Of a DNA stretch of 64,000 bases, positions 1 to 64,000 are shown piece after piece. Positions within the stretch are counted from its first letter, which is position 1. Each line of letters begins with the position of its first letter. This stretch comes from a phage. The stretch lies in the sequence record PZ452596.1. One strand, 5' to 3'. Under the pieces are notes generated by a model. The model saw nothing but the letters and a program-made list of their open reading frames with translations. It searched no databases and had not been told where the DNA came from. The position numbers were made by a program, and so were the translations under genes.

Positions 1-784
1 CATCATCCCATGTAATGAAGCCTTTATCTTCAAGTGGGTCTAAGATTTTACTCACATAAGTTTCACGATCATACTTATACGGAATCTCAGTGATATGCAT
101 TTGAGTTCGTGAAGTAAACTTATATGTTCCACGAATTTCATATTGGCCATCAATCTCAACGACTTCACCACGAAATTCTGGGAATTCTACCTTCGGTTTA
201 GTTACTTTCTTTCCTTGAAGAGCTTGTAATACAGCTTTCTTGACAGAAGAAACACTATGAGGAAGAATGTAAGTTGCATAACCAGTTGCAATACCGGAAA
301 CGCCATTAAGAAGAACAGTAGGAATAATAGGCAAATAGAAAGCAGGCGGAATATGTTCTTTATCTTGATGTACCGGAGCATATTCAGTATCTTTATATAC
401 GTTATAGAAATTTTTACTTACACGAGCAAAAATATAACGACTTGCCGCTGCCTTTTGGACAGTACGAGAACCAAAGTTTCCTTGACCGTCTAACAAAGGA
501 AAGTTATTATTCCAAGTATTAGCCATCAAAGCCCCCGCATCTTGTGCAGAGTTTTCACCATGATGATATCCAAGGTCAGCTACACCACCTGCAATAGAAG
601 CAAGTTTGTGAAACTTATCTTTATTTCCTCGCGCCAAATCAAGAGCTCGAGCAATAACAAATCGTTGAACTGGCTTAAATCCATCAATCATATTTGGAAT
701 AGCACGATTTTCAACCGTGTACATAGCATAAGCCAATGCTTCATTATCAATGATACTTTTTAAATCGCGATTATTCAGTTGCAT
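1..784 (-). CDS. 52: DNA topoisomerase II medium subunit (GyrA-like), N-terminal 261 codons; 3' end beyond window start
   Basis: ATG at 784; MQLNNRDLKSIIDNEALAYAMYTVENRAIPNMIDGFKPVQRF... (GyrA/ParC-type motif); frame open to window edge; T4-like position next to ac/ndd. Confidence 0.8.
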   Translation of the reverse strand, partial: MQLNNRDLKSIIDNEALAYAMYTVENRAIPNMIDGFKPVQRFVIARALDLARGNKDKFHKLASIAGGVADLGYHHGENSAQDAGALMANTWNNNFPLLDGQGNFGSRTVQKAAASRYIFARVSKNFYNVYKDTEYAPVHQDKEHIPPAFYLPIIPTVLLNGVSGIATGYATYILPHSVSSVKKAVLQALQGKKVTKPKVEFPEFRGEVVEIDGQYEIRGTYKFTSRTQMHITEIPYKYDRETYVSKILDPLEDKGFITWDD

Positions 785-921
785 AAATTTACCATACTAG
801 TGAATGTAGTGCCATAATAACATCAGAAATGAAAAGCACGACTTGAATTAATCCGAACATTACTCCATAATATAGTGCTACTAATAAAGTAGCAAGGGCT
901 AATGAATAGCCCAAGATTTTC

Positions 922-1080
922 TTAATCATTAGTAGATAACAACACAAATGTTAAATATGCACACATACCCTGAGCTAAAGCTTGCGAAAACACACTGCTG
1001 GCATCAATACAGATAGTTAAAACACATGCTACTATCCAACAAATAAATGAAATAACTCCTAATAATTTTGCAATATTCAT
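922..1080 (-). CDS. 52-aa hydrophobic membrane peptide, possible ac (acriflavine sensitivity) homolog
   Basis: ATG at 1080 preceded by GAGGAAAAT; MNIAKLLGVISFICWIVACVLTICIDASS...; not in ORF track (<60 aa). Confidence 0.45.
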   Translation of the reverse strand: MNIAKLLGVISFICWIVACVLTICIDASSVFSQALAQGMCAYLTFVLLSTND

Positions 1081-1167
1081 ATTTTCCTCACTGGCGTCCG
1101 AAGACGCCTTTAGTTTTAAGATTATTACGATAGAACTGCATCACGTGTTCGTTGTGGAAATTACTCA

Positions 1168-1626
1168 TTAATATGCCTGCAAAACGAATTTAAAATTATC
1201 AGCCAACATACGGTTCATTTCTTCAAGTGTTTGATACTCAGAATGATGATTACGAGTAAACGCTAAAGCTAACTGTCCTTTTCCAAATCCCGTCGTCAGA
1301 GGTTTCATCTTAGAAGCAGGCAGATAAAATACTGTGTATGGAACATTGTTATTTGCAATAGTACGTGCAAGCTGAGACCGACGTTGACGAATATGACTTA
1401 GAACTGCACTGAATCCTTGCTTAGAACGCTGATTACCTACATAAAATCGTGCTGACACACATGGATTACTAAATGGACGACCATCTAATTTACTTACTAA
1501 AAAGTAAAATCCAGGTTTAGATAAAATATCTTTATGCGGAGTTCCCAAAAACCACTCACCGCCCTTGATTGTACCAATAACAGTAGCGCCTGCATTATTC
1601 AGATCAGTAACAGTCATGTATTTCAT
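1168..1626 (-). CDS. ndd: Ndd nucleoid disruption protein (152 aa)
   Basis: Internal ATG at 1626 with GAGGAAATTAAT upstream; [13 protein letters not shown]...; size and position between denB and 52 as in T4. Confidence 0.7.
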
Positions 1627-1658
1627 ATTAATTTCCTCTAAATTATTTTCTACTCCAA

Positions 1659-1678
1659 GGCCGCATGAATACGCGGCC
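1659..1678 (-). other. GC-rich stem-loop (GGCCGC / GCGGCC, 8-nt loop) in ndd leader
   Basis: Perfect 6-bp inverted repeat just upstream of the ndd RBS. Confidence 0.4.
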
Positions 1679-1684
1679 ATTAAA

Positions 1685-1900
1685 TTAATCGTCGCAGTCG
1701 ACGCTCAATTCCCAAAACTCTTCTACAGTATAAGTTTCAGTATCATTTTCAATACAGAAACGTTCATTACTATTATTTGCTAAAGTAGCATTAACTGTCG
1801 GTTTCTCGCCAGTGCTCTTAAGAGGTGAAATACGAATTAACTGATCACCATTATCTAAACAAAAAATTTCACCAACTTTTACATCTTTAAAGATTTTCAT
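1685..1900 (-). CDS. hypothetical protein, 71 aa
   Basis: ATG at 1900 with GAGGTGAATT upstream. Confidence 0.55.
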
Positions 1901-1908
1901 AATTCACC

Positions 1909-2019
1909 TCAAGGAGTATAAAATCCAAATGCAGTTGTTGACCATCCCATCCAATACGGGAAATTTGCGCCAATGTAAAACATGAGAATATAAAACCAAC
2001 CACTCAGCAAATTCATCAT
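1909..2019 (-). CDS. 36-aa hydrophobic peptide
   Basis: MMNLLSGWFYILMFYIGANFPYWMGW...; overlaps stop of upstream ORF; below ORF-track size cutoff. Confidence 0.3.
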   Translation of the reverse strand: MMNLLSGWFYILMFYIGANFPYWMGWSTTAFGFYTP

Positions 2020-2213
2020 TTTACATCATTCCAAATTGTTTCAACTACAGATTTTAAGCCATTTTGATGAATGTCCATTCCGACAACTGCCATCAAATAG
2101 ATTCCAACTACAACTGAACCCAAGGCGAAAATCAGCATGAAAATGAATAAAGCCGGAAAAATATTATCGAAAAACCATTCAATAAATGTAAAAGCACTAC
2201 GTTTACGCTTCAT
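2016..2213 (-). CDS. small membrane protein, 65 aa
   Basis: ATG at 2213 preceded by GAGGAAAAT; track N-terminal extension is the RBS; one hydrophobic helix. Confidence 0.5.
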   Translation of the reverse strand: MKRKRSAFTFIEWFFDNIFPALFIFMLIFALGSVVVGIYLMAVVGMDIHQNGLKSVVETIWNDVK

Positions 2214-2220
2214 ATTTTCC

Positions 2221-2334
2221 TCACATAAATCCAAAATAAGCGTTTAATACATCAATCATTAAAACGATTGGGAATATACTCAAAACTATTAGTATTATAA
2301 CTACATTCCATATAGCTTTAACAATCTTTTTCAT
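2221..2334 (-). CDS. small membrane peptide, 37 aa
   Basis: ATG at 2334 preceded by GGAGGAACAGAAA and an early promoter cassette; MKKIVKAIWNVVIILIVLSIFPIVLMI... Confidence 0.4.
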   Translation of the reverse strand: MKKIVKAIWNVVIILIVLSIFPIVLMIDVLNAYFGFM

Positions 2335-2362
2335 TTTCTGTTCCTCCGTAGTTGATAGGGTA

Positions 2363-2392
2363 ATAATACCACAGAGGAACAGTCTTGTAAAC
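2363..2392 (-). promoter_or_regulatory. T4-type early promoter (GTTTAC -35, 17-nt spacer, TATTAT -10)
   Basis: Minus strand reads GTTTACaagactgttcctctgtggTATTAT; followed by GGAGGAAC leader and ATG. Confidence 0.55.
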
Positions 2393-2608
2393 AACTTTTT
2401 AAAAATATTCGTAATAAATGTGAATACCAATCACCACTGCCGAAACTTGTGCAACCCACCACGCACAAGCAATAAGTACAGAATTAAAAATTTTCATAAT
2501 AACCTCATCACAAAAGTAAATGTTAAACAAATTAATGGAATACTAATTAACCAAACAAAACACCACCATAATGAACTCATAGTTCAATCTCAACGATTTT
2601 CATTTTAC

Positions 2609-2815
2609 TCAATAATCCGCTAAAAGATCGACGATTGCATCACGAAGACACTTATTCGCAATACGTTTAAGAGCAATTTCAGTTTCTGGAGCATTTTGAA
2701 TAATCATTGAATTCAATTCAGCCTCAGCAAACTGAAGTTCTTTAACTAATTCAGCTTTATATTTTCCTTGCCCTTTCTTAGCTTTTGCTCGTTTTAATTC
2801 AGCTGTAGTAAACAT
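2609..2815 (-). CDS. hypothetical protein, 68 aa
   Basis: ATG at 2815 preceded by GGAGAATAAA leader shared with other cassettes. Confidence 0.55.
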   Translation of the reverse strand: MFTTAELKRAKAKKGQGKYKAELVKELQFAEAELNSMIIQNAPETEIALKRIANKCLRDAIVDLLADY

Positions 2816-2849
2816 TTTATTCTCCAAATCCGTATCAGTTGATAGTTGT

Positions 2850-2879
2850 ATATTACCACAGTCCTTGTGGTATGTAAAC
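2850..2879 (-). promoter_or_regulatory. T4-type early promoter
   Basis: GTTTACataccacaaggactgtggTAATAT; CCACA/TGTGG inverted repeat in spacer. Confidence 0.5.
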
Positions 2880-2899
2880 AGTTTTGTGAAAAAATTTTT

Positions 2900-3457
2900 T
2901 TAAATGGAAAGATACCATCCATTGTAGTTGCTTTTTCTTACAACCTTACGAAGGTCTTCTCTATCACCGATGAATTTCGGAGTGTACTGGATGACACCTG
3001 GATGAATTTCTTTAGTGTTGAATATAATTATACAGTCAGCGACTTGGTGATTCAGAATGGGCCCTAGATTTATTCCAGAACCGTATGGATACTCTCCGCT
3101 GCATCCGGTTGTTACCGAAATCCATCGTGAGTCAGTTTGATGTGTTTTGACTTCTACACGAAGCCCACAGTATTTTGGATGCGCCAATACATCCCATGCA
3201 TATGTATATGGGTCATTAACATCCTCTTGGCCTTTGTTAACATACCCGCTTAGCCAATCTGCTACAAAAAATTCTGCGTACACAGCGATACGGCATCTTT
3301 CGATAACTTCTGCCTTATCCTGATTTGGGTTTTGTTTTAAAGAGTATCTTGCAGTATCAGCAATTTTGACCTTCATTTCATTGGTTAAATCGCTGTTCGA
3401 TAGAGTAAATGTCGGAATCTGAAATAGTCTCTGTAGCCCCGGATTCGTTTTCTGCAT
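2900..3457 (-). CDS. denB: endonuclease IV (DenB), 185 aa
   Basis: ATG at 3457 with AAAGGAAAG RBS; 185 aa and position between rIIB and ndd as in T4. Confidence 0.7.
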   Translation of the reverse strand: MQKTNPGLQRLFQIPTFTLSNSDLTNEMKVKIADTARYSLKQNPNQDKAEVIERCRIAVYAEFFVADWLSGYVNKGQEDVNDPYTYAWDVLAHPKYCGLRVEVKTHQTDSRWISVTTGCSGEYPYGSGINLGPILNHQVADCIIIFNTKEIHPGVIQYTPKFIGDREDLRKVVRKSNYNGWYLSI

Positions 3458-3523
3458 TTAAACTTTCCTTTATGTCGGAATCACTGATATTCATATAATA
3501 AATCATAATTTCTCTTAAAACAA

Positions 3524-3539
3524 AAGGGCCGAAGCCCTT
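3524..3539 (-). terminator. UUCG-tetraloop hairpin (AAGGGC-UUCG-GCCCUU) followed by U-rich tract
   Basis: Palindrome aagggccgaagccctt; minus-strand RNA loop UUCG; UUUGUUUU follows. Confidence 0.5.
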
Positions 3540-3540
3540 A

Positions 3541-3735
3541 TTATTTGAATTGTGCAATTCTTTTCTCTAGACATTCAGCATAAGATTTCATTGAAATGAA
3601 CTGTGAAAGCAGCAGTTCTTGCTCAACTGCACTAACCGTTAGAAACTTTGCGCTTTCTAAAAATTTACTAAGCGCATTAATTTTGAGCATTAATTGATCG
3701 TATTCTTCTTTTACTCGTGCTTGATAACCTAACAT
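3541..3735 (-). CDS. hypothetical protein 64 aa (rIIB.1 position)
   Basis: ATG at 3735 with AAGGAAAA RBS; helical sequence. Confidence 0.55.
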   Translation of the reverse strand: MLGYQARVKEEYDQLMLKINALSKFLESAKFLTVSAVEQELLLSQFISMKSYAECLEKRIAQFK

Positions 3736-3748
3736 AATTTTCCTTAGT

Positions 3749-3766
3749 TAAGGGCCGAAGCCCTTA
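3749..3766 (-). other. UUCG-tetraloop hairpin at rIIB stop
   Basis: taagggccgaagccctta. Confidence 0.5.
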
Positions 3767-4702
3767 TTTAAATTGTTCAGTAACGTCTTCAACTACTTCG
3801 TATTGGCAGGTACGCATTTTAGCGTCGTTGTAATCAATCGGAATTGATACTACATCGCGAGGATGTACTTTAACTTTTACAACTCGGCTGGTTGAACTGC
3901 CAAAGTGACGAATATAAGATTTAGAACACACATGCAGACCGCGAGAACAAGTTTGTGTATCATCGTCATTCACACGAGTACGTGGCATTTTAACTACTTT
4001 ACCCGGACTGTTATCAAATGTGTTTGAGTGACAGTCAAAGTAATTGCTGCGAACTACTTTCCAAGCATAGAAGTAACCATCTTCTGTAATTTCAATATCG
4101 TTTGCTACCAAGAAATCAAAGAGTCGAGATACCGCTTTTTGGCTTGGGTTTTCCAGCAGATTTTCCAAGAACGGAAAATAAAATTCAAAGTTTTCGCCTT
4201 TTTCCATCGAGTCAAGAATACGATCAACTAAACCGGACCGCAATTCGATATTTTGATAGAACAAGCTTCCACCTTCAATTCGAACATCGCCGGAAATATA
4301 TTTTTCAACAGCGCGACGAACATTAATTTTTTGCACAGCTTCTTCCAGCTTATCCGCTACAAGCAGATTAAGAATTTCCTGGAAGTTTGAATGAGTATTA
4401 GGAGTTGCGTTATAAGTTACGCCATCAACAGTAATTGAAATGAATTTTTTAGATGCATTCCAAATAATGTCAGATTTAGCAACTGGAGCAATAACTGCAT
4501 CGCTATTAACTTTAACTGTAATATCACCGCTAATAGTAACTTTAGGGTGTTTAGCTTCTTCAGCATTTTTCAAAACACGACGGATTGTGTCAACCGATAC
4601 ACCTTGCCAATCAGCCAATTCCTGTTGGGTGTAATTACCACTTGAATACAGTTTAACAATTTCAGCTTGTTCATTTTTGGTCAGGCATTTAATATTGTAC
4701 AT
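3764..4702 (-). CDS. rIIB: rIIB protein, 312 aa
   Basis: MYNIKCLTKNEQAEIVKLYSSGNY...; 312 aa; immediately downstream of rIIA. Confidence 0.9.
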   Translation of the reverse strand: MYNIKCLTKNEQAEIVKLYSSGNYTQQELADWQGVSVDTIRRVLKNAEEAKHPKVTISGDITVKVNSDAVIAPVAKSDIIWNASKKFISITVDGVTYNATPNTHSNFQEILNLLVADKLEEAVQKINVRRAVEKYISGDVRIEGGSLFYQNIELRSGLVDRILDSMEKGENFEFYFPFLENLLENPSQKAVSRLFDFLVANDIEITEDGYFYAWKVVRSNYFDCHSNTFDNSPGKVVKMPRTRVNDDDTQTCSRGLHVCSKSYIRHFGSSTSRVVKVKVHPRDVVSIPIDYNDAKMRTCQYEVVEDVTEQFK

Positions 4703-4713
4703 AATTTTCCTTA

Positions 4714-6891
4714 TTAGGCCGCAAGGGCCTTCATAGTTTTAGCGATTTGGGAAACTTCATCATCACTTAAAGAGTTGCGATAACCGATGAAGTCGGAAAC
4801 AATACGGAATTTCTTGGTAAACTCAGCAACCATTTTATCACTGTTTTTTGAAGCATTATTTGATAATACATCAAAAAGATTAGTTACTGTCCAGATGTCA
4901 TGACCGATAGTATCTTTTCCACCATTAAAATATACACCCTGTAATGAACTAACCATATTAGCGAGTCGTGTATATTCTTCAGAAACTTCATCTACACTGA
5001 AGTACTTCATCATAAAATCTAGCTCAGGATACTTGATAATTTTATCAATATATCGTTTAGCTGAACTTGAATAACCTACATACTTATCATAATCTACATC
5101 ATCAAAAGCATCTACATATAAATCACGCAAAGCTTCAAAAATACATTGGCACTGACCGAGTTCTTTTACCTTTTTCTGTAAAAGCGGACGAATAACATAA
5201 AATTCATTAATGCCAATAAGATTAGCCATACGAATCAAAATATTCATAGATGGATGACAAAGAGATGTAGTACCATCCATAGAAAAAATATCAGAACGAT
5301 GCATATACGCTACATAACCAGTAATTTCATCTGCTTCTGACGTGAGCGTAAATAATTCCTCTTTTTCCCAGCGCCCGTCTTTAATTTCAAACTTAAATGC
5401 TGTAGCAGCTTTAGGACGAGGAGCTTTACTTTTAACTACCTTTGGAATATAGCTTTTAACTAAAGCTTCAATTTCTGACAAATAATGAATGTTAACTTCA
5501 TCACTTTCAAACATTGCCATAATATCAGGAAGCAAATCAATCTGCGATTCTACTTCTGGGTTAATAAACAGAAGACGCTCATTGTGATGAATATTCAAAG
5601 TGTTATTAAATTCACTATCATCTAACGCACGTGCTAATCCACGAACAATATTAACACGATTTTTAATATTATCAATAACGATATTAATTTTTGTTGTATT
5701 AATACCAAACAGACGATAACTTGATGCAACGGCTGAAGTTTCATGGCTTTGCTTAATACGTTTCAGCCGAGGGTCAAGATTTACTTCATACACAACCCCT
5801 GCATTACATAACTTACTATCAGGTTCAAACATGCTCTGCATCTTCTTATATGACAGATTTTTAGTCGTGAATTTGACTGAATTACTAATCATATAATCTC
5901 GAGCAGAATACCCCATCTTCATTAATTCGCGATATGTATGACGAGGAGATGTAGATTCTTTAAATCGTTTTACATCTTCATTAAATGCTTTCTCACTGAG
6001 TTCTTTAACTCGTTCAATAATATTTTTACGAGTACGATCATCCAGTGAAAGAGCCTCACGAGATGGAGCAATATCAAGTGAACCCATTGGGAACTTAATG
6101 TAATTCACTTCATTGCGAATGCTTAGCCAGTTACGGTCTCTAATAACACCATCGATAGGATAAACAATACCGCCATAGATAGCATATAATCCACCGCGAT
6201 CAGGCCAGTATCTTTCTGGATTTACGCCATAATAATCATCAAAATCCGGAAAATAATCAATTTCGCGGTCAAGACCATTAATGATAGCCAAATCTTTGAA
6301 CGGTCGCATGATATAAGAAACTTCATAAGCAAAGTTTCTAAAGTCTTTTTCTTCAACTGGAACTACGATTTCAATACCAGTTTTATCATCTGGACCCATT
6401 TCTTTTACGAATGTAGGTTTAATCTGTGGGCCATCACCATCCATATAAGCTACATAACCACGAATTTCACCTTTATGATACGAAGTAATACTAAACGTAT
6501 CAGTATAACTAAACGGAGATTTAGAACCTAAACCAAATCCGCCAATGAAATCGTTAGATTCAGCCTTAGATGAACTGAAGTATGAATTATACAGACCAGG
6601 AGAATTATCATCACCCTGAATATCAAAATCACTCATACCTGGACCAAAATCTCGGCAAACAAATCGTGGATCTAAACGTCCAGGAACTTGAATGATAAAT
6701 TTTTCAGGATTTCCATTGAGAGCATGGGCATCAATCATGTTGGTAATCAATTCACGGACTACTGCGCGAATTTTGTTTGTATACAAATCAGATGACAGAA
6801 TTTTAAATACTTTAGGAGATGCTGTGATGCTAAATGCTTTTGATTTAGAACCATTACCAAGAATTGTTTCTTTTTCAGTGGTGATAATCAT
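4714..6891 (-). CDS. rIIA: rIIA protein, 725 aa
   Basis: [20 protein letters not shown]...; 725 aa; GAGGAAATT RBS. Confidence 0.9.
4716..4730 (-). other. GC hairpin at rIIA/rIIB junction
   Basis: aggccgcaagggcct (5-bp stem). Confidence 0.4.
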
Positions 6892-6901
6892 AATTTCCTC
6901 A

Positions 6902-7105
6902 TTAATTCATATTACGCTTAATAACTTCAGCAACTTCTAGTAGTTCATCTTTAGTTGCGGTGTCGGATTGAATTTTATCTCTAATATCTTTAAAGCGGTT
7001 TTTAAATTCTTCGGCTTCTCCCATATCGAAAAAGCGTTGAATGATTCTATATTCTCGATAAACTGCTTTATCAAAAAGTTCTAAATTTACTCTATATGAT
7101 TTCAT
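6902..7105 (-). CDS. hypothetical protein 67 aa (rIIA.1 position)
   Basis: ATG at 7105 with GAGGATATTGAA upstream; early promoter directly upstream. Confidence 0.6.
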
Positions 7106-7130
7106 TTCAATATCCTCATTTGCCCAATTA

Positions 7131-7160
7131 ATTATACCACATCCTTGTGGTAAAGTAAAC
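7131..7160 (-). promoter_or_regulatory. T4-type early promoter upstream of rIIA.1/rIIA
   Basis: GTTTACtttaccacaaggatgtggTATAAT; overlaps 3' end of gene 39. Confidence 0.55.
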
Positions 7161-8977
7161 TACTGGCTCATCCATTCTTTACGAAGGTCAGCATTATCTC
7201 CCATGAGCATTTCAAAAAGCTCTTTCCAGTTCTCAGGAAGTTTAACAACATCATATACTGGATTTTGAATCATCTCACGATATTCAGATTTTTCCAAAGA
7301 GCCAAGTCCCTTAATATAACGGATACTATGTTTAGGTAGAGCATCTTTAGCACTCTCATATTCAGCGACTGTATAAAACCATTCTTGTTTTTTACCGACC
7401 TGAGCGATGATTACAGGAGTTTTGACAAAGCGAATTCGTCCTTGCTCAAACAATTCTGGCCAATTACTAAAAAATCCGAGCAGAGAAGGATAAATGCTTC
7501 CTAAACCATCATGGTCAGCATCAGTCATAATAGCAATATTATGATAATTCAAGTTTTCAGCTTTTTCACCTAGAACTAAACCCGTGATTGCGCAAATATC
7601 AAACAGTTCTTTGTTTTTAAGCATATCAGCATATGACATACCCCAACTGTTGAGAACTTTACCACGCAATGGATAACCACCATGAAGTTCTTTATCACGA
7701 ACATCAATAAGATATCCGATAGCAGAATCACCCTCAGTCAAGAAAAGAGTAGTGTCAGCATCTTTACCACAAAGATTCGCTTTAATATGTTTATGAACCT
7801 TAGCTTTAGAAGCCTTTTTAGCTGCTTTAGTTTCTGCTGCTTTTTCTGCTGCCAATTTACGAGCTAATGCTGCTTCAATAATTGGCATCAAAATTGCTTC
7901 ATTATTTAGAATAGCGCGTGAAATCTTTTTAGCATCAAGTTGAATATGACTACGGATTTCACCAAATGGAGAAGTCAAACGCTCTTTAGTTTGAGAATCA
8001 AATCGCATGTTTTTCATATCACGAACAAACATAACGATAGTCAAACATTCTTTGACACGTGCTTTAGTTACATCAATTTTGAACTTACGTTTGATTTGTG
8101 GAATAAGGTCTTCACAAATATCATCCATAACACAGTCAATGTGATGGCCACCATTCTTAGTGTGAATGTTATTCACATAAGTTAATTGACGAAATCCATC
8201 CGGTGAACGACCAACCGCAATAGAACAATTTTCTTGTTCTTGAACAATAGCATGTTCATCATACTGTCGTGCATATTTCTTAAAATTGCCCTGAACCTTT
8301 TTACCATTAAAGGTAAATTGAATATCAGGATAAACAACAGCAAGTGTCTGGAGACGATCCAGTGTAATGTCAAGATAAACTTGGGACAGCTCATTAGTTT
8401 CAAATGACATAAAATCAGGAATGAAAGTAACACGAGTTCCTTTCCATTTTCCAGGAATATCTTCCCATGATTTATTTTCCATGCCATTTGAACAACGAAC
8501 TACAATATTATTTTGACCATCACCAGTTTCACCGACAAACATCACAGAAAAAATGTTTGTCAAACTAGAACCAACACCATTCATACCACCGGTGACGCGT
8601 TCTTTATCATCACCGAAGTTACCACCTGCTTTTGGAATAGTCCACGCAGCAACAGGACCAGGAATTTCTTCACCTGTAGGTGTTTTAACCATCGCCTGTG
8701 GAATACCGCGACCGTTATCTTCAACTGTTACCTGATTATTTTTAATAGTAACATTAATTTTATTTGCGAATTTAAACTTAGTACGAATACCTTCATCTAC
8801 TGAGTTATCAATAATTTCATCAATAAGCTTAACAAGACCAGGTACATACTGAACACTTTCCCATTTACCAAACAGAAAGCGCTCATGCATTTCATTAGCA
8901 GAAGAGCCAATATACATGCCGCTACGCTTTTTGATATGTTCAATATCGCTCAGAATTTTAATTTCATTCTTAATCAT
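7160..8977 (-). CDS. 39: DNA topoisomerase II large (ATPase, GyrB-like) subunit, uninterrupted 605-aa form
   Basis: ATG at 8977 with GAGGATAAGTG RBS (track start is GTG one codon upstream); MIKNEIKILSDIEHIKKRSGMYIGS...; single ORF with no separate gene 60. Confidence 0.9.
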   Translation of the reverse strand: MIKNEIKILSDIEHIKKRSGMYIGSSANEMHERFLFGKWESVQYVPGLVKLIDEIIDNSVDEGIRTKFKFANKINVTIKNNQVTVEDNGRGIPQAMVKTPTGEEIPGPVAAWTIPKAGGNFGDDKERVTGGMNGVGSSLTNIFSVMFVGETGDGQNNIVVRCSNGMENKSWEDIPGKWKGTRVTFIPDFMSFETNELSQVYLDITLDRLQTLAVVYPDIQFTFNGKKVQGNFKKYARQYDEHAIVQEQENCSIAVGRSPDGFRQLTYVNNIHTKNGGHHIDCVMDDICEDLIPQIKRKFKIDVTKARVKECLTIVMFVRDMKNMRFDSQTKERLTSPFGEIRSHIQLDAKKISRAILNNEAILMPIIEAALARKLAAEKAAETKAAKKASKAKVHKHIKANLCGKDADTTLFLTEGDSAIGYLIDVRDKELHGGYPLRGKVLNSWGMSYADMLKNKELFDICAITGLVLGEKAENLNYHNIAIMTDADHDGLGSIYPSLLGFFSNWPELFEQGRIRFVKTPVIIAQVGKKQEWFYTVAEYESAKDALPKHSIRYIKGLGSLEKSEYREMIQNPVYDVVKLPENWKELFEMLMGDNADLRKEWMSQ

Positions 8978-9004
8978 CACTTATCCTCGTTTGGTTTCGG
9001 GAAT

Positions 9005-9029
9005 ATTATACTCCGGTAATCATAAAGCT
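9005..9029 (-). promoter_or_regulatory. middle-type promoter upstream of gene 39 (MotA-box-like AGCTTTA, 12-nt spacer, TATAAT)
   Basis: tagCTTTAtgattaccggagTATAAT on minus strand, 28 nt before ATG. Confidence 0.45.
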
Positions 9030-9047
9030 AAAGGCCCGAAGGCCTTT
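9030..9047 (-). other. UUCG-tetraloop hairpin upstream of gene 39
   Basis: aaaggcccgaaggccttt. Confidence 0.5.
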
Positions 9048-9307
9048 TATTTAAAACGAATAGTTGAATCCTTAAAGAACAGCCCAGAACATACTGTTCC
9101 TTCTACTTTCTGCCCGGTAGGTCCAATAGCACGAAATCCAGTATGCTGGAAATCATTTTCAGAGCAACCGAACCAATTATATCCAGTGATTTCAATATTA
9201 GTAAAACCACTTGAAGACAAAACTTTGGTTGCATTATCAGCATCAGTACATCCTACTAAAGACACTACTAATACTAATGCTGCGATAGAACGATTAATAT
9301 ATTTCAT
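9047..9307 (-). CDS. putative lipoprotein, 86 aa
   Basis: Internal ATG at 9307; MKYINRSIAALVLVVSLVGC (signal peptide with lipobox). Confidence 0.55.
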   Translation of the reverse strand: MKYINRSIAALVLVVSLVGCTDADNATKVLSSSGFTNIEITGYNWFGCSENDFQHTGFRAIGPTGQKVEGTVCSGLFFKDSTIRFK

Positions 9308-9311
9308 AATT

Positions 9312-9683
9312 TCACTTAAATTTAATGGCTTGAAGAAGACTAATAACTCCCAAGCGACTTCTTTCATCTTTAACTGTAAAAGAAAGAGGGTCACCAGACT
9401 TCATAGTAATAGTGCATTCAAAATCAAAACCTTCGGGAACTTCTTCGAATAGGTCAAATTCTTCATCATAAATTAGAACACTACTTTGCAGACTGTGAAG
9501 AGTTTTTCCAGCATTTCCAGATGCTGTACCAATCATTGTAACATTATGACCTTTCATATCTTCAACGATAAATTCACTAGTCAATATTACAGCATTAATA
9601 GAACTATTCCTATTACTAGCAGAAAGTAGAAATTTCTGTTCTTCACCTTCGCGAATACGATATTTCTTACCCATTTTAAACAT
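9312..9683 (-). CDS. hypothetical protein, 123 aa
   Basis: ATG at 9683 with AAGGGATAATT RBS. Confidence 0.55.
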   Translation of the reverse strand: MFKMGKKYRIREGEEQKFLLSASNRNSSINAVILTSEFIVEDMKGHNVTMIGTASGNAGKTLHSLQSSVLIYDEEFDLFEEVPEGFDFECTITMKSGDPLSFTVKDERSRLGVISLLQAIKFK

Positions 9684-9685
9684 AA

Positions 9686-9862
9686 TTATCCCTTAAGTAA
9701 GTCGTAAAATCCGCCATTCACATGCTTAGGAGCAGAAGCCCGACGAGTAGACAAACGATGACATTTAGGGCAAACATCATTTTCTCGTTCAGAAATCTTT
9801 TTAATTTTTTCATATTCATGCCCGCAATCTTCAGATTGGCATTTATAATCATACATTGGCAT
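9686..9862 (-). CDS. small zinc-ribbon protein, 58 aa (CxxxxC...CxxC)
   Basis: MPMYDYKCQSEDCGHEYEKIKKISERENDVCPKCH...; below ORF-track cutoff; ends 3 nt before next gene. Confidence 0.45.
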   Translation of the reverse strand: MPMYDYKCQSEDCGHEYEKIKKISERENDVCPKCHRLSTRRASAPKHVNGGFYDLLKG

Positions 9863-9864
9863 AA

Positions 9865-10284
9865 TTATTCCTTAAAATGTGCTTTCAACATCTGATACAA
9901 GGACCATGCCTGTTCATTATTTTCAATAGTAACTTTCATTACCGGGAATTCTGTGAAATCTTCTATTTGTTCTTGCTCTTCCTGCTCTTGTTCTTTAGCA
10001 TCCTGATATGGATTTTCAACTTCATCAAAGAACCCAGCTTCGTTAGTAGAAAGCCAGATAAAGTTTTCGTCAAGGATATCACCATGTGTTGCATATCCAA
10101 CTGTGCCAGTAGATGTCACAATTTTAGTAGGACGACCAAGATGGTCAACATCTAAAATTTTAAAAGGATGCATACCTAAACGGCGTGCATAGATTCCGTT
10201 ATCAGTATGGTCTTTAATAAAATTTTCTTGAGCCTGTTTATTTTTAAATTGATACCATTTATTAACTTCAAATTTAATAGCCAT
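9865..10284 (-). CDS. hypothetical protein, 139 aa, acidic EQEQEEQEQ stretch
   Basis: ATG at 10284 with GGAAGGAAA upstream. Confidence 0.55.
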
Positions 10285-10499
10285 TAATAAATTTCCTTCC
10301 AGTAAGTTGTGCCATCTTCAGTAATTTCACGAAATACACCGTAAATTGGTTGTTTATCACCAACCTTTTCATACACATAAACCGAAGTCAAGTGAGTAAA
10401 CTTGATGGTGTGTTCCTTTTGAACTACTACCAAATCTGGATCGAATAATACATCTTCAAATTCGTCATTAGTGCAGTTCTGAACAATTTTACGTTTCAT
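10284..10499 (-). CDS. hypothetical protein, 71 aa
   Basis: ATG at 10499 with GAGGAAATTGTA RBS. Confidence 0.5.
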
Positions 10500-10512
10500 T
10501 ACAATTTCCTCA

Positions 10513-10782
10513 TTAATTGAACAGTGGAGCGATACGTTTCAGAAGAGTAGCAGCACCTTTGGCAAATTTTACATCATGAAAAACAGTTTCTTCTTCCGTT
10601 ACAACACGAGCTTTAATGTTTTCACAATCCCAATTTTTGCGAACAATCTTCAAAAGCTGCAGTAAATCTTTACATTCAGCAATATCGATAACACATCCAC
10701 GAGAATCTTCCATTATCGCACGATAACCGTAAGCCATACCATAATCATTGAAAGATTGCTCGATGATAATTAAATTTTCCAT
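10513..10782 (-). CDS. hypothetical protein, 89 aa
   Basis: Internal ATG at 10782 with GGAGAATAAA leader; track extension lies in promoter cassette. Confidence 0.5.
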   Translation of the reverse strand: MENLIIIEQSFNDYGMAYGYRAIMEDSRGCVIDIAECKDLLQLLKIVRKNWDCENIKARVVTEEETVFHDVKFAKGAATLLKRIAPLFN

Positions 10783-10888
10783 TTTATTCTCCAAGTTTTT
10801 CTGTATCAGTAGTTGATATTGATATAGTACCATAATCAACTACTGATGTATATAGTTTTATGAAAAAAATTTTAAACTTTATGCAAAT

Positions 10889-11308
10889 TTATGCTAAAGC
10901 TGCTTCGCACCATTTTTTAATTTGGAATTCAGGAACTACCATGAACTGGCCTGCAAAAACAATATTGTAGAGCTTGACACCATCTTCTACCCAACGGTCC
11001 GAAATAAAACCAGCGACTTGATTCGTTGTCCATGGAGTTCCATCTGTTGCCGCCGCAATTGTGAATTTATGGTCTTTTACAACTAAAACTGAAGAACAAA
11101 GTTTCCATTTAAATGCGCTTTCTTCTGGCTCAATGAACTGACTTGAGACATAACCAATGTTACCATCAGCGTCACGAACTTTAACCTCGTTACGACCAAA
11201 AACTGGATCACTTACAGAAAGAACTTCAACCAGCTTTCCTGCAACTTTAGAACGAGAAGCAACGGATACATATACGTAATCACCAGTAGAGAGATTTACA
11301 ATATTCAT
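10889..11308 (-). CDS. hypothetical protein 139 aa, member of a 3-gene tandem paralog family (motB region)
   Basis: AAGGAA RBS; shares SASRSK..GKLVEV and ..WVEDG.KLYNIVF.G.F.VV motifs with the next two genes. Confidence 0.6.
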   Translation of the reverse strand: MNIVNLSTGDYVYVSVASRSKVAGKLVEVLSVSDPVFGRNEVKVRDADGNIGYVSSQFIEPEESAFKWKLCSSVLVVKDHKFTIAAATDGTPWTTNQVAGFISDRWVEDGVKLYNIVFAGQFMVVPEFQIKKWCEAALA

Positions 11309-11317
11309 AATAATTCC

Positions 11318-11791
11318 TTAAGCTTTACGAGGAGAAGCATAACGAGTGATTTCAGATTCTTCAACAACCCGGAAGTCACCTAAGAATACGATATTGTAGA
11401 GCTTTTCACCATCTTCAACCCATTGGTCTGTGATGAAGCCACACATCCTATCAGTTTTACTTGGACCAGCGAAATCATCAATATAATCGAATTCTTCATC
11501 AGTTACAAATTCAACGCCTTTACACAACGCCCATTTAAATTGTGCATTAGACTCAGTGGATTCAACTTCTTCAACAGAAGCAAAATGAGAGCTAACACGA
11601 GTTTCCAGAAATTTAGGACTTACGTAAGCGTACTGAGTTTCAGTTTTTCCAGAACTAGGAATGATTCGAACTTTAACTTCTTTAACACGACCAGTACCAT
11701 TAGTACGAAGTCCTACCACTTCAACTAGACGACCTGCAGCTTTAGAACGAGATGCAGACGATACACGCTTAATTTCACCGATAGTAATCAT
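11318..11791 (-). CDS. hypothetical protein 157 aa, paralog family member
   Basis: Internal ATG at 11791; MITIGEIKRVSSASRSKAAGRLVEV...; C-terminal ..QWVEDGEKLYNIVFLGDFRVV. Confidence 0.6.
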   Translation of the reverse strand: MITIGEIKRVSSASRSKAAGRLVEVVGLRTNGTGRVKEVKVRIIPSSGKTETQYAYVSPKFLETRVSSHFASVEEVESTESNAQFKWALCKGVEFVTDEEFDYIDDFAGPSKTDRMCGFITDQWVEDGEKLYNIVFLGDFRVVEESEITRYASPRKA

Positions 11792-11834
11792 AATTTTTCT
11801 CTCTTTGTTGTTAAGATTTATACTCCGCAGGACC

Positions 11835-11863
11835 ATTATACTCTGGTCCCAAGAGTTTGTAAA
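11835..11863 (-). promoter_or_regulatory. sigma70-like early promoter (TTTACA, 17 nt, TATAAT)
   Basis: TTTACAaactcttgggaccagagTATAAT upstream of 11791 gene. Confidence 0.5.
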
Positions 11864-12301
11864 TTAGCTTACACGAACATTAATCACTGCGCTGCGAGGA
11901 ACTACAGAGTACTCTCCAGCATGAACTACGTTCAGAAGTTCAACACCATCTTCAATCCACTGATCAGTCACCCATCCACCCACAGGATTCGCGAATGGAC
12001 GACGAATATAAACTGCCTTACACAGCAGATCAGTTGGATCTTCAGGTTTTTCAATTTCTGTCAATAGACTAAAATCTTTTTCATAAATAATAAGCGATGA
12101 TACCATTCCATAATAGTTTCTAATTTCAATATACATCATACCGATAAGAATTCCGCTATTAACACTAATAACAGTAAAAGGATATCCGCCAGTTAAACCA
12201 AGAAGTTCACAAAACTTATTATGAGCTGTATTAGACAGTACCGAAAAATTCTTAATTTCATCAAATTTTTTCAATTGATAAACAGCATTATTTTTAATCA
12301 T
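11864..12301 (-). CDS. hypothetical protein 145 aa, paralog family member
   Basis: C-terminal ..DQWIEDGVELLNVVHAGEYSVVP shared with neighbours. Confidence 0.6.
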   Translation of the reverse strand: MIKNNAVYQLKKFDEIKNFSVLSNTAHNKFCELLGLTGGYPFTVISVNSGILIGMMYIEIRNYYGMVSSLIIYEKDFSLLTEIEKPEDPTDLLCKAVYIRRPFANPVGGWVTDQWIEDGVELLNVVHAGEYSVVPRSAVINVRVS

Positions 12302-12311
12302 GATTTTCTCT

Positions 12312-12815
12312 TTAATCTAAAGTAATAAAGCCTTTTAATTCGGCATGTGATTTGCGGAACATTACTTGGTGCCCGCCAATGATAACTTGATCATCTGGAA
12401 CTTCGTATACAGCGAGATAAAATCCTTTAGAAGATAATTCTTCACGCTCTTCTCGTGTGAACCATCTCATCATATCATATTCGCTAGCGAAAGCAAAATG
12501 ATAAAGAGCTATAAACCATCCTGGAATATAGTGATCTACGCCTACATATTCTTCTTTCTCAAAATTAGTATTAATTGCTATATTAGCATTTTTAACTAAT
12601 AATTTGTCTTCGTGTGGAAGAGGAATTCTTTTATTATCATTACTATGATGCATAAAATTAGGTCTGTCATAACCTACGTGTAATAACCACTCTTCGCTCC
12701 ATGAATCTATTATACTCCTGTATGGCGTTATTTGAACACAAAGATTTCGACGTATTGTTATAGCATCTTCATTATTAAGAATACTAAAAGATGATTCAAC
12801 ACGATAAATTTTCAT
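12312..12815 (-). CDS. hypothetical protein, 167 aa
   Basis: ATG at 12815 with GAGGATAATAAA RBS and early promoter upstream. Confidence 0.6.
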   Translation of the reverse strand: MKIYRVESSFSILNNEDAITIRRNLCVQITPYRSIIDSWSEEWLLHVGYDRPNFMHHSNDNKRIPLPHEDKLLVKNANIAINTNFEKEEYVGVDHYIPGWFIALYHFAFASEYDMMRWFTREEREELSSKGFYLAVYEVPDDQVIIGGHQVMFRKSHAELKGFITLD

Positions 12816-12842
12816 TTTATTATCCTCAGTAGCTATAGTGTT

Positions 12843-12872
12843 ATAATACCATAACTAACCGAGGAAGTAAAC
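12843..12872 (-). promoter_or_regulatory. T4-type early promoter
   Basis: GTTTACttcctcggttagttatggTATTAT. Confidence 0.55.
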
Positions 12873-12878
12873 AACTTT

Positions 12879-13562
12879 TTATCGTTTTGTTGGAAGAGAC
12901 AGAGGATCGCACTCTTCCTCTGACGGAGCATCTTCAAGACCCATAGCGTATCGCAAAGCATACTTCATCATCAGGATGTCTTTCGCGCAGTCATGAATAG
13001 AATCATGTGCAACGAATCCATCTAAAGTTCCTTTTGGAAGAGGACACGTGGTCATATCACGAACAAGCAGAAGTGCTTCAATTCTGGTACGAATATCACG
13101 CTGATTCCAGAATTTACAAGGTTCTAACTTAAATGTATCAAGCTCATTCTCGGAAACGCCGTTAAGACGTTGAATATCGCGAATGAGATCGACTAAAATT
13201 GGAAAATCAAACGACATTCCACGGCACCAACCTTGAGATTTCCAAGGATCGATGTTATGTGCATTGATGTAATCATTAAATTTTGCAATACCATCGATAG
13301 TGCTTACATCTTCATCGGATGGTGCAATATTTTTTCGAGCTTCAGGAGACTGGTTTTTCCACCATTCGATAGTGCTTTTAGTAAAAAGACGATGTCCTTT
13401 TTGGCTTTTTAAATCAAATTTGATTTTAATGCCACGTGAAACTAATTCATCAAATGTTTCAACAACTTCTGGGTTAGGGTCAAAGGCAATAACAGCCAAA
13501 TCAATAACAGCTGCTTTTTCACCACTTCCCATTGTTTCAAAATCTATAATAAAATCAAACAT
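12879..13562 (-). CDS. dexA: exonuclease A (DEDD-type 3'-5' exonuclease), 227 aa
   Basis: MFDFIIDFETMGSGEK... (DxE exonuclease motif); 227 aa; upstream neighbour of dda region as in T4. Confidence 0.85.
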   Translation of the reverse strand: MFDFIIDFETMGSGEKAAVIDLAVIAFDPNPEVVETFDELVSRGIKIKFDLKSQKGHRLFTKSTIEWWKNQSPEARKNIAPSDEDVSTIDGIAKFNDYINAHNIDPWKSQGWCRGMSFDFPILVDLIRDIQRLNGVSENELDTFKLEPCKFWNQRDIRTRIEALLLVRDMTTCPLPKGTLDGFVAHDSIHDCAKDILMMKYALRYAMGLEDAPSEEECDPLSLPTKR

Positions 13563-13804
13563 TAAACTTTCCTCGCTAAATCGCGAATTTGGCCTACAGT
13601 ATAGTCTTGAATATAAACTTTATTAATAGGCTCATCAATAAATTTTGCCATAGATTCAATATCTTTTTGTATCTTTTCAAGACTGTATACTATCTTTGAA
13701 GCTTTTTCACGAATAGTAATATTTTCAGGACCTGGATTTTCTTCAATGACAGCTTTAACATTTGTCATAAGAGATTTAAACTGGTACCAACTCAACTCAA
13801 TCAT
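13562..13804 (-). CDS. hypothetical protein ~80 aa (one of three similar ~85-aa ORFs)
   Basis: ATG at 13804 with GAGG upstream; helical. Confidence 0.5.
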   Translation of the reverse strand: MIELSWYQFKSLMTNVKAVIEENPGPENITIREKASKIVYSLEKIQKDIESMAKFIDEPINKVYIQDYTVGQIRDLARKV

Positions 13805-14042
13805 TAATAATCGCCTCATAAAGATAGCTAATTTCGCCTAAAACGTAATCATTGATTGTAACAGTTTTCACTTCACCACAAAAGAATTCTAACGCAATTA
13901 AATCTCGTTCAATTTCTTCTAATTGAAGCATCAACTTACTAGATTCAATTTTTACAGTTTCACGATTTTTACCATGAGCAATTTCATAAATTTCGCTAAC
14001 TTTATCCTGAAGAAGATAAAACTGATCTTTAGTTATTTCCAC
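13797..14042 (-). CDS. hypothetical protein ~81 aa, probable GTG start
   Basis: No in-frame ATG near 5' end; GTG at 14042 preceded by GAGGAAG at 6-nt spacing; pattern similar to 13562 ORF. Confidence 0.4.
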   Translation of the reverse strand: MEITKDQFYLLQDKVSEIYEIAHGKNRETVKIESSKLMLQLEEIERDLIALEFFCGEVKTVTINDYVLGEISYLYEAIIND

Positions 14043-14289
14043 GAATAGCTTCCTCAAATTTAATTAGTAATTTACAGACACTTTCATCTAGTGTAATTAC
14101 CGTATCTGTATTACTGTGATATGATTGTTTTTCAATTCGTTTAATTGCTAATATAGTATCACTTATAAGATAAAGCTTATGAAGGAGCTCAGCTCCTGTT
14201 ATCATAACATTAAGATTATCTTGCTTATTAGTATGCTTCCTTATACCATCTATTAGACGATTTAAATATTTTGAATTGATGTTAATCAT
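14029..14289 (-). CDS. hypothetical protein, 86 aa
   Basis: ATG at 14289 with GTGAGGATATAT RBS. Confidence 0.5.
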   Translation of the reverse strand: MININSKYLNRLIDGIRKHTNKQDNLNVMITGAELLHKLYLISDTILAIKRIEKQSYHSNTDTVITLDESVCKLLIKFEEAIRGNN

Positions 14290-14295
14290 ATATCC

Positions 14296-15615
14296 TCACA
14301 CATAAAATACGTCATAACGACCACGGGTAACACCAACATAAAGAAGTTGTTGAGCCAATTCAGCATCTGCATAATGAATACAAGGTGTATAAATGAAAGC
14401 ACGGTCTACAGACATACCCTGAGCTTTATGGAATGTTGATGCAGGAAGTGCTTTCACTTTACTAAACTGTGATTTAGCATCCCAAAAATCACTCCACGGA
14501 GCTTTTCCGCCTTTGTTCCAATTTTTATAAGTTTCTGCCGTTTTACCTAAAAATAGGTTAAACTTATATAGCTCTTCATCAGATGAAATTATTTTAATCT
14601 TTTCACGATAATATTCATCATCGCCGTAAGTTTCTACTGTTAAATCCCAATGACGAATTAAGTATTCTCCATGAACACCACGGGCTTTAACAAACGTTGA
14701 TGTATACTCTGCTTCTATAATACGAACTAATTGTCCGTTATTAAAAATAATTTCTGACACAGGCTTTCCATCAATTTTATATGTTTTAATTAATGGTTCC
14801 TGCATTACAATAATTTCACCAACAATAAAATCTTTATCAGTTTCAAAAATCTTTTTACGAATAATGCTATTTAACTTGTCAACGGATTTATTCGTAAATG
14901 CCATTACGCGATTTTCAAACAAATCATCTAGTGATTTGACAATTGAAAAATAATTTACCATAAAATCGCGTAAAGCGGTATCACCAGTAAATCCACGTAC
15001 TCCATGACCGTCAACAACTTTATCATAAATCCACTTACCGTTGCGAACATCAGTAGCTACATCAATAATAGGAGCATTACTGCGTTTAACTTCAGTAAGT
15101 TCACACTGATAAAAATCTTTGTGTGTAAAGAATGGACTGATATAAGCAGTATTTTCTCCTGGATCAACAGGTCTAATTTGCTTATTATCACCTATTCCAA
15201 TTATAGTACACCAAGGTGGAATAGTTGAAAGCAGAATTTTAAATAGCTTTCTATCATACATTGACACTTCGTCGCAGATTAATACCCTGCATTTAGCTAA
15301 ATCTGGTACTTCCTTCTGTTCAAAAAGAACGTTTTCTTCATACGTAACTGGGTTAATTTTAAGAATACTATGAATAGTACTCGCTTCTTTCCCCGACAGT
15401 TTTGAAAGAATCTTTTTAGCTGCATGTGTAGGAGCTGCTAAAATAATACCAGTTTCACCCGTAGATATTAAAGCTTCAATGATGAATTTAGTAAGAGTAG
15501 TCTTACCGGTACCAGCAGGTCCATTAATAGTTACATGATGTTTCTTTTCTTTAATAGCCCTCATAACGATGTTAAAGGCATTTTTCTGGCCTTCTGTCAA
15601 ATCATCAAATGTCAT
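14296..15615 (-). CDS. dda: Dda DNA helicase (SF1B), 439 aa
   Basis: MTFDDLTEGQKNAF...GPAGTGKTT (Walker A); 439 aa. Confidence 0.9.
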   Translation of the reverse strand: MTFDDLTEGQKNAFNIVMRAIKEKKHHVTINGPAGTGKTTLTKFIIEALISTGETGIILAAPTHAAKKILSKLSGKEASTIHSILKINPVTYEENVLFEQKEVPDLAKCRVLICDEVSMYDRKLFKILLSTIPPWCTIIGIGDNKQIRPVDPGENTAYISPFFTHKDFYQCELTEVKRSNAPIIDVATDVRNGKWIYDKVVDGHGVRGFTGDTALRDFMVNYFSIVKSLDDLFENRVMAFTNKSVDKLNSIIRKKIFETDKDFIVGEIIVMQEPLIKTYKIDGKPVSEIIFNNGQLVRIIEAEYTSTFVKARGVHGEYLIRHWDLTVETYGDDEYYREKIKIISSDEELYKFNLFLGKTAETYKNWNKGGKAPWSDFWDAKSQFSKVKALPASTFHKAQGMSVDRAFIYTPCIHYADAELAQQLLYVGVTRGRYDVFYV

Positions 15616-15923
15616 CGGAAAGTCCCTGCAATTGGAATACTAACAATACGCCCAGTATCTAAAATTCGCTGATATAATCTTTGTGTGTCTACGTCAGGCT
15701 TAACATGTTTAACTTCTATTTTATTAAACCAAAATTTACGTGGAGTCTCAACTAATCTTGGAATTCCCTTACCTAAAGCTAGTTGATACTGCTCTTTAAG
15801 AGTGGTAAATACTTTATCAGCAATCTTCCATTCAAAAAATACAGCAGGACGATGTTCATCGAGCGGAACTGGCGCCGTAAATCCGTCTTTGTCTCGGTAA
15901 ACTATCGCATATACATAAACCAT
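15612..15923 (-). CDS. hypothetical protein 103 aa (dda.1 position)
   Basis: ATG at 15923 with GAGGATAAT RBS; ATGA overlap with dda start. Confidence 0.6.
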   Translation of the reverse strand: MVYVYAIVYRDKDGFTAPVPLDEHRPAVFFEWKIADKVFTTLKEQYQLALGKGIPRLVETPRKFWFNKIEVKHVKPDVDTQRLYQRILDTGRIVSIPIAGTFR

Positions 15924-15924
15924 A

Positions 15925-16671
15925 TTATCCTCGGATAAGTTTAAAAATTGAACAATTTAGCGGGTATCCTCTTTTTAATTTGAGTTTATCAATAAATGAT
16001 AAGTTTTGAAACCGCTCTACACCTTGAATAATTTTATCACACATATCATATTGCATTTCTGCTTCTGACAACTTTTTCACAATTTTCCAATCCGAGCCTT
16101 TAAGAAGAACGTTCAGTTTAACAACTTCAGCGCCTTCTGCTATACGAGAACCATCAATACGAGCTTTAAGTGCTATAATTCTTAGCTTAATGTCAGAGGT
16201 CTGTTTTGACTTAGAAAGCTGAGAAATGTGTTCAATTCGGTTTTCACGTTTTTTCTGTATAGCTTTAATTTGATTATAAGTCTTTTTGATTTTAGCCCAT
16301 TTCTTTTCATCTAAATTTAGTTTATGAACTTTTTTCGCAGATGAACGACCAATTCGCAAAGCAAACAAATCACGTTTTTCAATCAACTCCTCTAAAGTAT
16401 AATCAGAACGAAATGTATTATACTTTTTCTTTACTGCAATAACATTCCCTTTAATGTATCCAACGTTATTATCAAAACGTTCTAATGATAATTTCTCTCC
16501 TTCAATACGATTATCAAAAGGTTCTCCCGAGTAAGCACAAACTTTTTGATCTAAAATGTTCTTAATGTAATTGAAGTCTAAGTTAAAATCTTTAGAACGT
16601 CTTTTTGCAGATGCCTGAGTGTGCTCTAAACGACGTTTAATTTTACGAATTTGATTATTAGACAGTTTCAT
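15925..16671 (-). CDS. srd: Srd-like protein (position between dda.1 and modA), 248 aa, basic
   Basis: Synteny and size only; KR-rich; early promoter upstream. Confidence 0.5.
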   Translation of the reverse strand: MKLSNNQIRKIKRRLEHTQASAKRRSKDFNLDFNYIKNILDQKVCAYSGEPFDNRIEGEKLSLERFDNNVGYIKGNVIAVKKKYNTFRSDYTLEELIEKRDLFALRIGRSSAKKVHKLNLDEKKWAKIKKTYNQIKAIQKKRENRIEHISQLSKSKQTSDIKLRIIALKARIDGSRIAEGAEVVKLNVLLKGSDWKIVKKLSEAEMQYDMCDKIIQGVERFQNLSFIDKLKLKRGYPLNCSIFKLIRG

Positions 16672-16709
16672 ATTTTTCTCACATCTTACAGACGATTTAA
16701 TACTTTATT

Positions 16710-16739
16710 ACTATAACATTTTTACCTTAACTTGTAAAC
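16710..16739 (-). promoter_or_regulatory. T4-type early promoter upstream of srd-like gene
   Basis: GTTTACaagttaaggtaaaaatgtTATAGT. Confidence 0.55.
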
Positions 16740-16754
16740 AACTTTATGTAAAAA

Positions 16755-16779
16755 TGCTTTAAAAATTTCATGGTATAAT
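16755..16779 (+). promoter_or_regulatory. plus-strand MotA-box/extended -10 promoter-like element (TGCTTTA, 12 nt, TGgTATAAT), antisense to modA
   Basis: aaaaTGCTTTAaaaatttcatggTATAATgaat read 5'->3' on the plus strand. Confidence 0.4.
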
Positions 16780-16796
16780 GAATCTAAGTCCTTCCA

Positions 16797-17399
16797 TTAT
16801 AGATTAAATCCTTCAAAATCAAGAGTATAGATAGTGTATGTTGAATACTTTTTATACTCATATCTATCTGCAATTCTAAATACACTTCCAGCTGGTATCA
16901 TTACTTCTTGTTCATCTGAAACTAATTCCATATTACGATAACGATGGCTATCCGGAAACTTAAAGTTTGGATTGTATTCTTTACAGCGTAGAGCTTTTAT
17001 AGCATACTCCTGGAAATTGAATACCATAGGAGCTTTGAATTCAAAAATAACTTGTGTGTTATACTCTAAACCGGAAGCAAAATGTAGAGCTATATTTTTA
17101 TCATATGAAGCTGATACGACTTTATCAAATGTAATAATATCAATTCCTTGATTTAATACTTGCTTAGTCTCAGCTGGAACACCTCTCCAAAGAGGTTTAT
17201 CGTTTGGAACCAAACGAGATTTGATTATTTCATTTAACCAAGAATGATCGTCTGGTTTATTAGTAATACAATGAATTAAAAGTTCAATTTCAGATAAATT
17301 AAACCCTTCAGAAAGTAATTCTTCACGAATAGAAGCACGCACCGATGCATCCATTGATTTTATTTTAAAATCTTTTAGTTGCATTACTGAGTATTTCAT
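16797..17399 (-). CDS. modA: ADP-ribosyltransferase ModA, 200 aa
   Basis: R (LWRGV), S-x-S and EQE (DEQEVMIP) motifs typical of ART toxins; 200 aa; ATGA overlap with upstream gene. Confidence 0.75.
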   Translation of the reverse strand: MKYSVMQLKDFKIKSMDASVRASIREELLSEGFNLSEIELLIHCITNKPDDHSWLNEIIKSRLVPNDKPLWRGVPAETKQVLNQGIDIITFDKVVSASYDKNIALHFASGLEYNTQVIFEFKAPMVFNFQEYAIKALRCKEYNPNFKFPDSHRYRNMELVSDEQEVMIPAGSVFRIADRYEYKKYSTYTIYTLDFEGFNL

Positions 17400-18019
17400 T
17401 CAACTACCTCAATATCATAAACTTTAAATGTTCCAAATGAATCGTGTAATTTTTCTTTTGAAATAGAAGTTATTCTATACTTTCCAATTGGAATCATCCA
17501 TTCTTGTTCACGCACAATCATCATTAAGTTGTCAGTACGCTCTGAATCTAGCCCATCAGTATCTTCATACGTGTACTTAAACTCAGTATTAGGAGAAGAA
17601 AGTATAATATCGCTGATATGGTCAGAATAATTAAAAGCTTTATCAGTTTTTAAGCGAAATATTATTTCAGTGAAATACTCAACATAAGAAAAACCACATG
17701 CTGTGTGCAAACTAGTAGTAAATGAATCTACCCTGTTCGTTGAAAACACTTCTCCAACTTGTAAATCTTTAATGAGTTCTTTTGTCGATTTTGATATACC
17801 ACGATATAACTGATAAGGTGATTTAGTTAAATGCTTTTTAATGATTTTATTCAACTGCCTATGAAGAGCTTCATTCTTTTTGGCTTCCATACATTGCCAA
17901 AGAACGGATTGTTCAAAGTCAGTAAATTTTTCACAGACTTTTTTATACATATCATATTGAAAATCAACGCTTTCAGCTTTTATAGATAACTGTTCAACAT
18001 CTTCAAGATTAATAATCAT
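17396..18019 (-). CDS. modB: ADP-ribosyltransferase ModB, 207 aa
   Basis: LYRGIS, FSTN, EQEWMIP motifs; 207 aa; ACGGAGG RBS; early promoter upstream. Confidence 0.75.
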   Translation of the reverse strand: MIINLEDVEQLSIKAESVDFQYDMYKKVCEKFTDFEQSVLWQCMEAKKNEALHRQLNKIIKKHLTKSPYQLYRGISKSTKELIKDLQVGEVFSTNRVDSFTTSLHTACGFSYVEYFTEIIFRLKTDKAFNYSDHISDIILSSPNTEFKYTYEDTDGLDSERTDNLMMIVREQEWMIPIGKYRITSISKEKLHDSFGTFKVYDIEVVE

Positions 18020-18045
18020 GATAGCCTCCGTATACTTCAGAAGCT

Positions 18046-18075
18046 ATCATATCATTGTTAGAAAGGAAAGTAAAC
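18046..18075 (-). promoter_or_regulatory. T4-type early promoter upstream of modB
   Basis: GTTTACtttcctttctaacaatgaTATGAT. Confidence 0.55.
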
Positions 18076-18086
18076 AACTTTTTGAA

Positions 18087-18269
18087 TTATTTTGCCCAGG
18101 GAGCCCAGGGCGGAGGGTCAAGATGGTATGAAGCTAGTTCTTCTAGAAGAGCATCTGGGGCTTCAATTCCATAATTCTGTAATACTATACGGTACTCTTT
18201 CTTATAATCACTAGAATCATTCTGGATATTCGTAGAATGATTATCTTCTAACATCTCAAATAAATCCAT
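18087..18269 (-). CDS. hypothetical protein, 60 aa
   Basis: ATG at 18269 with AGGAATTAA RBS. Confidence 0.5.
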   Translation of the reverse strand: MDLFEMLEDNHSTNIQNDSSDYKKEYRIVLQNYGIEAPDALLEELASYHLDPPPWAPWAK

Positions 18270-18277
18270 ATTAATTC

Positions 18278-18559
18278 CTAGCGATAAAAACCAAAATAAC
18301 GATTAGCTTCAATAATCTTTCTTTCTTCTTCGGACATTCTCCAGCGTAGTCCAACGTCAAAATGAGCCCAGACCATCTTAACAAATGCATTTATATCTTT
18401 AATATCTTCAATAATGAATGTTTTACTTTTCGAAGGTTGACTCGCTAATTTAACTTTATCATCTTCAAACAGGTCAAAAAGACCATATTCGTGAGCTCTT
18501 TTATAGCCTTTAATAGTTAAAGCTTCAGAAGAAGAAAATGGTGAATCTGTATTCTGCAA
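18278..18559 (-). CDS. hypothetical protein ~93 aa, start uncertain (TTG at 18559, no nearby ATG)
   Basis: Open frame but non-ATG first codon; may be truncated or decaying. Confidence 0.35.
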   Translation of the reverse strand: MQNTDSPFSSSEALTIKGYKRAHEYGLFDLFEDDKVKLASQPSKSKTFIIEDIKDINAFVKMVWAHFDVGLRWRMSEEERKIIEANRYFGFYR

Positions 18560-18739
18560 AATATCTTCAGTATGCTTTATAATTAGAATAACATTTTCTG
18601 GATATTTTCTTTCTTTTATATCTTTAATTAAAAAATCCGGATTTTCTGCTAAAGGAATAATTAATGAGCATTTTTATCAAGCGTATTTACTGATTTACCT
18701 TCTTTAGACATAAATTCTATTGAATATAGTTTTGCTACT

Positions 18740-18904
18740 TCAATCATGTGATTTCCTTTTGCCTACTAATGGACCGTCAGGAATTTTGTTTTCCTGAATG
18801 TATTTCTCATTTTCTTCCATCATTTTACTGCCAATTTTAAGAAGCAAATCCATTGCTTCATTTGCTTTTGCTTTAGCCTCTTCCAATGTCATATCTTTGT
18901 TCAT
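18740..18904 (-). CDS. hypothetical protein, 54 aa
   Basis: ATG at 18904 overlapping upstream stop; [25 protein letters not shown]... Confidence 0.4.
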
Positions 18905-19104
18905 GATTTATCACCATAGATGTCTCTCATCAATTTAAGCGCTGAGCGCTCTAATTTCTTTTCTTTCTCAGCACTAATCATTGATTTCATCCATTCTTCC
19001 GATTCGTTCTGCATTTCTTTATTTGCTTGTTCAACCCAACCATCATCAATATACATTGAGTTTGGTCTATTGAACCATTCAAGAATCTTCTTGAAAGCTT
19101 TCAT
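18901..19104 (-). CDS. hypothetical protein, 67 aa
   Basis: ATG at 19104 with AGGTAAAATAA upstream. Confidence 0.5.
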
Positions 19105-19564
19105 TTATTTTACCTAAAATAATAGTAGGAGCATCGTCAAATTTATGAATTTTTAGCAAATTTGGATTTAAATTATTCCATAAAGAGGTAATAAAATATG
19201 ATAGCGCACTTTCGTCCGTAATTATAAATTTATTTCCCTTATCTATTTTCCAGTCATATATTGAATCATATGAATAGAAGGACAATGGTTTATTATTATA
19301 ATATGCTTCACTAACATCAATATAGTTAGATTTAGTAAATGCTTGAATTGCCATAAATGGAGAATTTTGTACAGTTTCAATAATTCCGATCTTTTTAAGT
19401 TTTATTTCAACATCTTCTGGAATTGGCATTGAAATAAAATCTTCTACTAGATACATATTATTGTCATATCTTTTATCAATCATTACTGCTACGGTAATTG
19501 GAACATCCTTGACAAACGCCATACTAATACTATTGATAGACATTTCAAACAAAATTGCTTCCAT
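19079..19564 (-). CDS. hypothetical protein 161 aa (mrh region)
   Basis: ATG at 19564 with GAGGAAAATT RBS; track start is GTG. Confidence 0.55.
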
Positions 19565-19572
19565 AATTTTCC

Positions 19573-19914
19573 TCAATCACAAGATGTAGATGAACAACTA
19601 GAATCACAAGAACTTCCGCATGAATCGCCCGTCCATACATGAACAGGAACATTAGTATCATATGAATCAGAACTAGATTGTGTATTCTGTGTGTTAGATG
19701 ATGTAGTAGGTACTGACCATCGCCAAGGATTTTTATAATATTCTTGGGCTTCTTCATAAGTCATAGTAACTGCTTCTACTGTTCCATCTCCCATATAAAC
19801 ATACTCAACTACAGTTAAAGGAAGGTAGTCATTTGAAATAGGAACTACACCTTCCCCAGGAGTCGTAGAGAAAAAATCCGTAAAGAAACTTTTAAACCAA
19901 TTAAAGATAAACAT
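19573..19914 (-). CDS. hypothetical protein 113 aa with Cys/Ser-rich C-terminal tail
   Basis: ATG at 19914 with AGAGGA RBS; C-terminus ...[18 protein letters not shown]. Confidence 0.55.
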
Positions 19915-20126
19915 CACAAAAATCCTCTTTGAAATTCGACTCTTTGAAATCCACCCCAGTCAGTATATCGCATTTCAGCATTGAACTCGACTGAACCATC
20001 TGCATGCATCATGAATGAATGCGTGACGACATCACAATCCCAGCTTTTCATACCCCATTTATCAGCGATAGCTTTATCAAGAACCTTCTGGAGGTCTTCA
20101 TTTGGTTTAATCCAACGATTTAACAT
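19914..20126 (-). CDS. hypothetical protein, 70 aa
   Basis: ATG at 20126 with AGAGGAGAACACT RBS and early promoter upstream. Confidence 0.55.
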   Translation of the reverse strand: MLNRWIKPNEDLQKVLDKAIADKWGMKSWDCDVVTHSFMMHADGSVEFNAEMRYTDWGGFQRVEFQRGFL

Positions 20127-20152
20127 AGTGTTCTCCTCTATAAGATATTTTT

Positions 20153-20182
20153 ATTATACCACACTCATTTTGACATGTAAAC
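20153..20182 (-). promoter_or_regulatory. T4-type early promoter directly after soc terminator
   Basis: GTTTACatgtcaaaatgagtgtggTATAAT then GAGGAG RBS. Confidence 0.6.
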
Positions 20183-20195
20183 CATAAAATGAAAA

Positions 20196-20217
20196 AAGGA
20201 ATCCCGGAGGATTCCTT
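20196..20217 (-). terminator. intrinsic terminator after soc (8-bp stem, U-run)
   Basis: aaggaatcc-cgga-ggattcctt followed on minus strand by UUUUUUCAUUUUA. Confidence 0.7.
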
Positions 20218-20224
20218 AAAATAT

Positions 20225-20482
20225 TTAACCACCGACACCTGGTGTCGGTGTAACAGTCCAAAGACCTTCATTAGCAGTGATCCATTCAGTACGCTGATTT
20301 TCTTCATATACTGTAGAATATGCTGCTTTTTCAGAAGGGAATGTCTGATAATGAGCACCAGAAATTTTGTGAACATCAGAATAAAGAGGGAAAGCTACAG
20401 AAATTTCTTTACCCTGAATTGTACCACCATCAACTGCTTGGTCAAATGTTTTGATATTAACATAACCGCGAGTACTAGCCAT
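20225..20482 (-). CDS. soc: small outer capsid protein Soc, 85 aa
   Basis: MASTRGYVNIKTF...EISVAFPLYSDVHKISGAHYQTFPSEKAAYSTVYEEN; exact late promoter TATAAATA upstream; terminator downstream. Confidence 0.85.
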   Translation of the reverse strand: MASTRGYVNIKTFDQAVDGGTIQGKEISVAFPLYSDVHKISGAHYQTFPSEKAAYSTVYEENQRTEWITANEGLWTVTPTPGVGG

Positions 20483-20512
20483 GTAATTCTCCTTTTATTT
20501 AAATTACATGAT

Positions 20513-20520
20513 TATTTATA
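20513..20520 (-). promoter_or_regulatory. late promoter core TATAAATA upstream of soc
   Basis: Exact TATAAATA on minus strand ~30 nt before soc ATG, followed by AAGGAG RBS. Confidence 0.7.
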
Positions 20521-20550
20521 ATAAATTCTCGCGGCTTTTAAGACGAGCTG

Positions 20551-21069
20551 TTAATAACCTCGGTCTTGACGAGCAAAGTTTTCAGCATTTTTCAGATAAT
20601 AAAGTTTAAAGATTTCTTCTGCTGTAAGACCAAGACCTTGGAACATGTTCAGAACGAAATGGAGAATATCAATCATTTCAAATTTAATTTCCAATTGGTC
20701 TTGTGGAGACAAATCAGTAATCAAAGTTTCACGGCGTTCACCATGCTGCGACTTCCAAGGTTTCCATACAGCAGATGCATCTTTTTCACCATTGCTCATA
20801 CCACCAAGAGAAGTCAGAAGTTCGCGGAATTCATCATCAATATAATCTTTCTGATTGCGTAGCCAATCAACAACTTCACCTGCAGTAGCCAAATCATCAG
20901 GATGACGGTTATATTCAGGTTTATCTTTAGCTAAACGAACCTGTAGAGATTTCTGCATATCAAGCATAACCTGCAGCGGGTCTTTTTCGTCACCGAGAAT
21001 ATCCCAATATTCATTTTGAGCTTTATCAGCGCCTTCAATCAGTTGTGAGCATTCATTAAAGTAAGCCAT
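20551..21069 (-). CDS. 56: dCTPase/dCTP pyrophosphatase, 172 aa
   Basis: Internal ATG at 21069 with AAGGAAAAATA RBS; MAYFNECSQLIEGADKAQNEYWDILGDEKDPLQVMLDMQ... Confidence 0.9.
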   Translation of the reverse strand: MAYFNECSQLIEGADKAQNEYWDILGDEKDPLQVMLDMQKSLQVRLAKDKPEYNRHPDDLATAGEVVDWLRNQKDYIDDEFRELLTSLGGMSNGEKDASAVWKPWKSQHGERRETLITDLSPQDQLEIKFEMIDILHFVLNMFQGLGLTAEEIFKLYYLKNAENFARQDRGY

Positions 21070-21140
21070 TATTTTTCCTTTCAATTCGTGGGTTAGTAGA
21101 TCAATTATACAATAAATATATAAAGCAATAAGGAGGACAT

Positions 21141-21341
21141 ATGGTACAAAAATTAATGGCACTTGTTAATGCCATCAAAGGTAATAAAAAGCGTATAGCT
21201 TTTACTATTTCTGCTATGGTAGGAATTTTACTCTGGAACTTTATTTTATCACCAATTGCAATTGCGCATGGTGTTAATATTCCAGTAGTTACTCTTGATA
21301 CATTTGTAGATTTAGCATTTGCTTTAGTTGGGTTAATTTAA
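21141..21341 (+). CDS. small two-helix membrane protein, 66 aa, on the opposite strand
   Basis: AGGAGG 4 nt before ATG; MVQKLMALVNAIKGNKKRIAFTISAMVGILLWNFILSPIAIAHG...; stop overlaps stop of gene 61. Confidence 0.5.
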   Translation: MVQKLMALVNAIKGNKKRIAFTISAMVGILLWNFILSPIAIAHGVNIPVVTLDTFVDLAFALVGLI

Positions 21342-22366
21342 ATCTTAGCATATTTAGATAACCGCATTTTAGCCATTAACCCCTGGGCAATATTATTTTT
21401 CATATATTCCATAATTTGTTCAGGGGTTGCACCTTCCTTTCTAATCATATCATTAACATCTTTTGATTTCCAGGGAGATTTATCCCAAAACATAACCCTT
21501 TCTCCTGCATCAACTAATTTAGTCATTCGTTTAATAGTGTCAGGGTGACGAGGTTCATTATCTAAAACCCACACACGTCTATCTTTAAATGGAACAACTT
21601 CTAGGTCTAATTGACCACCTGTAATAGCTATACCATTTTCAATAAAAAGTGAATCTATAGGTCCTTCTAGAACATATACATCACCATCTTTAACTCGTTC
21701 GACTCCATAGATTTTTGTTGCTTCAGGATAAGCTTTGATAGTGATATATTTTTGGGGAGCATCTTTCTTTAATGCACGTCCTTGAAAAGACTCGGCTTTT
21801 CCATTAGCATTATAAATTGGAATAACAAGACGAGGCTCAGGTATTTCCTTTTTATATGTTCCCGGTGCTATGCTATTAACTAATTTAGGCCATTCAGTTG
21901 TAAACCAAAGATATTTCCATTTATCCTTTGGAATACAACGAGCTTTTACATATTTTATAATTGCATGGTCTTCCTCCAGTTTATCTAATCGAACACATGA
22001 CGGAAGAGATTTAATTATTTTCTTCTCAGGTTGTTTAGGAAGTTCTTTAGGTTTTTCTACTGGACGACTTTTACCTTTTTCTTTTCTTATTTCAAAGATA
22101 TACTCACGATATAAATCAGGTTCAAACTCCTTTAAATATATTCCGATTGGTGCATGATAGTTACAGTTATAACAATGAATATTTCCTTCATTATTATCAC
22201 CATAATACCATCCACGAGCTTTATTCTGGTCGGTTTTTGAATCTCCACAAACAGGGCATCTAAACCGCAATTTAAAAGTTGAACTATTATTTACTTGTGT
22301 GAATTTAGGTAAATGAGCCAATGCACGATACGCAAACTCATTATCAATCCAAGGTATTGATGACAT
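21338..22366 (-). CDS. 61: DNA primase, 342 aa
   Basis: MSSIPWIDNEFAYRALAHLPKF...CPVCGDSK...CYNCNYH (zinc ribbon) plus TOPRIM region. Confidence 0.95.
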   Translation of the reverse strand: MSSIPWIDNEFAYRALAHLPKFTQVNNSSTFKLRFRCPVCGDSKTDQNKARGWYYGDNNEGNIHCYNCNYHAPIGIYLKEFEPDLYREYIFEIRKEKGKSRPVEKPKELPKQPEKKIIKSLPSCVRLDKLEEDHAIIKYVKARCIPKDKWKYLWFTTEWPKLVNSIAPGTYKKEIPEPRLVIPIYNANGKAESFQGRALKKDAPQKYITIKAYPEATKIYGVERVKDGDVYVLEGPIDSLFIENGIAITGGQLDLEVVPFKDRRVWVLDNEPRHPDTIKRMTKLVDAGERVMFWDKSPWKSKDVNDMIRKEGATPEQIMEYMKNNIAQGLMAKMRLSKYAKI

Positions 22367-22368
22367 TT

Positions 22369-22533
22369 TTACTCTTCTTTTTCTTTAGATTCCTCTTTTT
22401 TCTTTTTAGGAATCTGTTCAGGACCTTTATTTACTACAGCACCTGATGTTGTTCCAGTAGAGATATTTTCAGGATTACCACCTGAATCTCCAGCAACCAT
22501 ATCTTCTTTAATAAATTCTTTATATGTTTTCAT
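22369..22533 (-). CDS. hypothetical hydrophilic protein, 54 aa
   Basis: ATG at 22533 with AGAGGTTAAT RBS (copy of repeat upstream); below ORF-track cutoff. Confidence 0.4.
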   Translation of the reverse strand: MKTYKEFIKEDMVAGDSGGNPENISTGTTSGAVVNKGPEQIPKKKKEESKEKEE

Positions 22534-22579
22534 ATTAACCTCTATTCATAAAAGCATTAAAAATTTGGTCATCAATAGA
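22534..22579 (-). repeat. 46-bp direct repeat copy 1 (3' coding end plus RBS)
   Basis: attaaCctctattcataaaagcattaaaaatttggtcatcaataga; one mismatch to copy at 22892. Confidence 0.8.
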
Positions 22580-22891
22580 TGGAATAGCAACCTTTTCGGC
22601 ATCATTTAGCAAATCATTAATTTCATCAGATAGCATAACACATGTGCCTTTATTTCCTGTAATTGTTACTGCACAATTACGAACGTTTTCTTTATCAAAT
22701 TTTAGGTTAATATTTTCGTAGTGAAAATCCTTTAATGCCGAGTATATCTTTAAAATGAAATTGTCTTTTACTACAATAAACCCAACTTCACTATTAAAAC
22801 GTGGTTCATGGAAACTGTAATAAACCTTTTCATCTATGAAATCGTATGAAATTTTTTCCATTTTTAAATATGAAAATTCAGAACTATACAT
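22535..22891 (-). CDS. hypothetical protein 118 aa (61.1/61.2 region); C-terminus identical to next gene
   Basis: ATG at 22891 with AGAGATTAAT RBS; ends ...SIDDQIFNAFMNRG. Confidence 0.55.
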   Translation of the reverse strand: MYSSEFSYLKMEKISYDFIDEKVYYSFHEPRFNSEVGFIVVKDNFILKIYSALKDFHYENINLKFDKENVRNCAVTITGNKGTCVMLSDEINDLLNDAEKVAIPSIDDQIFNAFMNRG

Positions 22892-22937
22892 ATTAATCTC
22901 TATTCATAAAAGCATTAAAAATTTGGTCATCAATAGA
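22892..22937 (-). repeat. 46-bp direct repeat copy 2
   Basis: attaaTctctattcataaaagcattaaaaatttggtcatcaataga; encodes shared C-terminus SIDDQIFNAFMNR. Confidence 0.8.
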
Positions 22938-23525
22938 AATATTTACTTTAGACTGTTTTTCAGATGGCAATTCATATCCACATATTACAATTTTATGATC
23001 AATATCAAAATACACAGAAGCAATATGATTAATGATATTTTCAGTGAAGTCTAAATCAACATCAATATCTTTTTGACCACAGCCCAAAGGATAAATAATG
23101 CGAGTAATTCGATTATCTTTAACAAATATTCCACCGACATACTCTGTACTGCGTTTAAAGTCTACACGCCGACGAAATGAAAAATATTCAGGCTCTCTAT
23201 GAGCTCGGCTCATAGGACACAACGAGTAACTAGAATAAGAGATGTCAAATCCTACACCTTCAATATGAGCCAACGTGTCATGATTAAACCAATTATAATC
23301 GTACGCCAAATCCATTATATTGTAATATGTGAAAGGCACCGGATTAACATCATGTGTTGTACCTTTAAAATCTGCCCAGGCAACGATTTCGTTATCTTTA
23401 ACAATTACAAAAATTGTGCCAATAAGATATCCACGGTTATTTTCATCAGGCGTTATATTATAACATTGTGCATCAGGAAATTTACCGTATTTAAACGGTG
23501 GATTTTTGTGCATATAATAAATCAT
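22893..23525 (-). CDS. hypothetical protein 210 aa (61.2 position; possible anti-defence factor homolog)
   Basis: ATG at 23525 with AGGTGAATAAT RBS; ends ...ISIDDQIFNAFMNRD. Confidence 0.55.
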   Translation of the reverse strand: MIYYMHKNPPFKYGKFPDAQCYNITPDENNRGYLIGTIFVIVKDNEIVAWADFKGTTHDVNPVPFTYYNIMDLAYDYNWFNHDTLAHIEGVGFDISYSSYSLCPMSRAHREPEYFSFRRRVDFKRSTEYVGGIFVKDNRITRIIYPLGCGQKDIDVDLDFTENIINHIASVYFDIDHKIVICGYELPSEKQSKVNISIDDQIFNAFMNRD

Positions 23526-23526
23526 A

Positions 23527-23820
23527 TTATTCACCTGTGATTTCGGTTACGATATTTTTGTTATTAAAGTTTTTATCGCAATACAGAACATAATTATACT
23601 GCATTACACCACCAGACTTAAGCTGTTTTTGTACTTCAGCTTTCATTTCAGGACGATCACGCTCAACGATATTCATAATATCTGCTTCAATCTGAGTTTC
23701 AACCTCAGTCTGATCTGCAGTCATAGACCATTCGCACAAATCTTTATCATAACCCGCCATAGCAGGCTGAGCAGCACAAGAAGCCAAAGCAAAAATTGCA
23801 GCAAAAATAAATTTTTTCAT
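23527..23820 (-). CDS. secreted/periplasmic protein 97 aa, spackle-like (61.3 position)
   Basis: MKKFIFAAIFALASCAAQPAMAGYDKD (signal peptide); GAGGAG RBS; own early promoter. Confidence 0.55.
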   Translation of the reverse strand: MKKFIFAAIFALASCAAQPAMAGYDKDLCEWSMTADQTEVETQIEADIMNIVERDRPEMKAEVQKQLKSGGVMQYNYVLYCDKNFNNKNIVTEITGE

Positions 23821-23848
23821 GATAATCTCCTCAGTAGTTTATGTTTAT

Positions 23849-23877
23849 ATAGTATCTCAATTTCCAACAAAAGTAAA
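23849..23877 (-). promoter_or_regulatory. early promoter upstream of spackle-like gene
   Basis: TTTACTtttgttggaaattgagaTACTAT. Confidence 0.45.
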
Positions 23878-23880
23878 TAG

Positions 23881-24138
23881 TTATTTTAAAACTTCTGCGT
23901 AATCACATGTTACAAACTGTTTCTCTAGCTTGACGATTTTACGAAAGTATCTTTTACATTGACGAATCTGCCGCTTCGTAGGGCGCACAGCAAACTTAAT
24001 AAATTCTACTCGACCAAATGGAGGGCTTTCTTCCGCTGGAATATCTAACACCAATTCCCACGTATCCGCAATAAGTGCCTTGAATTGAGTATTTTTCCTG
24101 ACATTATACGGAGTAGGTTTAAATAAAACCGTATGCAT
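23881..24138 (-). CDS. hypothetical protein 85 aa (61.4 position)
   Basis: Internal ATG at 24138 with GGCGAGGGTAAT RBS, 2 nt after dmd stop. Confidence 0.5.
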   Translation of the reverse strand: MHTVLFKPTPYNVRKNTQFKALIADTWELVLDIPAEESPPFGRVEFIKFAVRPTKRQIRQCKRYFRKIVKLEKQFVTCDYAEVLK

Positions 24139-24139
24139 A

Positions 24140-24331
24140 TTACCCTCGCCAATCAGATTCAAAAACTTTTTTATCATTAACAAATGCTTTAACTAAAGCT
24201 TTATTAACTTCAGCGAGTTGTGAAGTGACCCATAGAACTTGGTCTCTATCAGACACATCCATAGTGATTTCTTTGGTAAACATATTACCATTTTCAAACC
24301 AGCCAATAAAAACAACCTTTGCTAATTCCAT
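24140..24331 (-). CDS. dmd: Dmd-like small protein, 63 aa
   Basis: MELAKVVFIGWFENGNMFTKEITM...; size and position directly downstream of gene 41; GGGGAG RBS; own early promoter. Confidence 0.7.
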   Translation of the reverse strand: MELAKVVFIGWFENGNMFTKEITMDVSDRDQVLWVTSQLAEVNKALVKAFVNDKKVFESDWRG

Positions 24332-24360
24332 AACAATCTCCCCATTTAACCAACAAGACT

Positions 24361-24390
24361 ACTATACCATAGTCTTGTCAGCTTGTAAAC
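24361..24390 (-). promoter_or_regulatory. T4-type early promoter upstream of dmd with inverted repeat around -10
   Basis: GTTTACaagctgaCAAGACTatggTATAGTAGTCTTG. Confidence 0.55.
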
Positions 24391-25817
24391 TAAAATTTTA
24401 ATTCATTTGCTAAAGCATCTAACTGAGCTCGAGTGGATTCATTTCTTTGATAGCGATTCTGTTCAGCCTGAATCTGTTGTGAACCTGCTACTTCACTCAC
24501 TTCAGTTGGAGTAGAATCTTGTTCAATTTCTACCCATTTTTGATTTCCTTTTTGAACACCCATCAAAAACTTATTCCACTTATTCTTATCACCATATCGT
24601 GATTTGATTTGCTTAATGAGTTGCTGTTCAGCAGCTGCTAGCTCCTCGGTTTCAATGACCGCAAGCATAAAATCAGCTGTCGCTGGAAGACCAGCAGATT
24701 CTGCGATATCACTCATGTTAACATCAGAAGAGTCCCAAGCTTGTTTACCGACCTGTGCTGCAGTCCAAAGAACAGTTTCGGTTTCAACAGCAAGAGCACG
24801 CAATTCCTCTGCAATAGCTTTAACAGTTGTGTAACTATTTTCTGAATAAACTCTAATGCGGCAAGATTTACAAATACCTAGATAGTCGACAATAATGATT
24901 GTTGGAACAAAATTCTTTTTGAGCTTCAATTCATTCAAGAGAGACCTGAATGTGTTAGCATCTGCCCCACCAGTAGGGTACTGTTTAACAATTAAACGAC
25001 CGAGAGTAGATTTCTCACGCCATTTTTCCATTTTTCCTTTATACTCAGCGTAAGAAATATGCCCATCATCAATGTCATCAAGAGAAACATCAAGCATATT
25101 AGCATCAATACGCTTAGCACAGACTTCTTCTGCCATTTCCATGGAAATGTAAAGAACATTATGTCCGAGCTGCAAATAATCTGCTGCCAATGAACACAGA
25201 CCTAATGACTTACCAACGTTAACGCCAGCCATTAAAACGTTCAGTGTTCCAGTCTCAGCTCCACCTTTAGTAATTTTGTTCAGAATTCTGAGTTTAAATG
25301 GAACCTTACGAGCTTTATTCATATAAGATAGCCAACGTGCTTCGTAGTCATCCATCCAATCATGACCAACGTAACTATCAAATGAAATTGATAATGCCTG
25401 GCGCATGATGTCAGGAATAGCACCAACATCCGGCATTTTCTTATTTCGTTTTTCCGGAGGAAGCTCAGCATTAGTTTGAATTTCGATTATTTTAGACGTA
25501 GCATTAAACATCGCCCTTTGCTGAACATATTTTTCTGTTTCTTTTACTAACCAGCTGTGGTCTTCCGGAGAATCAGCCAGTTTTGAAATAAGTGTTTTTA
25601 CACCAGAATATTCTGTTTCAGTAAATGAACTATTTTCTAATGCAACATTTAACGCATTAATAGATGGAACGCTATGATACTCATTAACATGAGATTTAAT
25701 TAATTTGAATGTATTTTTAGCTGGACCACTTTCAAAATATTCTGAATCCATATATGGCCAAACTTTTGAAAAATAAGCTTGATCAAATATGAGATGAGAA
25801 AGAATAATTTCTACCAC
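24390..25817 (-). CDS. 41: replicative DNA helicase (DnaB family), 475 aa
   Basis: GTG start at 25817 with AAGGAG 5 nt upstream; MVEIILSHLIFDQAYFSKVWPYM...; Walker A GVNVGKS. Confidence 0.95.
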   Translation of the reverse strand: MVEIILSHLIFDQAYFSKVWPYMDSEYFESGPAKNTFKLIKSHVNEYHSVPSINALNVALENSSFTETEYSGVKTLISKLADSPEDHSWLVKETEKYVQQRAMFNATSKIIEIQTNAELPPEKRNKKMPDVGAIPDIMRQALSISFDSYVGHDWMDDYEARWLSYMNKARKVPFKLRILNKITKGGAETGTLNVLMAGVNVGKSLGLCSLAADYLQLGHNVLYISMEMAEEVCAKRIDANMLDVSLDDIDDGHISYAEYKGKMEKWREKSTLGRLIVKQYPTGGADANTFRSLLNELKLKKNFVPTIIIVDYLGICKSCRIRVYSENSYTTVKAIAEELRALAVETETVLWTAAQVGKQAWDSSDVNMSDIAESAGLPATADFMLAVIETEELAAAEQQLIKQIKSRYGDKNKWNKFLMGVQKGNQKWVEIEQDSTPTEVSEVAGSQQIQAEQNRYQRNESTRAQLDALANELKF

Positions 25818-25826
25818 ACTTACTCC

Positions 25827-26171
25827 TTAAAAGAATTTAAATTTTTTCTTTGACCTTTTATTAAATGCATCTTGCAGTTGCATTGTAATACATTTTTCTA
25901 CATGAGGAGCTAACTCAGCTTTTCTTTCTTGGTCAAGAACAGCAAAGTCCATTACAACCTTTCCATCAACCCAATCCAGTTTAGTTACATACACTATATG
26001 TGTAGAACCATCTTCTAGTTTAATGACAATCTCCTGGATAACATTTTCCATAGCGGATTTAATTATCTTAAGAGACTCATTAAAAAGACGTTCTTTTCTT
26101 TCTTCTTCCCCCTCCGAAGAGGGGGATTCATCGATAATTTCTAGATCTAAGTCTAAATCATCTTTATTCAT
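25827..26171 (-). CDS. 40: gp40-like protein, 114 aa
   Basis: Position between uvsX and 41; ATG at 26171 (track start is GTG); acidic N-terminus. Confidence 0.6.
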   Translation of the reverse strand: MNKDDLDLDLEIIDESPSSEGEEERKERLFNESLKIIKSAMENVIQEIVIKLEDGSTHIVYVTKLDWVDGKVVMDFAVLDQERKAELAPHVEKCITMQLQDAFNKRSKKKFKFF

Positions 26172-27345
26172 TAAATTCTTCCATATCACTTAACTGCTCG
26201 AGGTCAGTTTCTAAATCAGCAGCTGATTTACTTTTACTTTCTGGAGATTTAAATTTTTCAACCTTTGAGTTAATCAATTCATCAACTTCAGCTTCAACAA
26301 TTTCATTACTATCAATAGCACCTAACTGATAAGCACGTTTAATAGCATCTCGGAATGGTTGATGCTTAAATAAAGGACCCCAGAATGTAGTGCAGTTGGT
26401 ATCTTTTGCACGCCAAGATTTTTCTTCGCGAATCATCTCGCCGGTTTCTTCATCAAGAAATTCACGAGCATACCAGCCATTTTTAGGTTTTACCACGAAT
26501 CCTAATTCTAGAGCCATATCTAACAATCCAGAATAAGGATCGATACCACCGTCAAATTTAACATCAATAAAGAATTTACTTTTTTCTTTAACGGTACGAG
26601 ATTTTTCTACATTTAGAACAAATTGATACCCCTGAAGATCAGAACCATCTTTAATTTGGCGTTTACCGATAATGAATACAGTATCAGCCGAATACATTAC
26701 GCCTGTACCACCTGTCATCACGGTTTTACTAAACATTTCAATTGTTTCAATTGTATGGTTAACCGCAACACATGGAATATTTTTAATGCTAAAATAAGGA
26801 GTAACAATACGGAATAATGACTTCAGTGATTTAGCACGAGTCATATCTGCCACAGATTTTTCATTCAAGGCATCTTCCGTTTCTTTCTTAGAAGCCATAT
26901 TACCGATTGAGTCGATGAATACAATAACCTTTTCACCACGCTCAATAGCTTCAAGCTGATTCACCATATCAATTTTCAGCTGTTCAACTGACTGAATTGG
27001 CGTATGAATTACTCGTTCCGGGTCAACTCCCATGGATCGCAAATAAGCTGGAGTAATACCAAATTCGCTATCATAGAATAGACAAACCGCGTCAGGATAT
27101 TTGTTCAAATATGCCGCAACCATAGTCAAAGACATATTTGATTTAAAGTGTTTAGAAGGCCCTGCGAAAATAGTTAAACCAGACTGCATACCGCCATCAA
27201 TCGCACCAGAAATAGCAATATTAAGCATTGGGATTTTTGTACGGATTACATCCTTTTCATTAAAGAATTTAGATGTAGTCAGTTCAGCAGTCATTTTAGA
27301 AGTGGAAGCTTTAATCAAACGGGATTTTAAATCTGCAATAGACAT
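26164..27345 (-). CDS. uvsX: UvsX recombinase (RecA family), 393 aa
   Basis: MSIADLKSRLIKASTSKMTAELTTSKFFNEKD...; RecA-type P-loop. Confidence 0.95.
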   Translation of the reverse strand: MSIADLKSRLIKASTSKMTAELTTSKFFNEKDVIRTKIPMLNIAISGAIDGGMQSGLTIFAGPSKHFKSNMSLTMVAAYLNKYPDAVCLFYDSEFGITPAYLRSMGVDPERVIHTPIQSVEQLKIDMVNQLEAIERGEKVIVFIDSIGNMASKKETEDALNEKSVADMTRAKSLKSLFRIVTPYFSIKNIPCVAVNHTIETIEMFSKTVMTGGTGVMYSADTVFIIGKRQIKDGSDLQGYQFVLNVEKSRTVKEKSKFFIDVKFDGGIDPYSGLLDMALELGFVVKPKNGWYAREFLDEETGEMIREEKSWRAKDTNCTTFWGPLFKHQPFRDAIKRAYQLGAIDSNEIVEAEVDELINSKVEKFKSPESKSKSAADLETDLEQLSDMEEFNE

Positions 27346-27422
27346 TCATTTTTTCCATAGGCATCATTATATTTTCCTCACTGGTTAAAGATAGAGTAAT
27401 TATAACACAATAAATTTAGGCA

Positions 27423-28265
27423 TTAATCAACTGCTATTGGATGAATAGCATTAAACTTATGAAATGCTTCTGATTTTTCTTTACGCGAAACGCACATGCG
27501 AAGAACCTTTAATGGTTCGTCTTCTTCACCCAACGATTTTCGTTTTTCAATATTAGAAGTTTTCCAACGAGCTTGCTCTGGAAACTCTCTATTGATTTGC
27601 TCGAGCGCTCTATTATGTTTAGAATTACTGCGAATTGAACTGCACCCGCCGGGAGCTTGTGCTTTTCCGGATACAACTAGATATTTGAACAAGGCCAAAT
27701 GCGGATAACCTTGATTAATTAAATTGAGAAATGCATACATATCTTCGCACAAATCAATTTTTCCATACCCAATTTGTTCTGTCGTAAGTTTTCCAAGGTC
27801 ATACCATGTATTCGTGAATCCATATGAATTTTCACGATAATTACCCCAAGATGAAGTAATTTTAAAAATAGGTAGACGAGCATGACCGTGATAATATCCG
27901 CAATCCATAGCATCTTCAACGTATTGAATCAATTCGTAGAATTGTTCACGGGTTAATTGATTGACTTTATCTACACAGCGACGATCATCTCTTTTTCGCA
28001 TTGAGCTCATACGAATAGTAGTATCATCGTCAATCATCCAGATTCGTTGACCTGCATACATATCAGTAATTGCTTTACGAGTACCAGCAATTCCATTTAC
28101 GTCATCAGGAATAGTTATAATTTTAGCTCTAGACCCATAGGCATCATAATAAGCTTTTTCTTCATGTTCACGTACTACAATATGGGGTTCATAATCAGTC
28201 GGAAACATATCAAGGGCAGAAACTGCCCCGACACGCTGATAACTTGGAATTACGAATTGAATCAT
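27423..28265 (-). CDS. glycosyltransferase with DxD motif (GT-A-like), 280 aa, at the beta-glucosyltransferase position
   Basis: ATG at 28265 forming ATGA overlap with gene 42 stop; IWMIDDDTTI motif; does not resemble T4 beta-gt as I recall it. Confidence 0.6.
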   Translation of the reverse strand: MIQFVIPSYQRVGAVSALDMFPTDYEPHIVVREHEEKAYYDAYGSRAKIITIPDDVNGIAGTRKAITDMYAGQRIWMIDDDTTIRMSSMRKRDDRRCVDKVNQLTREQFYELIQYVEDAMDCGYYHGHARLPIFKITSSWGNYRENSYGFTNTWYDLGKLTTEQIGYGKIDLCEDMYAFLNLINQGYPHLALFKYLVVSGKAQAPGGCSSIRSNSKHNRALEQINREFPEQARWKTSNIEKRKSLGEEDEPLKVLRMCVSRKEKSEAFHKFNAIHPIAVD

Positions 28266-29002
28266 TTCCACTCACCGTTATAATCTTTTTTCACAATATG
28301 AGTTTCGCCAGTATTCCACCAATGATCAACCAAGTAAAAATGACGAGAATATACATGAAGACTTCCAACATTCCATATAATAGAACCTGCTTTATACTGA
28401 CGAGTTGAATCGCCTGCATTCAAATCAGATACTAATTTATCTAATACGTATTTTTGCCATGCATAATCATTACGGAATCCGAAGACCACGTCATTTGAGC
28501 GCATGCTTACTACTGCATTGACTTTCTTATCACGAATCAGGTACTGTACTGTATTCGTACACATGAAATCTGACATACCATCTTTATTGTAGTCAAATTG
28601 CATGGATGGACGAGTATAAATCATGATACCACGTCGAGAATCAGGATTTTGACCAAGTTCAGCTAAACACATGTCATATTGAGCATAGTTATCTTCTGAC
28701 CAGATAGCCCAACCATAATTCGAGTTAATTTCACCTTTAGAAGATGCTACTTGTTGCCAAATCTTCGGTGTTTCACCCGGAATATCTTTAACGAACAAGC
28801 TCTTAGATTTATACCATTCAAGTTCACGCTGAATGTATTCATCATTAAGAGCGCCAAAAATAAACGGTTCATCTGCTACAAATGATGCGCCAATAATTTC
28901 AATAGTTTTAACACCAGTTTTATCAACTACGAAATCTTTTTCTTTTAATGCAAGCCCCAAATGAAGACGGATTTCTTCAACTGTCATAGAGTCACTAATC
29001 AT
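28262..29002 (-). CDS. 42: dCMP hydroxymethylase, 246 aa
   Basis: MISDSMTVEEIRLHLGLALKEKDFVVDKTGVKTIEIIGASF...; 246 aa. Confidence 0.95.
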   Translation of the reverse strand: MISDSMTVEEIRLHLGLALKEKDFVVDKTGVKTIEIIGASFVADEPFIFGALNDEYIQRELEWYKSKSLFVKDIPGETPKIWQQVASSKGEINSNYGWAIWSEDNYAQYDMCLAELGQNPDSRRGIMIYTRPSMQFDYNKDGMSDFMCTNTVQYLIRDKKVNAVVSMRSNDVVFGFRNDYAWQKYVLDKLVSDLNAGDSTRQYKAGSIIWNVGSLHVYSRHFYLVDHWWNTGETHIVKKDYNGEWK

Positions 29003-29009
29003 TTAAACC

Positions 29010-29159
29010 TCAATTGATACATTCATATTTAACTTGTAACAGTAATAAACCCCAACCTAAAATAATAGTCGGAATCATAAGAGGAACCGTTACACTATAG
29101 TATATACTTATTATAATCATCAAGATTAAAAGCAACACTGCTATAATTTTGCTTTTCAT
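29010..29159 (-). CDS. 49-aa membrane peptide (imm.1 position)
   Basis: ATG overlaps imm stop (ATGA); MKSKIIAVLLLILMIIISIYYSVTVPLMIPTIILGWGLLLL... Confidence 0.45.
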   Translation of the reverse strand: MKSKIIAVLLLILMIIISIYYSVTVPLMIPTIILGWGLLLLQVKYECIN

Positions 29160-29407
29160 TCCTTCTCTCTGATGATAATTACTTGATTTGGCTGTGCAGA
29201 CTTTTTGGTTTCACCCGCAATTGACCAAATAAATGTAATAAACCAACCAATAATTGACCAGTTAAACAGCAAAGACGTGAAAAAGATTCCTACTGTCGAT
29301 TTTGACCCACGCATCAAGGCGATAAACCATGGAAGCATGTATATAATAATAGCCAACACACCTGAAACTAAAACCATAAAAATTGAACCTGCTACTAAAG
29401 TTTCCAT
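29156..29407 (-). CDS. imm: Imm superinfection immunity membrane protein, 83 aa
   Basis: METLVAGSIFMVLVSGVLAIIIYMLPWFIALMRG...; 83 aa, two TM helices. Confidence 0.8.
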   Translation of the reverse strand: METLVAGSIFMVLVSGVLAIIIYMLPWFIALMRGSKSTVGIFFTSLLFNWSIIGWFITFIWSIAGETKKSAQPNQVIIIREKE

Positions 29408-29414
29408 GTTTTCC

Positions 29415-29795
29415 TCACTTAGTCAAATTTTTTACACATGAATTATAAGAATTCACTACATACTCCATCGGAGCATTTTTACCAGTACGCCATTGGTAAT
29501 TATTAGCCCAATTAGCCCAAAGCTCGGCGCAGTAGTTTTCAATTTTTTCTTCGCGTGTAATTACATCCGAATTACGATATGCTTGAGCAGATTCATCTGG
29601 ACGAATAGCTTCGTCAAAATTCGCCTGCATTTGTTCTACTGTTTGCTTTGGAGCTTCTTTATAACACTTGACATTAGGATTATAAAATTTGCTTGAACAG
29701 TTTACAATTTTTCCTACATCAGACTGATTTACTACCGGTCCTTGAGCTACACAACCAGTAAGACCTAATGCAATAACCAAAATAGCGATTTTCAT
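29415..29795 (-). CDS. putative lipoprotein, 126 aa
   Basis: MKIAILVIALGLTGC (lipobox); GAGGAAATTATT RBS; directly upstream of imm. Confidence 0.6.
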   Translation of the reverse strand: MKIAILVIALGLTGCVAQGPVVNQSDVGKIVNCSSKFYNPNVKCYKEAPKQTVEQMQANFDEAIRPDESAQAYRNSDVITREEKIENYCAELWANWANNYQWRTGKNAPMEYVVNSYNSCVKNLTK

Positions 29796-29807
29796 AATAA
29801 TTTCCTC

Positions 29808-30059
29808 TTAAAACTTAACAAATAACTTTAAAGCATCTTCAGTTTTAATTCCTTTTCTTACACCCATAACAGAAATTGGCTGTGACTGAAATTTTCCTTT
29901 ACCATTATAAATTTCTAATCCAGTAACCATTCCATTTTGTTCTATAATACCGTAAGTGTTACCTTCATTTTCAAATTCTTTAACTTTAAAGAGTTTATTA
30001 GCTTTTTCTGCGTTAACAACTTTTAAATTTTGAATAAAATTAGTTTGAATATTTTTCAT
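29808..30059 (-). CDS. hypothetical protein, 83 aa
   Basis: ATG at 30059 with GGAGGAACACAA RBS from promoter cassette. Confidence 0.55.
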   Translation of the reverse strand: MKNIQTNFIQNLKVVNAEKANKLFKVKEFENEGNTYGIIEQNGMVTGLEIYNGKGKFQSQPISVMGVRKGIKTEDALKLFVKF

Positions 30060-30087
30060 TTTGTGTTCCTCCGTAGTTGATAGTTGT

Positions 30088-30117
30088 ATAGTACCATGGA
30101 AGAACAGTCTTGTAAAC
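30088..30117 (-). promoter_or_regulatory. T4-type early promoter (repeated cassette)
   Basis: GTTTACaagactgttcttccatggTACTAT + caactatcaactacGGAGGAAC leader. Confidence 0.55.
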
Positions 30118-30204
30118 AGTTTTGTGAAAATTTTTTAGGGAATTCTAAAGGTCCAGAATCATCTGTTTTTCATAAGTATAGATTTATATTACTTGTATGA
30201 AAAA

Positions 30205-30220
30205 GGGACCCGGAGGTCCC
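30205..30220 (-). terminator. intrinsic terminator after gene 43
   Basis: gggacc-cgga-ggtccc followed by UUUUUCA on minus strand. Confidence 0.65.
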
Positions 30221-30233
30221 TAGATTTATTCTA

Positions 30234-32930
30234 TCAGCCAAACAGGAAGTCTAACGAAGCTTTTTCTTCATAGTCCATACCAGCCGATTCACACATGCCT
30301 GCAAGCGGTTTAACAAACGATTTTTGGAACAAAGTTGAGTAGTCAATCCAAGACAGTACGTCAGAACGAATTTCTTTTGGAAGTTCTGTGCCCGACGGCC
30401 AAGCAATGCACTTGTCACCAAATGGATTTCCTTCACGCAATGGAAGAACCATTACTTTATTTCCATCCAAAATTGGAGCTACACCCAGACCACTAACAGC
30501 TCGACGATAAGTTAGCACACCACGAATATGGAACGGGCATTTAAATCCTGGCCAACCTTTATCATCATATTTCGCTATATCGTTCGCAGTTTTTACTTCA
30601 GCAATAACTTTATAGTCAAGTTGACGATATTCTTTCTCGAAGTTCTTGTAATATTCTTGGACAGACTCTTCACCTTCCTGAAGAATACGACGAATACTTT
30701 CTTCAAGAGCTTCTTGCACTGCTTTAGGCGTTGAACTTTGCTGAGTTTCCATACCCATGATTTTTAGATGCGGTTCAGCAAATCGCTTATCTTCCATATC
30801 ATAAACGTTCAGAGCATAACGCTTTTTCGCTTTCCAAAATCCGCCAATGCCCTTTGAACCAAGTGGAGGGCAAGAAATAGCTTCACGGTCCATATGCATC
30901 AGATGCTCGCGGTTATTCATATAATCACATAACTCACGATATGCAACATCAATCATAGGTTCCATCTTTTTCTTACCAAACTGATTCATGAATTCAACTA
31001 AATCATTTTGTTCTTTAAAGCGGTCAAGACCTACTTTTTCAATTACTTTATCTACACAAACATATACCGAATCAGTATCACCTGCTGCAATGAAATCTTC
31101 GCCATTAGTTCCGCATACTTTATTCAGATATTCATTAATTTTACGAGCAATCCACTGAATACCAACTTGGCCGAAAATTGTGATAGCAGTAGCATTTCGC
31201 AAATCATAGTAACGAAAATGAATATTACCAAGAGCACCGTAAAGACTGTTAATAAGAATTTTACGGTTCAGCTGATTTGTGTTAGCAAGTGTAGCTGCTT
31301 TTTCACATTCTTCAATCAAACTATTGAGAACAGATTCGGTGTAATTCGATAGTTCATTTAAGAAATCATCACTGAACTTAACATATCGTTCAACTTCAGG
31401 TTTAGTTGAACAAGACCCTGCGCCTTTCATAATAATCTTTTTAATAGCTTCGGCATTCATTTCTTCAGCGAACATTTTCTTTTTCCAGTCTTTACGCTGG
31501 AAAAATACTTTAGCGATTTCCTTTGGAATGATACCTTCTTGATGCTTATCATACATCCATCCATTCGGAGAACAAGAATATTCATCACTCGGTTTAGGAG
31601 CTGTTCCTGCGATATATTCATGAATTGGATGAACTTTAAACTGCCCACGAATAGTCTCAGGACTAATGTTAACCTGACGAATAATGCTCGGATACAGAGA
31701 CGTCAAGTCAAAACTCATAATGTATCGACGAGCAATCGGTTTAGGTTCAAACACAAATGCACCCGGAAAACTTTGTTTAACGTGCGAACCTTGTTGAGGA
31801 ATAACCTTATGTTCACCTTTCAATGAGTTAAAAATAATAGCATCCCAAGTTTTAATAGGACTCATTACACCAGAAAAAGGCATTTTAGCATAATAAGACA
31901 TACTTAAAACTAGATCGATAAACCCGCGAATTTTATCAATTGCTTGAACTGATTCTACGTCAATGATGTTATAACTAATGTATCGTTGATGATTAGTCTC
32001 ACGAAGTTTATTAATAGGACCATCATACGGTAATTTACCTTTTTTGGTTTCATGTTGAGCAACTGATTCCAAAGAGAATGACGGCAAATTAGTAAAAGCG
32101 AATTTCTTGTACAAATCTAAATAATCAAGAATAGATACGCCATCAATAGAATAAATTTCTTTGCTACCGTACATGTTTTGAATTAGTTTAGATTTTACTC
32201 GACCGATTGGAGAAAAGCGTTTCATACTGCGTTCACCGAGAACCATTTTAACGCGATTCATGATATACGGAACGTCAAATCCCTCAATATTCCAACCGGT
32301 AAAAATAGCAGGTCGTTTCTGTTCCCAGAGATTGATATATTCCATGAGCATATCACGCTCATTATCAAATGGCATATAAATTACTCGGTCAAGAATTTCT
32401 TGAGGAACTTCATCGCCACCTTCACAGTCAAGCTTAGCAGCTAACTTTGCATCCCATTTTGATACTGAACCGTACATTGAATTCAAAAGGTCGAAAACAT
32501 AAAAACGATCATCAATTGAATCGTAATGAGTGATAGCATCAATTTCATATTCAGCTTTCATTGGGTCAGGAAATTTATCACCAGTAACCTCAATGTCACA
32601 GTTAGCTACACGAACAAATTTTCGGTCATAAACAATTTCTGAACCATATGTATCACTGATATAAGCGAGTTTAAAATCGTTCATACCGAGAGCTTCGAGA
32701 CCGATGTCTTCCATTCGCTTCATCCAATCTCGTGCATCTTTCATTGATGGAAATTTTTGAGGAGTGCAGTTTTTACCATAAATGTCTTTGTATTTTGACT
32801 CTTCCTTACAATGCCTAAACATAGTTGGAAGATATTCTACTTCACGAGTACGTTCCTTTCCGTTTTCATCAATATAACGTTCAACAATGTTATTTCCGAC
32901 TGTTTCAATAGAGATATAAAATTCTTTCAT
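30234..32930 (-). CDS. 43: DNA polymerase (family B), 898 aa
   Basis: MKEFYISIETVGNNIVERY...; exonuclease and polymerase motifs incl. AAGDTDSVYV; 898 aa. Confidence 0.97.
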   Translation of the reverse strand: MKEFYISIETVGNNIVERYIDENGKERTREVEYLPTMFRHCKEESKYKDIYGKNCTPQKFPSMKDARDWMKRMEDIGLEALGMNDFKLAYISDTYGSEIVYDRKFVRVANCDIEVTGDKFPDPMKAEYEIDAITHYDSIDDRFYVFDLLNSMYGSVSKWDAKLAAKLDCEGGDEVPQEILDRVIYMPFDNERDMLMEYINLWEQKRPAIFTGWNIEGFDVPYIMNRVKMVLGERSMKRFSPIGRVKSKLIQNMYGSKEIYSIDGVSILDYLDLYKKFAFTNLPSFSLESVAQHETKKGKLPYDGPINKLRETNHQRYISYNIIDVESVQAIDKIRGFIDLVLSMSYYAKMPFSGVMSPIKTWDAIIFNSLKGEHKVIPQQGSHVKQSFPGAFVFEPKPIARRYIMSFDLTSLYPSIIRQVNISPETIRGQFKVHPIHEYIAGTAPKPSDEYSCSPNGWMYDKHQEGIIPKEIAKVFFQRKDWKKKMFAEEMNAEAIKKIIMKGAGSCSTKPEVERYVKFSDDFLNELSNYTESVLNSLIEECEKAATLANTNQLNRKILINSLYGALGNIHFRYYDLRNATAITIFGQVGIQWIARKINEYLNKVCGTNGEDFIAAGDTDSVYVCVDKVIEKVGLDRFKEQNDLVEFMNQFGKKKMEPMIDVAYRELCDYMNNREHLMHMDREAISCPPLGSKGIGGFWKAKKRYALNVYDMEDKRFAEPHLKIMGMETQQSSTPKAVQEALEESIRRILQEGEESVQEYYKNFEKEYRQLDYKVIAEVKTANDIAKYDDKGWPGFKCPFHIRGVLTYRRAVSGLGVAPILDGNKVMVLPLREGNPFGDKCIAWPSGTELPKEIRSDVLSWIDYSTLFQKSFVKPLAGMCESAGMDYEEKASLDFLFG

Positions 32931-32990
32931 AGATATTCCTTAGTTTATAGCCCGAGTTATTAGGCTCTTGATATATTATACTCCAATTAA

Positions 32991-33004
32991 GGGGCCGAAG
33001 CCCC
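32991..33004 (-). other. UUCG-tetraloop hairpin between regA and 43
   Basis: ggggccgaagcccc; a TATAAT -10 element lies just downstream on minus strand. Confidence 0.5.
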
Positions 33005-33008
33005 TTGC

Positions 33009-33377
33009 TTAATTACCAATCGTATATTTAGGAACGAGTTTCCATTCATGTTTTTGTTTAAAAGAAATAACTCGGAAATTATTAGTTAAATCTTTCATAA
33101 AAGTTCTTTGACCAGGAACGATTTCAATCAGTCCCCAATCTTCTAACAACCATGCAATCGAATCACGACGAACTTCATCTTCTTCTGTCATTTCAACCTG
33201 GCGACCATCCATACGAAGCATTTCTTTAAAATGAACGATATAGTATAGTCCTTTTTTCTGAAGAATATGACAGGACTGATACAGAACTTTATCTTTATTA
33301 TTAGCAATTCCCATACGAGTCAAAGTTTCTTTTACTTTCAGAAAATCTTCAGGTTTTTTAAGAGTAATTTCAATCAT
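33009..33377 (-). CDS. regA: RegA translational repressor, 122 aa
   Basis: MIEITLKKPEDFLKVKETLTRMGIANNKDKVLYQSCHIL...; 122 aa. Confidence 0.9.
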   Translation of the reverse strand: MIEITLKKPEDFLKVKETLTRMGIANNKDKVLYQSCHILQKKGLYYIVHFKEMLRMDGRQVEMTEEDEVRRDSIAWLLEDWGLIEIVPGQRTFMKDLTNNFRVISFKQKHEWKLVPKYTIGN

Positions 33378-33378
33378 T

Positions 33379-33942
33379 TTACCATTCCAATGCTAGTTTT
33401 TTGAGTTGTTTCTGTTCTTTTACGTTCTTAGTCACTTCTTTCAAAAAATCATCCGTGACTAAACCTTTTAGTTCTTTTAATACTAAAGGAAGTTTTCCAT
33501 TTTTAGTAAGAATTGATTTATAGTTAATTGCATCATTTGTATTAACTTGATACCGCTTAGCAAGTAACTTAATAATCAATACTTCGGTGGAATCTTCAAC
33601 CAGTTTTGCCCATTTACCATATCTTTTACCACGAGGAACTGCAGCCATTAGATAATTAAAATGAGCTTCATCACTTAAACCTGATCCAATTAAATTCATA
33701 GCATATACAGCTGGCATGCACTCTGGAAATTGTGATAATGCATTTTCAACCATGAATTTTGAATAATCTTTTTGAGCAATAGAGCATTTAGTTTTATTAT
33801 TAATAGCTCCAATTATTTCAAAAAACTCATTTTCAGCTTTTTCTTTAAAAGAATCAGCAGCGGATTGGACAGCTGTCCAATCTTTTGAATACCAAGCAAC
33901 TTGATGCTCGTTTAATTGAATATCATCTTCAAATAAGCTCAT
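33379..33942 (-). CDS. 62: clamp loader small subunit, 187 aa
   Basis: ATG at 33942 ([22 protein letters not shown]...); 187 aa. Confidence 0.85.
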
Positions 33943-33943
33943 A

Positions 33944-34903
33944 TCACTTCCACTGCATTTCACATGCTAATTGAATGAAAAGATAAGCTAAATGCAATTC
34001 AGTATTAGCTGCAATACCATGATACTGATTATTTTCGCCGACAATTTCGTACATACGAATAATACTCTGTGGAGTTACACGTGAATAGATTTCTTCGGCA
34101 AGTTTACCCACGAACCACGAATAATCGGCTGCATATTTTGGTGCTAAAGCTCTGAGTTGTTTAACATCTTTATTTTTGAGAGACTCAAGAACATCATCAA
34201 TAGCACCACGATCGTTAGTAACCAGTGATAAAATACCAGCATCCAAAACACCTTTAGATGAATAACTATCGAGCTCGCCAATAGTTTTACGAAAATCAGG
34301 AAAATTCTTTTTAACCAAAGCTGCTACAACTTTCATATCAGCTATAGCAATACCTTCATGCTTGCAGATTTCAGTCAATCGACGAATCATCTGCTTCATC
34401 ATTTCAATTTTATCTTCATCGGTCGGTTGACCGAATGTAATAACTCGGCAGCGTGACTGGAGAGGTTTAATAATACCATCAATATTGTTAGCAGTAATAA
34501 TAATACTACAGTTTGAACTATAAGCTTCCATAAAGGAACGAAGATGTCGCTGAGACTCTGCTAACCCTGAACGGTCAAATTCATCAATAACGATTACTTT
34601 TTGACGACCATCAAATGAAGCTGCACTGGCAAAATTAGTCAAAGGACCACGAACGAAATCAATTTTACAATCTGATCCATTCACAAACATCATATCAGCA
34701 TTTACATCATGACACAATGCTTTTGCTACAGTTGTTTTACCTGTTCCTGGAGAAGGAGAATGAAGAATAATATGTGGAATCTTACCTTTACTTGTAATAG
34801 ATTTAAAGGTTTCTTTATCAAAGGCGGGAAGAATACATTCATCGATAGTAGATGGACGATATTTCTGTTCAAGAATGTGTTCTTTTTCATTTACGGTAAT
34901 CAT
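33944..34903 (-). CDS. 44: clamp loader large subunit (AAA+), 319 aa
   Basis: ATG at 34903 with GAGGAAATT RBS; [28 protein letters not shown]...[10 protein letters not shown]. Confidence 0.95.
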
Positions 34904-34935
34904 AATTTCCTCATTCAAGTTTTAGTGTAAATTAT

Positions 34936-34953
34936 AAAGGGCCGAAGCCCTTT
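34936..34953 (-). other. UUCG-tetraloop hairpin between 45 and 44
   Basis: aaagggccgaagcccttt (identical copy at 39646). Confidence 0.5.
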
Positions 34954-34954
34954 A

Positions 34955-35641
34955 TTAAAAATCGTGGGTAGAATCAGCTTCAAGAGCTACTACATAATTC
35001 GCATGTTCACCTTCAAATTTAGCAGCGCCTTGTTTACCTTTTGCCCAGAGCAGAAGTTTATAATTTCCTGGTTGCATTTTCATATTTGCCATATTGATAA
35101 TGAAATTAAATGTATTTTCACCATCATAATCACCAAGAGTCAAAGAATATTTAACACGGGTCAGAGCAGAATCTTCTACTTTATTAAAACCGTTAATTAC
35201 GATTTTACCTTCTTTTACTGTGATAGCAATTGTATCAATTTGCAGACCACGAGATACACGCAACAGTTGTTGAAGGTCTTCAGCTTTAATTTCAGTAACA
35301 ACAGATGCTACCGGGAATGGAATTGGTTTATTAGGAGCAACTACTGTACTCGGATCGGCTGCTGGCCAAAAAATTGTTGAACGAGCATCAGCAATTTTAA
35401 TATTTCCATCTTCTGACTGGGAAATTTCTGCATCATCATTAACTAGAGACAGAATACCGAGAAAACCGTTCAAATCGTAAATTGCTACATCAAAATCAAT
35501 AACGTCAGAAATATTTGCTTCCGCGTAAGTTGTACCATTAACTGCGCGAGTCATAATAAATTGACCGGATTTAAGCATAATGCCAGAGTTAATAGTAGCG
35601 AAATTTTTAAGCAGAGCAGTAGTATCTTTAGACAGTTTCAT
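34955..35641 (-). CDS. 45: sliding clamp, 228 aa
   Basis: MKLSKDTTALLKNFATINSGIMLKSGQFIMTRAVNGTTYAEANISD...; 228 aa. Confidence 0.9.
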   Translation of the reverse strand: MKLSKDTTALLKNFATINSGIMLKSGQFIMTRAVNGTTYAEANISDVIDFDVAIYDLNGFLGILSLVNDDAEISQSEDGNIKIADARSTIFWPAADPSTVVAPNKPIPFPVASVVTEIKAEDLQQLLRVSRGLQIDTIAITVKEGKIVINGFNKVEDSALTRVKYSLTLGDYDGENTFNFIINMANMKMQPGNYKLLLWAKGKQGAAKFEGEHANYVVALEADSTHDF

Positions 35642-35696
35642 GTAATTTCCTTCAATTCAAATGAGATTTAATTTTATAACTAATTTAATAAAGCAA

Positions 35697-36086
35697 TTAA
35701 CGATTAAAATCAGCCACAATTGTTTCCGCAACAATTTGAGCAGCAACAATTAGACGTTCATCTGCATTACCACAATAATCATCTTCAAGACGTTCACCAC
35801 ATGAAGTCATAATAAATTTAGCACCGGCGTTTAGAGATTCTGTAGTATGTTTGCGCATTAGTTCAATCCATTTATTACTTACTTCACGATCGATAGCTTC
35901 ATAATACGCATGACGAGCAGGTGCAGATTTAATTTTGTTCTGAATAACTTCCATTGCGTTATCAGAAAGAGACAAAACCCATGCTCGACGAATTTTATTT
36001 TGGTTTTGTGGATTTGATTCAGAACGCACGTGTTTTGGCTGAATATCTTTTACATCAACAGTATAATTCACAGTAATTTTAGTCAT
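35697..36086 (-). CDS. rpbA: RNA polymerase-binding protein RpbA, 129 aa
   Basis: Size and position between 45 and 46 region. Confidence 0.7.
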
Positions 36087-36095
36087 AATACACCT

Positions 36096-36284
36096 TTAGT
36101 CATAATAATCAGTAACAGTCCAAGCTTCATTTCTATTGGACATTATTTTTGTATATTCTGCTTTAAATGCATTCCTAAGCATAGATTCAGTAACTATATG
36201 CTCTTCATTAGAAAAATTATTTCTCAGAATATATCGTTTTATTTCAGGAATAGTTAATAGATGTTGTCCAGTTGAATATTCCAT
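36096..36284 (-). CDS. hypothetical protein 62 aa (45.2 position)
   Basis: ATG at 36284 with GGAGGAAAAAC RBS; MotA-type promoter upstream. Confidence 0.55.
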   Translation of the reverse strand: MEYSTGQHLLTIPEIKRYILRNNFSNEEHIVTESMLRNAFKAEYTKIMSNRNEAWTVTDYYD

Positions 36285-36301
36285 GTTTTTCCTCCACAGA
36301 G

Positions 36302-36325
36302 ATTATACTCTAATAAATTAAAGCA
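36302..36325 (-). promoter_or_regulatory. middle promoter (MotA box TGCTTTA, 11-nt spacer, TATAAT) upstream of 45.2/rpbA/45
   Basis: aTGCTTTAatttattagagTATAAT on minus strand. Confidence 0.55.
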
Positions 36326-36339
36326 TAATCTCTTATAAA

Positions 36340-38022
36340 TTAAACCATTACAGTAAATCGACCAACTTTCTTCATTTGAAGATGCTGACCATATGCTTGC
36401 GGGTCATGGTCTCTATGTGAAATAACAAAAACATTAGTATTTTTTAAACTATCTAAAATAGTTGAAATAGCTTTTACACCTTCAACGTCGGTCGCTGAAT
36501 CAAAAACTTCATCAAGAATTAGTGTGTTTATTTTAACACCTGAAACTTTTTCAGCAATATCACGCCAAGTAAATAAAAGAGCAATATCAATTCGTGCTTT
36601 TTCACCTTGACTGAATGAAGCATAACTAAAATCTTCACGACCACGGGATTTAATTGTCTCATTAAATTCTTCATCTAATGTAAACACATAATCCGCTTCC
36701 ATTATTTTAAGATAATGGTTAATCTGCTTATTAAATAATGGAATGTACTTTTTAATAATAGCACCTTTAATACCAGAATCTTTGAGCATATCAGTCAAAA
36801 TTCCTCGGTGGTATTTTTCCATTACTAAATTAGTTTTTGTCTTAACAATTTTATCAAGTTCTTCTTGAAGCAATGCTATTTCATCAGCGTGGTCAATAAA
36901 CTCAGAAGATGCTTTTTCTATAGCCGCTTTAACTTTTTTAGCTTTATCTACCGTCGTGATTAGAGATTGCTTTTTATTGCGAATATCATTTGCCAACGAC
37001 TGTTGGGTTTTAATATTATCTCGGTATTCATCAACAAGAACTTTTAAATTATCACGATGCGTTGAAAGCTGTTCAAATGAATGTGTGCATTCAGAAACTT
37101 TATCTTTAATTTTAGAAACAACTTTATCACCGGAACTTAATTGTGACAAACAGGTTGGGCATAATCCACCTTCGTGATACATATTAATGACTTTATTATA
37201 CGAGTCAATTTTTGATTTAATTAAAACTGCTTCTTGACCGATTTTATTAAATGCATCAGTCGGGTCTTCATCCAAAACAATATTAACTAATCTTTCATTA
37301 GCTTCTTCTATTTCCGATTTTAGCGTTCTAGCTTCTTTTGCCAAATCATCATACATATTTTGAAGACGTGTAAGGTTGTCACCCGTTAATTTTTTCTGGC
37401 GTTCAACGTTATCATTATATATTTTAATTTGTTGGATAATACTATCTTTTTTAACATCAAGCACTTGGTTTTGTGAATTTAATTCACGTATTAGTGCTTT
37501 ATTAAGCTTATCCATTTCAGCTAATGTTCCTACCTCGAGCAGGTCTTCCACAAGCTTTCTTCGCGCAGGGGTCGACAAACCCATGAAAGGGGTATACCCT
37601 GCTGTACCAAGGACAACAATCTGCTTGAAACTGGCATATGACATTCCGATAAGCTGTTCAAATTCTGCTTGGAAATCTTTACTGCTGGCAGATTCATTAA
37701 GACGTGTACCGTTAACGGTGATTTCGAAAACGTTCGGTTTTTGTCCTCTTTTGATATAGTACTTTTTCTCATCATATTCCATCCACAGTTCAACTAAAAG
37801 TTCTTTCTTATTTGTGCTGTTTATTAATTGGCCTTTCTTTACGTCACGAAATGGTTTGCCAAAAAGCCCAAATGTGATGGCTTCTAACATAGTAGACTTA
37901 CCACCGCCATTTCGGCCAGTAATAAGAGTTTTTTGAACCTTATCTAATTGAATGTCAATAGGATTTCCACCTACTGACATTATATTTTGATACCTAACTC
38001 GGTTTAGTTTAAAATTCTTCAC
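36340..38022 (-). CDS. 46: recombination endonuclease subunit (Rad50/SbcC-like), 560 aa
   Basis: GTG start at 38022 with AAAGGAATC RBS; Walker A GRNGGGKST, CPTC zinc hook, FSQGEKARI signature. Confidence 0.9.
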   Translation of the reverse strand: MKNFKLNRVRYQNIMSVGGNPIDIQLDKVQKTLITGRNGGGKSTMLEAITFGLFGKPFRDVKKGQLINSTNKKELLVELWMEYDEKKYYIKRGQKPNVFEITVNGTRLNESASSKDFQAEFEQLIGMSYASFKQIVVLGTAGYTPFMGLSTPARRKLVEDLLEVGTLAEMDKLNKALIRELNSQNQVLDVKKDSIIQQIKIYNDNVERQKKLTGDNLTRLQNMYDDLAKEARTLKSEIEEANERLVNIVLDEDPTDAFNKIGQEAVLIKSKIDSYNKVINMYHEGGLCPTCLSQLSSGDKVVSKIKDKVSECTHSFEQLSTHRDNLKVLVDEYRDNIKTQQSLANDIRNKKQSLITTVDKAKKVKAAIEKASSEFIDHADEIALLQEELDKIVKTKTNLVMEKYHRGILTDMLKDSGIKGAIIKKYIPLFNKQINHYLKIMEADYVFTLDEEFNETIKSRGREDFSYASFSQGEKARIDIALLFTWRDIAEKVSGVKINTLILDEVFDSATDVEGVKAISTILDSLKNTNVFVISHRDHDPQAYGQHLQMKKVGRFTVMV

Positions 38023-38234
38023 AAAAGATTCCTTTTAATGTATCTTTTAGACCATTCTATCATATCATCATAATCTAAAAAGTATTCATCAAATTCAGCC
38101 ATGCAAACAACGCCTTGTGCTGTTTTTGATGTAATGTAAATTATTCCAACATATCTAGAATCTTCTTCGATATAATCAATATTTGCTATGAATTCATCAT
38201 TAATGTCAAATGTCGAAAACTTCACAGTATGCAT
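38019..38234 (-). CDS. possible small ORF (46.1 position), start uncertain
   Basis: Open frame overlapping the next ORF in another frame; weak RBS options. Confidence 0.3.
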   Translation of the reverse strand: MHTVKFSTFDINDEFIANIDYIEEDSRYVGIIYITSKTAQGVVCMAEFDEYFLDYDDMIEWSKRYIKRNLL

Positions 38235-38469
38235 CCTTAATACAAGATACAGCCATATCTCGCAATGATTTAGGTGTGTCATTATCTAAAATGTTGAAGT
38301 TAAAAGATACAGCCCAGTCAGTGCAGACCGTAACCTTTTTAATACAATTATCTTCAACCTCTAACGGTTCAAACCAATATTCAATAATTTCTTTATGCCC
38401 AATATCATCCTTTACTTCGCATTCAAAATGCTGACTCATCATAACATTTTTAAATTCATCAAAAGTCAT
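38206..38469 (-). CDS. hypothetical protein 87 aa (46.2 position)
   Basis: ATG at 38469 with AGAGGCAACACA RBS; ATGA overlap with gene 47 stop. Confidence 0.55.
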   Translation of the reverse strand: MTFDEFKNVMMSQHFECEVKDDIGHKEIIEYWFEPLEVEDNCIKKVTVCTDWAVSFNFNILDNDTPKSLRDMAVSCIKDAYCEVFDI

Positions 38470-39485
38470 TGTGTTGCCTCTACATATAGCTGATTTGCAT
38501 ATTGAATAAGTGCTTCACGATCAGAATCAGTGATGTCTGGAATTGCATTAATATACTCTTCCATTAATGTCTGAAGCGATTGAACTTCAACTTCTTCACT
38601 GTCATCTGACTCAACAGAGTTATCAATCTTTGACACAACTCGTAATGAATGCACAACTTTTTCTAGTTCAGATTCGAACTTCGTCAGATTTTTGTCTACT
38701 TCAGTTACTATAACACGTACTGATAGATTTGTAAAATCTTTATAGTCAATTTTTCCCTTAAATGGATAATGAATTCGACGATGCCAGGTAGTGTTGTTTG
38801 GAATAAATTCCATTCGTTCTGTTTCTGTATCAAACATCCAGAACCCACGAGGGTCATTCTCGTCACCTGCAGTTAGTGTCCATGGTGTCCCAATATATCT
38901 GACGTTAGCAGCCTCAGAGATAGTATGGAAGTGACCAGACCACACCTCTTTATAAGTCTTAAGGAAATCAGGTTCAAGACCGTGAGATTTCATTCCTTTA
39001 TAAAAATAAAATCCATTCAGTTCCCAATGACCAACACAAAAAGAAGCAGATGAAGTTTTGATATGCTCAAGAATTTCACCAGTATTTTCTTCGCACATCC
39101 AAGGAATCAAATCAATCAAACACCCGTCAAAATCTACTGTAGTAGGCTTATCATATACTTTAACATTAGGATATTTAGCCAAAAGCTCAGTAGAGGCATT
39201 TGGATGCATTACATTTTTATAGTGGAGATCGTGATTTCCTACAATAGTATGTAATGTAATTCCAGCATCATCAAGCGTTTGAACTATTTCACGGGCGAAC
39301 TCCATAGTTTTGTGTGTGATTGCTTTTCGCACATCAAAAATATCACCGTATTGAATCCAGGTAGTAATTCCATTTTTCTTAGAATATTCTATTGCTTGTT
39401 TAATTCCATCAATTTGAATACCGCGAATCCACTCATCATCAGCTTTAACGCCTAAATGCCAATCACCTAAATTTAAAATTTTCAT
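38466..39485 (-). CDS. 47: recombination endonuclease subunit (Mre11/SbcD-like), 339 aa
   Basis: MKILNLGDWHLG...GNHD phosphoesterase motifs; 339 aa. Confidence 0.9.
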   Translation of the reverse strand: MKILNLGDWHLGVKADDEWIRGIQIDGIKQAIEYSKKNGITTWIQYGDIFDVRKAITHKTMEFAREIVQTLDDAGITLHTIVGNHDLHYKNVMHPNASTELLAKYPNVKVYDKPTTVDFDGCLIDLIPWMCEENTGEILEHIKTSSASFCVGHWELNGFYFYKGMKSHGLEPDFLKTYKEVWSGHFHTISEAANVRYIGTPWTLTAGDENDPRGFWMFDTETERMEFIPNNTTWHRRIHYPFKGKIDYKDFTNLSVRVIVTEVDKNLTKFESELEKVVHSLRVVSKIDNSVESDDSEEVEVQSLQTLMEEYINAIPDITDSDREALIQYANQLYVEATQ

Positions 39486-39622
39486 ATATCAAGAACCGTC
39501 ATTGAAATGCAAAATAAAATTATTGAAATAAATCCATCTGGAGTACTAAAGAACCCAATCCAACATGCTCTAGTGAATAGATAAAATGCAAGAAAAAGTA
39601 TCACATATCCAAGAAATATCAT
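39482..39622 (-). CDS. 46-aa membrane peptide
   Basis: ATG at 39622 with ACGGAG upstream; MIFLGYVILFLAFYLFTRACWIGFF...; ATGA overlap with gene 47 start. Confidence 0.45.
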   Translation of the reverse strand: MIFLGYVILFLAFYLFTRACWIGFFSTPDGFISIILFCISMTVLDI

Positions 39623-39645
39623 TATATCAAACTCCGTATAAAGCT

Positions 39646-39663
39646 AAAGGGCCGAAGCCCTTT
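39646..39663 (-). other. UUCG-tetraloop hairpin at alpha-gt stop
   Basis: aaagggccgaagcccttt. Confidence 0.5.
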
Positions 39664-40864
39664 ATTTTGTAATAATGTCAAACTGTTCTTTAAAACAGAA
39701 GCTTGAATCTTGATGCTGATACAAAAATTCATATGCTTTTTCTCGCTCACGGTCATAAAGAGCTCGGTCAGATGACAGTTCTTTAATACGCTCGAATGTT
39801 GATTCCATATCATTTTCATCAAACCAAACGATACCGCTATCATGCGAGGTCAAAGGAGTATTATCAACACGGAATTTTAAATTTTCGCCAGTAGATTTCC
39901 AAAATACCGGAATTGTTCCACATGCACCAAGCTCGAGATGAGTATATTCTAAAGAACGTTGTAGATATTTTTTATCCAACTTACTCAACTGATAACCAAA
40001 TCCGGATTTACTCATACGTTCAAGCATTTCGCTATTTACATAACGGTCAAGAATTTGCGTTGGCAAATTAGGAGCAATTTTAATTTGGTCTACTTGATGA
40101 AGACGATAATACTCGTATGGAATTCCTTTTTCTTTAATAGGAATGAACGCTGGAGAACGTTCCAGACCTTCCATAATAGTACTTAGTCCTGCAGGTTTAA
40201 GATGTTTTTCGTGAAAATCAAACATCTGATAAAAACCTTTCCATGTAGTCGTACGACCAATCCAACGGTTGATATTCATGTTAATTTCAGAAACATCTTT
40301 CCAGTAGGTTGATCGAACCTTTGCAATATCCATCGGAGGCTGAAAGTTATATACGGTCGGTGCTTCTTCAATATCATCAAACAGAGAAACAGTTTCTGGA
40401 TACCATTCTTTCATCAGAACTTTATTAAAATCACCATTATCAGAATGGCTAAAAATAACATCAGCTCGACGAACAGTTTCTTCTAATCCCAAATTTCGGC
40501 GCAAAGAAAGAGAAGAATGGTCATGTTGATAAACTACAACACGAACCGAAGGTTTAATGTTATCAATAATTTTTTTATAGTTATTAATAGTGTCTTCTTC
40601 AACTGAAGTAGCAGGAACTGAATTGATAATTAGAATATCACAATCATTTACCAGCTTAAGTGTTTTATCGTATTCTTTTGCCAATAAAACCGGAATTGAA
40701 AATGATTTATAATCATGCGCGCAATTACGAGTAAATGATTTATCTTTAGCATAAACCAAAGTTACTTCATGACCATTTTTAATAAACCAATCACGTTGCT
40801 CAAGAGAAAATTTAGTTACACCGCAACCTTCAAGACCTCGAGCCATAAAAATACATACTTTCAT
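39662..40864 (-). CDS. a-gt: alpha-glucosyltransferase, 400 aa
   Basis: MKVCIFMARGLEGCGVTKFSLEQRDWFIKNGHEVTLVYAKDKSF...; 400 aa; AGAGGATATTAA RBS; MotA-type promoter upstream. Confidence 0.9.
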   Translation of the reverse strand: MKVCIFMARGLEGCGVTKFSLEQRDWFIKNGHEVTLVYAKDKSFTRNCAHDYKSFSIPVLLAKEYDKTLKLVNDCDILIINSVPATSVEEDTINNYKKIIDNIKPSVRVVVYQHDHSSLSLRRNLGLEETVRRADVIFSHSDNGDFNKVLMKEWYPETVSLFDDIEEAPTVYNFQPPMDIAKVRSTYWKDVSEINMNINRWIGRTTTWKGFYQMFDFHEKHLKPAGLSTIMEGLERSPAFIPIKEKGIPYEYYRLHQVDQIKIAPNLPTQILDRYVNSEMLERMSKSGFGYQLSKLDKKYLQRSLEYTHLELGACGTIPVFWKSTGENLKFRVDNTPLTSHDSGIVWFDENDMESTFERIKELSSDRALYDREREKAYEFLYQHQDSSFCFKEQFDIITK

Positions 40865-40888
40865 TTAATATCCTCTTTGTTTTGGTTT

Positions 40889-40912
40889 ATTTTACCAAAA
40901 ATTTATAAAGCA
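40889..40912 (-). promoter_or_regulatory. middle promoter (TGCTTTA, 11 nt, TAAAAT) upstream of alpha-gt
   Basis: tTGCTTTAtaaatttttggTAAAAT on minus strand. Confidence 0.5.
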
Positions 40913-40915
40913 ATA

Positions 40916-40933
40916 TAGGAGCCGAAGCTCCTA
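40916..40933 (-). other. UUCG-tetraloop hairpin upstream of alpha-gt middle promoter
   Basis: taggagccgaagctccta. Confidence 0.45.
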
Positions 40934-41104
40934 TCCGCATAATACGCCATACAGAGGCTCATTAGAGCTTCTAAATTTTATGCGCTTATATGTTATAGTT
41001 CCTTCTGCTTTAGCTTTATCATGAGACTCTTTAAAGCGTCTCATCATTTCCTCTTTAGAGGAACGAATTTTATTATAATCTATTTCAGAAGTCTGGGTGT
41101 TCAT
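40931..41104 (-). CDS. possible small ORF, 57 aa
   Basis: ATG at 41104, weak RBS; ends inside GC hairpin. Confidence 0.3.
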   Translation of the reverse strand: MNTQTSEIDYNKIRSSKEEMMRRFKESHDKAKAEGTITYKRIKFRSSNEPLYGVLCG

Positions 41105-41107
41105 CTT

Positions 41108-41311
41108 TCATAACTGCCACCATTTTTTGACTTGATAAGAATCAACCCACACTTTCATATTAGGGTCTGCTCTTACAATAGGAGGATTAACTTCTTTAAT
41201 TGAACTATCATGGTATTCTTTTTCAGAAATTTTCACACAAAGATGACCATTCAAAGATTCAGTAAATCCTGCATTAATTTTAAGACGCTTGAATTTTACG
41301 TGTGTAAGCAT
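41108..41311 (-). CDS. hypothetical protein, 67 aa
   Basis: ATG at 41311 with GAGGATATGATTG upstream (track start is TTG). Confidence 0.5.
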   Translation of the reverse strand: MLTHVKFKRLKINAGFTESLNGHLCVKISEKEYHDSSIKEVNPPIVRADPNMKVWVDSYQVKKWWQL

Positions 41312-41597
41312 CAATCATATCCTCAATCTGCGATCTAGTAGTCTTCCAAAGAATACTGATGAGTTCATCGTTATATGGCTGTTTTAGAATATCCCGACTT
41401 TTCTTGATAGCATATTCGTATTGAGCAAAATTATTATTTTCAGCTGCAATCTGAGCGTGCTTATAAAGACGATTCAGTTCACGTTTGTTTTTAGACAATA
41501 ACTTATTTGCTTTTCTTTCTGCTTCAAGACGGTTCTTTTCTTCAATAGAAGAAATAAGCTTTTCCACTTCATCATTAATTTCGGGTTTATCAGTCAT
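41280..41597 (-). CDS. hypothetical protein 105 aa, helical/coiled-coil
   Basis: ATG at 41597; MTDKPEINDEVEKLISSIEEKNRLEAERKANKLL... Confidence 0.55.
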   Translation of the reverse strand: MTDKPEINDEVEKLISSIEEKNRLEAERKANKLLSKNKRELNRLYKHAQIAAENNNFAQYEYAIKKSRDILKQPYNDELISILWKTTRSQIEDMIDAYTRKIQAS

Positions 41598-41598
41598 A

Positions 41599-41817
41599 TT
41601 ATTTCTCTAATATAAAATAAAAATCATCATCTGTTAAATGATACCGATAGTTTAATTCTACACCATTAGATTTAAAAGCGGTATCATACGGATTTTCTGG
41701 ATCAATATCAATGTCAAGAGCTAAAACTTCCCTGAGATACATTTTAAGTAAATAGGGAATAGCTTCAACTTCAGGTATTTCTTCCAAGAATCCGGAGAGG
41801 TTAATCGTTAGCCTCAT
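41599..41817 (-). CDS. hypothetical protein ~72 aa, start uncertain
   Basis: ATG at 41817 lies inside gene 55 3' end with no clear RBS. Confidence 0.45.
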
Positions 41818-42358
41818 ATAAAAAATCCAAACTAGGAGAATCGTCTACAACACTTTTCTTTTCAGCCCCCGGTGTTCTATAGGTTGATTCTTCGTAATGC
41901 GTCATTTTATCATAGATGTCTTGAATAAAAGTTTCATCTACTAACGCAACCATATCGTCGTCACGACTGTCATAGACATTGTGAACGAAGTAACTATATT
42001 TCTTTGCAACTTCCTTACGTTCTTTTTTAATACGTTGGACAAATGCATTAAAACAAGCTTGAGTTATATACGCATGTGGGTTTTTATATTTCGTTTCATC
42101 AAAATTGTGAAGCCCCTTAATAGAAGCTTCTATACCATCTGCAATCATTTCTTGTTTCCAAGACTGGGTGTATCCTGAAAAGTTGAAACGTTTAGATAAG
42201 CCTTCTGCAATAAGCATAATGGCTAATCCGATAGTATCATTCTGACGAACTACTTTATTTGGGTCTTTATTATTTGCTAATTCTGTTTTCCAATCAATAA
42301 TAGCTTGTAAAAGCTCTTTATTGTTTACGTAATTATATTTAGGCTTAGTTTCTGACAT
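41801..42358 (-). CDS. 55: late-transcription sigma factor gp55, 185 aa
   Basis: ATG at 42358 with AAGAGGTGAAA RBS; [35 protein letters not shown]... Confidence 0.95.
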
Positions 42359-42438
42359 TTTCACCTCTTAGCTCAATTCATAGATCTATTATATCATAAT
42401 ATTTGAAGATCTATCTTAAAGCACAGAGGATGAATCAG

Positions 42439-42708
42439 TTATCTAAGTAAACAGTATGCTTGGAACACTTTCTCCATCATCTTTTTAAATTCATGAATAT
42501 CTATATAATGACTAGTTAAATCAGCATGATATAAAAAGTCTAAAAACTTTTCATGTGTGCTAACATATTCACTTTCATTTAATTCAGAAACATGACTTTC
42601 CCAATATCCAACACCAGTCTTATTTGGGAAAAATGAAATTTTCATGTATTGGTCAACATAGAAAATGCCATAATTTTCAATAGTAATAGAAATATTAATA
42701 AATTTCAT
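42439..42708 (-). CDS. hypothetical protein, 89 aa
   Basis: ATGA overlap with upstream ORF. Confidence 0.55.
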   Translation of the reverse strand: MKFINISITIENYGIFYVDQYMKISFFPNKTGVGYWESHVSELNESEYVSTHEKFLDFLYHADLTSHYIDIHEFKKMMEKVFQAYCLLR

Positions 42709-42920
42709 ACATTCATCAACTTAGCCGCTTCAAGAGCTGCATCTAGTGAATCAAATTGGTCAACATATTCAATCAATTCGCCATAATTGGCATATAACCA
42801 CCATTGGCTAAATTCATACTCAAGGATGAATCCGTTTCCTTCAATTTGAGTTAAACCAATGCCATTTGTATTTACTTCATACCCAGCAAGACGTAAATCG
42901 TTAATAAGAGCTTCGTTCAT
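42705..42920 (-). CDS. hypothetical protein, 71 aa
   Basis: ATG at 42920 with AAGGTATAATT RBS. Confidence 0.55.
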   Translation of the reverse strand: MNEALINDLRLAGYEVNTNGIGLTQIEGNGFILEYEFSQWWLYANYGELIEYVDQFDSLDAALEAAKLMNV

Positions 42921-42922
42921 AA

Positions 42923-43249
42923 TTATACCTTAGTAATTTTCAGGTCTGCAAATTTTTTCTTGCGTTGATTTTTCATGCGACGAATAGTTTTATCGGAAAT
43001 TTCATGCTTTTGATAAGCTTTAGATTCTACACCAAAAGCTTTAACATCAAATTCTGACAAGATATATTGAACTAACAATTCACGGATAGTATTACGTCCA
43101 ATCTTCTGTTCATTCTGTTTCATCGTCTGATGAAGCTCTTTTTCCCATTTATCCAAAATTTGAGGAGTTACAATATCGCCTTTTTCTAGCAAAGAAACTA
43201 CTTTATCATATGCGAAATTATTGATGGCGTTTTTAATTTGAATAGTCAT
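42923..43249 (-). CDS. hypothetical protein, 108 aa, basic C-terminus
   Basis: ATG at 43249 with GAGGATAATGT RBS. Confidence 0.55.
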   Translation of the reverse strand: MTIQIKNAINNFAYDKVVSLLEKGDIVTPQILDKWEKELHQTMKQNEQKIGRNTIRELLVQYILSEFDVKAFGVESKAYQKHEISDKTIRRMKNQRKKKFADLKITKV

Positions 43250-43288
43250 ACATTATCCTCAATTACGTTAAAATTTTATTATCCAAAA

Positions 43289-43304
43289 AAGGGCCGAAGC
43301 CCTT
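43289..43304 (-). terminator. UUCG hairpin plus U-run after 66-aa ORF
   Basis: aagggccgaagccctt followed by UUUUUUGG on minus strand. Confidence 0.55.
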
Positions 43305-43503
43305 AGCTAAACTTTTTGGCACCCTTCCAGCCTTCATACATCATTGCGACTGACAATGACAAAGCTCCTTCACATGCTGCATACTTATTATTCCAGAACC
43401 AATTTAGAAAAACTTCATCCTCAATACCATTGTGTTTCATGTTCTGGAAAAATTTGGCGCGTTCTTCACGAAGCTTTTGCGATAACATAGATTCAGGATT
43501 CAT
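43303..43503 (-). CDS. hypothetical protein, 66 aa
   Basis: ATG at 43503; followed by UUCG hairpin and U-run. Confidence 0.5.
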   Translation of the reverse strand: MNPESMLSQKLREERAKFFQNMKHNGIEDEVFLNWFWNNKYAACEGALSLSVAMMYEGWKGAKKFS

Positions 43504-43635
43504 TTAAATTTTCCAATTACCGTTTTCATCAATGAATTTAATCCAGTCATTTACTGACCACTTAGTTGTATCACCTTTTGGAGTAACATTTAAAGTGTAT
43601 AGCCCTTGCTTAAAAAGCATTCGTTTGATATTCAT
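43504..43635 (-). CDS. small protein, 43 aa
   Basis: ATG at 43635 with GCTGAGGAAATT RBS. Confidence 0.4.
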   Translation of the reverse strand: MNIKRMLFKQGLYTLNVTPKGDTTKWSVNDWIKFIDENGNWKI

Positions 43636-43642
43636 AATTTCC

Positions 43643-43936
43643 TCAGCTATAACGATAACACTCGTTTGATTTACGTTTAGCAACTCGTTGAGAAGTATTA
43701 TAATCAAAATCATCGTCAATGTAAACTGATTTTTTCAACTTTCTTACTTCACCACGTAATTGGCGATTTAGCTCATCTTTAACTTCTGAATCAATACCTT
43801 TCATTCTACGCCATTTATCTGAGCGAAAAATGTTTTCAACCATATCTTTATGACTTACACCGTCTGGAGCTTTACGCTTTCCAAAATAGTCATAATCACG
43901 CACTTTTAAGTCTTTACGACGATACGTTTTACCCAT
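43643..43936 (-). CDS. hypothetical basic protein, 97 aa
   Basis: ATG at 43936 with AAGGAAATTAAACTCC RBS. Confidence 0.55.
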   Translation of the reverse strand: MGKTYRRKDLKVRDYDYFGKRKAPDGVSHKDMVENIFRSDKWRRMKGIDSEVKDELNRQLRGEVRKLKKSVYIDDDFDYNTSQRVAKRKSNECYRYS

Positions 43937-44105
43937 GGAGTTTAATTTCCTTAGCAACTGAACTAAATACAGCACGATCACAAATCATACGTTTGTTCCA
44001 TTTAATCACAGTATAATGAACATCTAAATCATCGACTGCTGTAACAATAACGATATGTCCGTTAACACGATAGTACTGGTCAATTTTAATCTCTTTATCA
44101 ACCAT
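43929..44105 (-). CDS. hypothetical protein, 58 aa
   Basis: ATG at 44105 with GAGGAATTGAT RBS, downstream of an early promoter cassette. Confidence 0.45.
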   Translation of the reverse strand: MVDKEIKIDQYYRVNGHIVIVTAVDDLDVHYTVIKWNKRMICDRAVFSSVAKEIKLHG

Positions 44106-44135
44106 ATCAATTCCTCAAAGGTAATTCATATGTTA

Positions 44136-44165
44136 ATAATACCACGGTTTGAACTTGTTGTAAAC
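44136..44165 (-). promoter_or_regulatory. T4-type early promoter after nrdH terminator
   Basis: GTTTACaacaagttcaaaccgtggTATTAT. Confidence 0.55.
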
Positions 44166-44246
44166 AACTTTGTGAAAAATATTTTAGGGAATGACAAGAA
44201 GGGAACGATAGCTTAGAATGGTAATATACAGAATGCGAGAAAGAAA

Positions 44247-44259
44247 GGCCCAGAGGGCC
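44247..44259 (-). terminator. GC hairpin plus U-rich tract after nrdH
   Basis: ggccc-aga-gggcc followed by UUUCUUUCUC on minus strand. Confidence 0.45.
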
Positions 44260-44263
44260 CGTC

Positions 44264-44572
44264 TTAATCTTCTATGATATCTCTATCATATCCAAGTGAA
44301 ATGAGAGTTTCTTTGAAGTGTTTAATGTTCTTTTGTCTAGAATCATTAATGAAAATGACTGGATAACGAATGTTAAGAGATGTGAATCCAGCGCGTTTAG
44401 CAAGAGATACAATCAGTGGACGATCATACTCAATCTTACCGTTATTTGTAAGAACTTTATAGAAAGTAAAAGGAGCATTGAGCTCCTTTAGAAGTTTTGT
44501 AACTGATTGACATCCAGGACAACGACCTACTTCATCTGGAATTCCATAGACTTCAATCTTATTTTGTTTCAC
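44264..44572 (-). CDS. nrdH: glutaredoxin-like protein NrdH, 102 aa
   Basis: CPGC redox motif; GTG start at 44572; position upstream of nrdG/nrdD. Confidence 0.7.
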   Translation of the reverse strand: MKQNKIEVYGIPDEVGRCPGCQSVTKLLKELNAPFTFYKVLTNNGKIEYDRPLIVSLAKRAGFTSLNIRYPVIFINDSRQKNIKHFKETLISLGYDRDIIED

Positions 44573-44574
44573 AA

Positions 44575-44787
44575 CTATTCCTTACTAAGAGCAGCATTCA
44601 GCTTGTTAGTAATTTTATCCAGACGCTCATTAAACTCACTAGAAGATAAGCCCTTTTCTGGAGAAATTAAACTAATCACGAAAAATATAGCAATAAAAGG
44701 AATAAGGAAAATAGCTCCAACTGCCATAAACAGAAAGAATGTTACAGTTGTAAGAAAATCAGCTAAACCTTTACGAAATTTATACAT
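44575..44787 (-). CDS. membrane protein, 70 aa
   Basis: Two hydrophobic segments (FLTTVTFFLFMAVGAIFLIPFIAIFFVISLI). Confidence 0.55.
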   Translation of the reverse strand: MYKFRKGLADFLTTVTFFLFMAVGAIFLIPFIAIFFVISLISPEKGLSSSEFNERLDKITNKLNAALSKE

Positions 44788-44902
44788 ATTTTACCCTTAA
44801 TTGATTAACCAAGCATTGATAAGCACTAAACTATATTGGGAATAAAATTCTGGACCAAAATGAAAAATCATATCATTTATAGTATCCATAATATAATTCA
44901 AT

Positions 44903-45373
44903 TTAATCATGTTTCCACACCCCATCGGTATTTGACCAAAGTCGCTGATTGTCTGATCCTCGCCACAGCTTTTTGGTCGGAAGATTTTTCTCATACTTCC
45001 CATCAATAATAACATCAACATATTTAAGCATTTCTAGTTGTTTAATATCTTCAAACTTATATCCTGTCCACAACCAAATGCTTTTATTGGGATAAAGATT
45101 TTTTACTGTTTGAACGATGCAATGAATAACATCTCGGTTATCAGGATAGAGAGGGTCACCTCCGGTTATAGTCAATCCTTCTATATAATCATTATTCAAA
45201 CATTCAATTAATTGTTCTAGTGTCTCTCCAGTGAATGGAACACCATTTCTAGCATTCCATGTTGATTTATTATAACACCCTTCGCATTTATGCAAACAAC
45301 CTGTAACGAAAAGAACGACCCTGCAACCAGGGCCATTAACAAAATCGCAAGGATAAAATCTATCATAATTCAT
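44903..45373 (-). CDS. nrdG: anaerobic ribonucleotide reductase activating protein (radical SAM), 156 aa
   Basis: MNYDRFYPCDFVNGPGCRVVLFVTGCLHKCEGCYN... (CxxxCxxC cluster). Confidence 0.9.
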   Translation of the reverse strand: MNYDRFYPCDFVNGPGCRVVLFVTGCLHKCEGCYNKSTWNARNGVPFTGETLEQLIECLNNDYIEGLTITGGDPLYPDNRDVIHCIVQTVKNLYPNKSIWLWTGYKFEDIKQLEMLKYVDVIIDGKYEKNLPTKKLWRGSDNQRLWSNTDGVWKHD

Positions 45374-47187
45374 TGGTGCTTAACCCTATGCATGATTTCT
45401 TTATTTTTACCGAGATTAAATCCGCGTTCGTTCGGATTTCCCAAATAACCACATGTTCTTCTTATGGTATTCATCTTTTTAGGATCAGTTTCTCCACAAA
45501 TAGAACAAACAAATCCGTTTTCAGTAGGAGTCATTTCATGGGTACTTCCGCATGTAAAACATTTATCTACCGGCATGTTAACACCAAAATAATCTAAATG
45601 TTGTGCAGCATAATCCCATACGGCCTCAAGGCCTTTCAAGTTATTTTTCATATCAGGAAGTTCAACATAAGAAATGTGACCACCTGTCGCAATGAAATGA
45701 TATGGCGCTTCACGAGAAATCTTTTCAAACGGAGTAATATTTTCTTCTACTGAAACATGGAAACTGTTAGTGTACCAGCCTTTATCGGTAACATCTTTTA
45801 CGCTTCCATATTTTTCTGTATCGAGTTTACAGAAGCGATAACAAAGGTTTTCAGCAGGAGTCGAATATAAACTAAAAGCAAATCCAGTTCTTTCAGTCCA
45901 CTGTTTAAGATGAGCATTCATTTTAGTTAAAATTTCTTGTCCAATATCACGACCGACAAGAATATTCAATTCGTGAATACCAATGTATCCCAAAGACACT
46001 GAACTTCTGCCGTTTTTAAATAACTCAATTATATCGTCATCAGGTTTAAGACGAACCCCAAATGCACCTTCTTGGTAAAGAATAGGAGCAACAGTAGCTT
46101 TAACTCCTTTTAAGGAACTAATTCTACACATCAAAGCTTCAAAACACAGATCCATTCGTTCATTGAATAATTCAACAAATTTCTGTTCATTGAACTGTGT
46201 TCCAATATAAGAATCTAACGCGATGCGAGGAAGATTCAGTGTTACAACACCAAGATTATTACGTCCATCAAGAATTTCATTACCAGTCGAATCTTTCCAT
46301 ACGCTCAAGAAACTACGGCATCCCATCGGAGAAACAGGAACAGATGAACCAGTGATAGCTTTATTGTTCTTAGCTGAAATAATATCAGGATACATCCTTT
46401 TGCTTGCACACTCTAGAGCAAGCTGCTTAATATCATAGTTCGGATCGTCTTTGTAAAGATTAACGCCTTCTTCGACGAACATAACAAGCTTAGGAAAAAT
46501 AGGAGTTATCCCATCACGACCAAGACCTTTAATACGATTTTTCAGAATTGCTTTCTGAATCATTCGTTCAGTCCAGTCAGTTCCCGTACCAAATGTAATT
46601 GTTACAAAAGGTGTTTGTCCGTTTGAACTAAAGAGAGTATTTACTTCATATTCATAAGCTTGGAATGCATCGTATACGTCTTTTTCTGTTTTAGATTGAG
46701 CATAATTCAACGCATCAGCGATTTGCCATTTTTCTGCATCCTCAATATGTTTTGCATAGGTGCGTTTAACATAAGGAGAAAGTACTTTATCTACATTCGC
46801 AAAAGTCGTTCCGCCATATTGATGGGAAGCAACTTGCGCAGTAATTTGTGCCATAATTGCAGTAGCAACACCGATTGATTTAGGAGTTTCAATCTGCGCA
46901 TTACCAAGCTTAAATCCGTTCTCAAGCATTCCTTTTAAATCTACTAAACAACAATTAGTAAATGGAAGAGCAGGGGAATAATCAATATCATGGAAATGAA
47001 TAATTCCGCTTTCATGCGCTTTCATAATAAAAGACGGGACCATATTTTTGGCAATGTGTTTAGACACAATACCAGCCATAAGGTCCCGTTGAGTTGGAAA
47101 AACACGAGAATCTTTATTAGCATTCTCGTTTAAAAGGTCTTTATTAGTTTTATGAATCAATCCTTCAATTTCTTTTTCAATTGTCAT
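45370..47187 (-). CDS. nrdD: anaerobic ribonucleoside-triphosphate reductase, 605 aa, uninterrupted
   Basis: MTIEKEIEGLIHKTNKDLLNENANKDSRVFPTQRDLMAG...; C-terminal glycyl-radical RTCGY motif and Cys cluster; continuous ORF. Confidence 0.95.
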   Translation of the reverse strand: MTIEKEIEGLIHKTNKDLLNENANKDSRVFPTQRDLMAGIVSKHIAKNMVPSFIMKAHESGIIHFHDIDYSPALPFTNCCLVDLKGMLENGFKLGNAQIETPKSIGVATAIMAQITAQVASHQYGGTTFANVDKVLSPYVKRTYAKHIEDAEKWQIADALNYAQSKTEKDVYDAFQAYEYEVNTLFSSNGQTPFVTITFGTGTDWTERMIQKAILKNRIKGLGRDGITPIFPKLVMFVEEGVNLYKDDPNYDIKQLALECASKRMYPDIISAKNNKAITGSSVPVSPMGCRSFLSVWKDSTGNEILDGRNNLGVVTLNLPRIALDSYIGTQFNEQKFVELFNERMDLCFEALMCRISSLKGVKATVAPILYQEGAFGVRLKPDDDIIELFKNGRSSVSLGYIGIHELNILVGRDIGQEILTKMNAHLKQWTERTGFAFSLYSTPAENLCYRFCKLDTEKYGSVKDVTDKGWYTNSFHVSVEENITPFEKISREAPYHFIATGGHISYVELPDMKNNLKGLEAVWDYAAQHLDYFGVNMPVDKCFTCGSTHEMTPTENGFVCSICGETDPKKMNTIRRTCGYLGNPNERGFNLGKNKEIMHRVKHQ

Positions 47188-47657
47188 TTTAAACTCTTTC
47201 TAAGCTGCTTCTTAAATGAAGCTATTAACTGTGTTTTGGTGTCAGATTCATTATATTCAAATCCTCTTTGAAGCATCTCGGCCATCATTTCCTCTTTTCC
47301 TAAACGAGAAAATTCCTTTGATTTATCTCCAACAAAGTTAGGGTGAATATTATTTTGGGTGTAATCGGATTTTAAATAAGTAAGTAAATTTTCTAACCAT
47401 TCAAGATAATCAACACCCTGTCCCTTTAAGCCAGAACGATTAAATTTATGCTTCATTTGACCTTCTGCGGCATTGCAGAGATTACAAAGCAATCCACGTA
47501 CCTTTCCTGCTTTTGGTCCATTTAATTCATGGTCATGGTCGAGGTGATTAGCTTGAACATCAGGATTTAGTTCTCGTTGGCAAATTAAGCATTTACCGTT
47601 TTGTGCATTATAAAATTTTTGTTTTTCTTCTTTGTATAATTTGCCAGTCAATAACAT
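47184..47657 (-). CDS. 49: endonuclease VII (Holliday junction resolvase), 157 aa
   Basis: MLLTGKLYKEEKQKFYNAQNGKCLICQRELNPDVQANHLDHDHELNG... Confidence 0.9.
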   Translation of the reverse strand: MLLTGKLYKEEKQKFYNAQNGKCLICQRELNPDVQANHLDHDHELNGPKAGKVRGLLCNLCNAAEGQMKHKFNRSGLKGQGVDYLEWLENLLTYLKSDYTQNNIHPNFVGDKSKEFSRLGKEEMMAEMLQRGFEYNESDTKTQLIASFKKQLRKSLK

Positions 47658-47698
47658 AATAAACCCTTACCTTAAATAGATAAGGGTATTTATTATTT

Positions 47699-48184
47699 TC
47701 AAGTATTGTAAAACATTTGATGCAATCGCTTATATTGCCGAATCTTTTGGTCAGAAAAAGAAATTTGAGTTTCAAGCCATTCAATGTACTCTGCGGCAGC
47801 TTGCATTAAATTTCCTTCATAGCCATCGTTATTTTCTTGTGCAGCTAATTTAGCTAATGCGTATGAAATACGTTCACCTTGAAAATCGGCTTTAGGCTTC
47901 TGAACAACTTGATTAGTTCGCTCTACAACTTCTTCAATTTCGCCGTTTTCGACTGATTCAGTATTCCACAAACACCAATACGTAATTGGCTTATCGTAGA
48001 TGTTAATAATCTTTCCGTCGGAAAGTTCAATTTCAATAATTCCAGTATCAGGTTCTATATCATCTTCACATTCTTTTGCAAGTTCACGAACTTTAAAGAC
48101 AGTACCTGCACTAAGTTCCGGCCAGTAATTACACAGCCCTGTATCAACACGATTAATTCTAAACCACTTATCTACTGTAATCAT
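47699..48184 (-). CDS. pin: Pin-like protein (protease inhibitor), 161 aa
   Basis: Internal ATG at 48184; size and position between nrdC and 49. Confidence 0.7.
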   Translation of the reverse strand: MITVDKWFRINRVDTGLCNYWPELSAGTVFKVRELAKECEDDIEPDTGIIEIELSDGKIINIYDKPITYWCLWNTESVENGEIEEVVERTNQVVQKPKADFQGERISYALAKLAAQENNDGYEGNLMQAAAEYIEWLETQISFSDQKIRQYKRLHQMFYNT

Positions 48185-48307
48185 GTCCCATCTCCATATC
48201 AATTATGTCATTTATTGTAGGTTCATTATATACTGTTTCTTCATCAGTGTAAACCGGTTCTTCCGGCTCTGGCTCTACAGTTTCCCATCTAGCCGCCCAC
48301 CAGGGTT

Positions 48308-48628
48308 TTATAGCGTAATCCATTCTCGTACTGTCTGAGTTACTACACGTTCTCGAGGTTCGACTAGTTCAACAGTCGGAACTGCATAATACCAGTCAGA
48401 ATGATAAGAACCTGAACGGCATTCATTTACGGAAACATGTACATTATGTTTTGGACTAAAATAAACACACTGACGATATTGGCATTTACCGTCTTGCACC
48501 CAGTCTTCTATTTCGACAGGTTTAAGATAATCGGAAAAATCGAAATCATAGTTTTCTGAAAATGCATCATGGTCTTCAATGATTTCACTCAGAACTGCAT
48601 CAACATCTAATTTATTTTCAATAGTCAT
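48308..48628 (-). CDS. hypothetical protein, 106 aa, acidic
   Basis: ATG at 48628 with GGTGAAAA RBS. Confidence 0.55.
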   Translation of the reverse strand: MTIENKLDVDAVLSEIIEDHDAFSENYDFDFSDYLKPVEIEDWVQDGKCQYRQCVYFSPKHNVHVSVNECRSGSYHSDWYYAVPTVELVEPRERVVTQTVREWITL

Positions 48629-48638
48629 TTTTCACCAA

Positions 48639-48809
48639 TTAATTTCGCAATTTATTAAGTTCTTCATCATCAATCCAGGATTCTAGTCCTGATGGCAGGT
48701 CACATTCAATTTCCCAAAGAAGTTCTTCAATTTTCTGAAGACGTTCTAGTTCTTCGGCTGGAATAGTAACCATTGACGGAGCTCGTGATACATTAATATC
48801 GTAAATCAT
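48639..48809 (-). CDS. hypothetical protein, 56 aa
   Basis: ATG at 48809 with GGGGTAAAT RBS; below ORF-track cutoff. Confidence 0.4.
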   Translation of the reverse strand: MIYDINVSRAPSMVTIPAEELERLQKIEELLWEIECDLPSGLESWIDDEELNKLRN

Positions 48810-48811
48810 AT

Positions 48812-49027
48812 TTACCCCAATTTAACCATACAATCGCCGTATTTCCACTTAGAAATAGACTTTTCACCATTAGAATAATAAACTTCGAGTTTAGCACGAT
48901 TATTTTTAATTTGAATAACCTTTGCTGTCATCAAAGTTCCATACCCATAATAAACTGCAACTTCATCACCTACATATACCGCGCTTCCGCGGTAATCGTG
49001 AATATAGTCAGTTCCTTCGAGCATCAT
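48812..49027 (-). CDS. hypothetical protein, 71 aa
   Basis: ATGA overlap with nrdC stop. Confidence 0.55.
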   Translation of the reverse strand: MMLEGTDYIHDYRGSAVYVGDEVAVYYGYGTLMTAKVIQIKNNRAKLEVYYSNGEKSISKWKYGDCMVKLG

Positions 49028-49287
49028 TTAAAATATTCTCGCAGTTGGTCAAATCCACCAATATGACTTCCATCAGGAGCAAATACCTGGGGCATTGTCA
49101 AGCCGATTTGAGTATCACGACCTAGTTTAGTCAGAAGCTCAGCGATTTTCTCATCATCAAAAACACCTTTTTCCGGCATAATGTTGATAAATTCAAACGG
49201 CTGTTTCTTCACGGTCAAAAGACGTTTTGCATTATCGCAATACACACATTTATGGATGTTGCTATCATAACCATATACTTTAAACAT
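49024..49287 (-). CDS. nrdC: thioredoxin/glutaredoxin NrdC, 87 aa
   Basis: MFKVYGYDSNIHKCVYCDNAKRLLTVKKQPFEFINIMPEKG...; CVYC redox motif. Confidence 0.9.
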   Translation of the reverse strand: MFKVYGYDSNIHKCVYCDNAKRLLTVKKQPFEFINIMPEKGVFDDEKIAELLTKLGRDTQIGLTMPQVFAPDGSHIGGFDQLREYFK

Positions 49288-49288
49288 A

Positions 49289-49531
49289 TTATTCCTTAAT
49301 TCCTAGTACTTGTTTAAAAGTCTCGTCGTAATCAAGACTTTGGCCCGTTTGTTCTTTATGTTTGTATATAATATCACTTACTTCTGATAGCATATTTTTA
49401 TATGAACGAGTTAAAGCTGATTTAAGCACGCTGTATCTATCAGGAAATTTACCATGTTCATTATAATAAGCTATTGCTAATTCGCGGACTGCCTTTTCAG
49501 CAGTCTCCATATATTCTTTACGCTTTGTCAT
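49289..49531 (-). CDS. hypothetical protein ~81 aa
   Basis: Internal ATG at 49531; longer track ORF overlaps the zinc-ribbon gene. Confidence 0.45.
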
Positions 49532-49832
49532 TTTCTTCTTGGTCAAATCGGTGTTTACAATGGCGGCATTTATAACGAAGATTATTAGTCTGCCAATGGA
49601 CCAATTGCACCTGTTCAGTTCCACATTCAGGGCAATTAGGAACGTTTTTAGAAGCCCTTTCGCGACGTTCAACCATGACCATTACAGAATCCCAATTAAT
49701 AGGGCTGCTATAATCATCACAACCGTGAATCTTTCCACGCATTTCCAAATTGTCTTCTTCACCAGCCATAATAATTTTAATTAGACTAGAATTACTTGAA
49801 GCTGCAATGTCTTCTAATAGACGCTTTTTCAT
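49518..49832 (-). CDS. zinc-ribbon protein, 104 aa
   Basis: CPECG...CRHCKH motif; ATGA overlap with upstream gene. Confidence 0.55.
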
Positions 49833-50755
49833 TTCAATACCTCAATAGCATTACGTAAACCATTTGCTTTTGCATTAAGAGCTTTTAACAATTTGGTGTG
49901 TTCTGCAATTTGGGCTTCAACTTCAATCAAACGAGCATTGAGATATTCGCGTTCTTCTTTCATAGTATCATTCTCATGATTGGATTTTGGCGTAGGTTTA
50001 AATTCACTAGGGTCCTTTAATTTAATAACAAATTTAGTTTCAAACAGTGAAAGACCATAATTCGTATTATCATCAAAGGATTTGACTACATCCATATCAG
50101 ATAATAACACGTGTAAATTATAAGCCAAAGAACTAATAGTTTTATTGTGTTTATTAGCTTCGCGTGGTTTCATATACGGAAGATTTTTATATATCTCATG
50201 CGGAGCGCAAACGATAATTGACAATTCAAATTGTCCATTCTGGGACGATGGAGTGAATTTAGCCGTAACCCAGTCTTTTACATTCACATTAATAGTACGG
50301 TTATCACCATGACAAAACAGTCTACGAGAATGCTTAAAAAGCATATTCACATTATTATTAAATTCGTGTGAAAACTCACTGGCAAATTTTTCTTTACTAT
50401 TTTTAGAAAACCATTCTTCTAAATAAGTTCTTTTCACGTCATTAATAATATTAAATGTAACAACACTAGCATTTGATACATTAGTCTCAATGTAGCTTGG
50501 ATACATAAATTTTTTAACATTATTAACAGCTATCACAGAAGATAGTAATCGGGAACGTTTGAACCACTCGAGCAAAGAACCAAGAGAATGTGAATACGCA
50601 TTTTGTGTATCTTTACAAATATGGTTTTCCCATCCAATATAGTCTAAAAAATCACGAAGAATATTATTGATTACTGCTCTGTGTCCTATCTGATAATTAC
50701 GATATTTAGTAATAAGACTGTCAAAATAATCAATATAATGTTTACGAGTTTTCAT
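49829..50755 (-). CDS. hypothetical protein 308 aa; paralog family member with C-terminal coiled coil
   Basis: MKTRKHYIDYF...; C-terminus ...[41 protein letters not shown]. Confidence 0.6.
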   Translation of the reverse strand: MKTRKHYIDYFDSLITKYRNYQIGHRAVINNILRDFLDYIGWENHICKDTQNAYSHSLGSLLEWFKRSRLLSSVIAVNNVKKFMYPSYIETNVSNASVVTFNIINDVKRTYLEEWFSKNSKEKFASEFSHEFNNNVNMLFKHSRRLFCHGDNRTINVNVKDWVTAKFTPSSQNGQFELSIIVCAPHEIYKNLPYMKPREANKHNKTISSLAYNLHVLLSDMDVVKSFDDNTNYGLSLFETKFVIKLKDPSEFKPTPKSNHENDTMKEEREYLNARLIEVEAQIAEHTKLLKALNAKANGLRNAIEVLK

Positions 50756-50807
50756 GTTCTTCTCACTTGGTTAATGATTTATACTCCGAGCCATCCTTGG
50801 CTTTAAA

Positions 50808-51809
50808 TTACTTAATTAACTGTAAAGCTTGTTCCAGACGATCAAGACGATTAACAGATTCTTCCCAAATCTTTTTAGCCTGCTCATATTCTTTCTGCGC
50901 TTTATTAGAAATTTCTAGAACTTCTTTATAAGCTTTTTCTAGTGCAATAACTTCTGGACGAATTTCTATCGGTTCAGGTGAATCGTCAAGACATTCCATT
51001 AGTTCCTCAAGGGTAGTTTCTTCTTTAGGAGTATTCACAATTTCATCACATTTTTGTTGATAAATTTCTTTATCAGTAGGTGAGTACGCGCACTTTACTT
51101 CACGAAGACTAATTACAATTTTATATCCTTCCCAGCCGCATATATTCTTAAAAGGATATGTATGAATATTTTCTACTGTTTCCATACAAAGTAATGCGGT
51201 CTCTAATTGACGAGTTATAGTGCTAGCAATTGAGAAAAATTTATTAATGTTCTTTTGGTTAGTTTCTGGTGTAAAAAATCCATAATTCACAAAAATAGCT
51301 GCTTTATTTTTATCAAGTTCATATTCTTTTATGATAATCATATCAGAAGCCCAAGGATGAATTTGACGATAATCGCCATAGCATAATTTAGAAGCTGATT
51401 TTAAAATTTGCTTTTTGAAAAGTCTGAAATTACTGATCCAACGACGAGTAAAAATATTCTCAGGGTCTTCTTTATTATTAAGATGATAAGAATTAACATC
51501 ACCGAACCAATTATATCCTACTACATCTTTAGTTCGTTTAATTTCTTTCCCAAAATTACCAAGAATATCCCGATTAACCAAATATGAAAGAAGACGAGAC
51601 TCTTTAAAGGTTTTCTTGATAACATCTTTATCTACACGGCTAGAAATTTTATGAATTTCATGAATAAATTTAGTAGAAGAAACAATACTTGCATCAACAC
51701 TATTGAGCCATTGATTGATAATAGAAAGAACGACATTTTGACCAAACATCGGTATAGCTTTATCATCAATAACGCTATTGAATGATTTGATATATTCGTT
51801 ACGAGTCAT
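50808..51809 (-). CDS. hypothetical protein 333 aa; paralog family member with C-terminal coiled coil
   Basis: Internal ATG at 51809 with ACTGAGGAGATTAAT RBS and own early promoter; RRWISNFRLFKKQILKSASKL matches EWRFIALFRKQLKQILSTASRL in next gene. Confidence 0.6.
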   Translation of the reverse strand: MTRNEYIKSFNSVIDDKAIPMFGQNVVLSIINQWLNSVDASIVSSTKFIHEIHKISSRVDKDVIKKTFKESRLLSYLVNRDILGNFGKEIKRTKDVVGYNWFGDVNSYHLNNKEDPENIFTRRWISNFRLFKKQILKSASKLCYGDYRQIHPWASDMIIIKEYELDKNKAAIFVNYGFFTPETNQKNINKFFSIASTITRQLETALLCMETVENIHTYPFKNICGWEGYKIVISLREVKCAYSPTDKEIYQQKCDEIVNTPKEETTLEELMECLDDSPEPIEIRPEVIALEKAYKEVLEISNKAQKEYEQAKKIWEESVNRLDRLEQALQLIK

Positions 51810-51837
51810 ATTAATCTCCTCAGTAGAAAGTAAGAAC

Positions 51838-51867
51838 ATTATACCACATCCTTGTGGCAAAGTAAAC
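51838..51867 (-). promoter_or_regulatory. T4-type early promoter upstream of 333-aa paralog gene
   Basis: GTTTACtttgccacaaggatgtggTATAAT. Confidence 0.55.
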
Positions 51868-52886
51868 TAGTTCAGTGCATTTAGTGCATTGTTCAGTTTA
51901 GAACGTTGCTTTGTCAGATTTTGAACCCTTGACTGAGCTTGTTCTAACGCCTTTTCAGCTTCTAGCACTTCATTGGTCGCTTTAATGAGTTCATCATCTA
52001 CTGCCTTAAGAGACTTCTCAATCGCGTCAGCGTGCCATTTTTCTACAGGTTTAAAATTTGAATTTTCAGTAGGAAGAAAACTCACTTTATTAAGTTTACA
52101 TGCATCTATATTGCTTGAGCTATACATCCAAAATTTAGGATCGTTTGATAAGTAATTGGATAAATTTAAGTTATCTTGCACTTCCTGCTTTTTCTCTTGC
52201 GGGACTTCGTCCTTTCTCAAAAAATCGTATTTAAATGAAACGATCATATCAAGTTCATATGATGTTGTATCTAACTTAAATCGTTCAAAACGAGGTAAAA
52301 TCTTAGATTGAACAGCAGCAACAACATCCATATACTTAAATGCTTCTGTCAACTGTGATTTAAGGCATTCACAAATTGAAAGAGAATTTTTTGTATTAGG
52401 TTTAAAGCTAATTCGTGCAGTTCTATTATTTTCTTTTAATGGTCTTACTTCCATTTGAAGAGTATAACAATCAAATTTCAGATTCTTTAAGTTAATATCA
52501 GAACCTTTTAATCGACTAGCCGTCGACAAAATTTGCTTCAATTGTTTACGGAATAGAGCAATAAATCTCCATTCAATACGATAATGATTTGGATTAAAAA
52601 ATCCAGATGATAAATCGACCTTACTCTGACCAACGCCTTGAACAAATAGAGGATTTTTATAATCAATAGTTTTACAGAAATCGGTGAGCTGCTCACGAGC
52701 AGTCATTTGTGTAATATACCCCGCTTTACTAAAATGACGTAACAATTCACTGCTATTTAGATATTTAAAGTGAATAGCACGATTAACTTTATCAGGGTCT
52801 AAATTATTTTCACACAAAAATGTCATAACATTACGAGTATCGCTGGCAGTACGAACCATATCTTCAATTTGAGAACGAGTTTTCAT
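51867..52886 (-). CDS. hypothetical protein 339 aa; paralog family member with C-terminal coiled coil
   Basis: MKTRSQIEDMVRT...; AAGGAACACC RBS. Confidence 0.6.
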   Translation of the reverse strand: MKTRSQIEDMVRTASDTRNVMTFLCENNLDPDKVNRAIHFKYLNSSELLRHFSKAGYITQMTAREQLTDFCKTIDYKNPLFVQGVGQSKVDLSSGFFNPNHYRIEWRFIALFRKQLKQILSTASRLKGSDINLKNLKFDCYTLQMEVRPLKENNRTARISFKPNTKNSLSICECLKSQLTEAFKYMDVVAAVQSKILPRFERFKLDTTSYELDMIVSFKYDFLRKDEVPQEKKQEVQDNLNLSNYLSNDPKFWMYSSSNIDACKLNKVSFLPTENSNFKPVEKWHADAIEKSLKAVDDELIKATNEVLEAEKALEQAQSRVQNLTKQRSKLNNALNALN

Positions 52887-52894
52887 GGTGTTCC

Positions 52895-53782
52895 TTAAGA
52901 TTTAAGTAAATCAACAATTTTAATTAACTTTTCACGCTCAGATTTAGCTTTACTACTCAATCCGGATAGTCTAAAGATTTCATCGTCATATTGTTGAATA
53001 GAAATATTCAGCTCTTCAATTTGCTTATTAAAATAATCAATTTGCTCAGAATGTTTTTCGTTACTACGAACTGGTACAGGTTTTGTAGGCAATTTAGTTG
53101 AACTGGATTCATTCGGGCGATAAATTAAAATGCAATTTGAACCAATCGGGCATTTAGCACCAGATGAATATTCTAATGTTCCGGCTTCTTTTAAAACTTC
53201 AAAAGCTAAACAGAGATGATACCCCATATTAACATAATCTGTAGAGTGAGCTCTGATATAATAATCATCGCCGCGAATACTAAATTTAAAGCATTTAAGG
53301 TCTTCTGTATTATTGGTCTTAAAAATCATTTGTTTATCTAGACCTTTAGCTAATCGAGCGCCTAATGCTAATAATCGTCGTTGATTTTCCCACAAATCCG
53401 CAATCATTTGGTCAAATGATAATTTTGGCATTAGTCGACCATAAAGGTCATATCCTTTATTATAATTACGAAGGATTTCACTCGCATTAATACGAGACAA
53501 CGCTCCAATTTTATTAAGGGCTTTCATGATGCGATTAGATAAACCCATTCCAGACCCGTTTGTTCGTTGTAAATGTTTATCTAATCCAAACCCAATATCA
53601 ACTTTAAATTTATCTAAAATTTCAGCATGAACATCTCTGTCAATAACATTCAAATCCAAAGTTGGGTTAAATCTATGAAAAAATTTATCTGGCTCTCCAC
53701 GACGAAGTACAGTCCATTCATTCAATTTTTTATTAACTAAAGATTTAATTACTGCATTGACATTATTAATTACTACTGACAT
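52895..53782 (-). CDS. hypothetical protein 295 aa; possible distant family member, C-terminal coiled coil
   Basis: First ATG at 53782 with GAGTGAGAAAAAT RBS (track start is TTG). Confidence 0.55.
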   Translation of the reverse strand: MSVVINNVNAVIKSLVNKKLNEWTVLRRGEPDKFFHRFNPTLDLNVIDRDVHAEILDKFKVDIGFGLDKHLQRTNGSGMGLSNRIMKALNKIGALSRINASEILRNYNKGYDLYGRLMPKLSFDQMIADLWENQRRLLALGARLAKGLDKQMIFKTNNTEDLKCFKFSIRGDDYYIRAHSTDYVNMGYHLCLAFEVLKEAGTLEYSSGAKCPIGSNCILIYRPNESSSTKLPTKPVPVRSNEKHSEQIDYFNKQIEELNISIQQYDDEIFRLSGLSSKAKSEREKLIKIVDLLKS

Positions 53783-53911
53783 ATTTTTCTCACTCAATTT
53801 TCAATTTTACTAAATACACAGAATATGATTGAAAAGACTATATAAGCACCGCACACAGATTGAACTAATACCATTCCAAAGAACCAAATAATATTATCAA
53901 ACAGTGTCTGT

Positions 53912-53932
53912 TTTACGTCGAAAGGACGTAAA
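53912..53932 (-). other. stem-loop (8-bp stem, 5-nt loop) between membrane ORF and 295-aa gene
   Basis: tttacgtc-gaaag-gacgtaaa. Confidence 0.4.
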
Positions 53933-53957
53933 CTTACAGTAATATTATCACCTTTTT

Positions 53958-54200
53958 CTATTGAAGAATACATCTCTGGTGAAATATATTCACTAAATCT
54001 ATAACCGTCTTTGAGTTCATATACAGAGCAATAAACGATAAACTAGACCCCTTTCCTTGAGTTCCTGTAAGGGTATTAACTACAGTAACATCATAATCTT
54101 TATAATGCATATAATCATTAATTGCGTAATAACCATATGCAACTACTACACATAAACAACATATCAATAAATTCAATCTTTTAATTATCAACTGTTTCAT
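53958..54200 (-). CDS. membrane protein, 80 aa
   Basis: N-terminal TM helix LLICCLCVVVAYGYYAI; MotA-type promoter upstream. Confidence 0.5.
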   Translation of the reverse strand: MKQLIIKRLNLLICCLCVVVAYGYYAINDYMHYKDYDVTVVNTLTGTQGKGSSLSFIALYMNSKTVIDLVNIFHQRCILQ

Positions 54201-54229
54201 AATAATCTCAATTAAAAGGGCTTAGAACC

Positions 54230-54253
54230 ATTATACCATCCTTGGTATAAAGC
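54230..54253 (-). promoter_or_regulatory. middle-type promoter (CGCTTTA box, 12 nt, TATAAT)
   Basis: cGCTTTAtaccaaggatggTATAAT on minus strand upstream of 80-aa membrane ORF. Confidence 0.45.
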
Positions 54254-54255
54254 GG

Positions 54256-54783
54256 TTATGCGAGTACCGTCTTTAACCGTTCTTCAAACTTCCGAAGAGT
54301 ATTCTGGCGTTCAGCTCTTTGCTTTTTGTAAGTTTCAATACGCTCTGAAATGAGAGTGTATCGTTCATTTACTGATTCTTTCATAAAATCAGGAATTTCA
54401 CGAGAAGCTTTAATCTCGTCAAATTTATCAATAACAGCTTGCTCTTCAGCAATTAAATTATCATACATCAAAATATCTTTCTTGATGAACTCAATATCTT
54501 CTTGAGTTACACGAGATAATTTAGATGCTTTATCCTTTTTGTACTGTTCGTTAGTATCACGAGACCAGTGTAATGTACGATTTTTATTCGTATTCTTATA
54601 AATTTCTACAATACCGATCTCGTCAATAATAACGATCCAATTCCAACAGGATTTGTAAATTTGTCCTCCATCAACTGTGATTTCACCACCAATTGAGACA
54701 TCATTAAAGAACTTGCTTTGAGCTTCAGATTTAAATTTACCATCGTTATAATTTACCAGGTTGAAAATATCTTTAGCGTTCAT
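54256..54783 (-). CDS. hypothetical protein 175 aa, C-terminal coiled coil
   Basis: ATG at 54783 with GGAGGAACAAAA leader from promoter cassette. Confidence 0.6.
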   Translation of the reverse strand: MNAKDIFNLVNYNDGKFKSEAQSKFFNDVSIGGEITVDGGQIYKSCWNWIVIIDEIGIVEIYKNTNKNRTLHWSRDTNEQYKKDKASKLSRVTQEDIEFIKKDILMYDNLIAEEQAVIDKFDEIKASREIPDFMKESVNERYTLISERIETYKKQRAERQNTLRKFEERLKTVLA

Positions 54784-54810
54784 TTTTGTTCCTCCGCAGT
54801 TGATAGTTGT

Positions 54811-54840
54811 ATAGTACCACAGAGGAACGGTCTTGTAAAC
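54811..54840 (-). promoter_or_regulatory. T4-type early promoter (repeated cassette)
   Basis: GTTTACaagaccgttcctctgtggTACTAT + caactatcaactgcGGAGGAAC. Confidence 0.55.
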
Positions 54841-54842
54841 AA

Positions 54843-55157
54843 CTAAAAGAAACTTCTTTCACAATTTTTTCCACTGAACCAAGCGCTCACTGCTTTCTTA
54901 GTCTCAGGAGCAGTGTTATCCATAAACCATTCAAAGGCAGCCTTTTTATGATTCTGGAGGGCTTCTCGGGCTTTAATCTGCTCACGGTCTATTAACACTA
55001 ACATATGAGCCTTTCTTGTCACCAAGGGCTTCTTATGATTTTTTGAATACTCCCAGTCATTTGTCCAACGCATTGTCGTTGCGAACTGATGAACCGCGTC
55101 TTTAATTTTAGTTTCATAAATTTCACGAGCCTTTGAGTATAACATCATTACCTCCAT
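54843..55157 (-). CDS. hypothetical protein ~100-104 aa
   Basis: ATG at 55157; alternative ATG at 55145 has better spacing to GGAGG. Confidence 0.5.
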   Translation of the reverse strand: MEVMMLYSKAREIYETKIKDAVHQFATTMRWTNDWEYSKNHKKPLVTRKAHMLVLIDREQIKAREALQNHKKAAFEWFMDNTAPETKKAVSAWFSGKNCERSFF

Positions 55158-55246
55158 CTACCAGTTTAATTCTAGTCATCTTTTTGATGGCAGTCCATAT
55201 AATCTATTTCTGAACTGCCTTTTTATCTTAGAAGGCCTCTTATGAA

Positions 55247-56215
55247 TTATTTCAGAAGAGTAACCTCAGCGATTTCTTCCCAACCGTTTTTGTCGGTCAT
55301 AATAAAGTCAGCAAGATAAAGAGCAGTACGCAGTGAAACATTGCGTAAACGATTAACATTGACTTTCATCCATGATAATGCTTTATAAGTTTCTTCATCA
55401 GAAAGACCGCGCTTTTGCATCATGTCAGTTGAAAGAATAACATCTTCAACCCTGACCATAATTTCTTCATTAGTGTGAACACCCAAATCCAAATAAACCG
55501 AGCGGGACACTAATGCTTGTAAATGTGGAGCAAGTTTAGTACCACGGTCTAATTCGCGGTCAATGTCAACGTTTGTGATAAAAACAATCGTTCCTTTAAA
55601 TTCAAACTCACGCTCAATGCCTTTTTCTTCTAAGTAAGAAGATGCAGTGCTCCAGCAGACTTTACGGGTCTCTCCAGTGTCCAGAGCAGCTTTCAGAAGA
55701 TTAAGAATGTCCATATCAGAGAAAACATCCACATCGTCAATCAAAAGGACAGAATTCTCTTCACGATTATTCCAAAGCTGCTCATAAAGACCAATACCAG
55801 AGATTTTACCATTAATACTTTTATATTCAATGTATCCAACATCATTTGCTTTATTTAAAGCTTTATCTAAAGAATATGTTTTACCTATACCTGCCGCACC
55901 AGAGATAATTAATGAACGAATGTTTCCGTTAATAATACCATTCGTCATCATTCCCATAACATTAAATCTTTTATTAATGCGGGTTTTCATATCTTCATAT
56001 GATTCTTTAACTTCTTCAACTTTTACACCATCATATGAAATGTCTGATTTGTAAACCCAAACACCGCGACGTTTACCGTCAATTTCAACAAAAACTTTAC
56101 CATCTCCTTGTGCATCTACCGGAGCATTATCCGGGAACCATTCGCCTAAGAGCTCAAAAGTTCCAGAGATTTCTTTACCGAAGTAGATACCCTTATTGAT
56201 AGTTACAGTTTTCAT
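55247..56215 (-). CDS. AAA+ family ATPase with N-terminal beta-rich domain, 322 aa
   Basis: Internal ATG at 56215 with TTTGGAGAATAAA leader; Walker A GAAGIGKTY, Walker B VLLIDDVD, sensor-1 IVFITN. Confidence 0.65.
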   Translation of the reverse strand: MKTVTINKGIYFGKEISGTFELLGEWFPDNAPVDAQGDGKVFVEIDGKRRGVWVYKSDISYDGVKVEEVKESYEDMKTRINKRFNVMGMMTNGIINGNIRSLIISGAAGIGKTYSLDKALNKANDVGYIEYKSINGKISGIGLYEQLWNNREENSVLLIDDVDVFSDMDILNLLKAALDTGETRKVCWSTASSYLEEKGIEREFEFKGTIVFITNVDIDRELDRGTKLAPHLQALVSRSVYLDLGVHTNEEIMVRVEDVILSTDMMQKRGLSDEETYKALSWMKVNVNRLRNVSLRTALYLADFIMTDKNGWEEIAEVTLLK

Positions 56216-56252
56216 TTTATTCTCCAAATCTGTATCAGTAGTTGATAGTTGT

Positions 56253-56282
56253 ATAGTACCATAAAGCTTTATGCTTGTAAAC
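56253..56282 (-). promoter_or_regulatory. T4-type early promoter driving the AAA+ ATPase gene
   Basis: GTTTACaagcataaagctttatggTACTAT located between NTase terminator and ATPase ATG. Confidence 0.55.
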
Positions 56283-56312
56283 AACTTTGTGAAAAATTTT
56301 TGAAATAAAAAA

Positions 56313-56330
56313 GGGAGCCCGAAGGCTCCC
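56313..56330 (-). terminator. intrinsic terminator after NTase gene (UUCG loop, U-run)
   Basis: gggagcc-cgaa-ggctccc followed by UUUUUUAUUU on minus strand, then an early promoter. Confidence 0.65.
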
Positions 56331-56332
56331 TA

Positions 56333-57346
56333 TCATTTATAATAACTTCGATGGTTTTCAAGATAGACCTTCTCAAGGAAGTCATCCCAGAAACTCATGT
56401 CTACTTTTTGCTGCATACCGTTCTTAGAAGCTTCAGTAGATGCTGCTTCTACTTGATCGACCACATCTTCCAAAAACTCTTGAACTGTTTTAAATGGATG
56501 CTTACCCAACTTCACGTCGAGAATAAATGGAGCGTCTTGAAGTGGATAAACCAAGTCGCCAGTTTTGTAAATTTCCAATAGTTGAAGTCCACCACGACAG
56601 GCATGGCTCAGAGCTTTCCAGTCAATGCCTTCGTTGGCTTCGGCCTTACGAGCGCGTTCACCATATTCAGCATCTAATTTGTTCAGTGACTGCTTAAGCT
56701 CAATAAGAGAAAGAGTTGTCTGATATTTACGACCCAACACAGTGTAGAACGTTTGTGGGCCTGTTTTCTCATGATTATGGAACACCCATTCACAGAATTC
56801 GTTTTCTGGAAGACGATGCTTAATATCTTCAACTTTAGTGCGACGCTGCTTAATAGAACCATCTTCTTGGTAATCAACCCATTGCTCAGGGATTTGATTA
56901 ACTACTTTCAATACATCGCGTAATGCAGCCAAACGAGAACCCTTGACACCGTATTTAGAAGCTTGCTTGCGAACATATCCTAAATAGGATTTCATGTTAG
57001 TCGTATAAAAACGAGAACGGTTGTCTTGAATAAACTTCCACACATCAGGCAAATCAGATTTAACCACTAGTTCAGGTGGAGTGTGAAGCATATCCAATGC
57101 TACAGTTTCACCATCTGCTGCTAATTTAAAGAAATATTTAAGACTGTATAGTTCATGGTCAATATCATCTTTAGTGTTTTTAGATGATGTGTTGTTAGTG
57201 TTTTTACTCATATGCTCTTTAACATTTCCGATAAGAATATCGCGAGCAGGAGGAACAAAAATTTCTTTAAAATCTACATCAGATTCTGGGGTAGAAGTTC
57301 CATAAAGATGACTACCAAAATAGCTTTTCATTACTGTTTTCATCAT
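56333..57346 (-). CDS. predicted nucleotidyltransferase (Pol-beta-like NTase fold) with ~250-aa helical C-terminal region, 337 aa
   Basis: N-terminal YFGSHLYGTSTPESDVDF (GS...DxD) then ...DGETVALDML; ATGA overlap with upstream membrane gene; hairpin plus U-run terminator downstream. Confidence 0.6.
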   Translation of the reverse strand: MMKTVMKSYFGSHLYGTSTPESDVDFKEIFVPPARDILIGNVKEHMSKNTNNTSSKNTKDDIDHELYSLKYFFKLAADGETVALDMLHTPPELVVKSDLPDVWKFIQDNRSRFYTTNMKSYLGYVRKQASKYGVKGSRLAALRDVLKVVNQIPEQWVDYQEDGSIKQRRTKVEDIKHRLPENEFCEWVFHNHEKTGPQTFYTVLGRKYQTTLSLIELKQSLNKLDAEYGERARKAEANEGIDWKALSHACRGGLQLLEIYKTGDLVYPLQDAPFILDVKLGKHPFKTVQEFLEDVVDQVEAASTEASKNGMQQKVDMSFWDDFLEKVYLENHRSYYK

Positions 57347-57804
57347 TCAGCCTTATATTCAATAACAGGACACACTTTAGCTTTACGAGCCTTTAAAAAT
57401 TCAACGATAATCGATTTCTTGGGTTGAATAGGAGGTAAACCTTTATACGCTCTATCAATATTTTCTACGTGTAAAGCATAATCCTTTTTCCATTTATAAT
57501 CTTTATATTTTTCACGCAAATGTGCAGGAATAACAAATGAACCGATAATAAGTAAAACAACCAAAAGCGCAAGTATAAATGCCGATGGAAGAAGAGTCCA
57601 TAAACTACCGAAAATAAGCCAACGTTGTAGGCTTTCTGCACAAATAATTGTTAGCCCTACGAGTATAGTACATCCAAAAATAGAAACGAAAAATGTAGGA
57701 ATGGCAATAGACCAAAAATATGCGCATAGTGTCTTAGGTCGTTGCCATTCATCGTTAAACAATTTGAATAATTTATAATGCCAAGAGTTTTCATTAATAA
57801 TCAT
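57343..57804 (-). CDS. membrane protein with two TM helices, 153 aa
   Basis: AAAGGATAATT RBS; TM segments AYFWSIAIPTFFVSIFGCTILVGLTIICA and WLIFGSLWTLLPSAFILALLVVLLIIGSFVIP; basic C-terminal tail. Confidence 0.6.
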   Translation of the reverse strand: MIINENSWHYKLFKLFNDEWQRPKTLCAYFWSIAIPTFFVSIFGCTILVGLTIICAESLQRWLIFGSLWTLLPSAFILALLVVLLIIGSFVIPAHLREKYKDYKWKKDYALHVENIDRAYKGLPPIQPKKSIIVEFLKARKAKVCPVIEYKAE

Positions 57805-57806
57805 AA

Positions 57807-58328
57807 TTATCCTTTCATTGAAGGCGTAACAGTTGTTAAATACTTAATCATAGCTTCAGCTTCTGATTTTGATAATGAAATTTCTCCATTGTTTTGACGA
57901 ATAGAAATAAAATCCGGATGACGGTCACCACCAGCTTTTAAAACACACATATAAGTATCAACTTCGCCTTCAATATTTGAAATGATTGAAGCAGTTCCAC
58001 ATGAATGTGGTTTTTGATAAATCAATACAGCTTTTCTTCCGCCATTTGACTGCTCATAGGCTTTTAATACATCAAGCAAATCAGTTCTTTTATCAATAGC
58101 TAAAATGTTATTTTCATCTTCAATGTTAAATCCTTCGGATACTTCATAAAGTGTCACCCATAAATCGCCAATATCAATAACAGCATTTACGTTTCCACGG
58201 CTTTCAAGAGCATGACAAATTTTCTTGATTTCGTCATAACTCATTTTAATAATATCATCTCCTTGAATAAGAAAGATGTCATTTTTAAATTCAACACGAA
58301 TTAAACCACTTCCACTTGAAATAAACAT
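57807..58328 (-). CDS. hypothetical protein 173 aa, built from two internal repeats; paralog of next gene
   Basis: GTGAGGAAAT RBS; C-terminus ...KSEAEAMIKYLTTVTPSMKG matches ...KDEAIALKTYLDSVIPTMISK. Confidence 0.6.
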   Translation of the reverse strand: MFISSGSGLIRVEFKNDIFLIQGDDIIKMSYDEIKKICHALESRGNVNAVIDIGDLWVTLYEVSEGFNIEDENNILAIDKRTDLLDVLKAYEQSNGGRKAVLIYQKPHSCGTASIISNIEGEVDTYMCVLKAGGDRHPDFISIRQNNGEISLSKSEAEAMIKYLTTVTPSMKG

Positions 58329-58334
58329 ATTTCC

Positions 58335-58877
58335 TCACTTTGAAATCATAGTTGGAATGACAGAATCAAGATAAGTCTTTAGCGCAATAGCTTCGTCTTT
58401 GGTAAATGTGACAATATGCGCTCGAGAATCATCAATTTGGCGAACAAGTACGACATCGCCATCTTCATAAGAAGTCTTGACATCCAAAGTCGTAGTATAA
58501 TTTGCAGCTACTGGATTAATAATGTTAGCGCCGCGGTCTTTAGCCCATTGAAGTTTAGCCTTTTCGGATGTTTCGACTGTTTCAGATTCCAAGAATTCTT
58601 TCACCTTGACAACGAATGTTGCCCAATTGTTGATAGAAAGACACATAAATTCAGTTTCAATATTACCGCCGTAAAGGCCACGATAAAAACGAACTTGGAG
58701 GTCGTCTGTAATATTAGTTACACCGGTAACTCCTGAGGGAGCATAAGATAAAATCGCAGCCAGTTCCATAGGAAGAATAGTAATACTATCGTCTTCCTGC
58801 GTCAGAACGTATACATTACCACGTTTTTCGATAACCAGGTCACCGAACAAATCAGTTGTTTCAATTACAGCTTTCAT
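58335..58877 (-). CDS. hypothetical protein 180 aa, internal repeats; paralog of previous
   Basis: First ATG at 58877 (track start is TTG); repeat DLVIEKRGNVYVLTQEDDSITILPMELAAIL vs DVVLVRQIDDSRAHIVTFTKDEAIALKTYL. Confidence 0.6.
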   Translation of the reverse strand: MKAVIETTDLFGDLVIEKRGNVYVLTQEDDSITILPMELAAILSYAPSGVTGVTNITDDLQVRFYRGLYGGNIETEFMCLSINNWATFVVKVKEFLESETVETSEKAKLQWAKDRGANIINPVAANYTTTLDVKTSYEDGDVVLVRQIDDSRAHIVTFTKDEAIALKTYLDSVIPTMISK

Positions 58878-58878
58878 A

Positions 58879-59064
58879 TTATTTACCAATTAAAGTTTCA
58901 ATATAAGAATCAAGATTTACTTTAGCTTCTTCCATAAGAGTTTTGTATTTAATCTTGTTAGCATGTCCGGAGAAAGCTGATTCATCAATAACTGTTGCTG
59001 TATGAACAGCTTTGCTATATGTTTCAATTAATTCTCTTAATTTAAAAGCCTGCTCACTTGTCAT
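58879..59064 (-). CDS. small acidic helical protein 61 aa; member of a 6-gene family
   Basis: ATG at 59064 with AGAGGAGTATGTG RBS; MTSEQAFKLRELIETYSKAV... Confidence 0.5.
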   Translation of the reverse strand: MTSEQAFKLRELIETYSKAVHTATVIDESAFSGHANKIKYKTLMEEAKVNLDSYIETLIGK

Positions 59065-59196
59065 CACATACTCCTCTGAATCATATCAATAATGTTGTTC
59101 ACCAGATTATAAGTAAACATTGGGTAATTATATTGAATCATCACATACACAACAAACAAAACTTTCATTCTCTTCTCCTTGGCAGCTGACAAGATT

Positions 59197-59226
59197 ACTA
59201 TACCATAACCTTGCCAACTTGTAAAC
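59197..59226 (-). promoter_or_regulatory. T4-type early promoter heading the operon ending with the NTase gene
   Basis: GTTTACaagttggcaaggttatggTATAGT. Confidence 0.55.
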
Positions 59227-59228
59227 CA

Positions 59229-59402
59229 TTAAATGATGTTTTCAATAAAATTCTGAAGCTTTGTGTGAGCATCAACCATGATTTTCAATTCTTCTTTAGC
59301 GAAAGCTGTACCTCTTTCCCGAGAAGAACACTCATAGTCAGAAACTGCATTAGCATATTCTTCAATTAGTTTCATTAAAAACATCTGCTTTTCAGTTTTC
59401 AT
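59229..59402 (-). CDS. small acidic helical protein 57 aa; family member
   Basis: MKTEKQMFLMKLIEEYANAVSDYECSS...; start overlaps stop of upstream paralog; below ORF-track cutoff. Confidence 0.45.
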   Translation of the reverse strand: MKTEKQMFLMKLIEEYANAVSDYECSSRERGTAFAKEELKIMVDAHTKLQNFIENII

Positions 59403-59586
59403 TATTCCACCTAATCATTTCAAGATATTGAACTAACTTAGCTTTAGATTTATCCAAATCCTTTTTAGCTGCTTCTATACCGTCGTATGAATATCCTTCA
59501 CAATGCTCAACTGCTAATTGATATGAATCTATTTCAACATCACGTGCTAATTTAATGATTTTTTCAAACTGTTCACATGTTAGCAT
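59392..59586 (-). CDS. small acidic helical protein 64 aa; family member
   Basis: MLTCEQFEKIIKLARDVEIDSYQLAVEHCEGY...; GAGAG RBS. Confidence 0.5.
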   Translation of the reverse strand: MLTCEQFEKIIKLARDVEIDSYQLAVEHCEGYSYDGIEAAKKDLDKSKAKLVQYLEMIRWNNEN

Positions 59587-59588
59587 AC

Positions 59589-59792
59589 TTAAACTCTCGT
59601 ATTATGATCGATAATTTCATCAAGAAACATATCTAACGCTTCTATAGCATTATCAACTTTAGCTTCAAGTTCATCAATACCTTTATTTGCAATGCCTGAC
59701 GAAAACCAAGCAAAGTCACTAAGTTCCTCGTCTGCTTTACGAATTAAAGCTACTAATTCCTTAATTTTATCCGCTTGTTCGATACTAATCAT
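59589..59792 (-). CDS. small acidic helical protein 67 aa; family member
   Basis: Internal ATG at 59792; [29 protein letters not shown]... Confidence 0.5.
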   Translation of the reverse strand: MISIEQADKIKELVALIRKADEELSDFAWFSSGIANKGIDELEAKVDNAIEALDMFLDEIIDHNTRV

Positions 59793-59980
59793 TATTCCAC
59801 CACATATGAAAGAGAGAATATTGCACACGCCATGTGAGTTGCAACTTCATCACACATATTATAACGTTTCTTAAGAAGTTCTACAAGTTCTTCACTAGTA
59901 ACTTCATCCATGTCGACGAAAAAATCACCATTAATGATGACGTAAATATTTCCTTCTTGATTGAGTGCTTCAATTTTCAT
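59792..59980 (-). CDS. hypothetical protein 62 aa
   Basis: Internal ATG at 59980 with AAGAGGAGAACATC RBS and early promoter upstream. Confidence 0.45.
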
Positions 59981-60008
59981 GATGTTCTCCTCTTTATCCG
60001 ATAGTTGT

Positions 60009-60038
60009 ATAGTATCACAGCTCAAACGGAAAGTAAAC
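60009..60038 (-). promoter_or_regulatory. T4-type early promoter after rI.1 terminator
   Basis: GTTTACtttccgtttgagctgtgaTACTAT. Confidence 0.55.
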
Positions 60039-60053
60039 CGGTAAAATGAAAAA

Positions 60054-60071
60054 AGTCTCCCGAAGGAGACT
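60054..60071 (-). terminator. intrinsic terminator after rI.1
   Basis: agtctcc-cgaa-ggagact followed by UUUUUUCAUUUUA. Confidence 0.6.
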
Positions 60072-60075
60072 AATG

Positions 60076-60462
60076 TTATTCGAGGGAAAGAAGATACTTA
60101 CTCTGGTAAAACATCCCAGTAATATCATCTATCGTGCTTTGAATGGCTGGAGGCATTTCTTTATAAATGCTGTTAGATTGGTCTAGTATGCGATCAATCA
60201 TTTTAATTGTGTCGGTAGGAAGTTTACTGGCATCTGGAATTGAAGGTGTGTATTTTCTACCAGAATACCCCAAATATTGCTCACCAAATTTATCAATCAA
60301 ATCTGGTAACTCGGAGAAAATAAAATCGTATGCTTTGTGTCTAGCATAACTTTTAGTTTCAAAATGTGCAGAATGAAAATAAGCTTGTGCAGCCATTAAT
60401 AAACCTAAGTATTCATCTGCCTTTGAAGGTTTTCCACTTTGTGAAAAGTCGCTGAATTTCAT
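60076..60462 (-). CDS. hypothetical protein 128 aa (rI.1 position)
   Basis: ATGA overlap with rI stop; terminator hairpin downstream. Confidence 0.6.
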
Positions 60463-60752
60463 TCAGTCTCCAATTTAATGTTCATAATTCTAGCGTATGA
60501 TTGTGCCATCTCCGCGCCTCGTTCTATACATTCAAAATCAGAAGAGCACGGGTCATTTTTATAGGTCGTTCTCATAAAACTATAGAATTGTTCAGACGAT
60601 TCTACGCTTTTATTTTCAAAAAGCATATAAACGTGCCTAATACCAGATTCCATAAATTTATCAAAATGAGGATCGACATTCGCTTCAATTGGTGGAGATA
60701 AAGCAAATGACAATCCTAGCATGGCAAATAGTGCCGTTGCTTTTAAGGCCAT
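60459..60752 (-). CDS. rI: lysis inhibition regulator RI, 97 aa
   Basis: MALKATALFAMLGLSFALSPPIEANVDPHFDKFMESGIRHVYMLFENKS... (signal-anchor plus periplasmic domain); TAGGAGG RBS. Confidence 0.85.
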   Translation of the reverse strand: MALKATALFAMLGLSFALSPPIEANVDPHFDKFMESGIRHVYMLFENKSVESSEQFYSFMRTTYKNDPCSSDFECIERGAEMAQSYARIMNIKLETE

Positions 60753-60764
60753 AAAGGCCTCCTA

Positions 60765-60977
60765 TCATTTTTGTCCTGTATTTACTTTATGCCGATGCAC
60801 GGCCTTAACTTTATCAAGGTATTTTTCAAAATTTCGCAATCTAGTATAGTCTGCCGGAGATTGGTTGAGTGATACTTCTCGACGCAAAGCTGAAATGATA
60901 TTTCCAACTTCCCTACGAATTTCATCTAATTGAAGAACAGTAAGATTGCGAAGTTGCTTTTCAGTTAATTGTAGCAT
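60765..60977 (-). CDS. hypothetical protein 70 aa (rI.-1 position)
   Basis: ATG at 60977 with AAAGGGGTATAT RBS; exact late promoter upstream. Confidence 0.6.
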
Positions 60978-61002
60978 ATATACCCCTTTAGTTAGATAAA
61001 CC

Positions 61003-61010
61003 TATTTATA
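61003..61010 (-). promoter_or_regulatory. late promoter core TATAAATA upstream of rI.-1/rI
   Basis: Exact TATAAATA on minus strand ~26 nt before the rI.-1 ATG. Confidence 0.6.
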
Positions 61011-61019
61011 ACTTTTGCA

Positions 61020-61601
61020 CTAACCGAGCTTTTTAGTTAATTCATTCCAATGTTTTCTACACAAAGAAACATAAATTTCATCGCCAATACAGATTTGATT
61101 ACCCTCTTTAACTGGTGTTCCATCTTCCATTAATCGAGCTGTCATAATCGCTTTTTTACCACAGTGACAAACTGCTTTTAGTTCAATAAGTTTATCTGCA
61201 ATCGCCAAAAGTTCTTTAGAACCTTCAAATAATTTTCCAGCGAAATCAGTCCTTAATCCATAAGCCATAACAGGAACATTATATGTATCAACAATTCGGC
61301 TCAATTGATGCACTTGTTCAGTTTTTAAAAACTGAGCTTCATCTACAAATACACAATGAATATCTTTTTGTGCTTCAGCCCATTTATAGAACTCGAAAAT
61401 ATCCATATCATCTGTAATAATATTCGCTTCCTGCTTAATTCCAATGCGAGAAACGACTTCACAGACAGAATCGCGAGTATCAATAGCAGGCTTAAGAACT
61501 AATACGCTCATTCCACGTTCTTTATAATTATGTGCAGCAGTCAAAAGAGAAGCAGATTTTCCAGCATTCATTGCTGCATAAGTAAAAATTAAACTCGCCA
61601 T
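61020..61601 (-). CDS. tk: thymidine kinase, 193 aa
   Basis: MASLIFTYAAMNAGKSASLLTAAHNYKERGMSVLVLKPAIDTRD... (P-loop); C-terminal Cys cluster. Confidence 0.9.
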   Translation of the reverse strand: MASLIFTYAAMNAGKSASLLTAAHNYKERGMSVLVLKPAIDTRDSVCEVVSRIGIKQEANIITDDMDIFEFYKWAEAQKDIHCVFVDEAQFLKTEQVHQLSRIVDTYNVPVMAYGLRTDFAGKLFEGSKELLAIADKLIELKAVCHCGKKAIMTARLMEDGTPVKEGNQICIGDEIYVSLCRKHWNELTKKLG

Positions 61602-61602
61602 C

Positions 61603-61791
61603 TTAGTCCTTAGTTAAATTTTCTAAATATGTTTCTAAATCATTTTCAGCTTTATCGATAGATTTTACTAATTCGTAATATGTTTCGGCATCTCCATAAT
61701 CAGAAGATAATTCAAAAGACAAATCCTTTTCTAAACTAATAATTTCACCAACTAAAAATAATATTTCGTTCTTTTGTTCGCGAGTAATCAT
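61603..61791 (-). CDS. small acidic helical protein 62 aa; family member
   Basis: MITREQKNEILFLVGEIISLEKDL...; ATGA overlap with upstream paralog. Confidence 0.5.
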   Translation of the reverse strand: MITREQKNEILFLVGEIISLEKDLSFELSSDYGDAETYYELVKSIDKAENDLETYLENLTKD

Positions 61792-61973
61792 AAGGAATTT
61801 ATATAATTAATAAGTTCTTGTTCTTTATTATCGAATTCTTTAGAAAGTTCTTCGTACTCGTTTGCATTAAAAGGACCGCATTCATCACAAACTTTTTCCA
61901 ATTCACTGTTTTTATCCATAACTTCGTGGATAAGAGAAAAGAGTTTGTCTTTTTGTTCTTTGCTTAGGCTCAT
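61788..61973 (-). CDS. small acidic helical protein 61 aa; family member
   Basis: MSLSKEQKDKLFSLIHEVMDKNSELEKV... Confidence 0.5.
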   Translation of the reverse strand: MSLSKEQKDKLFSLIHEVMDKNSELEKVCDECGPFNANEYEELSKEFDNKEQELINYINSL

Positions 61974-62143
61974 ATATTAATTTCCAGAAGTTTTAAAATA
62001 ATTCGCTTTTGCTTAAATATTTCAATAGTTAAATGATCAGTATCTTTTTGACCAATTCCAATGGCAAAACCTTTATTAGCAGCGAGTTCAATTAAATTAT
62101 CAAGTTCACGTAACACTTCGTACTGTAACTCATAACTATTCAT
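61970..62143 (-). CDS. hypothetical protein 57 aa
   Basis: ATG at 62143; ATGA overlaps at both ends; below ORF-track cutoff. Confidence 0.35.
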   Translation of the reverse strand: MNSYELQYEVLRELDNLIELAANKGFAIGIGQKDTDHLTIEIFKQKRIILKLLEINI

Positions 62144-62352
62144 TTCGGTTTACCTTCTTTAACGAAATCTGGATAAGGATAAAATCCCGAATAAAATCCT
62201 TCACCTTTATGATTGATGCATCCTTTATTAGAACAATAGCACCAATAATCGAAATCACAAGCCATTTCATCGTTGCATAAAGCAAAAACAACCGGCCACT
62301 TACACTTTTCGCAGTGGGCATTTTTAAGAATACTAGTTTGGCTCATAACCAT
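62140..62352 (-). CDS. Cys-rich small protein ~70 aa (probable metal-binding)
   Basis: ATG at 62352 with AAAGGTTAC RBS; HCEKCKW...CNDEMACDFDYWCYCSNKGC. Confidence 0.5.
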   Translation of the reverse strand: MVMSQTSILKNAHCEKCKWPVVFALCNDEMACDFDYWCYCSNKGCINHKGEGFYSGFYPYPDFVKEGKPK

Positions 62353-62555
62353 GTAACCTTTAAGCAATATTCTTCTACATGTTGTTTACGACCTTTCTTA
62401 TCAATAAAGGTATATTCAACGAATGTTCCAATGTAGTCTTTATCTACATCATGTGGACTATTAATTGGACATTTAGTACGGCAAATGCGTTCCCATTGAC
62501 GAATAATTACTGCCTTATTCTTTGGGTCATACGGATGTGGATAATGTATATTCAT
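62343..62555 (-). CDS. hypothetical protein ~70 aa
   Basis: ATG at 62555, ATGA overlap with macro-domain gene stop. Confidence 0.45.
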   Translation of the reverse strand: MNIHYPHPYDPKNKAVIIRQWERICRTKCPINSPHDVDKDYIGTFVEYTFIDKKGRKQHVEEYCLKVTWL

Positions 62556-63019
62556 AATAACGGTTCCCAATCAACAATCACAATTTCTAATTTAGAAGAA
62601 TATGTATCTAAAATCCCCTCAATAATATCCCAGTTCCCTTTACCTATGCCTGCACCAATCCTAGGCATATAGATTGTGGGTTTAATCAGTTTATTTTCAC
62701 CAAACTCATTTAATTCTAACATACAATTCATTAAAGCGGAATACTCAAAATTTGGCCCTGGTTGAAATTGAGTATAAAGGTTGAAGCAATACGCTTTATG
62801 AGTCCTAAAGTATTTTTCATAGACTGAGTAAGAACCGAGTTTAGTTACATCACCCCATTCAGTCTGTAATTTATCAGCTTCCAAAATTTTAGGGAAAGCT
62901 TTGGTTAATTGACCCGCTACGCCTGAACCCATAGTATGAAAACAATTGCATCCATGCGCAATATTTTTACCTTCAGCGAAAAGGGCGACAATATCGCCCT
63001 TGATATATTTTACAATCAT
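62552..63019 (-). CDS. macro-domain (ADP-ribose binding/processing) protein, 155 aa
   Basis: GDIVALFAEGKNIAHGCNCFHTMGSGVAGQL and TIYMPRIGAGIGKGNW match macro-domain signature blocks; ATGA overlap with upstream gene. Confidence 0.6.
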   Translation of the reverse strand: MIVKYIKGDIVALFAEGKNIAHGCNCFHTMGSGVAGQLTKAFPKILEADKLQTEWGDVTKLGSYSVYEKYFRTHKAYCFNLYTQFQPGPNFEYSALMNCMLELNEFGENKLIKPTIYMPRIGAGIGKGNWDIIEGILDTYSSKLEIVIVDWEPLL

Positions 63020-63363
63020 CTAGTACTCAATCCTCGATTATAAGAATCTACCAAACGGTCAACCATTGAATGACAAGCGGCTTTATCTTTCTCCTCCGCA
63101 ACTGAGCATTCTAAGGTATTCCACTTTTTAGCATATCGTTTTAATAATGTATCGTTTTTGTATCTGCTTGATTTATCTCTTTCTCCGTCTTTATATGCAT
63201 ATATTAATTTCTGTGCAAATTCAGCTTGGCATGCTTTATTTTTCCCACAATAATCTGCCGCAGTGCGGTTTACATATTCTCTAATTTCAGTATATGATGT
63301 ATCTGCTGATGCAGAAGCAGAAAATGAAATTAATCCTATACATAAAACCAAAATTTTAGTCAT
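63016..63363 (-). CDS. secreted protein 115 aa (signal peptide)
   Basis: MTKILVLCIGLISFSASASADT...; four Cys. Confidence 0.55.
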   Translation of the reverse strand: MTKILVLCIGLISFSASASADTSYTEIREYVNRTAADYCGKNKACQAEFAQKLIYAYKDGERDKSSRYKNDTLLKRYAKKWNTLECSVAEEKDKAACHSMVDRLVDSYNRGLSTR

Positions 63364-63901
63364 TTACTATTTCCAAAAGTTTATTATTTTTAAGGTAATT
63401 AGCCTTTTCTAGGACTTCAGAAGCATATTTAGAACCTGCTTTAACATTCCATCCCGAATTATAAGAGGATATTGCTTTTCTTATATCGCCCTTATGTATA
63501 TTTAACCAATAAGAAAGTTCAATGTACGCCCAGGAAGCTGAATTGGATCGTTTATTCAACATTCTTTTTATTTCAGCATCAGTCATATTATAACCAAGTT
63601 CCTTAACTCTCGCTCGCATAGTAGGCAAATAATTTTGGAACATTCCATAAGCGTGATGCTTTGGTTTAGATTTTAAATTAACTCCGCCAGAGCTTTCTTG
63701 CCATAAAATGGCTGCCATTATATGACCTAATCCGCTCTTGTGGATATTTTTATGTGTTTTATATTTTCCATCCTTAGAAAATTGTTCCCCGAATTGATAC
63801 GCGTAACGCATGTTATCGAGTTGGACATTACTGAAAGTATGCTCGGAGCTATGTGCCATCATTGAAATGGCCAATAGACCAGCGAGTAGTGCTTTTCTCA
63901 T
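63356..63901 (-). CDS. secreted lytic transglycosylase-like protein (SLT domain), 181 aa
   Basis: Signal peptide MRKALLAGLLAISMMAHS; AAILWQESSGG...HHAYGMFQNYLPTM...SYNSGWNVKAGSKYASEV resemble SLT catalytic region; GAGGTAAGC RBS. Confidence 0.6.
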   Translation of the reverse strand: MRKALLAGLLAISMMAHSSEHTFSNVQLDNMRYAYQFGEQFSKDGKYKTHKNIHKSGLGHIMAAILWQESSGGVNLKSKPKHHAYGMFQNYLPTMRARVKELGYNMTDAEIKRMLNKRSNSASWAYIELSYWLNIHKGDIRKAISSYNSGWNVKAGSKYASEVLEKANYLKNNKLLEIVND

Positions 63902-63908
63902 GCTTACC

Positions 63909-64000
63909 TCATTGAGTTTTAATTACTGCTTTAGAAGCCTTTCCTGGTAAACGACGACTGTTAATAATTGCCATCCTACATTGAAGTGACGGGTCTTTGA
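63909..64000 (-). CDS. 3' end of an unidentified gene whose start lies beyond the window end
   Basis: Frame open from window edge to TGA at 63909-63911 (...RMAIINSRRLPGKASKAVIKTQ*). Confidence 0.35.
   Translation of the reverse strand, partial: KDPSLQCRMAIINSRRLPGKASKAVIKTQ

Follow-up and report, generated by a model that had tools for sequence, protein, structure and literature searches.

Between gene 56 (dCTPase/dUTPase) and gene 61 (DNA primase) of a T4-like phage lies an open reading frame (ORF) of 66 codons that is oriented against both neighbours, and it raises the question whether such a short, opposite-strand ORF is a gene at all and, if so, when it would be expressed and what its product might do in the infected cell. 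The window, i.e. the whole stretch of 64,000 nucleotides that was analysed, is phage RB27 with a rotated origin, with 100% identity to NC_025448 at positions 20500-22400 and 56000-64000. Window coordinates differ from those of NC_025448 by 4713 as far as 29.4 kb at least and by 4714 from 56 kb onwards, and the window therefore carries one extra base relative to that record, somewhere between about 29400 and 56000.

Results

A plus-strand ORF convergent on the primase gene

The ORF and its immediate surroundings comprise the following elements.

20552 to 21070, minus strand: gene 56 (dCTPase/dUTPase), with its start at 21070, the neighbour on one side of the ORF
21130 to 21136, plus strand: Shine-Dalgarno (SD) sequence AAGGAGG, read directly, followed by a 4-nt spacer (ACAT) and the ATG
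21141 to 21341, plus strand: coding sequence of 66 aa (RB27_032, 'dam.1', PHROG 2024), from the sequence, the ORF translation and an HMM match
21338 to 22366, minus strand: gene 61 (DNA primase), with its end at 21338, convergent with the ORF

An earlier note on this DNA, made from the letters alone, had pointed to a 66-aa plus-strand ORF with AGGAGG placed 4 nt before its ATG and with a stop shared with that of gene 61, and all of this is borne out: the ORF is present, the SD and its spacer read as listed, and within TTTAAA the ORF stop TAA (21339-21341) overlaps the gene 61 stop TAA (21340-21338). The gap between genes 56 and 61, given there as 268 bp, exists and is mostly filled by the ORF, but measures 267 bp (21070 to 21338). 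Likewise, the statement that every other gene lies on the minus strand largely stands, the exception being a second plus-strand ORF, 55.7, that is annotated in RB27. This ORF, a doubtful gene candidate (RB27_074; 28 aa, window positions 44130-44216, plus strand), has neither a good SD nor the late-promoter motif ATAAATA upstream, and the further plus-strand ORFs that survived greedy ORF selection in the 64-kb window resemble antisense artefacts.

Distribution among relatives

The GenBank record of RB27 already carries the ORF as RB27_032, a 'hypothetical protein' with the note 'dam.1', and in RB32 and RB51 it bears the name RB32ORF030w. A tblastn search with the window protein matched 693 phage records, in 687 of which the ORF is intact and essentially full length, and the use of a Gaprivervirus homologue as query raised the total to 915 records. 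T4 has an intact ORF of identical length, encoding a 97% identical protein, at 17738-17938 on the plus strand, inside the 309-bp gap between dam and gene 61; within this gap the T4 reference record NC_000866 has no annotation, and no NCBI accession in the protein collection searched corresponds to the exact T4 protein sequence. The gene is thus already known, in that it is annotated in RB27 and in hundreds of relatives, while missing from the T4 reference. A literature search on this ORF found no publication, and on this basis two features appear to be new, both described below: the conserved late-promoter motif on the opposite strand and the remote hairpin link to the holin family PF11351.

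The same locus and orientation, that is, the plus strand between 56 or dam and the 3' end of 61, was found in at least eight genera of the Tevenvirinae, the ORF being convergent on the primase gene in Tequatrovirus, Mosigvirus, Gaprivervirus, Dhakavirus, Jiaodavirus, Kanagawavirus, Gelderlandvirus and Moonvirus. The comparison of the 56-61 interval among related phages that had been proposed as a check thus finds the ORF conserved, in the same place and on the same strand, and the suggestion that it might be a lineage-specific replacement of dam or gene 69 has to be abandoned, because T4 itself has the ORF beside dam, and in phages Lutter and fPS-65 the small gene coexists with gene 56, dam and a 186-aa ORF. 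RB27 (window positions 20482-21141) differs from T4 in having no dam between 56 and the small ORF and no segF between soc and 56, whereas T4 possesses both, dam on the 56 side of the small ORF and segF between soc and 56; as to dam, RB27 is simply without it. The remark that T4 has other genes near this position is accurate for dam, which lies between 56 and 61; gene 69 is the old name of segF, which lies on the opposite side of gene 56. In phage DK-13, a homing endonuclease gene sits between the small ORF and gene 61 (L007:1872-2621). Since dam, the 186-aa ORF and the homing endonuclease come and go, the 56-61 interval is plastic and the small gene is its constant element. Two IMG/VR Gaprivervirus contigs (L015:1495-1901 and L016:1495-1901) carry two diverged tandem copies, 8 nt apart, one of the T4 type and one of the Dhakavirus type, each with its own SD.

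Selection on the encoded protein

The substitution pattern is that of a protein-coding gene. RB27 and T4 differ in the ORF by six synonymous and two non-synonymous changes, dN/dS is 0.09-0.43 in close pairs, and between genera the synonymous sites are saturated, yet protein identity is 50-55% at a length of 65-66 aa. Variable sites fall on codon positions 1, 2 and 3 in the proportions 26/7/36 (within three genera; third-position excess p about 1e-3), and the remaining plus-strand frames are closed by many stops. A minus-strand gene in the gap was considered and rejected: the one open antisense frame is without a start codon upstream of 21162, and its variation of 7/26/36 is a non-coding pattern. 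Intactness in 687 of 693 records, combined with a coding-type substitution pattern, places the ORF beyond chance, and dN/dS, the codon-position pattern, the closed frames and the tandem copies with their SDs make a non-coding explanation very unlikely. Judged by these comparisons, the ORF is a real gene under purifying selection at the protein level, and its earlier listing as a candidate plus-strand gene can be upgraded accordingly.

A conserved late-promoter motif on the opposite strand

As the surrounding genes are early or middle genes of the minus strand, a plus-strand gene needs a promoter of its own, and the following elements were read around the ORF and, for the ATAAATA heptamer that forms the core of TATAAATA, in the whole window.

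21111 to 21118, plus strand: T4-type late-promoter motif AATAAATA, the A(-13) variant of TATAAATA, with a predicted start near 21124
12083, 21112 and 23091, plus strand: copies of ATAAATA, of which 21112 precedes the 66-aa ORF
20519, 47693 and 61009, minus strand: copies of ATAAATA upstream of soc, 49 and rI.1-rI
21104 to 21128, minus strand: middle-promoter-like site of gene 56, with MotA box TTGCTTTA at 21128 to 21121, an 11-nt spacer and TATAAT at 21109 to 21104, from a reverse-complement reading
21143 to 21178, minus strand: terminator-like hairpin TTGATGGCATT-AACA-AGTGCCATTAA followed by TTTTTGT, from a scan, inside codons 1-13 of the ORF

The late-promoter core NATAAATA is found 20-30 nt before the ATG in all ten of the ten representatives compared, from six genera, while the other upstream sequence is unalignable; exact TATAAATA is present in Dhakavirus and in one Kanagawavirus, and a GGAGG or GGAG SD is preserved in all homologues. 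In RB27, a TATAAATA-type -10 element as known from T4 late units thus stands at a suitable distance from the ORF, 22-30 nt ahead of the ATG, and it is both rare in the window and conserved. The record of phage Lutter marks the 8-mer AATAAATA as a promoter. The three minus-strand copies of the heptamer precede soc, gene 49 and rI.1-rI, which are expressed late in T4; these genes likewise have a TATAAATA-type motif 20-35 nt before their SD and ATG within the early region, but they share the strand of their early neighbours, whereas the 66-aa gene is on the opposite strand and convergent on 61. With three copies on each strand and six in total in 64 kb, the scarcity of ATAAATA looks like strong avoidance. 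Behind the plus-strand copies at 12083 and 23091 there is no convincing ORF, and these might start late antisense RNAs.

In a list of 50 late promoters of T4, nine have an A at -13 and others deviate at a single position (PMC2988020). Among T4-like phages, position -13 was found to be poorly conserved (Nolan et al., PMC1524935). Late transcripts of T4 can have either polarity (Geiduschek and Kassavetis, PMC2988020), both strands are transcribed at several sites at different times (PMC2988020), and 22 of 150 transcription start sites mapped by dRNA-seq in T4 were antisense (preprint 10.1101/2024.04.04.588121). From the conserved promoter motif we infer, with good support, that the ORF is transcribed late; a literature search found no transcript, ribosome-profiling or proteomic evidence for it. 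On the plus strand, no intrinsic terminator was found in the 3 kb beyond the ORF, so that the late RNA would be expected to continue into gene 61 in antisense orientation.

Two minus-strand elements overlap or adjoin the gene. The terminator-like hairpin at 21143-21178, which is annotated as a terminator in fPS-65, is probably the terminator of gene 61. It is conserved in T4 and clearly so only within Tequatrovirus, other genera having loosely comparable hairpins, and because of this restriction it cannot account for the family-wide conservation of the N-terminal motif; the idea that 'L(V/I)NAIKG' is kept merely for the sake of the gene 61 hairpin was rejected on this ground. The second element, at 21104-21128 in the 70 bp that separate the ORF from gene 56, resembles a middle promoter by the MotA-box consensus, which is standard knowledge of T4 middle promoters. 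The plus-strand late-promoter motif falls within the spacer of this putative gene 56 promoter, so that the two are arranged back-to-back. The transcript of gene 56 serves as the primer at oriA in T4, and the origin of RB27 may therefore be served from the 21104-21128 site.

A small membrane protein with one robust transmembrane helix

With a GRAVY value of 1.25, the product is as strongly hydrophobic as had been noted, and its sequence makes it clearly a small hydrophobic membrane protein. An AlphaFold2 model (pLDDT 79) has helices at residues 2-11, 15-42 and 52-63, and Kyte-Doolittle analysis gives one robust transmembrane (TM) segment (about 19-42) in every subfamily. The C-terminal segment has a KD19 of 1.86 in the T4 type versus 0.8-1.3 elsewhere and passes the TM threshold in the T4 type only. 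Of the two membrane helices originally proposed, the first is therefore robust everywhere, whereas the second, the short helix 52-63 that is TM-like in the T4 type, is only plausible. An alignment of 29-42 relatives displays a basic N-terminus, invariant or near-invariant W32, N33 and P38, conserved A40, G44 and P48, an acidic residue at 53 and an amphipathic or hydrophobic C-terminal helix. In the window protein, the loop between the helices reads HGVNIPVV and the C-terminus ends in AFALVGLI, with no charge after D57. By the positive-inside rule the N-terminus would be cytoplasmic, and the conserved Asn in the middle of the TM segment suggests, from general knowledge of membrane proteins, helix-helix association.

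The family is narrow and extends beyond T4-like phages

The protein matches the PHROG 2024 HMM over its full length (E 1.5e-31, residues 2-66 versus profile positions 1-65 of 65), as do all 29 aligned relatives; PHROG 2024 ('dam.1', RB32ORF030w, RB27_032) is the gene's own family, from which it differs in nothing. No match for the window protein was found in Pfam or NCBIfam, nor in PADLOC for the window protein or close family members, and Foldseek against BFVD returned family members plus insignificant matches to small helices only. The name 'Holin' on the top Foldseek match was set aside, as it is an automatic label on a family member. An HMM search of 1.84 billion representative proteins yielded 21 representatives at E <= 0.001, a number that makes the family a narrow one.

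Its distant members lie on non-T4, siphovirus-like metagenomic contigs, where the gene is preceded by those for a tail-tip protein, a 94-aa TM-coiled-coil protein and endonuclease VII. At four loci (L028:4260-5210, L029:4279-5213, L115:3272-4159 and L116:3263-4153) a three-gene module 3' of a large tail gene could be delineated, consisting of a coiled-coil protein of 94-98 aa with an N-terminal TM, endonuclease VII, and the small membrane protein overlapping the end of the endonuclease VII gene. In four loci a Phage_lysozyme gene lies 1-4 kb from the distant member. Neighbours of 180 aa and 105-109 aa were considered as spanins and rejected, since they have no TM or lipobox and the one weak match was to a minor tail protein. 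At a further locus (L031:129-1383), a 59-aa member lies 17 nt upstream of a gene whose 352-aa product has a RelA/SpoT domain and matches PDC-S33, a defence candidate of PADLOC (E 2.4e-17), and this pair may be a small membrane effector combined with an alarmone-synthetase-like enzyme.

A probable relationship to part of the holin family PF11351

PF11351 (GTA_holin_3TM, 'Holin of 3 TMs') includes the holin of the Rhodobacter capsulatus gene transfer agent (GTA) and TeaA of Vibrio phage ICP1, expression of which collapses the proton-motive force (PMF) and lyses cells (PMC7182436). The window protein itself has no match to PF11351 at E <= 10 in the Pfam search. Four of 42 family members have matches to PF11351, always to its C-terminal part and all below the gathering threshold of 24.8 bits (best family member, 15.3 bits); they share no other Pfam family, and two 'holin' PHROGs are the sole annotated weak matches of family members. 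In addition, tblastn with a distant member, with a match in the same region, led to a 137-aa 'Holin of 3TMs' of phage DSL-LC05, which is a bona fide PF11351 member.

PF11351 was picked for profile testing after these weak matches to it had appeared, and the profile scores should be read with this choice in mind. Against a shallow PF11351 alignment, hhalign gave 47.6%; against a diverse one, built from 27 sequences of IMG/VR loci down to 39% identity, it gave Prob 93.5%, P 2.3e-7 and a score of 43.3 over 58 columns, family columns 17-74 being aligned with the TM2-loop-TM3 part of PF11351. Control scores were 11-12 for reversed alignments, at most 22.1 in 120 column shuffles and 9 for T4-type Imm. 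When the metagenomic intermediates were left out, the register was the same but the signal weaker, with a score of 30 and 59% for Tevenvirinae alone, and 27 and 41% for the T4 type alone. The motif spacing is identical in both, with W-N-F-x3-P in the family versus Y-Q-F-x3-P in PF11351, then hP-x-h-x-h-[DE] and a Gly-containing last helix.

On the strength of this sequence comparison, we consider it likely that the hairpin is homologous to TM2-loop-TM3 of PF11351. The RB27/T4 protein and PF11351 have in common the aromatic-polar-Phe-x3-Pro motif in the first hairpin helix and positive charges before that helix, and both are small phage-encoded membrane proteins. The differences are nevertheless considerable: the RB27/T4 protein has 66 aa versus about 137 aa, is without the N-terminal TM, the amphipathic region and the basic C-terminal tail of PF11351, and has one robust TM plus a short C-terminal hydrophobic helix in place of three TMs. 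It also does not adjoin an endolysin gene, and T4-like phages already own an unrelated holin, T. Compared with holins as a class, its size and its possession of at least one TM agree, and late expression is predicted from the conserved promoter motif; the hydrophilic charged C-terminal tail is absent, as is linkage to endolysin or spanin genes, the neighbours being genes for dCTPase and primase. Imm and other small two-TM phage proteins of T4 are of similar size and hydrophobicity and encoded in the same genome, but Imm is an early minus-strand gene product with no sequence or profile similarity to the 66-aa protein.

Discussion

Taken together, the explanation that we favour, with moderate confidence, is that the ORF is a bona fide Tevenvirinae gene, probably late, for an inner-membrane protein with a PF11351-related hairpin that would be accessory to membrane integrity or lysis timing. 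Late in infection, RNA polymerase carrying gp55 would start some 17 nt before the ATG, at the AATAAATA motif, to give a plus-strand transcript that opposes all surrounding early and middle genes, and the strong SD would drive translation of the 66-aa protein. The latter would insert in the inner membrane and keep its N-terminus, basic through K13, K16, K17 and R18, on the cytoplasmic side, with one long TM helix that bears the invariant Trp-Asn...Pro motif and leads into a short loop, and a second, short hydrophobic or amphipathic helix that either re-enters the membrane or rests on its periplasmic face. By ancestry it would be a remote homologue of TM2-loop-TM3 of PF11351 that is without the N-terminal third and the charged C-terminal tail. 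Most likely, it would self-associate or bind another membrane protein through the polar Asn within the bilayer, and thereby act as a late accessory factor for inner-membrane integrity or lysis timing beside T, the main T4 holin. The antisense run into the primase gene 61 would then be a by-product of the same late transcript. Late transcription, topology and any lysis role are what we infer in this scheme, and its elements are not equally firm: a lysis-related role in particular is tentative, and a role outside lysis, in exclusion, anti-defence or assembly, is about as likely.

The protein might be a real membrane protein with a non-lysis job, such as late superinfection exclusion, anti-defence or a tether for heads or DNA packaging, its likeness to PF11351 reflecting only the shared ancestry of a generic hairpin. 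T, E, RI, RIII and the spanins already explain lysis and lysis inhibition in T4, and in T4-like genomes the small gene lies apart from e, t and the spanin genes. On the non-T4 contigs, its immediate neighbours are the endonuclease VII gene and genes for non-membrane proteins, with no endolysin; there it forms a module with endonuclease VII, which is a packaging-related resolvase in T4, and the 94-aa TM-coiled-coil protein, and one member lies directly upstream of the RelA/SpoT-like gene that matches PDC-S33. However, the protein resembles neither Imm nor any PADLOC model, the sole family-level similarity found is to a holin family, and nothing positive speaks for any specific alternative role, so that as a complete account we regard a non-lysis function as possible but clearly less probable than the favoured one.

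A bolder version of the lysis hypothesis, and one that we think rather unlikely, supposes that T4 and its relatives possess a cryptic second gene of the holin family. Its product, a 3-TM holin reduced to two helices, would be made late from the opposite strand and would adjust the timing or inhibition of lysis, or the energised state of the membrane, for instance by making T trigger more readily or by holding it back, and the transcript would at the same time silence the primase gene by antisense.

Still less probable is that the RNA is the key product, the late promoter serving mainly to send antisense RNA across gene 61 and the upstream early genes for their late shut-off. The convergence of the ORF on gene 61 with overlapping stops, the missing plus-strand terminator within 3 kb and the transcription of both strands of T4 at several sites (PMC2988020) would all fit such a function, but it leaves unexplained the conserved SD, the fixed length, a dN/dS far below 1, the scarcity of variable sites at codon position 2 and the tandem paralogues with their SDs, and DK-13 retains the ORF despite a homing endonuclease gene between it and 61. 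RNA and protein roles are, moreover, compatible with each other, and an antisense effect could accompany the accessory membrane protein that we favour.

That the gene encodes a second, autonomous holin or pinholin of T4-like phages is very improbable. Remote homology to PF11351, small size and probable late expression, as judged from the promoter motif, as well as the name 'holin' in some database records, might suggest it. T4 t-null mutants, however, do not lyse and continue to respire, and for this reason the protein cannot be an autonomous holin or pinholin at its natural levels; in addition, the charged C-terminal tail and the endolysin linkage are absent, and the 'holin' names are automatic, most of the named cluster members examined being called 'hypothetical protein'.

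Least credible of all is an untranslated ORF whose interval is kept for regulatory DNA or RNA (the gene 61 terminator, the 56 or dam promoters, the surroundings of oriA), since, although the ORF contains or adjoins a terminator-like hairpin of the minus strand and a middle-promoter-like site, and although the T4 reference annotation omits it, frame, length and key residues are kept despite synonymous saturation between genera, the other frames are closed or startless, with the wrong codon-position pattern in the one open antisense frame, and the regulatory elements span just about 40 of the 201 nt of the ORF.

T4 is the reference system for phage lysis, lysis inhibition and the switch from early to late transcription, and because its reference record omits a gene that purifying selection maintains in hundreds of genomes from at least eight genera, omics studies keyed to the T4 annotation are likely to miss it. 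If the product is indeed a late membrane protein of holin-family ancestry, it would add a new candidate factor to lysis control or envelope physiology, and the promoter, as predicted from its motif, would be a clear example of late transcription that runs antisense into a replication gene. Should the gene have no phenotype, the outcome would be smaller, namely the addition of the ORF to the T4 annotation. In phage T4_ev240 (L119:683-808), a 1-nt deletion in the AAAAA run at codons 15-16 frameshifts the ORF, which could be a sequencing error or a tolerated loss, and, if real, the deletion would mean that the gene is dispensable in the laboratory.

Follow-up and report, generated by a model that had tools for sequence, protein, structure and literature searches.

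The 49-nucleotide direct repeat that ties together neighboring genes in the anti-toxin island of phage RB27 is probably the common 3′ end of tandem AdfA-family paralogs, in which an old protein motif, tails homogenized between the genes and a joint for recombination coincide. Each copy of the block is made up of 13 codons of an invariant C-terminal motif (predicted to be helical), a variable last codon, and a coupling junction leading into the next gene. The two genes that share this ending are adfA and a 118-codon gene, referred to here as p118. The window used in this study is a stretch of 64,000 nucleotides (PZ452596.1) from phage RB27, and it is 100% identical to KM607000 (GenBank) and its RefSeq copy, NC_025448.

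The repeat and the genes of the island

In the direction of transcription, the order of the genes is 41, dmd, 61.4/tifA, sp, adfA (210 aa), p118, 61.1 and 61 (primase), all on the minus strand. The features are as follows.

24389-24361, early-promoter-like site by dmd
24140..24331, minus strand, dmd (61.5), the first gene of the island
23881..24183, minus strand, 61.4, a tifA homolog (DUF7279), upstream member of the island; the usual ATG gives about 85 aa
23527..23820, minus strand, sp (spackle; Pfam T4_Spackle, 1.5e-45), the left border of the variable slot
22893..23525, minus strand, adfA (T4 gene 61.2, anti-DarT factor A), 210 aa from ATG; PF23813, E=8e-136; phrog_3781
23534, minus strand, GTG, alternative start of adfA, giving 213 aa
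22889..22937, minus strand, repeat copy at the adfA/p118 junction: last 14 adfA codons (SIDDQIFNAFMNRD), TAA, T and the p118 ATG; GAGA
22535..22891, minus strand, p118, 118 aa; phrog_4122, E=7e-73; lies between the two repeat copies
22531..22579, minus strand, repeat copy at the p118/61.1 junction: last 14 p118 codons (SIDDQIFNAFMNRG), TAA, T and the 61.1 ATG; GAGG
22369..22533, minus strand, 61.1, 54 aa; its ATG is formed by the final 3 nt of the distal repeat copy
21338..22366, minus strand, gene 61 primase, the conserved right flank

The two copies of the repeat (22531-22579 and 22889-22937) are identical at 48 of 49 positions and are 358 nt apart from start to start. The original prediction described a 46-bp repeat with one mismatch (22534-22579 and 22892-22937); this segment is present and lies inside the 49-nt repeat, the added 3 nt being CAT (the ATG starts). 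It also held that the segment provides two proteins with the same C-terminus and the following gene with its ribosome binding site, and this is what we found, as the segment covers the last 14 residues of the 118-aa and 210/213-aa ORFs, the stop codon and the next start. On the minus strand, both copies read TCT ATT GAT GAC CAA ATT TTT AAT GCT TTT ATG AAT AGA G(G/A)T TAA T ATG, thus encoding SIDDQIFNAFMNR plus Gly or Asp, then TAA, a T, and the ATG of the next gene. The lone mismatch (C at 22539, T at 22897) falls on the second base of the last codon, which is GGT (Gly) in one copy and GAT (Asp) in the other on the coding strand. A Shine-Dalgarno-like GAGG or GAGA is located within the last two codons of the upstream gene, 5 nt before the ATG. 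In the sequence AGAGGT TAA T ATG, the stop and start codons are a few nucleotides apart and the GAGG is inside the upstream ORF, which is the layout of a translationally coupled junction; judged by sequence, the adfA/p118 and p118/61.1 junctions appear to be compact coupling junctions. The sp/adfA junction likewise reads TAATATG.

Apart from this 49-nt pair, a scan of the 64-kb window revealed no near-perfect repeat of this type. The remaining repeat families in the window are T4-type early promoters and GGGCC/GCCC terminator stem-loops, and their sequences are unlike that of the 49-nt repeat. The 40-nt core of the repeat occurs exactly twice with up to 3 mismatches permitted (0 expected in 100 shuffles), and beyond the 49-nt block the resemblance between the two loci falls to that of random sequence.

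The view that the 61.x island encodes counter-defense factors agrees with the Pfam matches of dmd, tifA (61.4) and adfA (61.2) and with published work on T-even phages (PMC9391042, PMC11825919), in which dmd-tifA-adfA has been termed the ‘anti-TA island’ (PMC9391042). AdfA binds and neutralizes DarT1, and residue 164 (His), located in the C-terminal half, is decisive (PMC11825919). The full-length 210-aa gene of RB27 matched PF23813 with 450.5 bits (cut-off 27) over profile positions 1-210 of 211, and its product has a His aligned with residue 164 of RB69. The RB27 AdfA looks like a mosaic, with an N-terminal part (MIYYMHKNPPFKYGKFPDAQ...) resembling RB69 and the ‘MNKG’ allele group and a C-terminal part (EKQSKVNI...MNRD) that is T4-like; only 2 of 487 records are at least 99% identical to it.

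Several other observations were made in and around the island. Copies of the window’s repeated early-promoter family are present at 23814-23857 and 24353-24390, directly upstream of sp and dmd, so the adfA-p118-61.1 run may be transcribed from two early promoters. Elsewhere in the window (10920-11982), three tandem segments, 71-79% identical and with spacings of 429 and 537 nt, look like another tandem paralogous gene set. In a metagenomic T4-like contig from a distant phage (L026, 371-991), gene 41 is separated from the dmd region by an inserted HNH endonuclease gene. The tail-bearing gene(s) of Gaprivervirus and IME341-like phages are directly followed by a 73-aa paralog of TifA (61.4, DUF7279-like) (L005 2859-3080; L006 2811-3032; L012-L017 2562-2783), and it appears to represent a second duplicated anti-toxin family of the island. 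RB69-like phages (L010 3079-3546, L011 2700-3167) carry a 155-aa protein, phrog_2086, whose C-terminal 40 residues are 61.1-like, so 61.1 would correspond to the tail of a longer protein in these phages. Finally, the T2 record (L001, LC348380; 1194-1472) contains an additional A close to the 3′ terminus of sp (AAAAATAATCATCGC compared to AAAAATATCATCGC in PP01), yielding a 92-aa Spackle protein ending in NKNNHR; this is either a frameshift or a sequencing error.

p118 as a half-size relative of AdfA

The p118 gene is annotated as RB32ORF033c in RB51 and RB14, and p118 clusters are already placed under PF23813 by Pfam’s precomputed matches. In our search, p118 matched this family with 34.1 bits (cut-off 27; E=2.3e-8) over profile positions 113-211 only, and the match was lost once the last 14 residues were removed. 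Because the Pfam match depends on the tail, tail-less profiles were built. The tail-less p118 profile matched tail-less AdfA C-terminal halves with E=6.6e-9 and 22 bits (a single comparison), and hhalign gave a probability of 79% over 45 columns, centered on G-x-I-x-V-K-D-N-x-I. Pairwise BLAST of the p118 and AdfA bodies without the tail gave E=0.012, and identity outside the tail is about 34%. As similarity remains in the tail-less profiles, p118 is a real but old paralog of the C-terminal half of AdfA. Its 118 residues cover that half only, and the two-half plan of the ~210-aa AdfA is absent. When the N- and C-terminal halves of AdfA were compared with each other (tails removed), they matched with E=1.6e-5, hinting at an internal duplication in AdfA.

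AlphaFold models of AdfA (pLDDT 68) and p118 (pLDDT 59), which are of low to moderate confidence, each place the tail in a C-terminal helix. Foldseek searches with these models returned nothing under E=0.09 from the PDB and the family’s own members only, with low TM-scores, from BFVD, yielding no fold assignment. Sequence searches for a solved structural relative, NCBIfam and PADLOC searches, and a search of the literature for RB32ORF033c all returned no match. Based on its homology and position, p118 is most likely another toxin- or defense-neutralizing factor of the anti-TA island.

The gene was found at 336 places in 333 records, i.e., essentially once per genome, and all examples fetched are located between sp and 61.1. 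Just upstream of the tail, there is a hypervariable patch of eight codons (22580-22603 in the window, p118 codons ~97-104), with haplotypes DAEKVAIP and DTENITAP among p118 genes that are otherwise 95-100% identical; nucleotide diversity is 0.12 in this patch versus 0.01-0.05 in the rest of the gene. Two p118-type genes appear disrupted, one frameshifted (phage 121/2022-2B, L024 1198-1497, leaving a 99-aa ORF) and the other truncated (TH44, L033 1552-1767, leaving a 71-aa ORF), which suggests that the gene may be dispensable or decaying in some lineages.

The conserved C-terminal tail

Each gene lying between sp and 61.1 in the related loci fetched has the C-terminal sequence S/A/D/T-I/V/T-DDQIFNAFM-N/K-R/K-G/D and then a stop codon, and in all of these loci but one (L029) the stop is followed by T or A and then ATG. 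Across the Tevenvirinae, the sp-61.1 slot holds no fewer than three gene types with this tail:

AdfA, in Tequatrovirus and RB69-like phages
p118-type, in Tequatrovirus and Gaprivervirus (48-50% identity)
more distant proteins of metagenomic lineages P0023 and P0025, in the sp-61.1 slot
a third type, phrog_8539-like, 122-168 aa, in Gaprivervirus and IME341-like phages

When the DDQIFNAFM core was compared among Tequatrovirus, Gaprivervirus, RB69-like and IME341-like phages and the two metagenomic lineages, all differences were synonymous (GAT/GAC, CAA/CAG, ATT/ATA, GCT/GCC/GCA, TTT/TTC, AAT/AAC). As only synonymous variation occurs in the core, selection acts on the peptide, and the tail peptide is under strong purifying selection. 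The tail is an ancient motif, and no other part of the small AdfA-related family is as conserved. When 1.84 billion representative proteins were searched exhaustively with a profile, five true clusters only were identified, all of them tail-bearing, plus one spurious coiled-coil match, and a tail-centered profile searched against a 5.8-billion-protein index returned fragments only. The family thus seems to be small and confined to T4-like phages.

The body of the phrog_8539-like type has no significant similarity to AdfA or p118 (E from 1e-3 to 2e-2, 1-5 bits); the tail alone is shared with them at a significant level. Proteins of this type start with ...KNPNAQAY...LGYFLVDSDDRI (L005 2023-2496, L016 2123-2560), and the N-terminal half of AdfA reads KFPDAQCY...GTIFVIVKDNEI. 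We considered whether the Gaprivervirus pair is a ‘split AdfA’, i.e., an N-like gene and a C-like gene, each with a tail. This idea is unsupported, as the similarity is not significant (E from 0.005 to 0.08).

Gene layouts between sp and 61.1

Comparing the 61.1/61.2 region with that of other T-even phages, as the original prediction had suggested, revealed adfA-only, adfA+p118 and p118-only layouts. They were counted using junction-specific megablast queries, and the following numbers are approximate and include RefSeq/GenBank duplicates:

sp-adfA-61.1, ~168 records (T4, RB69)
sp-adfA-p118-61.1, ~157 records (RB27, RB51, slur14)
sp-p118-61.1, ~138 records (T2, PP01)

When slur14 (adfA+p118) was aligned with three adfA-only phages, two alignments were obtained at 96-98% identity, and their ends overlapped by exactly the 49-nt block. 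The adfA-only and adfA+p118 alleles are therefore set apart by the p118 body together with one copy of the repeat, a total of 358 nt, as would result from recombination between the repeat copies. In adfA-only phages the last codon is GGT, the same as at the p118/61.1 junction, which is consistent with such recombination. In p118-only phages, the adfA body is absent from the sp stop codon to 11 nt before the p118 start, and a 13-nt remnant of the block, AGAGGTTAGTATG, is present upstream of p118. The best 25 records contained no tandem p118-p118 junction, which unequal crossing-over would yield as its reciprocal product. The layout data are compatible with either loss or gain of the 358-nt unit.

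Identity of the two copies and alternative explanations

Conservation of the peptide raises the question of how much of the DNA identity between the two copies it can explain. One explanation invokes constraint alone, in which an invariant peptide, biased codons, and a final ~15 nt fixed by the ribosome binding site, stop and start produce the identity with no recombination between the copies. This is consistent with the invariance of the peptide across genera, with the strong codon bias (ATT 76%, GAT 78%, TTT 75%, AAT 75%), and with the junction AGAGGTTAATATG being kept upstream of p118 even in phages without adfA. However, in paralogs of this age synonymous sites would be expected to be randomized as far as codon bias allows, yet both copies share even minority codons: the second Asp is encoded by GAC (22% usage) and Arg by AGA (11%). 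The chance of all 13 tail codons matching, computed from the window’s own codon usage, is 4.6e-4. Nor are the synonymous sites frozen: over the 39 nt from Ser to Arg, p118 orthologs show 6-9 nt differences between Tequatrovirus and Gaprivervirus, whereas paralog tails within one genome show 0-4 in Tequatrovirus (0-1 in several strains) and 1-7 in Gaprivervirus. The tail reads MNR or MKR depending on the genus, with both paralogs alike, and p118 carries the Ser-Val of the upstream gene in some Gaprivervirus (L006, L031) but not in others (L005, L032). Synonymous identity beyond codon bias together with this likeness within lineages suggests that the tails have been homogenized, and the likeliest reading of the tail identity is recombinational homogenization or gene conversion laid over an old motif. 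The case for gene conversion is built on ~13 codons from two or three independent lineages, and part of the concerted pattern could also arise, with no recombination, if third-position G+C had shifted across a whole genus. Homogenization is not universal, as phages with the ‘MNKG’ adfA allele, which include many adfA+p118 phages, show 3-4 differences from the p118 tail, a point in favor of constraint. Constraint alone accounts for much of the identity but not for the full synonymous identity or the lineage pattern, and as a complete explanation we regard it as unlikely.

Alternatively, p118 could be a foreign ORF that was recently inserted as a mobile cassette (PeSL- or homing-like), with a 49-nt target duplicated upon insertion or with terminal repeats of its own, and the shared C-terminus would be a by-product of the insertion. 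The repeat does flank the p118 body exactly and bounds its presence or absence, and repeat-flanked ORFan cassettes are known in T4-type phages (PMC2839356). However, the p118 body is homologous to the C-terminal half of AdfA even without the tail, p118-type genes of 25-50% identity in other genera and metagenomes are already tailed and in the sp-61.1 slot, and p118 occurs about once per genome, always in this slot among the fetched examples. Promoter, terminator and endonuclease are all absent in and beside the repeat. A recent insertion, and with it the by-product view of the shared C-terminus, is highly improbable. Still another explanation is that the 49 nt are kept as a nucleic-acid signal (RNA or DNA), such as a hairpin masking the ribosome binding site, or the site of a regulator or nuclease. 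The minimum free energy fold in Tequatrovirus does pair UCUAUU with AAUAGA, burying part of the Shine-Dalgarno sequence, and the TAATATG stop-start junction recurs at sp/adfA. Yet shuffled sequences fold just as well (z = -0.02 and -0.31), the pairing is missing in Gaprivervirus, where the codons differ, and the synonymous-only variation points to the peptide as the object of selection, so that a nucleic-acid element is extremely improbable. The folding covered the RB27 copies with their flanks and the Gaprivervirus and RB69-like junctions, and an RNA structure was rejected, as z ranged from -0.3 to +1.0 and the hairpin was not conserved. Lastly, the worry attached to the original prediction, namely that an assembly or sequencing artifact had duplicated a segment, was a general possibility and nothing else spoke for it. 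The window is 100% identical to two RB27 records, the adfA-p118 junction is found in ~157 phage records from many laboratories and platforms, and both flanked genes are intact ORFs with PHROG families of their own; there is practically no chance of an artifact.

Proposed explanation and significance

We favor the explanation in which the 49-nt block is the shared 3′ end of tandem AdfA-family paralogs, and in which three layers would be superimposed. At the oldest level, the tail is a family signature kept by selection on the protein, ending AdfA, the p118-type and the third gene type. On top of this, homologous recombination or gene conversion, acting both within the tandem pair and among phages infecting the same cell, would have homogenized the tails, which would be why both RB27 copies are identical at every synonymous site. 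Finally, the block would serve as portable homology, so that recombination between copies could remove or add one 358-nt unit (p118 plus one copy), its loss giving the T4-type layout adfA-61.1. Since each cassette has the same tail and junction, an incoming cassette would preserve the ribosome binding site and start of the downstream gene. The original prediction had taken the repeat for a recombination footprint. The part of it that stands is that the block is a likely recombination site, judging from the repeat-bounded 358-nt unit and the three coexisting layouts; it is not the mere scar of one recent duplication or insertion, as p118 is an old paralog and the tail is ancient and selected.

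A more far-reaching reading is that the constant 13-residue tail is a portable module, such as a docking or dimerization helix that serves one shared partner, carried by the divergent inhibitor bodies of AdfA, the p118-type and the phrog_8539-type, with its DNA doubling as a recombination linker, with sp-61.1 acting as an integrase-free cassette site. We put this forward tentatively and think it rather unlikely. If it were true, T-even populations would swap, stack and drop counter-defense modules with downstream expression intact, and p118, the only family member in T2, would be an unrecognized toxin inhibitor.

AdfA is among the few characterized phage inhibitors of a DNA ADP-ribosylating toxin, and the dmd-tifA-adfA island is a model for the stacking of anti-toxin factors by phages. 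The ~295 Tequatrovirus records, T2 included, that have a half-size AdfA paralog offer a concrete candidate for a further inhibitor, and within the family it is the strictly conserved tail where mutations would be of most interest. The repeat also provides a natural example of how ~50 bp of shared coding sequence may allow a counter-defense gene to be added or dropped with the translation signals of the next gene undisturbed.

Comparison with known systems

Among characterized proteins, the closest is AdfA of T4 and RB69 (61.2, PF23813). The 210-aa gene of RB27 is AdfA itself, and p118 shares with the family the C-terminal half, the VKDN-x-I hairpin motif, the tail and the same slot in the anti-TA island. 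However, p118 is half the size, lacks the N-terminal half, is only about 34% identical outside the tail, and has Asn where AdfA has the decisive His164 (in a weak alignment). T2 carries p118 only, although it has been described as being without an adfA homolog (PMC11825919).

The pattern in the tails resembles concerted evolution, in that a sharply bounded, near-identical tract is found in otherwise diverged neighbors and paralog tails are closer within lineages than orthologs are between them. It differs in that the tract is only 49 nt long and overlaps a selected peptide and a translation signal, so that conversion is not cleanly separable from constraint.

The internal-protein (IP) genes of T-even phages have a short conserved coding leader in common. 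The exchange of these variable genes takes place within a pair of small loci (Repoila et al. 1994, cited in PMC2839356). The RB27 slot is similar in being a small locus with alternative divergent genes, one short constant element, and shuffling that is confined there. However, the constant part of the IP genes is N-terminal (a capsid-targeting leader), and the associated repeats are promoter- or stem-loop-like, whereas in the RB27 slot the constant part is a C-terminal tail plus the junction to the next gene.

In the dmd-tifA region of T4, amplifications and deletions mediated by 6-10 bp of microhomology have been observed as laboratory events under selection (PMC9391042). These took place in the same island, and there, too, recombination between short direct repeats altered the copy number of a counter-defense gene. 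In RB27, however, the homology is 49 bp long and part of the genes themselves, and the variation is a standing polymorphism in natural phages.

PeSL (promoter-early plus stem-loop) repeats mediate modular shuffling in T4-type phages (PMC2839356, PMC4122927). As with these repeats, short repeated blocks in a hyperplastic region flank facultative genes, and homologous recombination would lead to the gain, loss or exchange of small ORFs. A PeSL-type promoter/stem-loop cassette was considered for the RB27 block itself and rejected, as the block consists of coding sequence, ribosome binding site and start, whereas PeSL elements are intergenic promoters and terminators. It has no promoter- or terminator-like site or stem-loop in either copy, and it is present in two copies only in the 64-kb window, both in this slot. 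RB27 and its relatives represent fairly ordinary phage gene shuffling by mechanisms of known kinds, with no new principle involved; among the features specific to this case, the shared homology lies in a coding tail that runs straight into the next gene’s start signals.

Follow-up and report, generated by a model that had tools for sequence, protein, structure and literature searches.

The window, i.e. the whole stretch of 64,000 nucleotides of phage DNA analysed here, corresponds to Enterobacteria phage RB27 (Tequatrovirus), with megablast matches of 1.5 kb and 24 kb at 100% identity. Window coordinates equal those of the RB27 record NC_025448 plus 4713 (window 40000 being record 35287), and the window begins before the first base of the linear record as deposited, which implies that the circularly permuted genome is either permuted differently or wrapped around in the window. 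Towards its end lies, on the minus strand and opening with ATG, the 155-residue open reading frame described by the first-pass annotation, which is identified as RB27_116, the tk.4 gene of RB27, annotated as 'phosphatase; tk.4' and flanked by tk.3 and vs. The product is identical to T4 Tk.4 (NP_049723) at 155 of 155 positions, and the gene order tk-tk.4-vs is common to the window and T4, hence the protein is orthologous to the T4 tk.4 product. The genes relevant to this work are located as follows.

16800..17399, minus strand: modA (tblastn with the T4 protein, 99.5% identity)
17399..18019, minus strand: modB (tblastn with the T4 protein, 95.7% identity)
22899..23525, minus strand: homologue of T4 61.2 (AdfA), an anti-DarT factor (tblastn, 78.5% identity over 209 residues)
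62343..62555, minus strand: tk.3, downstream neighbour of tk.4 (RB27 annotation mapped to the window, sequence)
62552..63019, minus strand: tk.4 (adfM), encoding a 155-residue stand-alone macro domain (open reading frame list, RB27_116 annotation, T4 identity, Pfam, fold)
63016..63363, minus strand: vs (valyl-tRNA synthetase modifier), upstream neighbour of tk.4 (open reading frame list, sequence, RB27 annotation)

The TGA stop codon of vs overlaps the ATG of tk.4 (ATGA), and the annotated ATG of tk.3 in turn overlaps the stop codon of tk.4. Judging from these stop-start overlaps, vs, tk.4 and tk.3 are almost certainly co-transcribed, and translational coupling between vs and tk.4 is possible. 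Polar effects are conceivable in both directions, i.e. of vs insertions on tk.4 and of tk.4 insertions on vs; in the HIDEN-SEQ study (bioRxiv 10.1101/2025.11.20.689424), no T4 gene was depleted more strongly in minimal medium than vs. A promoter and terminator scan detected 14 promoter-like sites in 60400-64000 as compared to 14.8 expected from shuffled sequences, and is therefore uninformative on tk.4 expression. Terminator-like hairpins were found at 4 sites of the scanned region with 1.2 expected from shuffles, and such a hairpin (62981-63001, plus strand, 8-bp stem with 5 GC pairs and a T-rich tail) is present in antisense orientation within the 5' end of tk.4. Between tk.2 and tk.3, RB27 carries two small open reading frames on the minus strand (61970-62367), RB27_113 (57 residues) and RB27_114 (about 70 residues), which are absent from this position in T4; RB27_114 is cysteine-rich (C-E-K-C ... 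C-x-x-x-x-x-C ... C-Y-C ... C) and resembles a small zinc-ribbon protein.

T-even phages carry several anti-DarT layers, and AdfA and AdfN have been described previously (PMC11825919). Directly downstream of the 61.2 homologue, the stretch 22538-22831 (minus strand) shares 35% identity with the C-terminal half of 61.2 and is possibly a diverged partial paralogue of it.

Based on sequence and fold comparisons, we are confident that Tk.4 is a macro domain of the ALC1-like class (TARG1/DarG/SCO6735/Poa1p) rather than of the MacroD, PARG or viral Mac1 classes. The match of tk.4 orthologues to A1pp/macro already appears in a table from 2006 (PMC1524935), and Pfam PF01661 (Macro) recognises residues 22-132 with 27.7 bits (E 2.9e-6), above the gathering cut-off of 22 bits. 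The AlphaFold2 model, built on 55 homologues, displays the three-layer α/β macro fold with a mean pLDDT of 95.8 and a pTM of 0.91. Comparison to the PDB using Foldseek returned 167 matches at E <= 1e-3, headed by the TARG1, Poa1p, BT1257 and DarG macrodomains (E 8e-10 to 6e-7, probability 1.00, TM about 0.72-0.82), and among the best matches listed the natural proteins are all macrodomains, the remainder being designed hydrolases. The top PDB matches in sequence searches are again BT1257, TARG1, Poa1p, SCO6735 and DarG, with BT1257 being the best, and MacroD, Af1521 and the viral macrodomains rank below the ALC1-like members by both sequence and fold. The macro-domain assignment of the first-pass annotation is hence upheld by the profile score, the model and the fold matches. 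The motif blocks on which it was founded are in part literal, as GDIV, GSGVAGQL and IYMPRIGAGIGKGNW are all present, whereas the quoted 'NAxxC' is not, the real string being N-I-A-H-G-C-N-C. The putative active-site elements map to the following codons.

62630..62665, minus strand: second glycine-rich (diphosphate-binding) loop, P119-R-I-G-A-G-I-G-K-G-N-W130 (homologue alignment)
62768..62776, minus strand: Tyr82-Thr83-Gln84, with Gln84 at the position of the catalytic lysine (HMMER profile and MAFFT alignments)
62915..62929, minus strand: first glycine-rich ADP-ribose-binding loop, G31-S-G-V-A35 (homologue alignment, model)
62945..62947, minus strand: Asn25 of the H-G-C-N-C motif, equivalent to DarG N22, PhiKZ AdfM N23 and SCO6735 N27 (profile HMM alignment)

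In the alignment of the 55 homologues, G23, N25, G33, A35, D49, Y82, T83, Q84, P119, I121, G122 and G124 are invariant, and G128 and W130 are at least 90% conserved. Both glycine-rich loops, the absence of which the first-pass annotation had named as an argument against a macro domain, are conserved: the first comes after the strand formed by residues 19-25 in the AlphaFold2 model, and the second corresponds to PRIGCGL in TARG1 and PPLGAGNGG in DarG. Y-T-Q84 is in register with I-T-K84 of TARG1, P-T-K80 of Thermus DarG and P-T-K78 of PhiKZ gp104, as determined consistently by HMMER and MAFFT. Accordingly placed, Gln84 aligns with TARG1 K84, Taq DarG K80, PhiKZ AdfM K78 and SCO6735 Gln85, and the lysine of Mycobacterium DarG likewise falls at this position. 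Furthermore, Asp125 of TARG1 is replaced by Gly126. Asn25 and Gln84 are invariant not only in the 55 database homologues, but also in all aligned viral homologues and in 64 cellular homologues. By homology to solved structures, the two side chains are expected to be spatially adjacent in Tk.4, and we infer that they fulfil catalytic roles. Substitution of the equivalent asparagine impairs activity in SCO6735 (N27S, nearly inactive; PMC9411070) and in PhiKZ AdfM (N23A; PMC13309987), and Q85A abolishes the activity of SCO6735 (PMC9411070).

The nature of residue 84 separates Tk.4 from the DarG-type enzymes. DarG (PDB 5M31, 5M3E, 5M3I) and human TARG1 (4J5R) belong to the same fold class as Tk.4 (TM about 0.73-0.77) and share the asparagine, but their catalytic Lys80/Lys84 is Gln84 in Tk.4; thymidine-linked ADP-ribose, the target chemistry of DarG and TARG1, is proposed here also for Tk.4. 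The PADLOC (1.3e-9, 36 bits) and NCBIfam (2.5e-7) models of DarG both detect Tk.4 with weak but significant scores. However, the NCBIfam DarG equivalog NF048014, which has a cut-off of 250 bits, matches at positions 2-146 of 338 and with 30.3 bits, Tk.4 is without the DarT-binding C-terminal domain of DarG, and the adjacent genes are vs and tk.3 rather than a DarT. An identity as DarG antitoxin was therefore rejected, on the grounds of the equivalog score, the catalytic lysine and the DarT partner alike.

A similar distinction applies to PhiKZ gp104, the chimallivirus AdfM (Cell Rep 2026, PMC13309987), which like Tk.4 is a stand-alone phage macrodomain that counters DarTG2, and which removes DarT2-derived ADP-ribose from oligonucleotides in vitro and is imported into the phage nucleus. 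This protein is DarG-like, with N23 and K78, and represents a lineage different from the Gln-type Tk.4: it scores 133 bits with the PADLOC DarG model as compared to 36 for Tk.4, its PDB matches to DarG reach 1e-24, and the similarity between the two phage proteins is marginal (BLASTP, 21 bits over 23 residues). Tk.4, Adpp and PhiKZ gp104 all fall into PHROG 335, and membership of this group is thus too coarse. The name AdfM has come to cover two distinct lineages, the Lys-type PhiKZ gp104 and the Gln-type T4 Tk.4, to which it was given independently; the T4-type is lysine-less and within the class belongs with Adpp, Poa1p and SCO6735, not with DarG. The HIDEN-SEQ preprint likens T4 AdfM to Mycobacterium tuberculosis DarG, and the passages considered here do not mention the Lys-to-Gln difference.

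A precedent for the putative active site is SCO6735 from Streptomyces coelicolor (PDB 5E3B), which like Tk.4 is a stand-alone ALC1-like macrodomain of about 150 residues, and of which BT1257 (2FG1/2AFC), the top PDB sequence match of Tk.4, is a close homologue. The profile alignment pairs N27 and Q85 of SCO6735 with N25 and Q84 of Tk.4 at high posterior, placing both proteins in the Gln-type, although the overall identity is about 21% only (BLASTP, E 1e-9). SCO6735 outperforms DarG and TARG1 in releasing thymidine-linked ADP-ribose from DNA, and it protects E. coli against DarT, with its gene lying outside any DarTG operon (PMC9411070). The two proteins differ in the elements that contact DNA, as K34 of SCO6735 aligns with Ser32 and K89 is without equivalent in Tk.4, and the Tk.4 loop following Gln84 (F-Q-P-G-P-N) contains no lysine and is shorter than the DNA-clamping mobile loop of SCO6735. 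Moreover, SCO6735 is a cellular protein regulated by DNA damage, whereas Tk.4 is a phage counter-defence gene product. Net charge (Tk.4 -2, SCO6735 +6, PhiKZ AdfM -6) or pI was also considered as a proxy for DNA binding and discarded as non-discriminating, with the DNA-active PhiKZ AdfM at -6.

By sequence, the closest characterised relative is Adpp of Vibrio phage Gary (KNV71_gp137), recovered as a tblastn match of Tk.4, with 35% identity (E 2e-23) and the same H-x-C-N-C, Y-x-Q and P-x-I-G-x-G signature. Purified Adpp dephosphorylates ADPR-1''-phosphate as detected by LC-MS, an activity that enables NARP1, as a pathway, to defeat the aRES NADase (bioRxiv 10.64898/2026.01.28.702374, January 2026). 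The Gary gene is located between Adps (PRPP-synthetase-like) and Namat, while Tk.4 has no NARP1 neighbours, and the substrate of Adpp is a soluble metabolite, while the known phenotype of Tk.4 is directed against a DNA-modifying toxin.

Homologues of Tk.4 are detected by tblastn in 2847 of 50,697 phage records, across many genera and irrespective of modA and modB. Viral contigs yielded 81 macro open reading frames, 79 of which align across all key positions, and the signature including the glutamine is retained throughout the aligned viral homologues. At nine viral loci besides that of Gary, Namat is a neighbour, and the homologues at these loci match Tk.4 fully or almost fully at the key positions. 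Neighbour joining places the homologues in tk/vs context in a largely monophyletic clade, with one small second group flanked by tk and vs.1 elsewhere in the tree, and the NARP1-linked homologues are scattered. An attempted tree-based split of NARP1-linked from T4-context homologues was abandoned, since, with this scatter and with key residues that differ little or not at all, no specificity-determining position can be named. In cellular genomes, at least 516 stretches were confirmed as homologues, with the same signature and mostly as stand-alone proteins of about 150 residues. No recurrent DarT-like partner is found beside the 63 cellular homologues whose neighbours were analysed, hence a recent capture of a DarG was dismissed as the origin of Tk.4. 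The recurring cellular neighbours, as read from their sequences, instead represent local synteny in Desulfobacter-related genomes (ArgC-like, ABC transporter, M23-like peptidase), and a NADAR or a PRPP-synthetase-like gene lies beside a few of the cellular homologues.

In two Ruegeria genomes and one Bacteroidales metagenome-assembled genome (loci L103, L142 and L153, the last being that of Bacteroidales), a same-strand gene of one BLAST cluster directly precedes the Gln-type macro gene, with spacings that range from a gap of 8 bp to an overlap of 16-19 bp. In L103, where the pair is located at about 2460-3450, the preceding gene scores as a NADAR domain (PF08719, 3e-36). Such a NADAR and Gln-type macro pair may represent a two-eraser cassette for DNA ADP-ribosylated at guanine and thymine; no transferase is encoded close by.

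The function of Tk.4 in infection is indicated by recent genetics on T4. A T4 lacking adfA and adfN stays resistant to DarTG2 (PMC11825919, 2025), hence a further factor had to exist. According to the HIDEN-SEQ preprint of November 2025 (bioRxiv 10.1101/2025.11.20.689424), in which a T4 transposon library was screened on DarTG2 cells, tk.4 was the single significant gene lost on these hosts, a clean tk.4 knockout sensitised T4 to DarTG2, and the gene, reported as conditionally essential only when DarTG2 is present, was named adfM, for anti-DarT factor Macrodomain. As the RB27 and T4 proteins are identical, these findings apply directly to RB27 Tk.4, and the evidence for an anti-DarTG2 role is genetically strong, with a single preprint as its source. 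The suggestion of the first-pass annotation that the protein could reverse DarT-type defences is in agreement with these data. The preprint states that removal of ADP-ribose from DNA by the enzyme 'seems likely', and in the literature searched we found no biochemical assay of T4 Tk.4.

Based on the analyses of the active site and comparisons to the characterised relatives, we propose that Tk.4/AdfM hydrolyses the thymidine-ADP-ribose generated by DarT2 on single-stranded phage DNA, using a Gln-type, SCO6735-like site, a reading to which we assign a probability of roughly 70%. DarT2 attaches ADP-ribose to N3 of thymidine in single-stranded DNA, thereby blocking replication, and Tk.4 would protect the replicating phage genome from this host toxin-antitoxin defence. 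The ADP-ribose would most likely bind in the cleft canonical for macro domains, between the two glycine-rich loops that form it. Asn25 and Gln84 would then act as the equivalent pair in SCO6735, where the glutamine places the distal ribose and the chemistry is proposed to be performed by a water molecule, allowing hydrolysis of the C1''-N3 glycosidic bond, release of ADP-ribose and restoration of unmodified DNA. Support for the proposed mechanism is provided by SCO6735, in which the lysine-less Asn/Gln site has proven chemistry on the very product of DarT2, and the in vitro activity of PhiKZ AdfM demonstrates that the macrodomain strategy is workable for phages. Both the enzymatic activity and the DNA substrate of Tk.4 are thus deduced from relatives. 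Against this reading, the catalytic lysine of DarG and TARG1 is missing, the DNA-positioning lysines of SCO6735 are not conserved, and the relative closest in sequence, Adpp, is a phosphatase and not a DNA hydrolase.

The main alternative is that Tk.4 is primarily an ADP-ribose-1''-phosphate phosphatase of the Poa1p/Adpp type, which would clear the product of NAD+ phosphorylase toxins and defences of the RES type, with the DarTG2 phenotype being a side activity or indirect. The old annotation of Tk.4 as 'A1pp phosphatase' is compatible with this, as are the H-x-C-N-C and Y-x-Q motifs shared with the purified Gary enzyme, the scattered Namat-adjacent viral homologues with their (nearly) identical key signature, the position of yeast Poa1p among the top sequence and fold matches, and the stand-alone, DarT-free arrangement of the cellular homologues. 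However, no homologue of Adps or Namat is present within the 64-kb window, so dephosphorylation of ADPR-1''-phosphate alone would not rebuild NAD+, and the sole phenotype recorded for T4 tk.4 is directed against DarTG2, a system that modifies DNA rather than depleting NAD+. In addition, the same Asn/Gln site hydrolyses thymidine-ADP-ribose in SCO6735, hence the signature does not imply a phosphatase alone. We consider phosphatase activity unlikely to be the whole explanation, given that DarTG2 does not work by NAD depletion and that the window lacks NARP1 genes, although it is quite plausible as an additional activity of Tk.4.

A non-catalytic mode, in which Tk.4 neutralises DarT2 by binding the toxin or the ADP-ribosylated DNA product, appears still less probable. 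Precedents do exist, as the dead variants SCO6735 Q85A, DarG K80A and TARG1 K84A inhibit DarT in vitro, SCO6735 the most (PMC9411070), and AdfA and AdfB are direct DarT inhibitors (PMC13309987). Tk.4 nevertheless lacks the C-terminal domain by which DarG binds DarT, spanning 155 residues as compared to the 338 positions of the NCBIfam model, and the putative catalytic Asn/Gln pair and both ligand loops are strictly invariant across diverse phages and bacteria, which argues for conserved enzymology and not for a surface matched to one toxin. The least likely reading is that Tk.4 erases or tunes the protein ADP-ribosylation exerted by Alt, ModA and ModB of the phage itself, which the first-pass annotation had offered as an option upon noting, correctly, that the genome encodes ModA and ModB. 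T4 Alt, ModA and ModB are arginine-specific ADP-ribosyltransferases. Reversal of arginine-linked ADP-ribose is assigned to ARH1, with acidic-residue, O-acetyl, phosphate-linked and thymidine substrates assigned to macrodomains (PMC8883491), and a tuning role is for this reason not supported. SCO6735 and TARG1 do act on some protein substrates as well (PMC9411070), and tk.4 co-occurs with modA and modB in this genome; the distance is however about 45 kb, with no genomic linkage, the family spans many phage genera whether or not mod genes are present, and the conditional essentiality of tk.4 was reported with DarTG2 only.

In conclusion, hydrolysis of DarT2-derived thymidine-ADP-ribose is the reading of Tk.4 that we favour. 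The function as such is already known: the annotation of the domain dates from 2006, and an anti-DarTG2 role was reported for the identical T4 protein in 2025. The remaining value is mechanistic, as the T4-type AdfM is lysine-less and one name extends over two lineages, and as the characterised members of the family divide into DNA de-ADP-ribosylation (SCO6735) and ADPR-1''-phosphate dephosphorylation (Adpp, Poa1p). A tentative possibility is that the T4-type AdfM is a bifunctional C1''-eraser, acting through one Asn/Gln site on both DarT2-modified thymidine and the ADPR-1''-phosphate of RES-type NADases. If so, a single 155-residue protein, and with it the very large phage and bacterial family of the same invariant signature, would counter two mechanistically different classes of defence, and the NARP1-linked Adpp proteins may also guard against DarTG2. 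The substrate range of the family thus bears on the annotation of the genes in the 2847 phage records, mostly labelled 'phosphatase' or 'hypothetical', and on which defences, DarTG2 or RES-type NADases, these phages escape.
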